This document shows positions 1 to 64,000 of a stretch of 64,000 nucleotides of DNA, piece by piece (position 1 is the first letter of the stretch; every line of letters begins with the position of its first letter). This DNA is from Ruditapes philippinarum (Eukaryota). A model generated the notes under the pieces. The model had not been told where the DNA came from. It saw only the letters and a program-made list of their open reading frames with translations, and ran no database searches. The DNA is taken from assembly GCF_026571515.1 (NCBI RefSeq), contig NW_026856822.1, positions 1 to 64,000 on the forward strand. Direction: 5' to 3'. Made by a program: the position numbers and the translations under genes.

Positions 1-574
1 GTTATCTGGGTGTGTTAACATTTAAGGGACCGACTTTAGGGTCCCCCGGGGTTAATCAAACAACGCAAAATTCAGCATTCATTTACCGATTCATTTATTT
101 GGGGTTACGAAGTTGTTACTTAAGTTTTTTTCATGTCACTATCACAAAGTTAATGGCACATTATGTCTTAGATATCATTAAAGAAATTCTTTCTTAAGAA
201 AAGGTAAACATGTGTTAAATTATGTTTTAATAATGGGAATGCTTATCAGAAAATAGCGGTGAATGAGAAACGATTTTCTTTATAAAGGTATAACAAAATG
301 TAAACGAAGTAGTATTATAACTTCCATACAAAATAAGATACTAAATCACTATAACTGTACTAATTGACTCAGATATATGTCAGAGAAATTATAACAGGAT
401 TCCAAAAATAAAAATAAAACTTTTGAGAAAGAACGATTTAGCACTTTTAAGGCTGAAGGACATAAATACATTGCAAAAGTCAAACAAATAGTGATTATTG
501 TAGTATTAAAGTTTCATATGTGTAGAATCTCTTAATATAGCTATGCAGCATAGCAAAATATGTTAATGTGCTCG

Positions 575-850
575 ACATTGTGGATTCGATTTCAGGGCTG
601 GCCAACTAAAATTACTAATCAGTCTTTCGGATGAGACTTCTTTAAATCGAGGTTCCCGGTGTGAGTGCTTAAACACTTGGCACCCTAAAGAACCAGGAGA
701 AGCTTCTGGAATTTGGGCATCTTTCTGTATCTTGCACTTTCCTCCAAAAATATAAAATGACTAATACTCTTCTGGGGGGAAGGGGTAGGGGGTGGGGCTC
801 GCCCATATTGGCAACAGGAGGCGGGTAGAAATAAACTTAAACACACACAA
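575..850 (+). mobile_element. Decayed tRNA-derived SINE with Nin/Deu-like central domain
   Basis: B-box-like GGATTCGATT at ~581, followed by GTCTTTCGGATGAGAC..TTAAATCGAGGTTCCCG..GCACCCTAAAGAACC, which resembles the Deu/Nin SINE domain as recalled; AC-rich tail. Boundaries approximate. Confidence 0.55.
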
Positions 851-1228
851 ATATTTTAACGGCTCCTATTGTAAACTGATGTTGTGGTATAAATCATTGT
901 TAAAAGGTCCGTTTCTAAAAGCCAAAACACATTTATAAGGCTACTTGCTTTAAATTTAACATGATAAACAACAAGTTTTGGTATTCGAAAATTTAACTGT
1001 TGTTCTGTTATATTGTTCATTTAAAAAAATATGAAATTTCTATAACTTTCTTTAAAGCATCACACTTTCATTTGATAGGCTTTATAAAAGAAAAACAATA
1101 CGCTATTTATCAGAAATAGATTTAGTTGTTTAACAAGCCACACAGTAAATGCCAAAGTAAGATGACGTTATTTTTCAAATATAATTTTTTTTGAAATAAT
1201 GAAATCAACAATGTTGTCAAAAGAGTCT

Positions 1229-4200
1229 TTATCTAAGAAATGCACACACGTTTTCCCTGGTCTCTTTTAGGTCGGAATATTTTGTTGCACTTTCCATGAG
1301 CCCTTTAGAATACTGACCATCCTCAAACACCATTGCTTCCGGGGCGTCAAGGGCGTGTGCCTACAATTTACAAAAAACAAAGAGTTTTGTTAATACTTCG
1401 CCCGTACAGTAATCAATGTTAAAACTGATAACGATTCGCCTAAGTTAAAGAAACAATATGCCCACCCACTGTAAATAAATGGTGAATGTACTGATTAAAG
1501 TAAAAATAACTTTTAATTTTTCCATACATGTTTTCATTTTTATATTTGAGCCGCGTCATGACAAAACCAACATAGTGCGTTTGCGACCAACATGGATCCA
1601 GACCAGCCTGCGCATCCGCGCAGTCTGACCAGGATCCATGCTGGTCGCTTACAAACCCTGTTACAAGTTGTGAAACTGATAGCGAACAGCATGGATCCTG
1701 ATCAGACTGCGCGGATGCGCAGGCTGGTCTGGATCCATGCTGGTCGCAAACGCACTATGTTGGTTTTGTCATGACACGGCTCATTTTACTTCACGTGTAC
1801 AATTAGGAACCCATGTGACCCAAAGAAAGGTTAGATATATACGTTGAAATGTTCCGGTAATGCTCAATGTATAAAAAGTGTGGCTCTGGTCTTTTCATGT
1901 TTTAACCAGGTTTTAAACCTTTAGAATTTTAATTTATTGTTTTATTTTATAATTATCAATCTTTTGGAATATATGGTTTATTCAGTTCACCCTGACATTG
2001 AAAATATTGAGCATAACGCCACTTTATAAGTGACGAGTAGCATCAAAATTGTAATAATCATCAAGGCTTCATTTTTTCAGTTCATTTATTTTAACAAAAT
2101 TACGAGTATCTATGAATTTGCTAGAAAATTGGTCAGTTTTCCAAAATACTTCTTTTGTTTTGTTGAATTTTTGAATTAAGAGTTAGCATATTCAGTATAA
2201 CAAGGACATATAATTTTGACCATGTAACTAGCTGTAAAAGGACTGTGCCGTTTGGATAGCCGATAAGGTGAATTGTTATATTATTAGTTATAAAAATATC
2301 TGACAGGTTATATGGTACAGAATAAATGATTGTAATGCTTATATAACCATAGCCGCTAGGTGAGGGTTATATTGCAAACAACCGTTTATATACGATCATA
2401 TAACCTGGTAGCGTCTCTATAAAGAATTTATAGTAGAACATAATTATTTTGTATGTGTAAAAAGGGAAATAACTTTATAAATCTACAACAGCCGTGTATA
2501 TAGATTATATAAACGTCGCGATTATCCAATGAGAAACGGCGTTACAAAAGTGCAGTATTATGAAATTAAAACTACTTTATAAAATGACATGTACAGGATT
2601 TGTGGTTAATATATCAGACAGCAGCGTTTTGCTATATAAACTTTTAAACAAAAGGCTTACATAAATCTGGAAATTAAATAATTTGATAAATCTACCAATC
2701 GAAACGTTAATCTAGCAGTTTATCATTTGAGATTAATTTATTTCCATATGTAACTTTTCAACTTAAAATCTTATCAGCCTTTTCGTTTACAGCTATAGGA
2801 AGATACGAAGATTAATATATCTGTACCATGTTTGTGGTTTTTTGAAGATGAAAAAAATTAACCCATCTAAATCTAAACTTCTAAATAGAATAAGATATCT
2901 TTTTTTTAAAAAATGCAAATAAGTTCAGAGTAATTTTACTTTTTACAAAAAAACCGTATATGCTGAATAAATTCAGTTTATAAATATAGTTTAAACTTAC
3001 TAATTTTGCAAAATGATTTACTTATATTTTGTGTTGCTTTTTTATGGAGCGGATGTTGGATTCGTGACTAAAGTGACGTCATTAATGACGTTATACTTGT
3101 GTTTTTCGTACATTTAACCTTAACAAGAAATCAATATAACCTGACATTTTTGTTATTATAATAATACCAAATAATTCAAATTGACAGACAAAATCTTAAC
3201 TTGTAATGGGCTATTCCCGTCTAAATTTTTACGTATTTTTCTCGTTATTTTGATCATTAAATGTTTCCACCTTTATACAGGTGTGTCAAATATTTCAGTT
3301 CTTGTCCCTTCCCATTCCATGTTATTAAGGACAATGTAAAATATTTGAAAATCTAGGTTGTTTACTACATTGTTTACATCATTGTGCATAACGTGTTTAC
3401 GTTATTTTACGGAAATAGACGGAAACGGGCGGAAACTGACGTAAATGAAATATAAAACATACTTTGATAAAATTTACGACAATGTTGACATCCTCCTCCT
3501 GCGTGGGTCTGAACAATCCAATAAGAAGCCCATGCTTGTAGGTCAGTAAAGCGTATGGCTGAAGATAATAATACAATAGATAAATATTAATAAAAACATA
3601 AACCCATATGCTAATTTATCTAGAATAATAACTATCAAATAACATGTGTTTATATTTCTTTCTTTCTTAAAATTAAGGTGTTCTTTAATGTAATTTTCTT
3701 TTTGTATTCAAACGACATGGGTATAAATAAACGATATGTTTGTACTTGTGTGACTGTGGCTAAATAAACAACTTATTTTGACACAAGTTTTTTGTTTGAT
3801 AGATTAAATTTCATGAACTTGCATAACCTAACAATCTAACAAAGCAAATAAATACAACTACGTTATATTATACGAAAGTTATAAATTCTGAATGCGCTGT
3901 TAGGATATATAAATAGAAGTTAATAAAGAAGTTATAAATAGTTAAAGTTAACACTATGGGCGATGTCTATGGCTATACTCAGTGTAGATCCAAAGCAACC
4001 TTTGGGTGGGGGTGGGGCGTGGGGGTGGGGTCCATACTGTCTGACAATTATCTATACCAATTTCAGTTATCACAGCATTCTATTTCACTCTCTTTAAATT
4101 GATAATGGACTTTTCCGTAACAAATTTTAACAGAACTAGTCCTTAAAATATATATATAATTTTCGTTTTTCATCGTAAGGTTAAAAAGGGCGTTTTCGAT

Positions 4201-7200
4201 GTGTTTTATTGAATTTGGAAATCGAACTTGATTTTCGATGATTGATTAGAATCACCAGTGACAGAAATACACAACGGTTTGTGCCATAAAAGAGGAGACA
4301 TTATTATTCATCTCAAAGATTTTAACAGACTTAAAAGTTGCCTACGTCTGAATAGAATCATTAATTACATAAAAGTTATATCTTTTTAAATGATGTCCTG
4401 CTCCTAAAGGTAATTAAAAAAAATGCAATTTTGCGACTCAAAATGCAACCGTACCTCGTAATTTATGGGGTCAAGGGAGGGTATTATTTATTCATTAAAA
4501 TAAATTTTGAACTCAGAGCTCGGATGAAAATAAACTGTTTACCGCTAGAAGTCAACTTTTGAATGTTTTCAACTTGGATCCTCAAGCTGACTCAAAATTC
4601 AACTTTAGCATAATATTCTTTTTCTATATACATTGTACTTTGACATGGTATCTTTGAGCAGCGTATGCTCGAGACTTTGGATTCTTTCATGTGAGGAAGC
4701 TATCCAGCTAGCTTACGGAACGCAGGTGCGGTGGTTCTGCATGTGTTCGTCTGTGATGAGCATTCGACGCCAAAAATTGAAGAGATACGAGAACTGCCAG
4801 AAGCGGTGGCAGAACATGGGAACGTTTCGTTTCCCTCCGTATATCAACCAAACCAACTATTCTCAAGATGGTTTGAGGAAAGAAACGATAACGTTCCCGG
4901 ATTTCCTCACTGCTGTAATTCTCTAGTGGGTTCGAACGATCCCTAAATATACCCGCCGATCAAATGGTAGGCTTCTTAAATAACGCAACCGACGCTGCCG
5001 TGACACATAGTCAGCCATTTTTCAGAGTGTATTGTGGGATTGATCTTTAAGTTGATCCAACTAAATACGAGGATCAAAATATGGATCAATTTGATCCATA
5101 TTTTCGGATCAGATTTGATCGTAATTCTTTGTGAACACCAACTTTGATCTTGATCCGAAAATTGATCCAAAAACTTGATCTTGATCCAAATATAAGGATC
5201 AGAAATGTTAGTGAACATGGGGCCAGGTGCCCGTTTGTGCCTGAAATAATGCACGGACGGGCACCTGCGGTCTTCCTCCACCAGTAAACCTGGAAAGACG
5301 TCATATGACCTATACTCTGTTCGAACATTGTAAATAAATAAATAAATAAATAGAATTCTCCAAGTTGCTAAAATTTTGGATCCTCCAGCTGGCCCAAAGT
5401 TCAAGGTTCACTCAAAATCTAATTATTTTTTTTTTATTTTTGCATTAACTTTATGTCAGTAGATCTTAGATGTCCGATCTTACTTGTTGTTACCGATCTG
5501 CGGTATGTATCTTTATAATGCTTTGGATTATCTGTATTAAACTTTAATCCTTTGTGATATTGGCTGTCAAACCATGCTGCAAGCCCATATATCAGTTTTA
5601 AAAGTTTGGTTTTGATTAATGTACCTTAATAATGTAGTCATTCAGGGAGTGTTCATTGAAAACATACCCATACATGTCTACACCTAATCAAGTTTCTTAC
5701 ATGTTACATTTAGATAAGCTAAATAAATGGCCCTTTCAATATTTAATCTGGCACAATTTTTAATGAAATGTCTAATTAAGATTGCCCACGATTTATATCT
5801 TTGTCTTTGAAATACTATCATGTTTCTGTAAAATATGTGAATAAAAAAGCGGGAAAATGATGCAATTAGCTAAAAACAATGGAGTAAATGAAATTGAAAT
5901 GTGTACATTCTTTTAAAATGATGGAAAATGTGAGAAAAATATTTTTTGAGCTGGTAAATTGATGCAAATTTTTTATTTGATGAAAGTTATTCACTAAATC
6001 ATGTAAATGAACAAGATCATTTAAAATCCATTTTGACTACTTGAAAAACTGATTTTTAAAAAAAATAATTTTTTGCTCTTCTGTGTATCTGTCATCAGTG
6101 TATTGATATGTTCCTCTGACCAAGATATTGTATACATTTACTAAAATTTACAGATCAGTAACGAAAAAGTCAGAAAATAATAAAAAAAACAACACTATCA
6201 CACCTTCGGGGCACATGTTTTGTGTCAAACCGGTGTTATCAGTGTCTTGACAGCCAAAAACTTGTAGAAAAATAGAACGTGTTCTAACTTTCTTGCAAGG
6301 AATTATCTTCTTGGATGTCACATAATTTCTCTTTAAAACTCATTCAAGTAGGGTGTCTTCATTATCCAATACAAGAGAATATGATACTTGCATTCAAGAC
6401 TTGGATAGGTGTTATAAAAGGATTTGTTATAACGTCAACGTCAAGGTTGTTTCCTATAGAAATAATGAATATGTAAATAAAGACATTATCAAAAAACACT
6501 TTTTTTTTGATAAATTGTCCTTAAATTGTGTATGTTTCTATATATAGGGCATTTATTTATTCATTCATTTTGATGGGTTTTCAGTCAAACTAAAAATGTA
6601 AAGGTCATACGACGACCTTACTGATCTTCAAGCGGGATCTTAGATGCCCTAACGTGCATTATTATAGGGCATGATTGAATAAATTGTCCTTAAATAGTGT
6701 ATTTTCTATATATAGAGCACATTTATTTATTTATTCATTCATTGTGTTGGGTTTTTTTTGCCAAACTTAAACTGTAAAGGTCATACGACGACCTTACTGA
6801 TCTTCAAGCGGGATCTTAGATGCCCTAACGTGCATTATTTTAGGCCATGAGCGGGTCTGGGTAAAACCATCAATCCCCGGTGAATTTGCACGATAGCTGC
6901 CTCAAAAACCTGAAAGTATACGAACATGTGAAAACAGAAAGAAACAACACATTAAATTCAGACTTTTTGTCGTATTTATGTTACGTATTTTCGTTTTTTT
7001 CGCCACATCATGGCGTAAATCAGTCACCATAATCTTGGGTGTGTGTAACTGCATAAAACAAAGCGATTATAAGAACAGTTTGCGACAAATTCATAGAATA
7101 ATCTAAAGCAAATTAATTTTCAATCTCACCATGTTTCGGGTTATATGCCTGTACGGTGTAATGATATGCTTTCCAAGACAGTCTCGAACCAATGACCTCA

Positions 7201-10200
7201 ATGCCGCAAGTTCCGGCTTGTCTGCCATGCATGGGTGGTACAGCAACACGACCGCACCATGCTTTAATGGGAAAACAAACACAAACAGTAATAAAAAGAA
7301 AACAGTTAACATAATATTATGTCGCACTGTTGTATTTCTACAGCATATATTAATCATTTACTTTATTCGTGTACATACATACATACATACATACGTACAT
7401 ACATACATACATACATACATACATGTACGAAAAAATAATCTAAAGATGTATTAGGTTGCCTGTACAAGATTTGTTTATTGATATAAAACTTGTCCTACAA
7501 AACGTAATTCAGTTAATAAAATGATATATGCCTGATGTATTCTCTCCTACTTTTTGGCGTCTATTTCATTAGAAAGCCCTTTTTAGTGGGAATGCTTGAT
7601 TAGTTTTTTTTTCAGCATGACTTGATTGTTTCGTGATCTGTCTAATTACTTTCTCTAAAAGTTTTATGCTAAACTATGACTCCACAAACACTAATAATCT
7701 AATATATAGAAAAGTCTACCTCTAAAGAATGAACCCATCTTTGCGGCGGAAGGTATTTATATTCTCCAAACATTGGCCACAATGGACGATGGCTTCCACT
7801 GAAATAAAAACAACAACAATTTTATCAGATTACCACTTTCGACTTCCCTTCGCGGCGTGCATGTCGCTCGGAAGGCATATGTCACACCAGATGGGTGACC
7901 TAGTTAGGTCACTTAGCTGGTGTGACCTAACCAACGGCGAAGGGTGTGGCCCTAAAGAGAGCTGCTGCTCCCGGAAGAGGTGCCTTTCCTCTATTGTCAA
8001 CCATTGTTCAAGAAGCGAAGAAACGGGTCCTAGAGAAGATCTACGACGAACGACAGCATGAAAAGACCTCCGTTGCGGCTCTACGATCGACGACGTTGCA
8101 GGCGAATTAAGTCCTCCGTTACAGGCTCTACGACCAGCAATCGTAACAGAGGCCGATAGTCTGGGACATATGGGTTTACCGGCGCCCAGTATAAATAAAA
8201 CTAAAACAACGATCAGTCTAACATTTTAAATAAACAAGCCCAGGATATAGATATCATTATGCATGAAAAGAAGCAAGAGAACGAATGTGAAAACTTCTTT
8301 GCAAAATTGCTCTTCCAAGTGAGATTTTTTTTCGTTAAAATTTCAAACGCTCAGAAAAAAGCCTAAAAAACCTTGAATATGAATTTCTTCCATAGATTGG
8401 CTAGAACAATTAAAACTGAAAGAATATGCAAAAGATCACGTTGAAAAATACTGAGAAATAAATTCTTTGCACGATTTTATTGGAAAAAAAAGCGTTGCAA
8501 CGCTTTTCGATTTTTGAACATTTTTCACAATTAGAATAATCATTCTTGAAAAACGGAGTGGTGATATGAAATATGAAATTTTTCACACACGTTATTTTTC
8601 TAAACCTACATCAAATGGAATATTAATATTGAAAAAATATTTCCAGTCCCGTCATTCCAACAAACCTCAGTGGAGTTTTTAATGTGAGTTGGCCTAATGG
8701 AATATCTGTATTACAATGAATAACAATGTTGAATGTATTTAGATCCAGACATTTCAATAAACCACGAAATAATTATTAAGGAAGTTGTTGTGAAGTGTGA
8801 GATATATGATCCGATATAACATATATATGTAAAGCAGATAATAAAATGTTCTAGAACAAAAAATATACTATTCATCATATAAATGTTTTTTTAAACCTCT
8901 TAAAGGGACTTCACTGAGGTTTTTCGAATTGATGGAACTGAAAATATTTTTTGTATCATTTGATGTAGGTTACGACCACTAATCTTTGTGCAAAATTTCA
9001 GATCATACGAGCACTTTGTTTTTCCAAATTGATAATATTCAAATTGATAAAAAAGTGACCCAAAATGAAAAGCGTTTAAACGTTTTTCACTCCAATAAGG
9101 CTAAGAAAAGCATAAAAATACGATTTATTGAATAAAATGTATTTCTTAGCTATCTCTGCATATATTTCTATTTAAAGTGCCCCAGATCATTCATGTAAGA
9201 CATTCAGATGGTATGTTTTTAGGCTTTTAAACCTCAATGGAGTCCCTTTAAGAACTTTATCATTTTTGTCATGCAACTTTTTATAAGAATATCTAAATGA
9301 TACATTTTTTACTGTTCTTATCAATATCTGAAGAAAAATGTGCCCATTGTAGTCCTATCCACTTTTACTATTTTAAACATGTTTTATAACTAGAAATTAA
9401 AGAAGCTATAAAAACTGTACTGATGTTAATTATCTCATTTTACGAATATAAAGAACGTGAATGCCTATATAACACAACTTCTTATTTCAAATTTATATTT
9501 AGAGGAAATTGTGAACAAAATCGTGACATTTGAGAGAAAAATAACGAGTTTTTATTCGAGACATTTTCTAGGGAATTATGGTAATTTTGAGAGACAAAAA
9601 AGCATCAACAGTATATTGAGACATCTACACAATAAAGCAAAAACAGCGTTACAAATATACATTTGGTCGTGAAATGATATGAAAGCAACAACAGCTGCAA
9701 CAACAGCAGCAACAACATAAACAAAAAAATGTTGGAAGAATGAATTGGGCTTTACTCGGGTGTTACACACTTCAAAACAACAACAGGGGTTATAACCACC
9801 CTATCTTATGAAGCTAAGAGATGCATAATATTATACTCCAGTTATTCGTACCTATTAAGTCGCCATGGAAAAACGGCGGCAGCAATTATTATACCTAAAT
9901 CATTAAAGCAACCACAAGGGACACAACAACAAAATACATATAAAACGCAAACACATAACAAAATAAATATTATAATGCTTTTTATATCGCCTATAACCAA
10001 ATTATTGAAAGTGTAAGAAATTGGTTTCGTAGATTTGTGTATGTACAGGCGATGACTTGTCGCGACGGCAATTATCAAAAGTAGCCAGACTAAATCGGTG
10101 ACAAGCCTTCAAGAGTTGTCTCCTCGTTACGGCCGTGAATGTATGGGTAATTGAAGGAGACAACAAAAGACGACGCAAAACGACAAATGAATAGAATATT

Positions 10201-12243
10201 GAGCGTACGTCTTGGTTAAAATCGCCAACAACTATAATTGGCATTATTTAAAATGACCATGAAGAAGACGGAACCAGTTGATGTAAATTGAGGATGAATA
10301 ATTGGCTAGTTGTATATAAGATCAAAGCTAGATTAAATTCTCGGAAATCGGCTACAGTCTTGAATAATTGGTGCATAATGCTTCCCCCACACCGTCTCCG
10401 TTCCTCTAAATACGTCAAAACTTGTAAGAACACAAAAGTCGTACTTTAAGCATAACTGGGGTGACAAAGCAGTCCGAGAGAAATCATCTAGTATTCTTGT
10501 TTTATTGACAAGACACTTCTTTTGCAATGATGACAAAGCTGAAAATGCTTCGAAGTATGAAAATAGAATTTACAAATGATAATTATGTAACAAGTTACTT
10601 AAATTATTTCACAGAAAACATGAAATTAAAGCATTACTGAATAACATAATGTCAAATTTAAATAATAACTGATAAAGGTAATAGATAACAGGCGAATACA
10701 AAAAATTAATTTGAAAAAAATTAAACATATCATAACATAAAAGGCAACAGAAAAATAAAACAACAAGAAACAGAAAGATCTAATTATATATATAAAAAAA
10801 CAACACCAGCAACATTAACATATTAACAAAACAGGCAAAACTTACGGTATATAACGAATGCTTATTATATCAAAGAAAATAACATCACAAAAACAACAAA
10901 AATAGAAAAGACAAATTCATTACATAATTGATTCATATCAATGTTAAAACAGAGAACAACACATATAAAAAATTGAAATCAAACACTTAACGACATTACA
11001 TGTCATAAATGAACAACATAATTATCAGACAAACAGAACATTACAGGAAACACTACCACCACCATCAACAACAAAGATAACACTCTCTTACCTTAATGGC
11101 AGTGGTGTTTTATATCGTATCGGCGTATTCAAACAAACATGTATTGGCTGAAAACATTAAGATTATATTTATGGAAAATGCATGTTAAAATAATGTAGAA
11201 CTGTAGGCCAAACACTAATTTGGAGAATCTAAATGTTAACTTTCACATAATTTGAGATTTTAAAATCGTTTAACGCGATAAAAGAAAGCACGCCGGTTGC
11301 ATTACATGATGACACTTTAACGTTTCCGTAGAAACTCTGATAAGATGTTCATAATGAAGAAAAAAAATTCGAATTGAAATGTTTCCGAGTTAATGTACAA
11401 TGTATTTAAGGTGTGTAAAAAAAAACAACAAAAAAAAAACAACAACATTAATTTATTTTTTCTATATGTGTTTCAATTGTTTTTCGTTAATAATTATGTA
11501 TTTATTCTTATGTATATGAACTGTACTAGAACTTTGTGTTGCTCTCTGCTATGCACGTGGCTAATTGTATGTAATGTAATTGACATGTATTATCTGTTGT
11601 ATTTGTATGTATGCAAACAGAGAATATGTAAATAAAAACTTGAAAGTGTACAGTTATTTCACGGGTGTTTGTAGAACAGTCAAAACAGTTGCAATAGTTA
11701 AAAATGTTGTCCGGTCAACAGTTCATTTCATCATTGCGCATGCACAGAATTTCAGCGGTCCAATTAAATAGTTGTAAATAAGGAATTGTCTTTATAGAAG
11801 GCATTAGATAATAAATTTGAATATTAAGCGATTTCGGTATTATATTCAAAGCCGATGCAGTAAAACAGTTGGGATTTCGTTATCGAATTATTGATAATAA
11901 GAACAGTACACAGTCTAGTTTTGAAAAGCATTTAAATATTACCTCTTCATGTTTAGTTTCATGGACTTCTATAAAACGTGTTTCATTCTGGAAAGGAACA
12001 AGAAAACAACTACTCACAACAATAGTTTATATTAGAATAACATCTTTCGTCCTGTAACAGTCATTTCCGAACCTTTACTGTTCAGATTAACGTATGACAA
12101 AGTTGTCATTGTCAATTACGTTCTAGGAGTAATGAGTATCTAGACTCATCATCAACAGCTGCCATCATCATCATCAGTTGACATCATCATTAATTGTCAT
12201 CATCACCATACCCACCACTATCACCACCATCATCATCATTATT

Positions 12244-12280
<37 letters not shown>

Positions 12281-15200
12281 CCACCACCACCATCATCATT
12301 TGTCATCATCGTCATTAGCAGCAGTAGTTGCCATCATCATCATCATCATCATCATCATCATTGTTATAGTCATAATAGATCAACATCATTTGTCATCATC
12401 ATCACCATCATCATCACCATTAGCATTGTTAAAGTCATAAACATAATCATCATCAGTTGCCATCATCGTCATTATCTTTGTCATAATCACACATCATCAT
12501 TTTCATTATCATCATTATTATCATCATCATTATCATAATATTCATAATCATCATCATAATCATCAGTTGTCATTTTTATGTTACTGTTATTGTGAACATG
12601 TAGAAATATACAGATTCCTATTATACAATCTAAAAACTTTTTTTTCAAACTTATTTAAGAAACAAAACACGATCTCAAATGATATAGCTTGTCAGTGAAT
12701 GGAGTATTTCAAACACGGGTATTGTCGTATTCTGTTTAGTTTTTGCCACCACTACAAACCAAGACCTGCCAGCAGTCTGGCCAACCTGTTTACTGTTACA
12801 TGCTCAATTTTTGTATTTTGATCATTGAAATCCCTTTAATTTTGAGTGGACTGTTCCAAAATCAAAGCTAGACAAGTCAATTAGGTAAACATAATAGTAA
12901 TAATACATCTTTAAAAGAAAATCATTTTGGAAGGTATGTTTTGGAATATTTCTTGACGAAATGTTTACGTTTACGAATCGTATCTTAAATGATTTATTAT
13001 CTTGAAAAAATGAAAGTTTTTGTGACTTTTTTTTTTAAATGCCGCTTCTCATCGGAAAGGGTTATAGCTTGCACAGGGCAGAAATTGGCTGTCGACGGTT
13101 GAACGGTGTGTTGTTGTTGTTGTTGTTGTTGTTATACGAACAAATTACATGACTCTATACTTCTCATTAAAATATAACTTAATATTCTAATCTTCGAAGT
13201 AGCACTTATTTAGCATATAAATATAAAAGAAAGAGTTAAACAATAATTATAAATGTACAACTGCTTACGTTTACATCGTCAGACGGTAAACACTTTATTT
13301 CTGCCTCGCTTCTTGGGTCCCAGTCCAGTTCTATGCCATGCTGCAGTGATACACAAATAGTAACATTAAAGGCACATAATGCCTCAGAAACGAATAAACT
13401 GAAACTCAAGTCGAACCATTTTCATAAGTGCAAATTGTTATCAAAGCACAGAAAGTACCGGAAGGTAGTGAAACGTTTGAGAGGAGAAATAAAAGCACAG
13501 ATTATTTTTAAAAAAATATGTGGGATCAGGATATATTGGGAATTTTGACAGCAGTTGTTTTAATTGCACTTGAAACAAACAAAACAAAACGTACGTAAGA
13601 CTTTTGCCACGACTTTTATATAGAGGGAAATTGCTACATAAATATGCACGTGACCAGGCTCTATATTGTTAGAAGTATAATTTGTAACTGAAATCCCTTA
13701 ATATTTGAATGGACTGTTCCAGTTTTAAATAAAGACAGACGCATTTCTTAAATTTAGCATTTTAAGCGCTAAGCAGCTCCAAGTAAAAGCTCTGGCCAGA
13801 CGGTATGGCTGATCCGGCTTTGTGAAGACTCATCAAGTCTTAAGCGCTAAGAATGCCAGGAAACAAATTTACAGGTTAAGAGTAAAACAATGACGAAGTT
13901 ATACATACGACGCCGTCGTCACAAGGGGTAAAAGGAATTCCCATCTTGACACCGTGATCTGGATCATCTAGACGAAAGGGTTTGAGGTCGGCAGGTAAGT
14001 CTTTAAAGTCTGAAATGAGAATCATCTAAGATCAGTATCCAGCATAAAAATAACGTGCAACATTAAAAATTATAAACTACCAAATTTTTTTTATAAAAGG
14101 CGATGAAAATGGACTAAACGGTTTTTCTGAAACAAAATACAATATGTAGGGCAAGCATAATTATCACAGTTTAATTTAGAACCTCAAACTCCCCATTTAA
14201 AGGTAAAAATGACAATTTTTCATGCGAGTTTTCAAGTTTACCACAGAAACCCGTAACGTTTTCCAGGAACTCCGTGACAGTTATCATAAGACCTCCAAGT
14301 TATCATAAGAACCCCACCCTTCGTGTCACAGTTCCTTCCCCGTGTGTGTGGGAAGGTGCATTCCCTATTACAGATCAAGTAAAATTGGTTCTTTCTTTAA
14401 AAAAACTGGCAGTTTTTTAATGACACTATATATTCATATTGTACCCTCATATAGTGTAGAATTTAAAACATAGGCTAACATATCTTTTATATGTGAAGTC
14501 GAAACATGTTGATTTTATATTTACAAAGACACTGTGTTGAATCTTTCAATATTTTTGATATCAAATTTAAGCGTAATATATTTTTAAGTATTATTCACCT
14601 TTATTCTACCAGCAATTCTGAATCAATGGCATTGTTTTTTTATATTAAAAAATCATGCTTTTACGAATCGATTCTGAGACGTCTGCTTCTTTTGAACGTT
14701 ATTTAATTTCAAACAATATCCGATTGCTTTTTTGCAGACTCCATTATTTAGATATCTTCAGAAGAACTTCTCTCTATTGCCGTGAAATTATTTTACGCCA
14801 GTATTTTACGCAGGGGACCTTAAATTGCCGAAAGTTTCAGTAATTCTAATTTTCTCCCAGAAATCCCCAGATAGATTATGTCTCATTCAACAAAATTATC
14901 TTGCAATTCTGATCATTCATTCTATAAATTATGAACCGAGGCTTGTCTTAAAATTGAACAAGTAGATATTAACAAAGCCTTAGGGGAAAATACACAACAG
15001 ATGAAAGTATAAATGTTGACCGTACACACCTGAATTTGTCTAATGGACTTGCGCAGATTCCATTTCTGGAACTGTCTATTATCAATTTTAGGGTAATCAA
15101 GATAAAAAGTTCAAGCTAGCCTGGTCAGACTGAATGCAACAAATTATTAGATTCTATAGAATTTGTATTTATGATAACATTAAAAGGTTAATTTTAAATG

Positions 15201-16267
15201 AATGAATCAACATAAGTGAATTAATCAATGTGAATATAAATGCATCAATATAAATGTAGGAATGAATCAATATAAGTGAATGAAATTCATATAAAAACAA
15301 ATTAATCAATATAAATGCACGACTGATAATATGAATCAATGTAATCCACATGAATATCAATGCATCAATTGCGATGTATAAATGAATTAACATAAGCGAA
15401 TGAAATCCTTATGAATATAAATGCATCAATATAAATATATGAATAAATCAATATAAATGAATGAAATCCATATAAAACAAATATATCAATATAAATGTAT
15501 GAATGAATCAATAGAAATGAATAAATCAATTTCAGTGAATTCATTTTAATGAATGAAATACATATGAATATAAATGCATCAATATTGCAATATAAATGTA
15601 TAAATGAATCAATAAACATGTAAATAAATGAATCAATATCACTATGAATGAAAAAGATTTGCTGAGCTATTTTGCTGAATATTTTTTAATGAATACCATT
15701 TATTAATTAATAAGTACATATTGTGGCAGTATTACGATATACTCGTATATGTTAAAGGGGGTAATGTTAAAATGAAGGCGATAACTGGAAAATGCTATAT
15801 ACGTGTTATCTAAATTAACAAATTTCATCGATGCATAGAAACGTAATGTATAAACTTTTAATGACGCCATGAAGAACAGTTTGTGGCGTTGCGCCAGATA
15901 AATCGGGACAATGATTCAAAGCAGCAAAAGACCTGAATCAGGAAAAAATCTGTTTGTTTAAAACTGAACATCCAATTATGTTTCGTGAACACTGGCTGTT
16001 AAATTTTTGCTCATGGCCATACTTCTGATGAAGTTTTACCATCTGTCGTCAAAGTAATTGAAAAATGTCAAAAATGTTTATACATGTATATGAATTATGT
16101 GTAGTTCTGAAACAAACGTACAGATATGCTTTAGACTAGGTTAAAATTTTACCGTAATGGTGGTCCCCTTGAAGTATTTCGTCGAGTATATCTCCAGTAT
16201 ATCTGCACAAAACCACGTGCACAAGCAGTGCCACCGCCACAGCCTTTAACCGGACTTTGTTGATCAT
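1229..16267 (-). CDS. TP53I13: TP53I13-like / DUF3105 domain protein, predicted secreted, 248 aa, 9 coding exons
   Basis: Minus-strand exons 16267-16153, 16042-16023, 13340-13269, 11987-11943, 11147-11092, 7798-7720, 7261-7130, 3558-3463, 1360-1229. All introns are GT-AG and phases are consistent (747 nt). Protein: [215 protein letters not shown]. SGxHRPxW, GEYxYxPPQRWxHxLEHG, LYHPC and DGQY are hallmark motifs of the family. The symbol means 'like'; orthology is not shown. An acceptor just before the ATG (16271-16272) implies an upstream non-coding exon that I could not locate. Confidence 0.88.
1547..1783. mobile_element. Palindromic MITE (~237 bp, ~100-bp terminal inverted repeats)
   Basis: TGAGCCGCGTCATGACAAAACCAACATAGTGCGTTTGCGACC... 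is mirrored by ...GGTCGCAAACGCACTATGTTGGTTTTGTCATGACACGGCTCA. A fragment of the same end recurs at ~38552-38590. Confidence 0.9.
4671..5350 (+). mobile_element. tRNA-derived SINE, split by a Harbinger insertion
   Basis: GGATTCTTTCATGTGAGGAAGCTATCCAGCTAGCTTACGG (4679-4740) resumes at 5224 as CAGGTGCCCGTTTGTGCCTGAAATAATGCACGG...CTTCCTCCACCAG...(TAAA)n tail. Related copies are at ~40998-41175, ~16350-16745 and ~6560-6900 (minus strand). Confidence 0.75.
4745..5224 (-). mobile_element. 5' fragment of a PIF/Harbinger DNA transposon (transposase N-terminus, frameshifted)
   Basis: Minus-strand ATG at 5018: [84 protein letters not shown], with one frameshift at ~4948. This matches the HARBI1-type N-terminal pattern. 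The terminus GGCCCCATGTTCACTAAC abuts CAG/CTG, and there are GATC-rich subterminal repeats at 5038-5200. Confidence 0.8.
7371..7425. repeat. (TACA)n microsatellite
   Basis: Seen directly. Confidence 0.95.
8904..9247. mobile_element. TTAA-flanked MITE (Kolobok-like)
   Basis: TTAA|AGGGACTTCACTGAGGTTT ... AAACCTCAATGGAGTCCCT|TTAA. Related copies are at 41713-41939 (also TTAA-flanked), ~8270-8680 and ~23268-23625. Confidence 0.75.
10002..10540 (-). mobile_element. Highly decayed AP/EEP endonuclease remnant (Helentron- or LINE-derived)
   Basis: [11 protein letters not shown] matches the EEP endonuclease GDFN motif; neighbouring frames give weak matches only. No reverse transcriptase follows. Confidence 0.4.
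12148..12572. repeat. (CAT)n/(CAC)n trinucleotide low-complexity tract
   Basis: Seen directly; intronic in the TP53I13-like gene. Confidence 0.95.
15170..15650. repeat. Degenerate AT-rich tandem repeat (ATGAATCAATATAAATG-like units)
   Basis: Repeated ATGAAT/ATCAATATAAATG motifs. Confidence 0.85.
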
Positions 16268-16544
16268 TTTCTGAAAGAAATATTTTAATTGATAAATGAT
16301 GCTTTCGTTGATATTGGATATCCTTTTCAACCATGTTTTACAAAAGGCGCTAGTGGCACCCAAATGCTCCTCGAATCATATGCCACTGACCAGTGTAGGT
16401 TCAAATCTCGGTAAAGAATTGTTTGCATTTTTTTCATAGAAGTTATCCAGCTAGCAAACGGAACGACAGTGGTTATCACTCGGTCGTACCTGAAACAATG
16501 TATGAAGAATCGTTTAAAAACGTTACAGTAATAATATCAACTTC

Positions 16545-16730
16545 CTCCGCTACCGAAACTGAAACATCCGCGAGCAAAACTGGAACCTCCGTAAACAAAA
16601 CTGGAACATCCGTAAGCAAAACTTGGACCTTTGAAACTAAATTGTAACCTCCGCTATCAAGACTGAAAGCTCTGCAAGCAAAATTGGACCCTAAATAAGC
16701 AAAATTATAACCTCCGTAAGCAAAGCTGGA
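16545..16730. repeat. 21-bp minisatellite (CCTCCGTAAGCAAAACTGGAA-like)
   Basis: About 9 diverged units lying inside a decayed SINE. Confidence 0.8.
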
Positions 16731-17584
16731 AGGTCGCCATTTAAATATTACAACGCCGGTTCAGGTAGTATTCAGAAACAACAACAACAACAACAAAATT
16801 TAATATTAAACATAATTCTACAGTAACATTCATTCATCTTTTGATGCTTTTGTTGTTTTCTGTTTTTGCTGTAACAGTTGTTGATTCTTGAATCATATAA
16901 ACATGCATCTGTTCACATTACCAGCGAGTGAAGACCTCACATATCTTCAGATTATAGCTTTAATGAGAGGCACATATATAGGCACCTAAGTGATACGAAG
17001 CACCTGTAAAGAGGCACCTGAGCGATGAGAATGACCTGTATAGAGGCACCTGGGTGAAAAGCACATACAGTCCCTATTAAAACCTTTATAAAATACAATA
17101 TAATGTAATTAAAAATGTAAATCCTGTCTGAAAACTGAAAAAAATTACCTTGCCCGAAGAAAAAGTTTAGAATTTTTTATGAGTATACAAATGTTCATGT
17201 ATGTTTCATACGAGAAACAGCACGTGATTATAATTAATGGAAAACATTCCGTTTTGTATCCATCAAGTATTGCTGAATTATGTGAAACGCGACATCTGCA
17301 ATTATTGTCGCCAATTCATCAACATTAAAACAATTGTCACATTTCAGCTACCTAGCAATTATCAGTAAAATTTGTAGCCATAGCAACCGGTGATAACGCA
17401 AGAGATCCGAATTATAAAATTATTCAAGACTGATGACACCGTAAAGTATTGAGAATCGATTACAACAAATATTGCATGACAAGGAGTGTTCAAAGAAACT
17501 ATGGTTATTTGCAATTAGAAGTTGCAAGATTTTCCTTGAAGAAACAGTAATTACTTTTTATATCTGATTGTCTTATTATTATCA

Positions 17585-17741
17585 NNNNNNNNNNNNNNNN
17601 NNNNNNNNNNNNNNNNNNNNNNNNNNNNNNNNNNNNNNNNNNNNNNNNNNNNNNNNNNNNNNNNNNNNNNNNNNNNNNNNNNNNNNNNNNNNNNNNNNNN
17701 NNNNNNNNNNNNNNNNNNNNNNNNNNNNNNNNNNNNNNNNN
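17585..17741. other. Assembly gap (N run)
   Basis: N bases. Confidence 1.
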
Positions 17742-18579
17742 NTGGATCAACCTTATCAATATCAACATTTCTTGAAAAGAAATTAATAGTACATGTATAT
17801 ATATTGTATATCTTTTGACAAATCATGACCCCTTCTAAGGAAATGTACGGTATTCTGATGGTACCGGGTTCCACTTCCAGTCCGGCTGCGATATATTTAT
17901 ATATTTATCATATTAAACTTTGATAACGGTTTTGATAAATGAACTTTGACCTTGATCTTGCTCCTGATCGAACATACGGGGGAAGGGTAAGACTTATAGT
18001 TATTAAAATCGCGACTACGAAACTGTTCAAATCATTCACGTAGAATTTACTCTTGTTATCTCGGAGCCGCGAGTCCGGCGAACAAAAGTCAAGATAACGA
18101 AAAATCGAGATAAACGTGTAAACTATAATATGGGTTTAGTTAAAAAATTGAAAACGCTTTTAAAAACTACCTTCAGTTTTCAGGTTTAAACATATTTTAT
18201 ATAGAATAAGTGTACATGTTCAATTTACAACAAAACAATTATTTATAGTTTATTTATAGAATTTGGCCGAAAGCAAACGCTTATGGAAGCCATTTTAAAA
18301 TGTTGACAAGATGACGTTTTTTAAAGCCTTTCCGTAATAAAACAGTAGGTGAAAGGAGACAACATTTATTTAATAATATCAGAAACGAAGTAAAATAGAA
18401 TTGTTCAATTGCAGTAATCCAAAGAAGTAAGTATAGTAATAAGAAAAGTATGTCTGTAATTGAGATCGGTAATTAGCATAACCGCAACGCACTGCTACAT
18501 ATGGAAACCTGTTGCCTCCATGAATAGTTTCGAGAAGAACTACACTATCCAAGCATAGGCATAACGAAATATAGATTCT

Positions 18580-19860
18580 ATGAAAAGTTCGATACCATAA
18601 AAGAAGATTTCAAAAATGTGTATAAAGCATATCAAATTTTAATTTTACATCTAAAACTGTGCACATCCAAATTCCATAGCTGCACATCAAAGAACAAGAA
18701 AGTAGGTCACATCTTCAAAATATAGGTCAGCTGATATAGCAAAGTTCAATTCTACATCTAAAGATTGTGCACATGGTCCAAATTTCATAGATGTACATCA
18801 AAATACAAGATAGTAAGTCAATTCGTCAAAATCTAAGTCAGCTGATATCAAAGTTCATTGTTACCTCTAAAACTGTGCAAATGATCAAAATTTCATAGCT
18901 GGAAATTAAAGAACAAGAAAGAAGAATTTTACCTTATGTTCCAAATATCATTTCTGTAGGGCAAAAATAAGATAAATTCATAATTTTGACCTTGAAGTTG
19001 ACGGTCAATGTCTATTAAAGTCAAGGTCACATCTAAATTATTCAATATGTTTGTTTGGTAGCAATCCTTATTTTGTCCAGATATAAGTCAAATCTTTAAA
19101 TTGATAACAAAATTATGACAATTTAACCAAAATTCAATATCTGACCTTGACGATCAAGGTCATTTTAAAATCGAGGTCAGTTCAAGGTCAGTTCAATCTT
19201 AAAGAAAGTCTTGTCCAAAAGGTTGTTTTGTCCAAGTATGAAGATAATCCACTTATTCATTACATTACAAGTTACAGTAACAATAATAGTAAAAATCAGT
19301 GAACATTCAATAATTCAACCTTCAAGGTCAAGGTCATATATGAGCCAAGTTCAATTTGAGTTTGATATACACGAAGTTCTAATCCTAAAAAAGGTTGTGT
19401 CTTAATATTAAGTCAACCCATTAATTAATAACAAAGTTTTAGCCATTTACAGCAAAAAAAATGAAAATTTCAATAATTTGACCATTAAGGTCAAGATCAT
19501 TTATTAGTATAGGTCAAGGTCTGTTTGGTTAACTTCAAAGTCTATCCTAAAAGGTTATTGCGACTAAGTTTGAAGAAAATCCATTAAAAAATAACAAAAG
19601 TTATGGCCATTAATAGCAAATATCAGCAATAAAAAACAAGCACAATTTAGGCATTTGATTGTGAAGGTCAAGGTCATTTATGAATGAAGGTCAAGTTTAG
19701 TCTGGTGTGGTCTACTTGAACGTATTGTGGCCAAGTATGAAGACAATACACTAAGAACTTAAAAAGTTATGATCAACGTTAAAGTTTTGAGGACGCAAAG
19801 ACAACACGATATGATTCTAACAATACTTCTACTTTTTCTTCGAAAAATGTCGACCTGAAA
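18580..19860 (-). mobile_element. Decayed Helentron-associated (HINE/pearl-like) elements with TGACCTT/AAGGTCA-rich internal repeats
   Basis: Three ~115-bp units at 18645-18920 and many TGACCTTGA..AGGTCAAGGTCA units. A homologous block lies at ~36080-36880. Confidence 0.55.
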
Positions 19861-20879
19861 ATGAATATTTTATTATGGCCTTTCATCAGTATACTTAAAG
19901 TACTTTGATTATCAATGACACGCTGATAATAAGCATTCATAATCAATATGACAATTATCAGATAGTTATCAGACTTTTTTAACAAATCCGAGTTTTCAGC
20001 TTTGTTACAGAATAGACCCTTGGCTATTTTTAGAAAAATGAATCAGAACGAGGCTTAGATGACAAGCTGATTAACCAGCATTATGCTTTTAGTAAAACAT
20101 GACTGCTTATCTATGGTTCATGACATAAACTTCTCATTTCAAAGAGTTATACATTAAACAAAACAACATGACAAGTTGAAATCTGAAACTTAATTGCCTT
20201 ATCACAGCAACGCGACGGTGCCGTTTGGATTCCATAGTTACAACCCACGCCAACTTGTACCGGCTTAAGCGGTATTAATTACTACAAATATCATGTTATC
20301 CTTCACGCATATGATTGTACCTTCTTATAATTATGAAAATTATGTCCGGATTTCAGAAGAAATTCGTTTATGATCGTCGCTTAAGACCTATCAGCTGTCG
20401 ACAATTATGAGATATTAATTAGATTAAATGTAAATACCCCGTATTCGGGATATATAGGTGACCTCTAACCCGACCAAGCTGCTGCAATTTACATAAGTAT
20501 ATTCAAATAGGAGAGAAAACATAGTTCTAAAGCATGTTTTGTTGTTGTTGTTGTTGTTGTTGTTGTTGATTATGATGAGGATTCTTGTGAGGCCCGGTTT
20601 TTACGTCGCACTAGTACTAAAAAGATCCTATGTCAGATGATTTTTCCAGGCCTTTATTTATTAAAAAAAGGCCATTCCCGGTCCTCGACGCCGCTCCGTA
20701 CATTTTGGACACCTATTTCAAGAACAAACGAATTTCCTCGATTATCAACACATGATAATAATCACCGGCCCTTAAGTTACCAGCGATGATGATCAAGAAA
20801 TTCGAAGTAATTTAAAAGATGACGATTGTCAATTATGACGTCGATGGAGGCTGTACGATGACGACAACGGCCACGAAAG

Positions 20880-21180
20880 TAAAACCTTATCATCAGAACA
20901 ACGATGACTATGATGATAATGTTCATGTTGATTCTTCGATGTCGATGGTGATGATGATGTTGGTGATGATGATGACGATGCTGATAATGAAAATATCGAA
21001 GATGTTGCTGCTGCCGTTGTTGTTGTTGTTGGCGTAAATTATGATTATAAAGTTTATAATGATGATGATGATGATGATGATGATATTGATGATGGTGATG
21101 ATAAAGATAATGATGATGATGATGATGTTCATGATGGTGATCATCATCCTCATCATCATGATAACGATGATCATGTCATC
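20880..21180. repeat. (GAT)n low-complexity tract
   Basis: Seen directly. Confidence 0.9.
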
Positions 21181-23287
21181 TTATAATTGAAAAATGTAAG
21201 AAAAATATTTCAACTAATAAAATGAATGCCAACAGTTTTAAATGCCTCTTTTATTGACCGCATGTCTCTCAGGGAATAACTTCATACGATCAAATTGCTA
21301 CATAAATATTTAAACAAGCTTTCACGAGCTATTTTATATCGATACGTTCCCAGAAATTGCATTTCCCCACACACATGTGCTTGAATGACTTCACTCTGAT
21401 CATGATGAAACGGTACAATGATAGATGAATGCTCTTTTACAAAAGCAAAAATGCAAGAGACACGCCATTTAATAATTAATCAAACGTTGAATGCATTTTG
21501 CATTATTTGCGTCTGCTTTATATATATCTTTTTTGCAGCTGTAAGTTGTAACAGCACCCACCGTATCCCCACTTTTTAAGACCGGGGCAGGTTGTACATA
21601 ACGGGGAAAACGAGTCGAGAATTCACATTTCGTCTGCCTTAGTACTGATGGGATAATGTGACGGTTTTGCTTTCGCGCAAAAATGGAATTGGGTCTTTGC
21701 AAAAATATCTGGAAATAAGTGATCCCTTGGAAGCATTATAAACAGCAAAATTACATGAAAATTGCAGACTCGGTTTGATTGAGTTTGTGGGATAATGAAA
21801 AAGTGCAACATCCCTCACGCCCACCATAGCACCGGCTTGAGCTGTACTTTACTCTCAACACTTAAAAGTGCTTGACTCAATTATCCCAAAATATAACAAC
21901 ACTAAATTGAAGTACGGGGCAACTTTTTACTGCTGCCATGCACACAGTACTTGGCACCTGCAAGTCTGTAAGTCGCAGTACGGGGCATTTCATCTCAATG
22001 TTACCACAGGGCTGACCTTTACCGGGGATTTGAACCTCTAAAAATACAAGTCTTTATCATGGAAGTCAAGGTCGTCGCTATTCTCCTGGAATCAGGGTTT
22101 AGTTACAATTTCCTGGCGCATTTCTTTGATTTCCTGTCATGAACGGGTACTGAAGTGATTTTTAAGTCGATTTAATTTCCTTCACTTTTATACTATATTT
22201 TTAAACAAAACCAACTACGCAAAAACGCCTTATTTTAAGTTTCATTGCCTATAAAAATTGACAAAAATCTGTTTCTATAGTAAAACCAAATTAAGCGATA
22301 ACCAGTACATAAACATGTTTAATATAATAATTGACACACGTGCAGTAAACTATGTGTAAACAATATCAAATTTAATTTTCGATGTTTTAATAATGTTTTT
22401 CAAATACATGTTTTTTGTATATCTAAAACATATCTTAAACTAAGATAACGCAATAAAAAATAAAAGCATATTCGTTATTTACAAACCTTTAGTTAATATC
22501 CCATATATCCATGATCTGCTATAGCCACTTGTTTAATTCCGAGAACTGTTATGCGTTATATAAAAGACTGCAATTTCTCCGTGTTTATTGTTCGTCTCCG
22601 ATGACTTTTCTGCGGCCCCGTGGACGTAATAAATTGTCTTCTTGTCATCTAATTTCCGAGAAAATCTGTCAGATTTATTATGAGACACATCTGTATCGTC
22701 ATAGGATGACAAAGTAAAGTTTGATACTCGTCTGCTGGCTATTGGAATTTGTCGTCTGCTGCTTGTATTAAAACTAAATAATTCATCCAAGCAGACGCTT
22801 TAAAAATTTTCGAAAATAATTGATTCTTTATAACATTTTTTTTTGCCATCTTAAGCTTTATATGGTGTTATTTTTACTTTTTCACGTTTCATCCAATGGG
22901 AACGAAGGAAACGCGATTTACATTGATTATTTTCATAACCATAATTAAGATTTTGCCAATGTTATCTCTCATATTTATTAATTATTTACATCACTTGATA
23001 ATTATTTTCATTGAAAAGGCTAGACGCATAGCTCATTGTTTTATACATTTAAAAGGTATATTTCAACGTTTTGGTATCCAAGGAGATGAAATATAGGTAA
23101 CAACACTCTTGTGTTTTATGTACAGAACAGAACAGACATTTTATTTTAATACTTTAACATATCAGATCGCCATGCAAAAAGATAAACATAACAATTATCA
23201 CACGTCATGCGTTTTTTGTTTGTGTTTTTAGATGTAAAGTTGTTGTGGAAATTTTAAAGTATATATAACTCCACTGAGGTCCAAAAC

Positions 23288-23323
<36 letters not shown>

Positions 23324-24096
23324 CAAATAGGGGATTTAATAGAATAATATGTAAAGATTAATTATGAAATATACATGCACAGAAATAAATTGAAAGTCGA
23401 ATATTTCGGTTATTCTTAGTCCGATTTGAATAAAAAGCGTTGTAACGCTTTTCAACTTGGGCAATTTTTACACAATTAGAATAATAATATTCTTGAAAAA
23501 CAAAATGAGGTAATGATTTGAAATTTTGCACAGAATTCGAAGTTATTATCAAATGGAAAATTAGTATCGAAAAATTATTTCAGGCCTGTCATGTCAATTT
23601 TTAAGCCTCAGTGAAGTTCCTTTAAGTGTATACTGTTCCCGTTTGGTCCTCGCCTTTGGAATAGTTCAAAATAATTATGTAGATCTAACTCTTTTAATTA
23701 AAATACCCAAAAGACATTAAATTTAGGCACTAAAAGTCTTACTACATATGATAATGATACTTATATTTGCACGATTTATTTTAGAATAACAAGGATCTGA
23801 TTTTCAAAGAAAATGACGAAAAAATATAAAGTTTTAAATTGAAGTACAAGCTACGTCTATTTGTTGTCTAACGGCACCTAAAGTACACCATAAATTATAT
23901 TTTGGGTGACTTACGGCGCCTAAAGTACACCGTAGTTTATAGCTCCGAAGTTTGACGGAAAATTCCGAATTTCATCGGCTCTTCCCATTGCGGATAATAA
24001 TAGCCGAGGAGATCAGATTGTTTGTTTGCGCTCCAGTGCGCTTTCGGTTTAATATCTATTTCGATTCTATTTATAGAATATCTTCCTATACACAAA

Positions 24097-27000
24097 ATGG
24101 CAGCAGTGACAGGGTCGCGTGTTTCCCGTCGTATTTTAACAAAGTTAGCAGCCGATAAAACATGGATACTACCAGGTTTGAATATTATTTATAAATCGAC
24201 TTTAAAAATAATTATGCTTTGAGCAATTTTATCAAATATCGAACAGTATTAATTGTAATAATTGCATGACGTGTATACGCTTGCTACACATGACGTGTTT
24301 TACCGTACTTACTCTTGTAATTGAACATATTTTTTTTATTATTTTTAGTTACCGGCTTAAAAGTTCAAAATGGTGCCACGTTATCAAGGTTTATGTCGAA
24401 CAAGAGCGGAGAAAGGGTATAGATCTACAGGACTTGTGTATTTTTGTTTATTTAATTAATAGCAAATCCCTACATGTATATTAGTTCGATATAGGAAGCT
24501 TTAAACTTATAAAACAGACGCACACTTTCGAATCCGTTCCTGGAACTAACCAGTACTGATCAAAGAGTGTAAATTTTCTTGCTCAAGGAAACAATGATTT
24601 GCCTCTGTCGGGGTTCGAATCCATATGGCTCGCGATCATTAGATTACTAGTTCTGAAACTGTATCGCGATATCATCACGATAGCGTGCGTGTATGACGAT
24701 ACAGTATCACGATACAAAAATATAATGATGCTTACATTTAGACAAAACATGTGTGTTTGACTCATTTGCCGGCAAATGCATAATGTTACATGGGGAATTT
24801 TCCTTTCAAATGAAAATGGTTACTGAATAGAGCAGTGTTATTTTATACTTCTACAGATAATCTAATAACATATAATAACGCAAACTTAGCATTATCAATT
24901 TACCAAATAACAAGATACATGCCCAGGTCTAGGCATAATGTTCACGGGCCGAAGACACTATATTTTACAAAATTATTAATATCCTCTCTAATGTAACAAT
25001 AGCCTGGCCAGCGATGATATTTTAATGATAGTCTGTTCTGACCTTGCATTTGCACTGTATTTAGGTCCAGATTTATATATAAGAACTTTATTTCCCGGTA
25101 TAAATTACCAATTCACCATATGCCCATTATAATTATGTAACATTTTGGGAGGGCTGATCGCTAATGTTGAAAGAACTTGGGAGCATCTCTTTTTGCTGTT
25201 TATTATTTCGAAAAACTGTTGTTTATTTTTGTATGTTAACATGTATAATAACAACGGCAAAATATGATTAAATCTAACATAATATTTAATCAAATGAATT
25301 ATGATTTTAAATATTTTATGAAATTTAAACTTAATTATTTCTACAGTGTTTATTCTAGGATTCGAAAAACAGGGGTGATTTTTATTGAAAAGCGAGAATT
25401 TATTACATTTGTTGATCTATTCCCTTCTTTCTTAAAGTAAAATTTCCCCCCTTCCTATGAAAAAATAGGGGGGAATCCTCAAAAATATGGGTGAATCCCC
25501 CCATCCCCCCTCCTAGAATAGACACTGTTTCTATATTTTTATTAGCAGTTTATGCAGTGCGTTTCCTGATCTTTATATGTATTTAAATGCACAGAAAACC
25601 ACACAGTTAAAGAAAATGCTGACATCACCGGACCTTGAGTTTATTATGGAAGCGCACAATGGACTTAGTGCAAAAATTGTCGAGGAGGCAGGTTAGTATT
25701 CAGAGGGAAAAAAGATTTATGGTCTCTTAAAAGGAATAATTATCGTGCATGTCTTTTATTTGACCATTCAGGTTAAGATCTCCAATGATTTCAATATGAT
25801 TGTTGCGCATGATAATTTCTCTTACCTTGACCTTTTCCTCTCTGTTATGTGTTAAATAAATGTTATAAAATGCCAGATTTATGTATTGCATTGTTGTGAA
25901 ACATACATTTTTTATAAGCAGACACGTGTGCGTGATACTCAAAACATAAAAATGTTCACATGTGAAAGTAAGATTTTTTTTTACAAAGTTCATTTTTTAC
26001 GTTTAACTATTACGTAAACATTGTTTCGCGATGTAATAATTGACTAAGAGTTAATACACGCATCTTTTATTATTCTAGGGTTTAAGGGAGTATGGGGCAG
26101 CGGTCTGTCAGTGTCTGCACAGCTTGGGGTTCGAGACAGTAACGAAGCATCGTGGACACAGGTTTGTGAGAAAGATTATCTAAGATTGTGGAGAACATTC
26201 TGCAATTGAAATACATCTCATACTTTGCAATCAAATATAAACTAAGAAATCAATTGTAATTTCATCTGCAAATTGCATAACATCAGGGACATAAATTAAT
26301 ATATATTTCTACAGTACCACCTCGGCAAAGCAACACCCTGTAAGACAAAGATTTTGATTGTTCAAGGGATGTTTTGCTCTTGAACAGTTAGTAACACAAT
26401 TGTCCTGATCTAGATCTTTGACCGGGCGGAGGCTATTATTATAAAATTGAAGGACTTGAAAAAAGTTTGCTTGTGTTTCACAGGTTGTAGAAGTATTAGA
26501 GTTTATGAGTGACGCCACCACTGTTCCTATCCTGCTAGATGCCGACACCGGATACGGTAATTTCAACAATGCACGGCGTCTCGTGCGTAAGTTGGAGTCA
26601 CGTGGTGTTGCAGGTGCGTGCCTGGAAGACAAATTGTTTCCGAAGACAAACTCTTTACATGACGGGAGGGCACAGCCGTTAGCTGATATAGAAGAATTTT
26701 CGTTAAAAATTAAGGTAAATTTTTAATGTCGTCTGGAGACTTAAGTTTGATATAGAAAATGTTTTTTTTTAACAAAGTTCTGTCCATGTTTTCTTCCTCA
26801 ATTTGATAAGTTGTAGTTTATGCAGTCATATGTTATCATGAGTCTTTGTTTTGCTTTGGTAAAGTAAGTTAATATTTAATTGATAGGAACGAGTTAAGTT
26901 GTTTACATAAAAATAAAAATGCACTAGGAAAGATCTAACTGTGGCTGGGATTCGAACTCGCAACCAGACACTTATAAACAAAATTAATGATCCTTTGACA

Positions 27001-29868
27001 CTGTTGTCAGATGTTGTACTTATAATAATGAGTGTAGGTGTGTATTCAACCCTAAAATTAATATTCGAATGTGTGGAATATATTCGAATTATCGAATTTC
27101 GGATGTTCAGATAGATATTTGATTTTTATTTAATTCTTTGGTATTTTAATTAATGAAATATATTTGGATAACAACTAAAACTAAGTTTTCATGTGCAGGC
27201 TTGTAAAGACAGCCAGAGCGACCCAGATTTTTGTATTGTTGCACGTGTCGAGGCATTTATCGCTGGTTGGGGCCTTGACGAGGCTTTAAAAAGAGCGGAG
27301 GCATACAGGAACGCTGGTATGATTCTCTACTTTGTTAAAAATGTTATTTATAAGTTTAAATTCGAATGATTGATGATAACATAGAGTGGTACACATCTAT
27401 TCGAGTTTTTACTGCCACATCATTGATTGATTGATGATTGGTTGAATGAATTGACGATTGAATGGTTAATGATTAAACGATTATTGATTGAATTGAATGG
27501 TTGAATTTGATGATTGAATCGAATGATTGATTATTGATAGATTGATGATTGAATCAGTGATACTTAAATATTTAACTATGACCAGCAAAATAAATGGAAT
27601 GCTTTAATAATTCCCAATGTCTGTGCAAGTCTCGACAGGGGTAACTTTAATGATTTATTTTAGGGACTCAACCGACTCGCCTCTCACCGCATTGATACCT
27701 ATTTCTCAATTAAAAATACCATTTAGAGAAAAATAAAGAGATAAAAAAAACTTTATTTATGGAAAAAAATTATTTATAAAATAAAAAATTTATAAAAAAG
27801 ATATATGAACTGTTAAACATGTTTTAAACTGGATATTGCATTAATTAAAACGTTGTAAAATATTATGCTGTTGAATTAATTTTAATTTATCTGTCTCCTA
27901 TGCAGTCCTATTTATAGTTACGAATTTTATTAATTTAAATAGAAAACGAAAGTAGCATGCGGACGATGTTGATACTGTGAAATAAACTTTAAAGATCACT
28001 TAAAATCATTCGAGTAACCGAGTACTCGATAGGAAAAGTGACCGAGTACTCGAGTAGTGATTTTTGTATTCGTTGCCATCCCTAGAAATAATTATGAAGA
28101 GGTACCCTTAAAATATGTGGTAATCTGAAATATGTTTAATCTAATTTCAAGGTTTAAACATATGAGAATCACTTGAAAAAATGAGTTAGCAAGAAAACAC
28201 CATTTTATCAATATTTTCAATATTCCTTACTGCAAATTTATGAAATATAGAAATTTGTTACTGTTTACTTATAGGTGCTGATGCCATTTTGATGCATAGT
28301 AAGAAAAGTGATCCGTCCGATATTGAGGCCTTTATGAAGGCTTGGAACAATCAGGTATGTTTTCATAATCAGGCTGTTAAGACCTACCTGGCTTCTTGCG
28401 CTGCCGCGTCAGTACGGTGGTTTTGTTTTGGCGCCTGAACAGCTATGGTCATCTGCTATGACTGAGTATTAAACCACGCCCACGTGTGACACATGGGTGT
28501 GTCTGTGATTTTGTTAGAAAAGTGCAATGCTTTATTCAAGTTAATGTATTCTTTCAGGGACCGGTTGCAATGGCACCTAGGAAGTAAATGGCATGCATTT
28601 CAGTCCATATATTCTTTCAGGGATCAGTTCTGATCGAACAAGTACCTACAAAATTGTTACCACGCCGACTCAGAATTTCTATAAATGGGCGTGTCTTTGG
28701 TTTTATTGGGAAAGTTAATGCCATGCACGGAAGTTAATATTTATTTTCAATTCAGTGACAAAATATGTGACCACGCCAACACAGAATATTTATGACATTA
28801 AGGCGTGTCAAAGATTTATTGGGAATGATAATGGCATACATTGTTATTACATTCAAGTTATAGTTAATACAAATTCATTTTAGTTCGATTGTGTTGTAAG
28901 CTATAAGCTTATTGAAATAATCTCGAATTCGTTCCTGGAACAAACCAGTCCTAAGCAATGAGAGTAAAGTTTTTTGCTCAAGGAAGCAACGGCTTGCCAC
29001 AGACAGGGTTTGAACCAACGCGGCCAGCAAACCTTAGATCATTAGTTCAACGCGTTAACAACTCAGCCACGCCGCCATACATTCATTTTCATGTATTTCT
29101 TTTCAGGGACCAGTTGTGATAGTACCTACTAAGTATTATACCACGCCCACTCAGCACTTCCAAGACATGGGCGTGTCCATGATTATATGGGCCAATCATA
29201 ATCTCAGGTCGTCCATTAAAGCTATGCAAGAGACATCGGCTCGTATTTTCAAAGACTCTTCACTGACTGGAGTAGAACCTAATGTAAGTCCTGTGAAATT
29301 TCCTAATTGAAATACAAAATGTACGTGTATATTGAATATTTCAGACACTGCATCATACATTATGGATGATTTATTCAAACGTCATTTTTAAACCGATTTG
29401 CCTAACATTTTGTGATAAATTATTTATTCATAAAACTTACAACTGTGTCNNNNNNNNNNNNNNNNNNNNNNNNNNNNNNNNNNNNNNNNNNNNNNNNNNN
29501 NNNNNNNNNNNNNNNNNNNNNNNNNNNNNNNNNNNNNNNNNNNNNNNNNNNNNNNNNNNNNNNNNNNNNNNNNNNNNNNNNNNNNNNNNNNNNNNNNNNN
29601 NNNNNNNNNNNNNNNNNNNNNNNNNNNNNNNNNNNNNNNNNNNNNNNNNNNNNNNNNNNNNNNNNNNNNNNNNNNNNNNNNNNNNNNNNNNNNNNNNNNN
29701 NNNNNNNNNNNNNNNNNNNNNNNNNNNNNNNNNNNNNNNNNNNNNNNNNNNNNNAAAGTTTTTTTTTTTCTGTATTGATTTCAGATTGTTTCAGTGAAAG
29801 AGGTATTCCGGCTACAGAATGACCAAGAATTAGTCAAAGCTGAAGATATATACCTTCCAAAGGAGTAA
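24097..29868 (+). CDS. PEPM: Phosphoenolpyruvate phosphomutase (PEP mutase), 338 aa, 9 coding exons
   Basis: Exons 24097-24175, 24349-24416, 25595-25691, 26079-26161, 26484-26714, 27199-27316, 28275-28354, 29107-29283, 29785-29868. All introns are GT-AG and phases are consistent (1017 nt). Contains [40 protein letters not shown], the PEP-mutase signature [37 protein letters not shown] and [10 protein letters not shown]. It is colinear with the Mytilus enzyme as recalled. Exons 1-2 are less certain than exons 3-9. Confidence 0.97.
24528..24650 (-). mobile_element. CORE-like SINE fragment
   Basis: CCTGGAACTAACCAGTACTG..TTTCTTGCTCAAGGAAACAA..GGGTTCGAATCC; same family as 28900-29077. Confidence 0.65.
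25344..25527. mobile_element. Small MITE with 17-bp TIRs (hAT-like CAG termini)
   Basis: CAGTGTTTATTCTAGGA ... TCCTAGAATAGACACTG (1 mismatch); no clean TSD. Confidence 0.7.
27365..27560. repeat. (TGAT/TGAA)n low-complexity tract
   Basis: Seen directly in PEPM intron 6. Confidence 0.85.
28441..28835 (+). pseudogene. Three to four decayed partial duplicates of PEP mutase exon 8 inside intron 7
   Basis: TTCTTTCAG|GGACCGGTTG (28558) and TTCTTTTCAG|GGATCAGTT..GTACCTAC..ACCACGCCGACTCAG..ATGGGCGTGTC (28621) match the true exon 8 start TTTTTCAG|GGACCAGTTG..GTACCTAC..ACCACGCCCACTCAG..ATGGGCGTGTC. Further ACCACGCC..GGC/TGTGTC units are at ~28472 and ~28769. Confidence 0.8.
28900..29077 (-). mobile_element. 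tRNA-derived CORE-like SINE
   Basis: On the minus strand: A box (GTGGCTGAGTTGTTAACGCG), B box (GGTTCAAACC), then a CORE-like CCTTGAGCAAAAAACTTTAC. Confidence 0.75.
29450..29754. other. Assembly gap (N run) in PEPM intron 8
   Basis: N bases. The flanking exons join in frame, so no coding exon appears to be missing. Confidence 1.
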
Positions 29869-29999
29869 ATAAAATATAGCAAACTAGTTATTTAAAAAAT
29901 GATGGGAAAATAGTGGGATAATAAGGTATAAACGCTCTAATAATAAAGAGTACATTGCATAATAATTATATTTATACATGTTGTTTAGGAGCAAATACT

Positions 30000-30430
30000 T
30001 AATCATGATGATAAAAAAAGAATAATAATGATAGAAATGATGATTAGGATAAAAATGATGATAATAATAAAATCATAACGAAAACATTCATACTGAAAAA
30101 ATAGAAGAAAAAAATGATAATTATAAAAAAGATAACCCGAAATTGTTAAGATAATAATAAAAATGATATTGATTATGTTAAAAAAGTGATAACTAAAGTG
30201 ATAAAAATGATGATGAAAAAGTAAGTAACAATAATTATAAAAATGATAATCATTTTTCAAAAATGATAATGATAGTTAAATGATAATAATGTTGTTTATA
30301 TTGATGGTAGAAGGACAAAAATGAGACAAAATGGTTTTACATGTTAATGGTCTATCTAAAGAGTACATATAGCGTGGTCTTGATAATTAAAAGATAATCA
30401 AAATGATGATAGTAATAAGATAATAAGGAT
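30000..30430. repeat. ATG/ATA low-complexity tract
   Basis: Seen directly, 3' of PEPM. Confidence 0.8.
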
Positions 30431-31620
30431 AATATGAAATTATATTCATATTTGGTCTCGCAAAGGTGGAAACATAAAGTATAATAATAACATGAATGAA
30501 ATAATCACTATAGGACAAAAGGGTATATTACATGTATTTTTCTTATACATGTACATTCATATACAATGTATACATAAGTATATTTTACATGTTCAACTCA
30601 TATGTAATCAAAATGTGTCTAAAACTATTTATACACCACCAGTAGGCTGTCATTGAATATCGCGATACCGATATATCGTCATTATTCAACACTCGATTCA
30701 ACACTAAATTCACAATTTAGAATATTGATACAATTTCAAACACATTTCCCCTTGTCTTGTACAATTTCAAACACATTTCCCCTTGTCTTGTGCAAGTAAT
30801 CTCTAAATTTTGTCTGAATACCACAACAATCTTTTCTCTCACTGTTTATTGGCTAGTTCGGGAACCCACATTTAATTTTTATAGGTCAGTTAGGCAGAAT
30901 TTTAAGATAATAAACTTTCTTTTAGTTATATAAGATAATAAACTTTCTTTTAGTTATATAATATAATGTTGTGTGTGTGTGATGAATAAAAAAAATCATG
31001 TATATTACCATGATGACAGTTTGCGACACATTTCCAAACTGTTTCAACCGTACTATGTGTCTATATCGATATATGGCTCTCGATATATCGATACACGATT
31101 TTGAAAATTCATGAGAGACTGTCCTACTAGGAAGCCATGCAGTTGTAAGTTAATTTTAATCTGAAAAAAAAATCATCATACTGCTGATTTCATGTTATTG
31201 CACCAAATATTGTAATAATATATATTATATGAACTTAATTTGATACTAATTTTTGTCATTGTGAATGTACTAACCATCTATATATACTTTTGTAATTCTT
31301 TACGTATTTATTGTTATAAACTTTCCTACACACTCTTTTTGATACGTCCATACATTATGATTTCTCTTCGCGGAGATATATTCTGCTTTCTTGCTTGTAT
31401 TTCAAGCTGTGTGTTCAGGAATATACAGTACACAGGGTAACATCTCCACATGTTTGGACGCTCCATTTTATATCATCTCCGTAGACAATCAAATTTCTTT
31501 AGTCATTTCCTCAATGTTTATGTAGTTGTTCGGTCAAAATAGAAATTTATGATAGTTCACTTCAGTGTTCTTACTGTAAAGTTTTGACATTGAGTTTGAA
31601 AACTGACCAAGACAAACTTG

Positions 31621-32170
31621 CAGGACCATAAAATTGATATAGGCATTGTGATTGTCCAATAAAAAGCATTGTTACAAACACACAGTACCATAAAACTGAT
31701 ATAGACATTATGATTGGCCAATGAAAATCAATGTTACAAACATGCAGTACCATAAAACTGATATAGACATTATGATTGACCAATGAAAATCAATGTTACA
31801 AACATGCAGTACCATAAAACTGATATAGACATTATGATTGACCAATGAAAATCAATGTTACAAACCTGCAGTACCATAAAACTACTATAGACATTGTGAT
31901 TGACCAATGAAAATTAATGTTACAAACCTGCAGTACCATAAAACTACTATAGACATTGAGATTGACCAATGAAAATCAATGTTACAAACCTGCAGTACCA
32001 TAAAACTACTATAGACATTGTGATTGACCAATGAAAATCAATGTTACAAACCTGTAGTACCATAAAACTGATATAGACATTGTGACTAATGGAAATCAAT
32101 GTTACAAACCTGTAGTACCATAAAACTGATATTGACATTGTGACTAATGAAAATCAATGTTCCCAAACGT
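31621..32170. repeat. 62-bp minisatellite, ~9 copies
   Basis: Unit GTACCATAAAACTGATATAGACATTATGATTGACCAATGAAAATCAATGTTACAAACATGCA, e.g. starting at 31685 and 31747; no unique spacers. Confidence 0.95.
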
Positions 32171-34002
32171 GTAGCATTATCAAAATATACGTACAGTAAA
32201 ACCTGTCCAAAAGAAGACCTTTATACAAATACGACATACTTTCATAATAATAGGACACCTATATATTGCTGTTTGATAATTACGTTGTCACATAGAATTC
32301 TTTGAGATATGTTTTTTATCTTTATATACTGTATACCCTTTAACATACTTTCTTTTTATTCTCACATTTCGTACGCAGTATATGTTGATCCTTTATCACA
32401 TGTTAACAGAGACTTTTTTAAACCTTTTCTCTTAAAACGGGTTTTGTAGACTTGTTTGACTGTACCTAGCTATTACCTAGCTATAGGATGATTGTACAAA
32501 AATGTCTTTGCTCCAAATGTAAACAATCAACAAGATATAACCTCATTGCGCATATTCAATATACATATTTTATTGTATACATGTACATTAATCAAAATAG
32601 TATTTAAAGTTAGTCATTTAGATAGGTATCGGACGCCAATTGATTAAATATTATTTTAATTATTTAAGTATTCTCAGCCCCCTTGTCAGGGAAAATTTTT
32701 AAATAAATAAAATTTAAAATCTATTTCTATATAAATTTAAATTCAGTTTTTAAAATATCTTTTTAACATTTTGGTTTTTAATTTCATAAATTTTTACAGT
32801 ACTTTATAACACGGGGGGCTTTACAAAATTTCAATTTTTTAACCTCCCAAACATTTATCATTTTCCATTTAGATCTTTTTTTTTGTTATTTATTCATTTA
32901 TACTTGCATTCCAGTTATTTGTTCTTTTTCTTCTTTGTGTTAACTCATATTTATTTTATTCATGACTCGCCGAATCTCTTTGTTACTGATTATTGTGTGT
33001 TTACTTTACAGAACTTAGCCAATTAACTTATCCTTCATTTTAAGACAATGAAAACGCTTGACAGTAGTTAAATAATTAATTCATTTCGATAAATCGTAAT
33101 GAATTTTGGCTGCATATAGTTTCTCGGTCTTTTTAAGCTCCACCTACTATCGTTACTATATTTAGACATGTCACGTGTCATTATTGTTAAAAACTCAAGC
33201 CAATGAAAATGAAGTTTATGTTTCAAGTCAATTTATATCAATTAAGTAAAAACTTATTGTTTTGAGAGAGGCTTGATCACTACTTCTTGCCCCGCCCACC
33301 GGGAATAAGCGTTTACTAAATACATTAAACATGTAGCTATTAAAATGTTTATAATAGCGAATCTCTTAACTTATGTTTCTCATAATCTATTTTTATCTTT
33401 TTATTAATTTAAAAAGTTGTTGTGATTCTTAAAATAGATATGATACAATGTTGTTTTTTATCTTCAATACTCTTTACATATTCTGTACATGACCAAGTTA
33501 AATTTGTTTAATTTATAAGTCATTATACTTTAATTGAGTTTCTCTTCTGTTTCGCCACTTTTACGCACGTCATTTAGCTAATGACGTCACAATTCTATGT
33601 TAAACAAGTTTTTGTTTTTTGATTTTCTGGTAATCGATATGGAACTTCAATATTTAATGTTTAATTTTGGTTAATGATGATAAATTATCAATTGTAAGGG
33701 ATTATCAATAAAATCAAAGTGGTAACCTGTTGTTGATGTTGTTGTTTTTATCAAGGAGGAAAATGATTGTCGGAGGAGAAAGAAATAATTAAGATCCGAG
33801 ACACTATGAGTTTAAGCATGTGAGATTTTAGACAAAATACATCATCTGTAGTGCATATTTATATTCATGTGATTTGTTCCAGTCTATCAATCTATTAGTC
33901 TAGAGTTCCTTCCCCTTGTACTACTTTCCGTAGTAAATGTAGGCAGGGAACCAGTCTATCAAACTCTGTGGTAAATATGATCGAATCACAGATAGATACC
34001 AA

Positions 34003-34400
34003 TTTTTAGCTCTCCCAGCTGAAGGTGAGCTATTTTGACGCGGCAGTGTCCGTCGTGCGTCGTCAACATCTGCTAAACCGTTGGATCAATTTTGTTAAAG
34101 CTATGACGGATTGTTCTTGGCATGCAGTTTTTTTTCAAAATTGTTTAAAGAATTTCATACCATGTAGAACTTTGGTTGCCATGGCAAACGAAAGGGAAAA
34201 AACTTTAATATATTTTCCACTACCACAATGTGATAAGGGACAGAACTTTTATCAAGTTTGTTCAAAGTTCAAATTGGCCCACGTCTGGAGTTATGGTTTT
34301 CCTTATATGTACATAACCATAGCTTAAAAATATTTTCATCAAAAACCACAAGAGTTTAGATATTTGGTATGTAACAATGTATAGTGGGTCTCCAATGTTC
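34003..34400 (+). mobile_element. Partial HINE/pearl-like element
   Basis: TTTTTAGCTC..GAAGGTGAGCTA..GTCCGTCGTGCGTCGTC start, with a body similar to 35211-36080. A reverse-orientation relative is at ~42017-42238. Confidence 0.65.
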
Positions 34401-35210
34401 GTTAAGTTGGCAGCCTAACAGCCTGAAGTTGAAAGCCTAGCAACTAGCCTAAAGAAAGCTAACAATAGTACAAACATGAAAACGGTCGGAAATGTATTGA
34501 TAGCACTTCCTTAGATCATTCCATGCCTTTTTTCAATATCGTGATCTTTATTTTTGACGATGTTTTTTTTTATTCTGACGCTTTGAAATTGTGAAGTTGG
34601 CAGCCAAGCAGTCTAAATAAAACTAAGAATAGTACAAACATGAAAACTGTTGGAATTGCATCTGTGGCACTTATTTATACCATTCCACGTTTTTTATGCT
34701 CCCGGAGTCGCCGCCTTGTCCGTCCGTCTGTTCGTCCGTTGTCTTGTCCGGAGCATAACTTGAAAACCTTTAATGATGATTTGTTTAAGCTTCATATAGT
34801 GGTAGAGGGCATTGAGCCAGAGTGCAGTGTTAAAGAACCATATAACTCTATTTTGCACCGTTTTGAATTATCTCCCCTTTTAGAAAAATATTGTCCGTAT
34901 CTATAAGAGATATCAACATGAAACTTTGTAGGTAGTTAGATCTCAATAGGAAGCTGTGCAGTGCACAAGAATCCGTAACTCTGCCTAATCTATTTTTGGA
35001 GTTAATGCCCTTTGTTCATTTTTACACTTTGCCGGAACATAACTCTAAAATAATAAGAGATATCAACATGAAACTTTGTAGGTAGATAGATCTCATTGAG
35101 TAGAAGCGCAGTGCAAGAGAACCAAGTCTGGGCGGGAAAACGCTCGACTTTTTTTTAAAGCAACCAAATAGACGTTTAATCAAATAAAAGAAAATTAAGT
35201 TTTTCCTTTT

Positions 35211-36080
35211 TAGCTCACCTGTCACAAAGTGACAGGGTGAGCTTTTGTGATCGCTTTTCGTCTGGCGTCCGTCCGTCGTCCGTAAATTTTTACTTTAAAT
35301 GACAACTCCTCATAAACCAATAGGCCAATTTCATCCAAACTTCACAGGAATGTTCCGTTGGTGGTCACCTTTAAAAACTGTTTCAAAGAATTTAATTCCA
35401 TGCAGAACTCTGGTTGCCATGGCAACCGAATGAAAAAACTTTAAATATCTTCTTTTAAAAAACCCTAAGAGCTAGAGCTTAGATATTTGGCATGAAACAT
35501 CTTCTAGTGAGTGTCTACCAAGTTTGTTCAAATAAAAGCCCTGGGGTCAAAATTGGCCCCGCCCCAGGGGGTCATTGATTTTCCCTATATGCATACAGTA
35601 AAAACTTAAAAAATCTTCTTTCAAAGAACTCAAAGAGCTAGAGCTAAGATATTAAGCATCAAACATGTTCTAATAGGTGTCTACCAAGTTTGTTCAAATA
35701 AAAGCCCTGGGGTCAAATTTGGCCCCGCCCCGGTGGTCATTGATTTCCGTATATGTGTATAGCAAAAACTTAAAATCTTCTTTGAAAAAACCCAAATAGC
35801 TAGAGTTTAGATATTAAGCATGAAACATCTTCTGGTAAGTGTCTACAAAGTTTGTTCATATATAAGCCCTGGGGTCAAAATTGGCCTGCCCCAGGGGTGT
35901 CATTGTTTTTAACTATATGTGTATAGTAAAAACTTAAAAAAATCTTCTTTTAAAAAGCCCAATGAGCTTGAGCTTAGATGTTTAGCATGAAACATCTTCT
36001 TATGGGTGTGTGTGTGTGTGTGGGGGGGGGGGGGGGCTATATACAGGTGATCGACCTCAGGGCCATCATGGCCCTCTTGT
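35211..36080 (+). mobile_element. Full-length Helentron-associated interspersed element (HINE/pearl-like)
   Basis: 5' TAGCTCACCTG with inverted partner CAGGGTGAGCT, a GTCC microsatellite, ~3 central ~165-bp tandem units (GCCCTGGGGTCAAA at ~35539, 35704, 35866), 3' subTIR CAGGTGA, terminal palindrome AGGGCCATCATGGCCCT, and T-rich flanks. Confidence 0.85.
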
Positions 36081-39000
36081 TTCATTTAAATAGGTATGTC
36101 TATAGTCACACTTGTTTTGTCCAAATATGAATTATTTGCATACATAAATGACAAAGTTAAGAAAATAACAGCAAAATTCAGTCATCTGACCTTGACGGTC
36201 AAGATCATTTAAAGGTCAAGGTCATATCTAAATTATTCAACATGTCATTTTGGTGGCAAGTGTTGTTTTATTGATATACGAATAAAATCCGTACATAAAT
36301 AACAAAATTATGACAACTTCACCAAATACAATCATTTGACATTGACAGTCAAGGTCATTTAAAGCTCAAGGTCAGTTCAATCTTTTAGGTATTTGTTTTG
36401 TCAAAGTATAAAGATAATCTATTGATTGATTACCAATTTGCAGCCAATTATAGTAATATCAGTGAAATTTATATAATTTGACCTTCAAGGTCTAGGTCAT
36501 ACACGAGTCAATGTCAGTTTGGCTTTGATATACATGAAGGTCCTAACCTAAAAGATGTTGTGTCTAAGCATGAAGTTAATCTTTTTATAAATAGAAAAGG
36601 AAAGTTATTGCCAGTTACAGGAAAAACCAAGAGAATTTCTTTTATTTTGACCTTGACAGTCAACGTCTATTAAAGGTCAAGGTCAGTTCTAAATAAGTTT
36701 GGTAGAAAGTCTTGTTTTGTCTAAATATAAATCAAATCCGTACATAAATGACAATTTAACCAAAATTGAATAATTTGACCTTGACCGTCAAAGTCATTTA
36801 AAACTCAAGGTCAGTTAAACCTTTTAGAAGTCCTTGTCCAAAAGACTGTTTTGTCCAAGTTTAAAGGTAATTCATTTATTTATAACAAAGGTCTTTATAG
36901 CTACCCACTTTGCATAATCTTCTTTAAACGATATCCTCTTTTACACATGCCACATGCACTTGTAATTCTAAACTGAAAACAAAATCGGTGATGAACAAAA
37001 TTTAAATAAATGCTCATTCTTCAGAAAAAAGGATATATGTCGTGTGACAAAGGAATCTCTGTCTATTGCTGCTTTGTCCAGTAACTTGAATCAGGCATGA
37101 AATGAACTGGGCCTTGAAACAACAACAACAAAAAAATTTAAGGTTATTTTGTGAAAATCCACATTGTAACATAACAATTGCGTTGTTTAATCCCCGTCGC
37201 CATTTTGTTCTGTGTAATCGGTTAGTTTCCGTAACGACAAAGTAAACAAAAGATGTTTCGGTTGCGTTTATCTCAAATTGTATCGCAAAAAGGAAGAAAA
37301 AATGTACAAACAGTCATGTTTGATATAGCTTACTATTGTAAAATAGTCCTTAATAATATTTAAAGATAGGTTCAGTCCGACCGATTTTTTCAATAATTTT
37401 TGACGTTTCAAGCAAGATTTTTTACAGAGAGACAATTTATTAACAAGATCTTCATTTATTTTTGCATCATAATTCTATACTGTTTAAATATATCGATAAT
37501 AAATGTATCTATTAGAAACATGACGATTTTTAATGATGTAAGCGATCACTGAAGCATACACTTTTATGGAACGCCGTTTCCCAACGAAGTCTTCCATCTT
37601 AAACATATCCATTATCCCGGCAAGCACGTGGCTGTGTTAACTTGGTGTTTGGCATTTACTTTATCATTGTACACTTTTTGTTTTGTGTAGAAAGCTTTGA
37701 AATAGGACTCCAAACAGAAATTATTCGTGTGGTTTTGCAAACCTTACAACTTAGACTGAAGGACAACGATACAACAGTTTCTCTGTCGTAAAATAAACTA
37801 CTTCGGATCACGTGATAAGATATAATAACAAAATAGATTCTGTTGTTGCCAATTTTATTATTTTCCAACAAATAATAAAAATATGAACGCATAACAAAAA
37901 CACGAATACATTTCTGTTGATTTGAAGCCTAACAAAAAAAGGCCATACTGAGATTCGGTTTTAACAAACAAAATATGATAAACAAGTTTACTTATTCAGC
38001 AAGTCACGTGATAAATTAATGAACTCGAAGCATAACAACAATACAAATATCGGGACATCATGAAATACTCGTACATGTACATACAATGTTGTATTTTTAA
38101 CATTTACAATTGAGAATTTAACGAAAAAATATTAAATATTAAATGCCCAATGAAAAACTTTGATAATGAACATGAAGAAGAATAGAAATGTTATTATTAC
38201 ATATACACACGTGACTATCCTTGTTTCAAGTATAGGTAATAACCTATTCAAACAAACAACTTCGCTTATAACGTCATCTCATCGATAAAAATGAATAAGA
38301 AACATTATAGGAGATTTGACACGATATCTTTAATAGCTGGAAATGTATCTTTGATTAAAAGATATTTCCGGTTTATACGGGTGGTCCAAACATACAAGTT
38401 TTATCCTATGACTTAATTATTACATTTTAGTATATACAGAAATATATCAAGAAATCTAAACCAGATTCAAGCAAAACAGTTAAAATAATAAACATTAAAC
38501 ATGGACTATTATAACAACCTTTTATACCTGTTGTTATTTTAAATGATAATTCGCAAACGCACTATGTTGGTTTTGTCATGGCGCGGCTCAAACATTATAA
38601 ATACGTAAAATCTCTGGTAAAATTAGTAGATAAGTAAATAAACAAAGAATTCTTTATACTGTACAATAGTACAAGTGTCTGTCCGATTTAATTATTTAAC
38701 ACAGGCACCACCAACGCAGACCAAAATCAGCAGTTTGTCTGATCATGGCATGTTCTTGTCACTAATCACTCAGTACATATTTTAAACTTTTCCCTTTAAT
38801 GATAAATGGTTTGGCCCATATTGAAAGATGGACACGTCCATTATTAGATATTCCCATGATCAGTAAGTGTTAATGTGCATGCTCATGGGTAAAAGAATGG
38901 TCAATGTCGAAAATTACCCTCCATTTTTTAAAGGACATAATAACTTATTCACCATTCGTATCGCCGAAACTATCTTGAACATTTGAGTCACTAATTATTA

Positions 39001-39444
39001 CAAAATCGAGGCAAATGTAACAAGGATACAAATTTTATCTGATTTCTTTCTGTGTTCAAGTTCGAGTCTAAAATTATTAATCTTCTTGAAAAAATATAAC
39101 TATTTTCTTGTAATAAAAACAACTAAATATATCTACTATATCTTAACAACAAATTCTTCTCTTTTTAAAAAAAAAAATATTTCACTGTTTATAATGTTTC
39201 AATGTTCTAGCTGAGGGGTCTGTAGTTTGAGTCCATTTAGGCATCCAAAAGTATGGGATCCATTGACTATGGCCGGCGTTATATTTCTCAAACATTCGCC
39301 GGTAGTAGAGCGCTTCTTTCGATCGTGGGGCATTGTGGGTATATTTCTTTGCTGCATCTTCTACCTCGCTGTCGTTTATCTGATAAAACAGAAGAATGCA
39401 TATTTAATTCATTATTTTAAGTGATATGAAAAAAAATCTCAATA

Positions 39445-39790
39445 AAGGCACATTATGCCTCAGAAATACAATTTTTCTAAATTCTTTAGCAATGTCAAAC
39501 ATGTGTTTAAAATTGTTTCAATAATGGATTTAGAGCATGTTACATGTTTAACATACAAAAAAAGTAGTGCTGACTGTGCAGTAATGTGCTGTAAAGTTAG
39601 CAAAACATAAACAAATTAGGATTTTGACTTCCATACAAAATACTAATTTAATTTAAATATATCAATTGCTTACAGAGCGAAAGAGGCAACAGATGCTCAA
39701 TATGCCAAAGATGTGTCGTTTTTGGAAATGGTAACAAAATACCAAACAGAAATCTAAATGGTAGCATTTTTGAGGTATAATAGGCCTTAA
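39445..39790. mobile_element. Second (T)TAA-flanked MITE family (AGGCACATTATGCCTCAGAA terminus)
   Basis: The same terminus occurs at ~13370 and ~42580; the latter closes with TTCTGGGGCGTAATGGGCTTTTAA at ~42946. Confidence 0.6.
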
Positions 39791-40194
39791 AGAAATTGTA
39801 AATAGGATATGATCACGAATTCATATACCAGAAGTTTAATAATAACCTTTAAACATTTGCAAAGAATAAAAAACTAGATGTTCCAAAATTAAAGATAAAC
39901 GAAACCTACCTGAACGTCAATATGGTTCTGCAGAACTTCGTACCACGACTTGGTAACGGATGACACGCCATCACTGAACGCTTCCTTTGGACGCCATAAA
40001 ATCTCCTCTGGTAATAAACCAATACCGGAAAATGCAGACCGCAGTAAATATTTTTCAATACCCTTTTTTGGGCGTTTATCACCATCAGGTAGAGACATGT
40101 AATAATGGCTTAAACGATGGTCCAAGAATGGCACACGTAACTCAAGTCTAAAATTAAAATAGAGGAATAATTCTTTAGTTTATACATTTATTTA

Positions 40195-40375
40195 AGCTTG
40201 ATTGCGAAACAAGTTCTTGCAACTTATATAAATCACTTTCGAGTCTGCTACCTGGAACAAACCAGTACTGGTGTCATATGAAGAAACATGGTCACGACTC
40301 GTGACCCGAGTAGGGTAGGGCTCCAGCCCATGGTCCCTGGGTTAAGAGACAGACACCTTAACCACTAGGACACAC
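40195..40375 (-). mobile_element. tRNA-derived SINE
   Basis: Minus-strand A box GTGTCCTAGTGGTTAAGG; shares the CCTGGAACAAACCAGTACT 3' segment with the SINEs at 24528 and 28900. Confidence 0.65.
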
Positions 40376-40720
40376 TAGGATCATATTTAGTTATACAAAA
40401 AGTATTTTTAATTTTAGAGATAAGATTATCCCTATAACAAAAAAAAAACTTGCAAATTAAATAAACTTACAAATCTAATTTTATTAGTTAGAAAAAATAA
40501 AAGAAACGTTTATTTACATACCCCCAAGCCGTAGTTGTTCTGTCAGCACGGAGGACATCAAACATGTATAAATCTTTGCAAAGTCGTCTGCTTTCCTCGC
40601 TAGCTTCCTCGATAGATGGCGCTTTATGGAAATAAATGTATCCTTGCGCCACTTCGTCGGAACCCTCACCTGACAATATCACAGTTGTGTCCGTCTTCTC
40701 TTTTATATACTGACTAATTA

Positions 40721-40885
40721 GATACATTCCTGCAAATAGATATATCATTTTAAATACATTCCTGCAAATAAAACTCTTTTATAAACTGACTAATTAGATA
40801 CATTCCTGCAAATAGAAATATCATTTTAGATACATTCCTGCAAATAAAAATATCTCTTTTAGATACATTCCTGCAAATAAAAATA
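40721..40885 (-). repeat. Five tandem copies of an ASNS splice acceptor/exon start
   Basis: ATACATTCCTGCAAATA (= TATTTGCAG|GAATGTAT) at ~40722, 40754, 40798, 40830 and 40863. Confidence 0.9.
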
Positions 40886-40997
40886 ATACCTTTCATTATT
40901 TACAATAAATTTTTTACGGACCGTTTCAAAAATTCTGATTATACTAGTATACAAATGAAATCCAAGTAAATCGTTGACCCATTTACATGTTCATAAA

Positions 40998-41175
40998 GGG
41001 GCATCCGTGACCGAGTTGGGTAAGGTCGTTGACTTCAAGCCACTTGCCCCTCATCGCTGTGGGTTCGAATCAAGCCAGGAATTCTTTCATGTGACGGTGC
41101 TTTCAAGGAAGGCTATGCCTGTTTGTGCCTGAACTAGTGCACGGATGAGCACCTGAGTTTCGTACATTACTCCAC
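40998..41175 (+). mobile_element. tRNA-derived SINE (head and partial body)
   Basis: A box GTGACCGAGTTGGGTAAGG, B box GGGTTCGAATC, then ATTCTTTCATGTGA..GTGCCTGAA..GCACGG..GCACCTGAG as in 4671-5350. Confidence 0.75.
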
Positions 41176-44100
41176 CGCATGTCTGGTGATTGCAGATTGA
41201 TAAGCCGTAACAACTGGTAATACCAATTAAACACTGACAACAAACTGTACATACACTGGCAATATTATTAATTTTGATAAGGTAATTATTCGTGTCTTAC
41301 CAACAGATGCTCTTACGGTCGTGATGTCATAACTTTCAAGATGATATATGACGTTTTCTACAGCTTCTATAACATACAGCCAAAAACCCATCTTCTGTTG
41401 TAATTCGGAAACCAGGTCTTACACCGAAGGTATCCCGGCCAAGAAATACTTTTCTGTTAGCTGTGTCCATAAGACAGAAAAAAACACCCCATCTAAATGT
41501 TTTGCTGCAAATTCTATACCATACTTGGCATAAAGATGAATAATTATTTCCCCGTCACAGGCTGTATCTTGTTTAATGTCAAATTCTTTAGCAAGCTGAA
41601 AATGTCTATAGAATTCTGATAAGGTGTACATATATTAGAATAGTAAATCAATTATTATACAAATGTATGTTACATTACTTGAAGGCCTCTGGGGATGGAT
41701 GATTAGGTTTAAAGGGGCTCCACCGGGGTCCAAAGGCCTAAAAACATTAACTTTGAAAACCTTATTAAAATCAAACGTAGCACTTGAAATGACATTATTT
41801 TCAAACGATAATAAAGAAAAATAGTCTGAATTAAATCGAAATTCGATTTTTTTGGGGGCGATCCAAGATTATATTGAGCTAAAATCATTGCAAATCTCGG
41901 AAAATATATTTCTAGTCGAAAAACCTCAGTGGAGTCCCTTTAAGGTATCTGATAAAAATACGCTTAGGATCTCACAGCTATGGGTTCAAATCTTGCCATG
42001 AACTTTCCATATTCTTTCATTTGTCATGGCAACCAGAGTTCTTCATGGAACTTAATTCTTTGAACAACTTTGGTAGAGCTTTATGTAAGAAACATCCCTG
42101 CAAAGTTTCAACAAATTTGGCCGTGTGGTTTAGGAGGAGAAGTTGTTTAAAGAAATTGTTGACGCACGGACGGACGATTGACAATGGGCCATCACAAAAG
42201 CTCACTTTGAGGACATTGTCCTTAGGTGAGCTTAAAAAGTCCATATCTGTTTTTATAATATAATTTATAAATAGCTTTTATATGGATTATCAAATCTGTG
42301 TATTCACCCTTTTTGTCATTTCCATCAGGATTATCTTGGTTTTCCAGAAAACTATTTTTAGAAGAAACTCAAGTGAATATAATATGATATTTTTTTATAA
42401 GAAAGCAAACACTACGAAATATACGTGTCCAGGGGCGTAGACAGCTTTTTTCAACTTGCAGGCCCATAGATGGGAGTATGGGGGCTTTTCTCCAAGAAGC
42501 CAAAAAAGAGCAAATTGCGCGTTCCAAAGTACGTATTTTCAAGGAAAATTATCAAAACAATCATTTCAAACTATTTTAAAGGCACACTATGCCTCAGAAA
42601 TGAATAAATTTCAACTTCTTTGTTTTAAGGCAAACATTAATTTTATAACGATTAAATAATGGTTTAAGATCATGTTACGAGATTATTATAAATTGAAAGA
42701 AATAGCGCTAAATGAGAAATTATTTGCCATTAACGTAGCAAAATGTAAACAAAGTAGTATTTTGACTTCCATACAAAATACTAAATCACTGTTACTGTAC
42801 TGTATGCCAAAACTTTCACATAGGCAAAAGATGGTTCAGGTAAATGACCAATCAGTAACCTTTTAGAAACTAAAACAGGACATCATGAATTAAAAGCTTT
42901 TGAGAAATAAAATAATAATGCATTCTGGGGCGTAATGGGCTTTTAAACTTTGAATTTTATGAGATGCAAACTTAAACAAGGACGGTATTTTTTGGGACTT
43001 TGGAAAATGTCAATTTCTTGACCAGCTTTAAGTAGAGAATTGAAAATTGAAAATTGACATTTGATAATTGATACTGTATGTACATGAAACTGTACATTTA
43101 TGCGTCATAAAAATAATGCGAGAGTCAAAAGTGGACTTTTTGTGTGCGGACAGTGGCGGATTCAGGCCCGGGCTTCAGGGCTGCAGCCCCCCCCCCCCAG
43201 CTTGACCCAAAGATATGTTTACCAGCTGGACTGGAATATATTTTTGTCAGTATCAAACTTTATTGGCTGTAGTGCCCTTATCAAAACATTAATTGCTGTC
43301 GACCAATTTCAATTTTTCAATTTTATTTACAATAACACTCAGTTTGTATAATGTACAAAAACATGAGCAAATCAAATATGTAAACATATAAAAGAAATAG
43401 GTCACTATGAAAAATAGGTATATAACATAGAGGACAACAATATAGATTTATGTTTGTAAGCTGATATATCATATTTAAAAAATATAGTTTTTAGTTTTCG
43501 TTTATTTAACAAAAAAATAATAAATAAATAATAAATAGATGTTTAGTACCGTTTGATCGAAAAGAAAAAAAAGTAGTCTAATTGCGTAAACCGTGGGAAC
43601 TGCACTCAATAACTTTTCAGTTGTTAATCTCCTGCCTATGGGCTTGGCAGAGATCTTTATCTATCAGCATGCTTGAATGACTTCGATGTTTAAACTGCAT
43701 AATTGATTGGTTTATTACTTTCCAAAGGTCTAATGAAATCAATAGTCACTGATAGCGGCAAATAGATGTGTTACAGTGTGCACCATATTTTACTATCTTT
43801 GGTTTACCAAGCCCTATTATTAAGAAATTTAAAATTATTATTTGTAAATTAAAAAGATGGCGAGTGTTATAGTGATAATATTAAAGGAATCGCGTTTTAA
43901 TCACTACCGGTAGTTTTACTAAGATTTTTATTAAGATGACATTATTGGTCATATGCTATTAATAACTTTTTATGGCAGTTATATTTTTAAATATAATTTA
44001 AATTGTACTGACCTCTTTAGTATCTAAAATAGATTCATTGATGGGAAAAATTCTTATTGAATACTAGTGTTTATTTTTTTTATTTTTTTTTTGGTACATT

Positions 44101-44944
44101 AGGAAGGCAGTATTTTAATATCACTTACAATTGAACTTTGGAAAATCGTCTAATATTCAGATGAATAAATTGATCAAGTGTTTGAATTTATTTTTATCAA
44201 CAGTTGTGCATACATTGGTAAGTGTGCTGTTATTTTGTAAATGCTCACTACTTAACACTAGGGGAATTCTTTTTGAAAGACCCTACAAACAATAACCTAT
44301 ACAAAATACATTATTTTGTAAAACCATCCAAAAGGTACAATAAACAGCACTAGAAAGTCAAGGAAATAACACCATTTTCAACCTCATATTTCAAAATTTT
44401 CTCGGTCTATGGGAGGGGACACCCCGCTCATGCCCACCCCAATTACATATATTTTTCTTAATTCCATATCAACTAAATATTTACAACTCATTTATAAGGT
44501 ATGTGCATCGCCACTCATAAGATGAGCTATAAAACACATCAATTACAATTTTTGTCACATGAACAAGATGCTGGTCCAATCTTCAATTTTAGGCCTGTTG
44601 AATTATGTTTGTCAAATTCGTCAACCCATATGTCAGCCCCCGCACCACCACCCCAGGAAACCATGTTCTGTATCCGCCCCTGCCGGAAATGACGCTTTAT
44701 GAGATAAAGTAGTTTATACTAATAAATATTATTTTGTTTTATTATGGGGGCTGTCAAGGGAGTAAGGACCAACGACTTGTCCTTGATTTAAGTACTTGTT
44801 GGTATTTTTCTTCCTTTGGACTAGTTACCCATATTTATGTTGTTTACATTCGCTATGACAGATGGTTAACCGATGGTAAACACTTGAGGCGCGCTAGACA
44901 CTTAAATTACCGTATATATTGTAAGCGATTTTGTAGTCATTTGA

Positions 44945-46097
44945 AGTATCGAGAAGTTGGCACTGACATCGAAGATCGAAGATCGAAATTCAGTTTCTAG
45001 TGAATTTCGAGCTAGCTTTGAACTTCGAGCTAGCTCGAAGATCGAAATTCAAAGTAAACAAAAGCTCAATTTCGAGCTGGAGTTGAATTTCGAGCCAGCT
45101 CAAACATCGAAATTCAAAGTTAGTTTAAGCCGGATTTCGAGCTGGAGTTGAATTTCGAGCCAGCTCGAAGATCGAAATTCAAAATTTTCAAAAGTTGAAT
45201 TTCGAGCTGGAGTTGAATTACGAGCCAGTTCGAAGATCGAAATTCAAAGTAAGCCTAAGGCGAATTTCGAGCTGAAGTTGAATTTCGAGCCAGCTCGAAG
45301 ATCGAAATTCAAAATTTTCAAAAGTTGAATTTCGAGCTGGAGTTGAATTTCGAGCCAGCTCGAAGATCGAAATTCAAAGAAAGCTTAAGGCGAATTTCGA
45401 GCTGGAGTTGAATTCCGAGCCAGCTCGAAGATCGAAATTCTAAATTTTCAAAAGAATCATTTCGAACTTGAGTTGAATTTCGAGACTGTTCGAAGATCAA
45501 AATTCAAAATGTGAAGAAAAAAAACGAATTTCGAGTTAGAATTGAATTTCGAGCAAGATCACAAATCGAAATTCTAAATTTTCAAAAGTCTAATTTCGAG
45601 CTTTAGTTGAATTTCGAGCCAGGTCGAAGATCAAAATTCAAAATTTTCAAAAGTTGAATTTCGAGTTGGAGTTGAATTTCGAGCCAGCTCGAAGATCGAA
45701 ATTCAAAATTTTCAAAACCTGAATTTCGAGCTGGAGTTGAATTTCGAGCCAGCTGAAAGATCGAAATTCAAAATTTTCTAAAACTCGAATTTTGAGCTGG
45801 AGTTGAATTTCGAGCCAGCTCGAGGATCGAAATTCAAAATTTTCAAAAGTTGAATTTCGAGCTGGGGTTGAATTTCGAGCCAGCTCGAAGATAGAAATTA
45901 AAAAATTTTTAAAAGTTGAATTTCGAGCTGGAGTTGAATTTCGAGCCAGCTCGAAGATCGAAATTCAAAATTTTCAAAAGTTGAATTTCGATCTTCGAGC
46001 TGGCTCGAAATTCAACTCCAGCTCGAAATTCAACTTTTAAAAATTTTGAATTTCGATCTTTCAGCTGGCTCGAAATTCAAATTCAAATTTTGATACT
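44945..46097. mobile_element. Foldback-like non-autonomous transposon made of ~65-bp satellite units, 9-bp TSD (Mutator-like)
   Basis: GTCATTTGA at 44936-44944 and 46098-46106; termini AGTATC...GATACT; unit GTTGAATTTCGAGCTGGAGTTGAATTTCGAGCCAGCTCGAAGATCGAAATTCAAAATTTTCAAAA. Polarity inverts at ~45975. Absent from the paralogous site near 55190. Confidence 0.8.
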
Positions 46098-46363
46098 GTC
46101 ATTTGATCAAGTATTTAATCGGAAATAGTAATTAGCATAGTATTTTTTCAACGTATGCATATTCCTAAAGAAATATATCTATATATCAAGAAGCTTTTAG
46201 CATTATTATCAGTGTCACTACATCTGCATTGCAACATATTTAGCTACGCCCCTCAAAATTTTATATCATAAAATTTTAATGACACGTGACAGTGGCACGT
46301 GCGTCATTTTAAGCTAAGTGACAATAGAATAAAGTGAAATTTTATAACATTGACTAAAAGATA

Positions 46364-47170
46364 ATGGCAGGAAATTATGATAAAGGTAAGCATTGTTTTT
46401 CAATACTAGATTTTTTAATATATATTTATTTCTTTTTATGTACAGCTATTTGCTGTAAAAAATTCTTGACCCAAGCCAATTCTAACAACTTTGATGATAT
46501 TTCAAACAGTTATACATATTAATAATTCGTGAGAAGTTCTTAGACAAATGATAAAACCTTACATTCAATGTCCTAAATAATTTCTCTTTGCTCCGGAATA
46601 AAACTAGCGACCCTTGCATGGATAACACATCTTAACATGCTTAACCGATACAATAATTATTATCTTATAAGAATTGTTTCTTTGTCTGATATTCGCGTTG
46701 ATAATATTTAATTCCGATGGCCACATAATTGATTTGAATAAATCTACAATACGGATGACTGGAATTCTCAATGATTTATATTCCGGTACATTATACTTCT
46801 TGCGTTATATTAAATTGTAAACATGTACCATCTTCATGAAAAGCATCATGTACTGCTTGTGTTTTCATACTTTTTCTTTTTTGTTAAAATGTATTTATAA
46901 GATACAATCAAAATTCTATGATACATTATTTGTAAAATGGATATCTCGTTTTATTTTCTAGATTTGGATGCGTATGAAGACTTAAAGGATGAGAATGAAC
47001 GACTACGAGCCGTTCTCTATTGTATAATGTGTAGGGAAAGACCAAAGAGCAGGGTTTTTATGCAATGTGGGCATCTTCTAATGTGTGAGAACTGTTATTA
47101 CTGTTGCAAGTACTGTCCTCTGTGTGGTGTTCGTATTGAAATGACCATCAAAATTCTTCGAGCTGCGTAA
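46364..47170 (+). CDS. RING-only IAP-like protein (C3HC4 RING), 76 aa, copy 1
   Basis: Exons 46364-46385 (ATGGCAGGAAATTATGATAAAG|GTAAGC) and 46962-47170 (TTTTCTAG|AT). Protein MAGNYDKDLDAYEDLKDENERLRAVLYCIMCRERPKSRVFMQCGHLLMCENCYYCCKYCPLCGVRIEMTIKILRAA. ENxxL helix followed by CxxC..CGH..CxxC..CPxC, as in IAP C-termini. Confidence 0.8.
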
Positions 47171-47747
47171 AATATAACAACCTATTGCTAAAACAATAAA
47201 CCAAAAAAAAAAAAAAAAAAAAAAAAAATACAGGTACATGTATATCGTTTCTTTAATATATGTTGAAATCCATCGTGAACAATTTTTATACGACAATGAA
47301 ATGACCAAATATTAAAAAGACAAATCATTATACATGTATTAGATCTGATCTTGCTGATCTTGAAACTGTGATATTTCATCTGTGATTACATTACATTTCA
47401 CTTACTGTATTGTTTAATCTTAATTAAAGTTTTTTAAAACATTTCATCTTTGTTTTGCATTGAATAATTTCTGTGAATGTTGTTTCCTGCTTTTTATACG
47501 ATCTGATTAAAGGTCTTAATTAAAAAAAAACAACAACAACAAAACAAAAAAAACAACAACAACAAAAAAAAACAACAGAGGTTTTGTTACCTGCCGCTGA
47601 CGTTGCCGTCCGCGAACTTGTATGTTGATCATAACTTTTAAGTTCTTGGTGTATTGTCTTCATACTTGCCACAACATTCCTTGTGACAAGACATTTAAGA
47701 AGACCAGACTAACCTTGACCTTCATTCATAAATGACGGCAAGAAAAC

Positions 47748-50700
47748 GTTGTGCGGCGTGCACCTGCTTTCAGATCGAGAACGTTTAGATTTATTTTTCT
47801 CTGGTATTTTAGCGGTTCCCACTGCCTACTCCCGGTTCTATAACATCCTGAACATCGTAGCTTAACATCCCAGTCTAGTTTACGTCTTGCCTACCTACCA
47901 TAAGGCTCAAGAAACGGGTTTTCATCACCCTCCTTTGTTCCTAACGTAAACAACCGGACTTCCGGTCACCATTTTTCGGACATTTCCTGATTCGGATACG
48001 GACTATAGACCACAAAGCAAAGCATCTACTTATTAGTATTTGAACCATACAACTATCTAACTTTTATTAAAACACCAGATTAAACCTGTACCTGGTCAAA
48101 AGTGACTCTTATGCAAGAATTTTCCAACTTCCAGCATATTCAATGTAAGCACTTGTAGCAAATTCGGACAAATTTATTTCGAATATGTGACTTACGTCAC
48201 CATTTTTCTCCTGACATACACGCTACTAGCTCTTAGCAGCTTCGGTCCTCCACCTTTGGGATTATCCTACGCAGAACCTACTAACTGGAACCTCCATGCC
48301 CACCAGCTTTTATTGTCAGGTGACCGTCACCCAAACCCAGGTCCTACTTACAAGGTTCCCTGTGGAATTTGTGCCAAGCCATGCAAAAGTAACCAGCACG
48401 CTGTTGCCTGTGATAGTTGTAACACATGGTACCACATTAAGTGCACCCAGATGTCTCTTGCTGTATACAACGGACTCACCCAGAACACTAGTTGGATCTA
48501 CTTTACATGTGGTATACCAAACTTCTCAACAACACTTTTTGAAACCCTGTCAGCTGACTCTATCAACACATCCATTGCAACAAACAACTCTTACAGCGTA
48601 CTGTCAGATGGCCCCCAACCCGGACTTCTCCACTCACAGTTTCTCATCAGTCAGCTCAATTGGATCTCCACAACACACCTCGTCACCTTTCAGGAAAACA
48701 AGGCAACCACACCAGGTAGCTGCAACCATCCTTCGCATCCTCGTAGTAAATTTCCAGAGTCTGAGGGCTAAACGGGCATCCTTCTGGCTGACTTTGACTG
48801 AAACCAAGCCAGACATCATCATTGGCTGTGAGACATGGCTCTACCCTGGTATCCATGAAAAGGAAGTTCTCCCAGCTGGATACTACTTCGTAGCCAGGAA
48901 AGACAGAGAGGCAAATCGTTATGGTGGTGTCATCATCGCTGCGAAAGACAACATATGCGGCACTGAACTAGACACAGAATCAACATCAGAGATAGTTGCA
49001 GCTTCCTTCAATGGTCCAAACAACAGCCAGCTTGTCATCTGTTCTACATACCGCCCACCAAGCAGCGACCTCACTTACATGGAAAACCTCTGCACAGGCA
49101 TCAAGAAACTACACACAGAGAACAAAAACGCCACCATCTGGATTGCAGGTGATATGAACCTACCAGATATTGATTGCACCTTAAACTCTGTGGTTGGGTC
49201 AAACTACCCAAAGAACATTAGCCAGTGCATGCTTGACACTATGTATGACATTTCATCTGAACAGATTGTGGATTTTACAACCAGAGGCAATAACACCCTG
49301 GACCTCTTCATAACAAATAGACCTTTTCTTATCGAACGCAGTAATGCACTCCCAGGACTCAGTGACCATGACATGATCCTTGTGCAGGCCAGGACTATAG
49401 CAGCACGAACAAAAGCACCACAGAGGAAGATACTTTTGTGGAAAAGGGCTTACCAGACCATCAGACGCTCTGCTGTACAAGTTTTCACAACCAACTTCAT
49501 ACAGGACCACTCTGCCACATCTGCTATTGACAACATGTGGACTGACTTCACATCTGCAATCTCACAGATCATAGAAACCACGGTCCCATCCAAGATGTCA
49601 ACAACTAGGCACAACCAACCTTGGATCACAGCAAAGATCAAGCGCCTTTCTAGAAAAAAGAAGAGAGCATTCAAGAAATCCCAGTGCCAAGGGACAGCAG
49701 ACGACATCAAGCGGTACAAAGACCTTCAAAGGGAGCAACACTATGAATGTCGGAAGGCAAACAAAGCTTATGTAAGAGACATGGTTACAGAAAATCCTAA
49801 GAAGCTCTACACTTTCATCAAAAGGAAGCGGTCTGACAGCACGGGAATCTCTCCACTAAAATGTGATGGTGTAACTCACAGCGACCCAAGTAAGAAGGCT
49901 ACAATATTGAACAAACAGTTCACTGGGGTGTTCACTACAGAAGACACAACAGATGTGCCAGCCATGGACGGAGAAAGATACCCAGACATGCCTCACTTCA
50001 CAGTAGGAGCTGTGGGCGTCAAGAAACTTCTCCTCAACCTGAAACCCCATAAAGCATCTGGTCCTGACAACATACCTACACAATTCCTGAAGGACTATGC
50101 CGAAGACATTACTCCGGCTCTCACCCTCTTGTTCAACGCCTCTTTACAACAAGGAACAGTACCTTCAGTCTGGAAGAAGGCAAATGTATCACCTATCTTC
50201 AAAAAAGGTGACCGTAGCAACCCTGCCAACTACAGACCCATTTCTCTCACATCAGTATGCAGCAAACTCCTAGAACACATCCTACATAGCCAAATTATGA
50301 AACACCTTGACCATCACAACATCCTTTCAGATCAACAACATGGTTTAGAAAACAACGCTCAACTGAAAGCCAGCTTCTTCTTACTCTTCAAGACCTGTCA
50401 TCAGCCCTGGATCAAGGGGAACAAGTAGACGCCATCCTACTAGACTTCAGTAAGGCGTTCGATGTTGTGCCTCACCAACGACTCCTTCTCCAAGGTGGAT
50501 CACTACGGCATCAGAGGGACAGTCAGAAGCTTGATTTGAAGTTTCCTGTCTGCCGCAGCCAGTTTGTCGTTGAAGGCCATTCATCTGCATCCTCCCCCAG
50601 TTACATCCGGTGTACCCCAGGGGACAGTACTAGGTCCTTTACTGCTCCTCCTTTACATCAATGACCTACCAAGGTGCGCGACTTCCATCAGCCGCCCTAT

Positions 50701-51633
50701 TTGCTGACGACAGCCTGATCTACAGGAAAATCAAATCAGAAGCCCTCCAGAAAGACCTAGATAGACTCGCAGGAATGGGAACGCAAGTGGGATGATGTCT
50801 TTCAATCCCAGCAAATGTGAAGTCATACACATCACCAGGAAAAGAAGCACCATCATTAATGCTTATACAAGGTCCATCAATCAACTCTTTAATCTGTCAA
50901 AAGTGGAAAAGTTACCTTGGTGTCAACATCGCAAAATAATCTTTCATGGAACATACATACAGAATCTACCATCAAAAAGGCCAAAACAACTCTCTATCAT
51001 TCATCAGAAGAAAACATCACAAGCTGCCCACAAGACATCAAGGCCCAGGCCTACAAAGACCCTTGTTAGACCAGTCCTGGAGTACGCAGGTACAGTCTGG
51101 GACCCACTCACAGCCACCAAACATCAACCAGCTTGTAGCTGTCCAATTGCGAGCTGCCGATTTGTAAAAGGCGACTACAAAACTACCAGCAGCACCACTG
51201 CAATGATCTGGATAGACCTAGACTGGCCAACTCCTACAGCATCGCCGCTCCAATGCCAAGCTAGTGATGGTCTACAGGATCACGCACAACCTCATAGCCA
51301 TCCCAGCTGCACAGTACTTCCACCCCCTGACACTTGGTGGCCATGGCTACGGATACAGATTCCATGTCCCATTCTGCAGAACAGACACCATGAAGTTCTC
51401 CTTTGTACCCTCGGCAATTCGCCTGTGGAACCAGCTTCCAGAGCACCTAGCCACAGCAGTCAACCTTGAGGCCTTCAAAGGGAGGACTAGTCATGGGGCC
51501 CTAATATGCCGGAGTCAATTTTATTTTTAACATGTTCTTCTTTTAAATCTGCACTTATTCGCCGCACAACACTTTGTACATACACCCTGTACGTCAATGC
51601 TCCACAGTGGGTTATGTACAGTATTGGAAGAAG
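47748..51633 (+). mobile_element. CR1-type non-LTR retrotransposon (2A-like motif, PHD finger, AP endonuclease, reverse transcriptase), frameshifted
   Basis: LLLSGDRHPNPGP + CGIC..CDSCNTWYHIKC; VNFQSL, GCETWL, YRPP, GDMN, LDL, SDH; [55 protein letters not shown]; (GAA)n tail. Candidate TSD AAGAAAAC at 47740-47747 and 51634-51641. Absent from the paralogous site near 56628. Confidence 0.95.
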
Positions 51634-51826
51634 AAGAAAACTTTCAATGTCATAGTTCTAAAGTTTGCTTGTTATTTGCTAATTCTCTAGTTAAAATTTG
51701 GACTTGTCCCAACTAGTGCCAATCGCTTATCCCAAATTTCAAACCGCACAGGGTAACGCCCACCGCTGTGCGTTTCAATGCCCCTATATATTTCATATTG
51801 TATCTATGGTGGCTGATTTGTTCCAT

Positions 51827-52290
51827 TCGTGTTTTCGCCCCGCGACCCCGCCAAGCGAAAAGTCGAGAATTAACAAGTTAAAATGGCGGGAGCATGGAGC
51901 AATAACACGCTAATAAGCGTGGGCGCGGATCGAAGTTTAATAAATAAAACGGCGGTTCGCGGAGCGAAAACAAGCTAATTAGCGCCTCCGCTAATTAGCG
52001 CCAACACGCTTATTAGCGGAGGCGCTAATTAGCTTGTTTTTGCTCCGCGACCACGACCACGCCAAAATAATTGACTTTTAATTATCGACTTTTCGCTTGG
52101 CCGGGTCGCGGGACGAAATCACGCTTATTATCGGGGCGCGCGGCGAAGTTTTATTTAATTAAACTTCGGCCCGAGCCCCCGCTAATTAGCGTGTTTTCGT
52201 ATCGCGACCCCGCGTTTTTTTTTGCCTTAAATCTCGCTCTGCGCACCCGCGGGGCGAAATTTTATTTAATAAACTTCGCCCCGTGTCTCT
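51827..52290. repeat. GC/CpG-rich foldback repeat (MITE-like), copy 1
   Basis: Nested inverted repeats, e.g. GCGGAGCGAAAACAAGCTAATTAGCGCCTCCGCTAAT ... ATTAGCGGAGGCGCTAATTAGCTTGTTTTTGCTCCGC. Paralog at 56818-57270. Confidence 0.75.
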
Positions 52291-52510
52291 GAAATGTGAA
52301 ATACAAGTTGTAGATCATATCTGATGGTAAACTAATGAAGCTGGTAGAATTTTACCCCTTGAAATTTTGAATTGGAAATATAGCATAATTTGTCCGTGAA
52401 TTTCGTGAAAAGTGTGCGTCTGAATCTATATTTAGAACAGTTTGCATACAAAGACCTCCCACGCACAAAATTTTTAACATTTACACTGAGCGCAAAAACT
52501 TTGTAACAAA

Positions 52511-52855
52511 ATGAGTGATATTGAATTCACAACACCAAAAAGTGACCTTATCAATAAAAAGCGGGAATTATCATCGCCACTTGACTTATTAGACTCTAAA
52601 GTAGCAGAGATAGTTCTTTCAAGTGATGACATCAAAGCAATTGCAGACGTCCTAAGGGATACGTTTAAATCAGAAGTCCCTAGTCATAGTCATGCAGACA
52701 CACACGTCCAAGCTATTGTTGATGACGTCCTTGCAGGGCTGAATGTGAAATAAAGTCTTTAGAGGCCGAAAATGACTAATTGCGAGCTCGCGTCTCCAAA
52801 CTTGAAAGCGATGCTGATGTTGCTGAGCAATATAGCCGACGAAATTGTTTACGTT
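52511..52855 (+). mobile_element. Decayed LINE ORF1 fragment (coiled coil plus EQYSRRNCLR)
   Basis: Continues past a frameshift and a stop as KSLEAEND*LRARVSKLESDADVAEQYSRRNCLR, a typical L1-like ORF1 motif in CR1/L2 elements. Confidence 0.7.
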
Positions 52856-55458
52856 TTATTTTTTTATTTTTATATTTTTATTATCTACACATGTCTCACT
52901 TAAGTACGACATTCCATGTCTTCAATGTTCTATGAAAATTTGTGGAGATATATAAGCCCGAACATTCTTGTAAAAAGTTTTAACAATTGGTACTGCATCA
53001 AAGATTTAATTTGAGCGCAAGTTTACTAGCCTATTGGTTTGATTTTGCTGGTGACAATTGCTTTTGCAAGGAAGGGGTACAAAAACAGCATGTCTTCAAC
53101 TAAATCCAAGTATGTTTCATTGCACGTATCTTCGTACTAAAAGTCGTGATTAACAGTAAACACAGCTTATTTTCGTTATTCTATTGCAGATTTTGACATA
53201 ATATATAAAACTGTTTTTGATATTACGAAAATTAATTGTCTCAAAATCAAATTTGAATTGCTTGTCTTCAAAGTCGGTATCATTTACGAGTCTTAATTGC
53301 ACAACAATGTGAATCACACATTGTAACGTATCAATGGTTATTTCAATAGCAATATTAAGTCCACAGTAATATTGTTAACATAAAATATGAAGATTAAGAG
53401 TATCTGTGCAACCATTTTGTTACGGATTTCACGTTAATTTGGATTTTACAAGCGTAATTTTTACAAAATCATTTACGAGGCTCATCAATACCAAGCGTTT
53501 TGCAATATATTTTCAATGATTTCAATGTTATAATACTTCAGATATCTAGAGCGGATATTTGTCTTGCTTATATTCTGTCATTCATGTAAACCATTCACAA
53601 TTTCCCATAAAATTCCCTTGTCAAACAGAAATTTTCAACATTTACGAGCCTATCATTTACGGGACTCACCCTCTTTCACATTCTCTTGTGATTTACTCTG
53701 CTAGATTTGTTGAATTATTTCAACTTGTTAATGGACGTTGGTATTGTTGGAATAGTATTCTTCCACGAAAACAAAGAAGTATCCATGTTTTTTAAACATA
53801 CGCATCTGAAATGTGTTTTTAACTTGCAGTAGCTTCTAAAAATCATAAAACTGATATTGTAATTGGTATTCAGACGTTTTGACTATTATAGAGTTCAATC
53901 ATGGATACTTACTTTCATAAACGAATACATTTAAACTTATACTTCAATCACAAAAATTAAGTAAACATGAAAACAGGCGTGTCCCTTATCTGTCTATCTG
54001 TTTGTGAAGATATAATTGGTTGATATTGGTTGAATGTACGTTTGTCTGATCAAGATTAAATGGTAAAATTAATTTTGGAATATTCATTCGAGTAATAGGA
54101 AACTTTGAGTCCACGCTTATCAATGTTAACGTAATAATATTGAAGTATCTTGTATTAATTGTAAGAAAGTTTTTTGGAGCAGATATGGTGTAGAGAACTA
54201 CCTAGTATTTGTAGTTCTGAAAACTTTATAACATTTTCATAGATGTTTTAGTTAAATGGGATATAACTTTTCATGCATCTTGGTAAAAAATATTTTAGTT
54301 TACCCAGATACTTAATATCTGTTTAAAAAAACATACTGTACATTGTTGGCTGTCACGGGAGTTAGGACCACTGACTTGTCGCTGCCGCGGCAGCGAGTTT
54401 TTGTGGGTGTGATAATCAGTGATGTAAAACTGTCTGTTATAAACCCTGAACTATAAATAGCATGCAGTGTTAACCTGCAGAGAGAATGTTAACAAAAACA
54501 GCTGATTTTACACTAACTCAAAGATTTATTAAAGACATTATCAAGTCATCTTGACCAGATATTATTTTTGTAGTAAGTTGTTTTTTTCTTTTTTTTCACT
54601 GGAATGCTGTATGTGTCCTTCATCAAGTCAGACAATTATATCAACATCCAAATGATGTGCCTTACATGGGGCATTTCTTTTAGGAACAACCTGCTAAAAA
54701 ATGTTCTTGACAGGAATTTAAAGTATTTTTTAAACTGTAATTGTATAAATATTTTATGCATATGCAACATTTAGTTTGATTAACATTTGTGAAATGTAAT
54801 TTTTGACTACAAGATATTCACAACAAAATATAGTGTAAATGAAATATACCTGTAAGTTACTTTTGCTGTTTTCATGAAGTTTAAACCATTCAAATACAAG
54901 TTAAATCAGTACTTTGAAATTTAAAAAAAAATCATAGATTAATGGATCATTGTAAATTTGTTGGATTTGATAAAGCAAGTCAGTAAAAGTTATTGTTTTA
55001 TTCAGCATTCCAAAGTGTCGTCTGCTGAAAATCTCCCTCCCTGAAAAACCTTTAAGTACTTGTTACCTTTATTTATATGTTTGTTTCCCTATCAAGTAAA
55101 AACCGATGCGTATGTAATTGGTAAACATTTGAGACGCTAGACACTTAAATTACCGTATATATTCTAAGAGATTCTGTAGTGTTAAAGGTAATCTTACTGT
55201 CATTTGATCAAGTATTTAATCGGAAATAGTAATTAGCATAGTATTTTTTTCAACATATGCATATTCTTAAAGAAATATATCTATATATTAAGAAGCTTTT
55301 AGCATTATTATCATTGTGACTACATCCGCAATGCAACATATTTAGCTACGCCCCTCAGATGATATAAAATTTTAATAAAACGTGACAGTGGCACGCACAT
55401 CATTTAAAGCTAAGTGACTATAGAATAAAGTGAAACTTTATTATCATTGACTAAAATA

Positions 55459-56037
55459 ATGGCAGGAAATTATGATAAAGGTAAGCATTGTTTTTCAATA
55501 GTAGATTTTTTAATATATATATATATATTTTTTTTTTATGTACAGCTATTTGCTGATATTTGCGTTGATAATATTTAATTCCGATGGCCACATAATTGAT
55601 TTGAATAAATCTACAATACGGATGACTGGAATTCTCAATGATTTATATTCCGGTACATTATACTTCTTGCGTTATATTAAATTGTAAACATGTACCATTT
55701 TCATGAAAAGCATCATGTACTGCTTGTGTTTTCATACTATTTCTTTTTTGTTAAAATGTATTTGTAAGATACAATCAAAATTCTATGATACATTATTTAT
55801 AAAATGGATATCTCGTTTTATTTTCTAGATTTGGATGCGTATGAAGACTTAAAGGATGAGAATGAACGACTACGAGCCGTTCTCTATTGTATAATGTGTA
55901 GGGAAAAACCAAAGAGCAGGGTTTTTATGCAATGTGGGCATCTTCTAATGTGTGAGAACTGTTATTACTGTTGCAAGTACTGTCCTCTGTGTGGTGTTCG
56001 TATTGAAATGACCATCAAAATTCTTCGAGCTGCGTGA
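55459..56037 (+). CDS. RING-only IAP-like protein (C3HC4 RING), 76 aa, copy 2
   Basis: Exons 55459-55480 and 55829-56037. Identical to copy 1 except one R->K change (RERP/REKP) and a TAA->TGA stop. Confidence 0.8.
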
Positions 56038-56817
56038 AATATAACAACTGTATTGCTAAATCAATAAACCAAAAAAATAAAAAATACAGGTATATCGTTT
56101 CTTTAATATATGTTGAAATCTATCGTGAATAATTTTTATATGATAATGGCTACGAAATGAACAAAAATTTAAAAAGACAAATCATTATACATGTATTAGA
56201 TCTGATCTTGCTGATCTTGAAACTGTGATATTTCTTCTGTGATTACATTACATTTCACTTACTGTATTGTTTAATCTTAATTAAAACTTTTTAAAACATT
56301 TCATCTTTGTTTTGCATTGAACATTATCTGTGAATGTTGTTTCATGCTTTTTGTACGATCTGATTAAAGGTCTTAATTAAAAAAAAAAACATTAAAAAAA
56401 AACAACAACAACAACAAAACATCAAAAACAAAAAAAAAAAAAAAAAAAAAAAAAAAACAAAAACCAGAGGTATTGTTACTTGCCGCTGACGTTGCCGTCC
56501 GCGAACTTGTATGTTGATGATAACTTTTTTAAGTTCTTGGTGTATTGTCTTCATACTTGGCCACAACAACCCTTGTGACAAGACATTAAAGAAGACCAGA
56601 CTAACCTTGACCTTCATTCATAAACGACATTGACCTCCAAGGTCATAGTTCTAAAGTTTGCTTGTTATTTGTTATTCTTTAGTTAAAATTTGGACTTGTC
56701 CCAACTAGTGTCAATCGCTTATCCCAAATTTCAAACCGCACAGGGTAACGCCCACCGCTGTGCGTTTCAATGCCCCTATATATTTCATATTGTATCTATG
56801 GTGGCTGATTTGTTCCA

Positions 56818-57270
56818 TTCGTGTTTTCGCCCCGCGACCCCGCCAAGCGAAAAGTCGAGGATTAAGTAGTTAAAATTGCAGAGGCGCGGAGCGAAAACAC
56901 GCTAATAAGCGAGGGCGCGGGGCAAAGTTTACTAAAGAAAACGGCGATTCGCGGAGCGAAAACACGTTAATTAGAGTGTTTTTGCTCCGCGACCCCGCCA
57001 TAATAATCGACTTTTAATTATCAACTTTTCGCTTAGCGGGGTCGCGGCACGAAATCACGCTCATTATCGGGGGCGCGCGGCGAAGTTTCATTTTATTTTT
57101 CGCTAATAAGCATGTTTTCGTACCGCGACCCCGCGTTTTTTTTTTTTGCCTTAAAACTCTCCGCGCCCCCGCGACCGAAATTTAATTTTTATTTATTAAA
57201 CTTCGCCCCGCGCCCTCTTTAATTAGCGAGTTTTCGCCCCGCGCTCCCGCATTTAAATTTCTCGACTTTT
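56818..57270. repeat. GC/CpG-rich foldback repeat (MITE-like), copy 2
   Basis: Paralog of 51827-52290 with a shorter central palindrome. Confidence 0.75.
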
Positions 57271-57588
57271 GGTTTATGACGGAATGCGCCGGGTATGTAT
57301 AGGTAGCATTCTTTGAATTTTGATAACTTGGCCAATTGTGGAAGTATTTTGATTTTATTTCGCAATGACACATATAAAAGGTGTAATGACTTTTCCCTAT
57401 AGCTAGAGGACTCTATTGTATTATAATTGATTGAGGAACAAACTTTGTCTACGATATTTTGGGACAACCCTCGTATTTTATAGTGATCATTCGACCGTGA
57501 CTTATTTATCTCCAAGAGAGAAATCAAAGTGCTGTGCACAGTGCCTGCAGTTGGGACGTACTTGAATTGGTGGGTCCCAAGCTCAAAA

Positions 57589-58765
57589 TTCCCTTATAGT
57601 TAGAGTGGACTCACGCCTGGTAAACGATAGAGCTACCTTTTTCGGAGGTTTACGGTAAATCGCTCTATTTCCATTTCTGAGGTGGTGCATGTCATTAAAA
57701 TTAGTTGTCAACAAAGGTAAAGGGTTGTCATTTTTATATGTATTGAAAACTCTACACTTAATATCGATGTGTGGAGATATGGCCTGTAAATTTGAATAAG
57801 ATTTCCAGACAACGTAAGTTGTTAAAATTATGTTTGAAATGTAGTTGTAGCGACGTTTCGATCTAACTTTTGAGTTTTGTCGTATCTTAAAATACAATAT
57901 CGTATATATTACGTTAAGGATTTTTATGGTCGGTGTCCGAAACATTAGCAAAACTACCTTTATTTTGATATTTACGCTGTAAATGCAGTGGTCTGCATAA
58001 CATTGTATTATGTTTATGTTTTGAAAGTTCTACACAAAAAAGTTAAAATCTTAACATGTTTTTTTTAAAGTTAAGTTCTTAATGTAATGTGGCAAATGTG
58101 ATTACATGTATATGCATAAACTAGAATAAACACAGGTTCAATACTTCATTTATTATTGAACCTACACGAATATAGATGATATGGTATGCTATGACGAAAG
58201 ATATTAATTTGTGTGCTGTAATAATTAATGAAATATACAAAAACAATCAGATGCTTTGTACGTAAGTTAACCAGAGAGCTATCTCCTTGGCGACATGACT
58301 ACCTCCTTCACGACAGAGCTGTCTCCCAGAACAAATATCCTATATTTTCTTTAATTACTAATGTTTTGATATGATTTCAATTTTATTTGATTTCTAGACC
58401 TTATATCTACTTGATAATTTGAATCACTGTTTAGATGAAAATTGGAGGAAAAATAATCTGCTTCACGACGAAACGGTCAATTTCAAAATTCGCTAAATTC
58501 GCTAACTGGGAAACGCCGCTACAACTACATTAATACATTTCAAACATAATTATAACAACTATACGTTTTCTGGAAATCTCATTCAAATCTAAATGTCATA
58601 GCATTCTCCAAAGTTCGATTTTTGGAGTTTTCAAAATATTGTTGACACCTAATTTTAGCGACATGCACTAGCTCGGAAGTAGCGATAGAGCGATTTACCA
58701 TATACCTCCGAAAGAGGTAGCTCTATCGTTTACAAGGCGTGAGTCCACTCTTAATTATAAGGGAA
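57589..58765. mobile_element. Non-autonomous DNA transposon with ~80-bp TIRs
   Basis: TTCCCTTATAGTTAGAGTGGACTCACGCCTGGTAAACGATAGAGCTACC..GGTAAATCGCTCTAT is mirrored at 58684-58765; no recognisable coding capacity inside. Confidence 0.85.
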
Positions 58766-59239
58766 ATGTAATGCTTATAGGTTTTGGGCTTGGGGGTTGC
58801 AGCATAAAAAACAGAGACGCACTCTCTGAAAATATTTATTATCAACCAAAAGTCTGGCTCGCGGCATGAAAGCCTTCAATACGAGTGTGCATGCGGGAAT
58901 AGAATATTTAGGATTGAGGCCCGTACTAGTGGTAAGTACATTCGTGTTAAGAAATGAATGAATGAGTAAATGAATAAAAGGATGAATGGATGAAATATTG
59001 GAAAAGGGACGCAAATACAGGACTTCACAAAATATATATGCAGTAATAAATACAACAGATATGACATGGGCATGTACATAACACAATGTACGGTGTACAA
59101 TACAGACATTGACAAACAACATATAACATTTAAACATCAATATGACCCTACGACATCCTCCGCCTCAAAGGGATTATGTCCCGACATTTTAAACAACCAA
59201 TTCCAAGAAATCTTACAATGTAAATGCTTCAGTTAGATA

Positions 59240-60990
59240 GAATAGAGAAAATAAGAACCCCTAAAGAAAGCCCAAGACGGCAAAATTGAAAATGTTGCAA
59301 GCTCGTTTTGATTGAGCCTATTCATGGACTTTACTGTCAAGTGCAAACAACCGTCCACGCCCCCTAGCACCGGCTTAATCAGAATTCAAAATTTAACATG
59401 AACTATTACAATTTTGAAACATCCGCAGATGTGTTCATATGGTACTTATCATGGAACCTTCAATGTGACACGTAAGTGTCATGCCATGAAAAGCGGCATA
59501 TAGCCCCAAAGTAAAAAAATGCGTGTGCCCTTAACGAGAAAGCAATAGGACAATGGGCGGAACTAAATGAAATGAAATTTTGAAAGGGGATCAGAGGTTA
59601 TGAAAGCTGCATATCACAGATAAGACGTCAAAAGACAAATTTAAAAGGCAGGAAACATATCCTAAGTGTGATTCAACAGTATTTAAGTGAGGAATACTGG
59701 AACCACCAACAATAAAATAGCCGAAATGGAAGAACTAAATTACCACAAGCGCAACAGTAATGTCGTGCTGAAAGATCTTTAAGGATTGGAAATATAACAT
59801 CCCTGATTGAATGTACAGGGCGACTTTCTACAGCCTCCACACGGCACAAACAACGCTGATGTGGCGATAAAATAATAGACACTTACACATAGAGTTCAAA
59901 AGTGTACATACACAATAAGCGTAAAATAAATACCCAATCTTCTGGTAAATCAGCTGTTTCAAAAACTATCAAAATACTTAAATGAACATCTGGCTCTCAT
60001 GTTCATATAGCAAATTATTCTGAGCATATTCATATCTCGTTAGAGTTTTGATCTTATCGAACAAAAAACAATTACAAATATAGTATGTACTCTTAAATTA
60101 CATCATATTAATTCATACATGACACTTAAGTCTCTGAAAAATAATATTATCGTTAACAGCGTAACTTAGGGCCTTAATTTCCGAATAGAGCCTGTATTTT
60201 ACAAAGACGCTCTACGATCTCATATAAAAATTCTTTCTGTATTATATACATATATATGTAAACAACAAATCTTTGCTTAAGTACTCAAGTTTACAAAAGT
60301 ATACAATCTCAGAATCCTGCATCTTCAACTATCATAATCAATCATATGATCAGAGTACCAATAACATTTTACACATAACCATTTTCTCACAACAACCATC
60401 AAAATTATAGCATCTAGGTAAAATATAGAAAACAAGAATCCCTAAAGAAAGCCCAACACGGCATAATTGAAAATGTTGCAGTCTCGGTTTGATTGAGCCT
60501 GTTCATGGACGGTACTGGCAAGTGCAAACCACCGTCCACGCCATTTAATCATGGTAATGGCGAAATTTTGAATTTAGAAACATCGGCAGATGTGTTCGTA
60601 CGGCGGTTACATGTATCACGGAACTTTCAATGTGACACTTCCGTGCCATTCCATGAAAAGCGGCGTACGGTCCGCAAGTAAAAGAATGCGAGTGCCCTAA
60701 ACGAGTAAACAATAGGCGGAACTAAATAAAATGGAATTATGAAAGGGGGTCAGAGGTTATGAAGCCTGCATATCACAGATAAGACGTCAAAAGACAAATT
60801 TAAAAAAACCAGGCAACATATCCTAAGGGTGGTTCAAAATTATTCAAGTAGGAATAATGGAACCACCCAATTATAAATATGCCGGAAAGTGAAAACTATA
60901 AGTACACAAACACAACAATAATGAAGTGCTGGACGATCTTTAAGGATCGGAAATATAACATCTCTGACTGAATGTACGGTCGGACTTTAA
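59240..60990. repeat. Diverged direct repeat (~570 bp, two copies) adjoining a Gypsy remnant
   Basis: AAGAAC/TCCCTAAAGAAAGCCCAA at ~59253 and ~60434, colinear through CTGAT/CTGAATGTAC at ~59802 and ~60965. Confidence 0.8.
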
Positions 60991-61947
60991 GCCCCCGTTT
61001 CTGACCAGAACTCTGTCATTCAGTTCAATTTTGGCATGTCTTACCCTTTGATCATATCGTCGCTTGTGGCGGTAAGTCTGCCGCTTACACTTACGACTAG
61101 CTATTTTATAGACATAGCTCAGGCGTGTTTGCATTCCCATGGCATAGTTGGAATGACTCCGGTATTTTTAAGAATCTTCGGGTTCGATTCCAAGGAAGTC
61201 ATCAATTGTAAAGCGTGGATGTCTACCAAACATTAGAAAGTGAGATGTTTACCCGGCACTTTCATGCCTAGTATGTACTAAAAGCGGTACATGAGCCTTC
61301 CAATTGGACTTCTGAGAATCTTCAAGAGTTCCCACACATATCCAACAGGGTTTGATTAAACCGTTCCGCCATACAGTTACCTTGTGGTGTTATGGGGTGG
61401 TTCTACTCTTCTCTGTTAGCCAACTTACACAGCTCAATATAACAGCGCTTTCAAAATTGCGACTTTGGTCACTGTGTAAGGGGCTCTGAAACCCAAAGTG
61501 ACAGATGAACTGTTTAAAAAGGATTTTAGCTGTAATATAAGCTATTTGATTCCGAGTGGGTATAGCCTGAACATAACGAATGAAATGATCGGTAATGACC
61601 AGTTTATACTCATATCCAACGGAAGGCATTTCAAGAGATAAATAATCCTTACAGACTTATTCTAGAGGAAAAGTCGATTCAACTGAGACAAGGGGTGTTG
61701 CGGTACTGACTGTCGTCTTCTGCCAGATACATCTTTGGCATTCTCGTATGCGTCTATCAACAAAATGATCTAGACCAGACAAATTAAACTGGGATTTTAT
61801 CAAAGAAAGGGTACGGTCTCTACCCAGATGACCAACATCGTCATGTAGCCCTGAACATATAAATTCATGAAAAACACTGGGGGCTACTAATTGAATAACT
61901 GGGTGTCCAGAAACAAAACCATTTTTGTAAAGAATACCTTCTTTCAA
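60985..61947 (-). mobile_element. Gypsy/Ty3 LTR-retrotransposon integrase remnant
   Basis: HHCC zinc finger (HDDVGHLGRDRTLSLI..CQRC), catalytic core (LVITDHF, LHSDQSRNFES, RTTP..), C-terminal KRRYDQRVR..DRVLVRN; several stops and frameshifts. Confidence 0.9.
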
Positions 61948-62072
61948 GAAAAAATTAGGTCACTCGAGTTCACCCATGCAGCGAGAGTGGCGGGAGCGTT
62001 ATTTATTCCAAATGCCATGCGATTGCATTCATAGAGACCGAGGGTCCTACTGTGAATGCAGTCTTGGCTTTG

Positions 62073-63820
62073 TCCGACTCCCAAACACCATGCAGTTTAA
62101 TTGCTGACCTTTATTACAAAAGAAAACTATGTTGTTACAATTTGTCATTCTATGAACTGGGAAATGGTAACGGGACTTGTTATCTTTGGGATGTGACAAA
62201 GTGGAAACGAGGCTCTTGCGAAGTAGGTACTTGTGTGTAATTGTATGTTACTTTTGATGCAAGTAAGACATCTGTTATTGAAGAAGTGACATTATATAGT
62301 GATACATGTGGGGGACAGAATCGCAATCAGTTTGTTGTAAAATATGAAAAACAAGATCAACAAGGAAAGGCGGCGTTCAATGAACGAATATAAGTTGCTT
62401 AGTTCACTGTGTCTAGTATATTCCTCACATCAAGTGTATAAACCACAATTTACTCGAAAGTGGTCATTCAGAAATGGAATGTGATTCCATACATGCATCT
62501 ATCGAGCATGCAAAAGGCCTCACAAAAGTACATGTTCCATCTCAGTGGGAAAAAATTATATCATTAGCACGCCGGAAGCAACCATATATTGTCGTTCTAA
62601 TAAGTTACACTGACATACTAGATTACAAGTTGTACAAAGAACAAAACTGTCGCTCAATGAAAATTGATGTTGATGGAGAATGTGGCTGAATATAAAATGG
62701 ATTCAAGTTCGTAAAGACAAAGAAATGAAAGAATACAAGAAGTACTTTTATGAACTATGGTTTTTGATGTTAGTGAGTTCAAGGAAGTTAGGTTAATGCA
62801 GAAGAAGAGCAGAAGCAAAGAAAAGTCTCTTACGGCTCCACGAAAGGCTTATACAGAGAAACTTTCAATATACTAGTATGCTGCAAAAAAAGCTGATTTG
62901 ATGTCACTTGTTGCCTCTGGGACAATTCCGAAGGAGCACGAATCATATTACGAGTCATTGCATTGCAGCAAATCTATAAAAGGCAAACTGTTAGTGAGAG
63001 TGAAGAAGATGAGTGAACTTCATGGAATAATTAATGACAAACATTTACATTTTGTGACATGAAACAGTAGTCTTTATTTACTTAACTATGATATGGGTCA
63101 TTAACATCCTTAACTGCTGATGTCTGGGGTCTGTTTGACTTGATTTGAATTATATACCAAAGAACATTCAAAATAAATTAAAATTTGTAAACTTAGATTT
63201 TAGTGCCTATTATCCTAACTTTTTAGTTATCAATTTTTTTCTGTAGAATCTAAATATTGAGCAGGTACATATTTCATATTTCTATGAATGAAAAGTGTCA
63301 ATTTTGTGTACGAGTATTATTGTGCATGTGTGTTAATGACATTGCGTAAGGTTCTTCAAAGTAAGGACATAATTAATAAATTTGCAACAGTAACAATTAC
63401 TGCAACATCTAAATTCTTTTCAAAGGAACAAGGCTATAACTGCACTTATAACCTTTTACCACAATTTATCCCGAACTTTTATTGATAAACCTTCAGAAGT
63501 AAAAGGTAGTAAGTGCAGTTATTACCTTTTATCGCTCAAACTTGTTGTTTTGACAGGATCTTAGTACATTTATTAACTTTTATTTCTGTAAAATGATATT
63601 ATTTTGATCTTAGAACTTTAAAGCAAAACATAATAACAGTGTTTTATCAGCACCAAGCAAGGTAAACTAAACAAAATATGATCTAATGTAGTCAAAAATT
63701 ATGGGAGAATCAAAATTGTTATAAAAATATTACGGAAAATAAAGTTGTATTTAAATATATGTTTTTTTGCGTTTTTCTCGAAATCTATAAAATCGCAGTT
63801 ATTACCTTTTACCTTTGAAC
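62073..63820 (+). mobile_element. Sola-type DNA transposase remnant with 3' end
   Basis: YYKRKLCCYNLSFYE, CYLWD..RGSCEVGTC, LYSDTCGGQNRN, ESGHSEMECDSIHASIE, KKADLMSL..IPKEHESYYESL, with stops and frameshifts. GCAGTTATTACCTTTT is repeated at ~63514 and ~63796. The superfamily call is from recalled motifs. Confidence 0.7.
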
Positions 63821-63856
63821 CTTTTTACGACGCGGTCCGTTGCTATGAAAAATTGA

Positions 63857-63885
63857 CCGGAAGTAGTAGTTGTTCGCGCATGCGC
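63857..63885. promoter_or_regulatory. ETS (CCGGAAGT) plus NRF1 (GCGCATGCGC) motif pair
   Basis: Both consensus motifs lie within 30 bp in a CpG-containing patch; function unproven. Confidence 0.35.
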
Positions 63886-64000
63886 AATTTGCGAGGGCAT
63901 AAAGTGCCTTGTCCTACATAGAAATGTAGTAGAAATTCATAGACAATTCCGAGTTAGTTTAAGGTAAAAATAAGAAAATCATATAAAATAGCTTTTAACA

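Follow-up and report, generated by a model that had tools for sequence, protein, structure and literature searches.

Comparative evidence for a probable mitochondrial presequence on the phosphoenolpyruvate mutase of the clam Ruditapes philippinarum

Lipids and glycans that carry aminoethylphosphonate (AEP) rank among the main constituents of molluscs, cnidarians and ciliates. The equilibrium of phosphoenolpyruvate (PEP) mutase, which forms phosphonopyruvate from PEP, is unfavourable and is pulled by phosphonopyruvate decarboxylase (Ppd). In the literature searched, no compartment was found for animal AEP synthesis. The structurally best-known PEP mutase is that of Mytilus edulis (P56839; PDB 1PYM, 1M1B, 1S2T-W). 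The related bacterial enzymes AepX/PepM of Bacillota, Chloroflexota and Calditrichota, which belong to the TIGR02320 equivalog and are mostly 67-77% identical to the core of the clam protein described here, open at the first core helix without an N-terminal extension and are encoded in operons with Ppd, often with a C-terminal fusion.

PEP mutases of the same family that also have an N-terminal targeting sequence have been predicted in protists. In one preprint, PEPCK, PEP mutase and Ppd are predicted inside the mitochondrion-related organelle of the rhizarian PCE SSF, and the same three enzymes are stated to occur in the mitochondria of Brevimastigomonas motovehiculus (bioRxiv 10.64898/2026.09.23.753574). 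The predicted mitochondrial proteome of Andalucia godoyi includes a PEP mutase with a presequence, ANDGO_08130, in a row that is ambiguously labelled with 2-methylisocitrate lyase and is absent from the main article (PMC7050145, supplement 1, sheet G row 188); a Ppd motif was not found in the mitochondrial table. In the parts of these sources consulted, all cases are in-silico predictions for protists and none concerns animals. A full-text search that covered few subscription journals yielded no statement of a mitochondrial PEP mutase in animals, although surveys of mitochondrial proteomes may list it. The string 'mitochondri' never occurs in the coral pathway paper PMC3640398, and the passages retrieved from PMC3640398, PMC5302490, PMC13535095, PMC3499245, PMC8942020, PMC2784872 and PMC8100219 give no localisation of PEP mutase. 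The original prediction of a mitochondrial clam enzyme had left its novelty undecided; protist predictions do exist, but none was found for animals, and a mitochondrial PEP mutase has apparently been predicted for protists and gone unstated for animals.

We analysed a stretch of 64,000 nt of R. philippinarum DNA, referred to as the window, which contains a PEP mutase gene with the following features:

24097..24175, + strand: exon 1 (79 nt, GT donor), with the start ATG in strong context, extension residues 1-26 and a predicted amphipathic helix at residues 7-17
24162..24164, + strand: out-of-frame ATG in strong context (A-3/G+4); its 41-codon frame overlaps Met42
24349..24416, + strand: exon 2 (68 nt, AG/GT), residues 27-49, with the R40-F41-M42-S43 junction
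24370..24372, + strand: second out-of-frame ATG in strong context (A-3/G+4); its 20-codon frame overlaps Met42
24393, + strand: second in-frame Met (Met42), in exon 2, weak context
25595..25691, + strand: exon 3 (AG acceptor), start of the catalytic core, matching the beginning of bacterial PEP mutases
26079..26161, + strand: exon 4
26484..26714, + strand: exon 5, with the active-site motif (10 residues)
27199..27316, + strand: exon 6
28275..28354, + strand: exon 7
29107..29283, + strand: exon 8
29785..29868, + strand: exon 9, including the stop codon

All nine exons are bounded by GT-AG introns, and the product is identical over 338/338 residues to XP_060593301.1, a predicted RefSeq model from R. 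philippinarum that already includes the 41-residue extension. The splice assignment draws on the DNA itself, on this agreement with RefSeq and on the contigs of relatives. As had been claimed, exons 1 and 2 splice in frame, with canonical ends and an open frame, and the Met at 24393 is preceded by 41 residues. A recount returned the same four Arg, three Lys and one Asp, and the first ATG is indeed strong (A-3/G+4) and the second weak (T-3/T+4). Two points had been overlooked, namely that the extension is present in RefSeq models and that two strong out-of-frame ATGs, at 24162 and 24370, lie between the in-frame starts. An in-frame TAG is found at 24001, 96 nt 5' of the first ATG, and there is no ATG between 23814 and 24096. 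The AG at 24075-24076 is a possible acceptor for a non-coding exon further 5'. Intron 2 (24416/25595, phase 0) separates the extension almost exactly from the bacterial-type core, so that exons 1 and 2 encode the entire addition. The word 'mitochondrial' is in none of the PEP mutase names among the matches listed, as far as the names were displayed.

The clam protein scored 400.6 bits against TIGR02320 (cut-off 319.55) and, among sister families, fell short of the cut-off for both phosphonopyruvate hydrolase (238.7 vs 374.4) and PrpB (147.1 vs 354.4). Residues E157, D158, K159, N165 and S166 are invariant in 60 aligned sequences and form the EDK-x5-NS motif, which we take to be the active-site motif of PEP mutase. 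Mytilus PEP mutase structures were the top fold matches. Judged by these sequence and fold comparisons, the clam protein is a true PEP mutase (EC 5.4.2.9), and from its 87% identity to P56839 across 289 residues we infer that it converts PEP to phosphonopyruvate.

To place the extension we compared it with bacterial loci, of which 80 were fetched, 74 with the anchor motif and six without. In 73 of the 74 anchored loci, the start chosen by its Shine-Dalgarno sequence precedes MEAH by 19-21 residues, which places it at the first core helix, where the core of the clam protein also starts. Even the longest possible start gives 25 residues or fewer in 56 of them; the clam protein has 47 residues ahead of the bacterial start position. 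The search for related proteins gave 7,861 matches, and the best 120 were analysed. Among these, 71 have at least 15 extra residues, six reach the first helix with fewer than 15, 18 begin inside the region kept by bacteria and are truncated calls, and the anchor is missing from 25. The latter are mostly fragments, and two cephalopods among them do carry extensions. Named carriers among the best 120 include two sponges, six cnidarians, many molluscs, Lingula, Periplaneta and Timema, so the extensions that had been expected in other molluscs and in cnidarians are there.

An independent metagenome set of 80 contigs (71 anchored, nine without anchor) was divided post hoc into eukaryote-like and bacteria-like contigs. 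The extension is present in all 21 contigs with a core that, by score, resembles named eukaryotes more than the bacterial set. An upstream in-frame stop precedes it in 20 of these, and therefore the first Met truly opens the frame; all 20 also pass the charge rule described below. The other 50 score closer to bacteria, and 13 of them are borderline (within 21 bits), with the extension in 12 of the 13, all on contigs of 1.0-1.25 kb. A long possible start was seen in only five of the remaining 37. Logan contigs of 1.1-1.4 kb encode complete extended proteins of mussel and clam-like type, and their length excludes introns like those of the clam gene. In a quick tree with narrow bacterial sampling, 35 of the 36 eukaryote-labelled rows fall on one branch with an SH-aLRT of 96, and all 36 group with a value of only 68. 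Judged by its distribution over the loci, proteins and contigs compared above, the extension is a eukaryotic addition.

Gene models vary at the 5' end. The Ylistrum balloti RefSeq isoform X2 (XP_060078363.1, P0128; 294 aa) has no extension; at the KTT point, which equals the position of clam intron 2, it is joined to another, short first exon; it is a candidate cytosolic isoform or a model artefact. In P0121 (Mercenaria X1), P0140 and P0153, 17-27 residues are added before the conserved first Met, and these are probably 5' UTR read in frame.

According to the original prediction, the characterised Mytilus enzyme begins at the equivalent of the second clam Met, and this is correct: P56839, like the PDB chains, has 295 aa and corresponds to residues 35-329 of the M. 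edulis RefSeq protein XP_071179346.1, with 294 of 295 residues identical. The same 34-residue front end occurs in the models of M. galloprovincialis, M. trossulus, M. californianus and M. coruscus, and is also encoded by two Logan contigs of ~1.15 kb. The genomic model shares the R-x-M-S junction of the clam. The Mytilus database sequence differs from the clam protein in lacking the 34 residues that the M. edulis model encodes upstream, and the 41-residue clam extension is identical to the Mytilus one at just 11 of 48 positions. Of the claim that the classic sequence is only the mature form, the part concerning 34 missing, genome-encoded residues is thus borne out; the textbook enzyme is likely to be the proteolytically trimmed mature form of a longer precursor.

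A classical cleavable matrix presequence adds about 15-60 residues outside the folded domain, is recognised by TOM20 and TIM23 and is cut by MPP at an R-2 site, with Icp55 trimming giving R-3. Such presequences share with the clam extension its length, positive charge, scarcity of acids, disorder and R-x-hydrophobic-S ending, and a putative amphipathic helix may be a further common trait. In the clam, import and cleavage are predictions from sequence. As a crude charge rule made for this analysis, we required a net charge of at least +2 and at most one acid in the first 20 residues. This was the case in 60 of the 71 extensions; among controls, 67 of 551 windows taken from the core and, in the 64,000-nt window, 158 of 474 open reads beginning with ATG also passed. 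With a third of such random reads passing, the rule discriminates weakly for any one sequence. The clam extension has a net charge of +6 over 41 residues and a single acid (Asp). Pooled extensions are enriched over the core in Arg (8.6% vs 4.8%) and Ser (14% vs 6.8%) and depleted in Asp+Glu (2.5% vs 13.1%).

The hydrophobic moment was above that of own-sequence shuffles in 63 of 71 extensions. For the clam extension alone amphipathicity is modest: its moment was 0.79, with 133 of 2,000 shuffles as high for an 11-residue window, and for an 18-residue window 538 shuffles equalled the clam value. The R-F-M-S stretch had been read as an MPP/Icp55 R-2/R-3 site, and R40-F41-M42-S43 does have that form. 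A junction R-x-[FLYM]-[SA] is found in 27 of the 71 extensions (500 shuffles: mean 3.2, maximum 9) and R-x(1,2)-S in 54 (mean 20.3, maximum 30); the 71 sequences share ancestry, so these shuffle counts overstate independence. The extension diverges much faster than the core: identity to Mercenaria is 29/48 vs 271/290 and to Nematostella 8/48 vs 244/290, and extensions are barely alignable between phyla. In the AlphaFold model of the clam protein, pLDDT is below 50 at residues 1-44, with a helix at 10-19 inside this low-confidence region, and mostly above 90 in the core.

We also looked at Ppd, in which the original prediction had proposed looking for similar extensions, and these were found in molluscs and Tetrahymena by a search restricted to proteins of at least 402 residues, a restriction that selects for extensions and cannot show the absence of short forms. 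Basic N-terminal extensions occur on the Ppd of Haliotis, oysters (Crassostrea, Ostrea, Saccostrea), Argonauta, Nucella, Sphaeroforma and Tetrahymena. Those of Haliotis, Crassostrea, Ostrea, Saccostrea, Argonauta and Tetrahymena are free of acids, and the Haliotis extension ends in R-R-M-S-S. All three Ppd proteins that were scored exceeded the TIGR03297 cut-off. The charge rule was passed by 32 of 37 hand-picked eukaryote-type Ppd rows, many of them isoforms or near-copies, compared to five of 35 long-called bacterial Ppd starts; the Ppd of Liolophura and Strigamia did not pass. A Bacillus Ppd query retrieved only bacterial-type proteins and Atlas only bacterial clusters, and a Bacteroidota-type query reached eukaryotic Ppd. 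Without the length restriction, the extended forms of Nucella, Sphaeroforma and some further sequences were added, and 121 of 150 rows begin at the core as in bacteria; this profile search put animal Ppd in one 50% cluster and gives no count of unextended animal forms.

PEP mutase-Ppd fusions with a eukaryote-type Ppd start motif were found in Telonema subtile (647 aa), in a Logan protein (650 aa) and in a 728-aa protein (P0479, P0427, P0441). The 728-aa fusion, P0479, lies on a 6,975-nt contig, has no N-terminal extension and forms a long branch in the tree. The fusions point toward a shared compartment, though P0479 is unextended. As Ppd must pull the mutase equilibrium, shared targeting of both enzymes is what a real compartmented pathway predicts. 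On the IMG/VR contigs L085:2092-5613 and L086:2092-5673, an AEP transaminase-Ppd fusion (732 aa) adjoins a nucleotidyltransferase-PEP mutase fusion. PMC8942020 makes earlier mention of a giant-virus AEP pathway. As a control, the viral contigs yielded nothing useful.

Taken as a whole, the comparison supports the presequence part of the original prediction: close bacterial relatives lack the extension, eukaryotic ones have one of presequence-like make-up and junction, and Ppd has one too. We consider it very probable that the first 41-42 residues of the clam PEP mutase are a cleavable mitochondrial matrix presequence. That the extension is instead 5' UTR read in frame, with Met42 as the true start, is hardly credible, even though the RefSeq record is a predicted model and the characterised Mytilus sequence begins at the equivalent Met. 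The frame stays open across two introns and its strong first ATG follows an in-frame stop; Mercenaria and Mactra have homologous N-termini, most orthologues have no junction Met at which they could start, and the 20 5'-complete contigs begin at the extension. It is also quite improbable that the extension is translated as a disordered regulatory tail or as the signal for another organelle, with the enzyme cytosolic or elsewhere. PEP is abundant in the cytosol and the secretory pathway is where the phosphonate end products arise, both of which would suit such an enzyme. However, the make-up and the junction motif are conserved though the sequence is not, and Ppd, an unrelated enzyme of the same pathway, has the same pattern. 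Signals for the ER and for peroxisomes could likewise be dismissed. An ER signal peptide would need a hydrophobic core of 7-15 residues, and none is present (the maximal 10-residue hydropathy is 1.30 in the clam, and only two of 71 relatives reach 2.0), and neither PTS1 (C-terminal, SKL-like) nor PTS2 (N-terminal, R-L-x5-H-L-like) occurs in any of the 71 extended PEP mutases.

The second part of the original prediction, dual localisation through two starts, did not hold up well. A mitochondrial long form together with a substantial cytosolic short form, made from Met42 or from an alternative first exon, appears unlikely. A second Met is common in bivalves (R-x-M-S), and P56839 begins there; the different first exon that Ylistrum isoform X2 joins at KTT offers another possible source of a short form, and the PEP mutase of Trypanosoma cruzi is reportedly dually localised. 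In the clam, however, ATG 24097 is strong and Met42 weak, and the frames from 24162 and 24370 run past Met42, so leaky scanning or re-initiation should not reach it from the full-length mRNA. Leaky scanning would call for a weak first ATG, a conserved in-frame second one and no strong ATG in between, a pattern the clam gene does not have. Only 27 of the 71 extensions have a Met within the last 16 residues, and six of the 20 5'-complete eukaryote-like contigs have one near the junction. The X of R-x-X-S is M in 12 of 52 cases and otherwise L, S, N, Y and others; an M at this place is also expected from an Icp55-trimmed R-3 site.

If the extension is a presequence, C-P bond formation would occur in the matrix. 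By analogy with mitochondrial import in general, the precursor would be translated from ATG 24097, imported through TOM/TIM23 and cut by MPP after F41, with R40 at -2. Icp55/XPNPEP3 would then remove M42, so that the mature enzyme would begin at S43 and correspond to the crystallised Mytilus form. Matrix PEP, from mitochondrial PEPCK or import, would be turned into phosphonopyruvate by PEP mutase and then into phosphonoacetaldehyde by a co-localised, thiamine pyrophosphate (TPP)-dependent Ppd, which would pull the unfavourable equilibrium. Phosphonoacetaldehyde or AEP would then have to be exported to supply the synthesis of phosphonolipids and glycans.

More broadly, we lean towards the view that the eukaryotic C-P front end, PEP mutase plus Ppd, is a matrix pathway conserved across jakobids, ciliates, sponges, cnidarians, molluscs and insects, which would be fed by matrix PEP, would need a carrier exporting phosphonoacetaldehyde or AEP, and would include an MPP/Icp55-processed Mytilus enzyme. 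The system as such is not of a new kind. If located in the matrix, phosphonate production would depend on the mitochondrial supply of PEP and on TPP, and a mitochondrial exporter of phosphonate intermediates would be predicted. The invertebrate mitochondrial proteome would also gain a pathway, one that inventories built on vertebrates would overlook, and the reference entry for the PEP mutase with the best-known structure would be corrected.

Around the gene, tblastn revealed no Ppd or AEP transaminase gene within the 64,000-nt window, and scanning 80 of its 207 candidate frames revealed no other phosphonate gene. Other features of the window were:

7106-7357, - strand: DUF3105 exon
17585-17742: assembly gap (N run)
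29450-29754: assembly gap (N run) within the last intron of the PEP mutase gene
39185-40179, - strand: asparagine synthetase exons
48106-50425, + strand: LINE-type element (PHD, endonuclease, RT)
61393-61959, - strand: LTR-type integrase pieces

In addition, intron 7 contains several short pieces (28552-28832) that resemble the start of exon 8, with an acceptor and GPV/PTK-like codons, and these are perhaps degenerate tandem copies.
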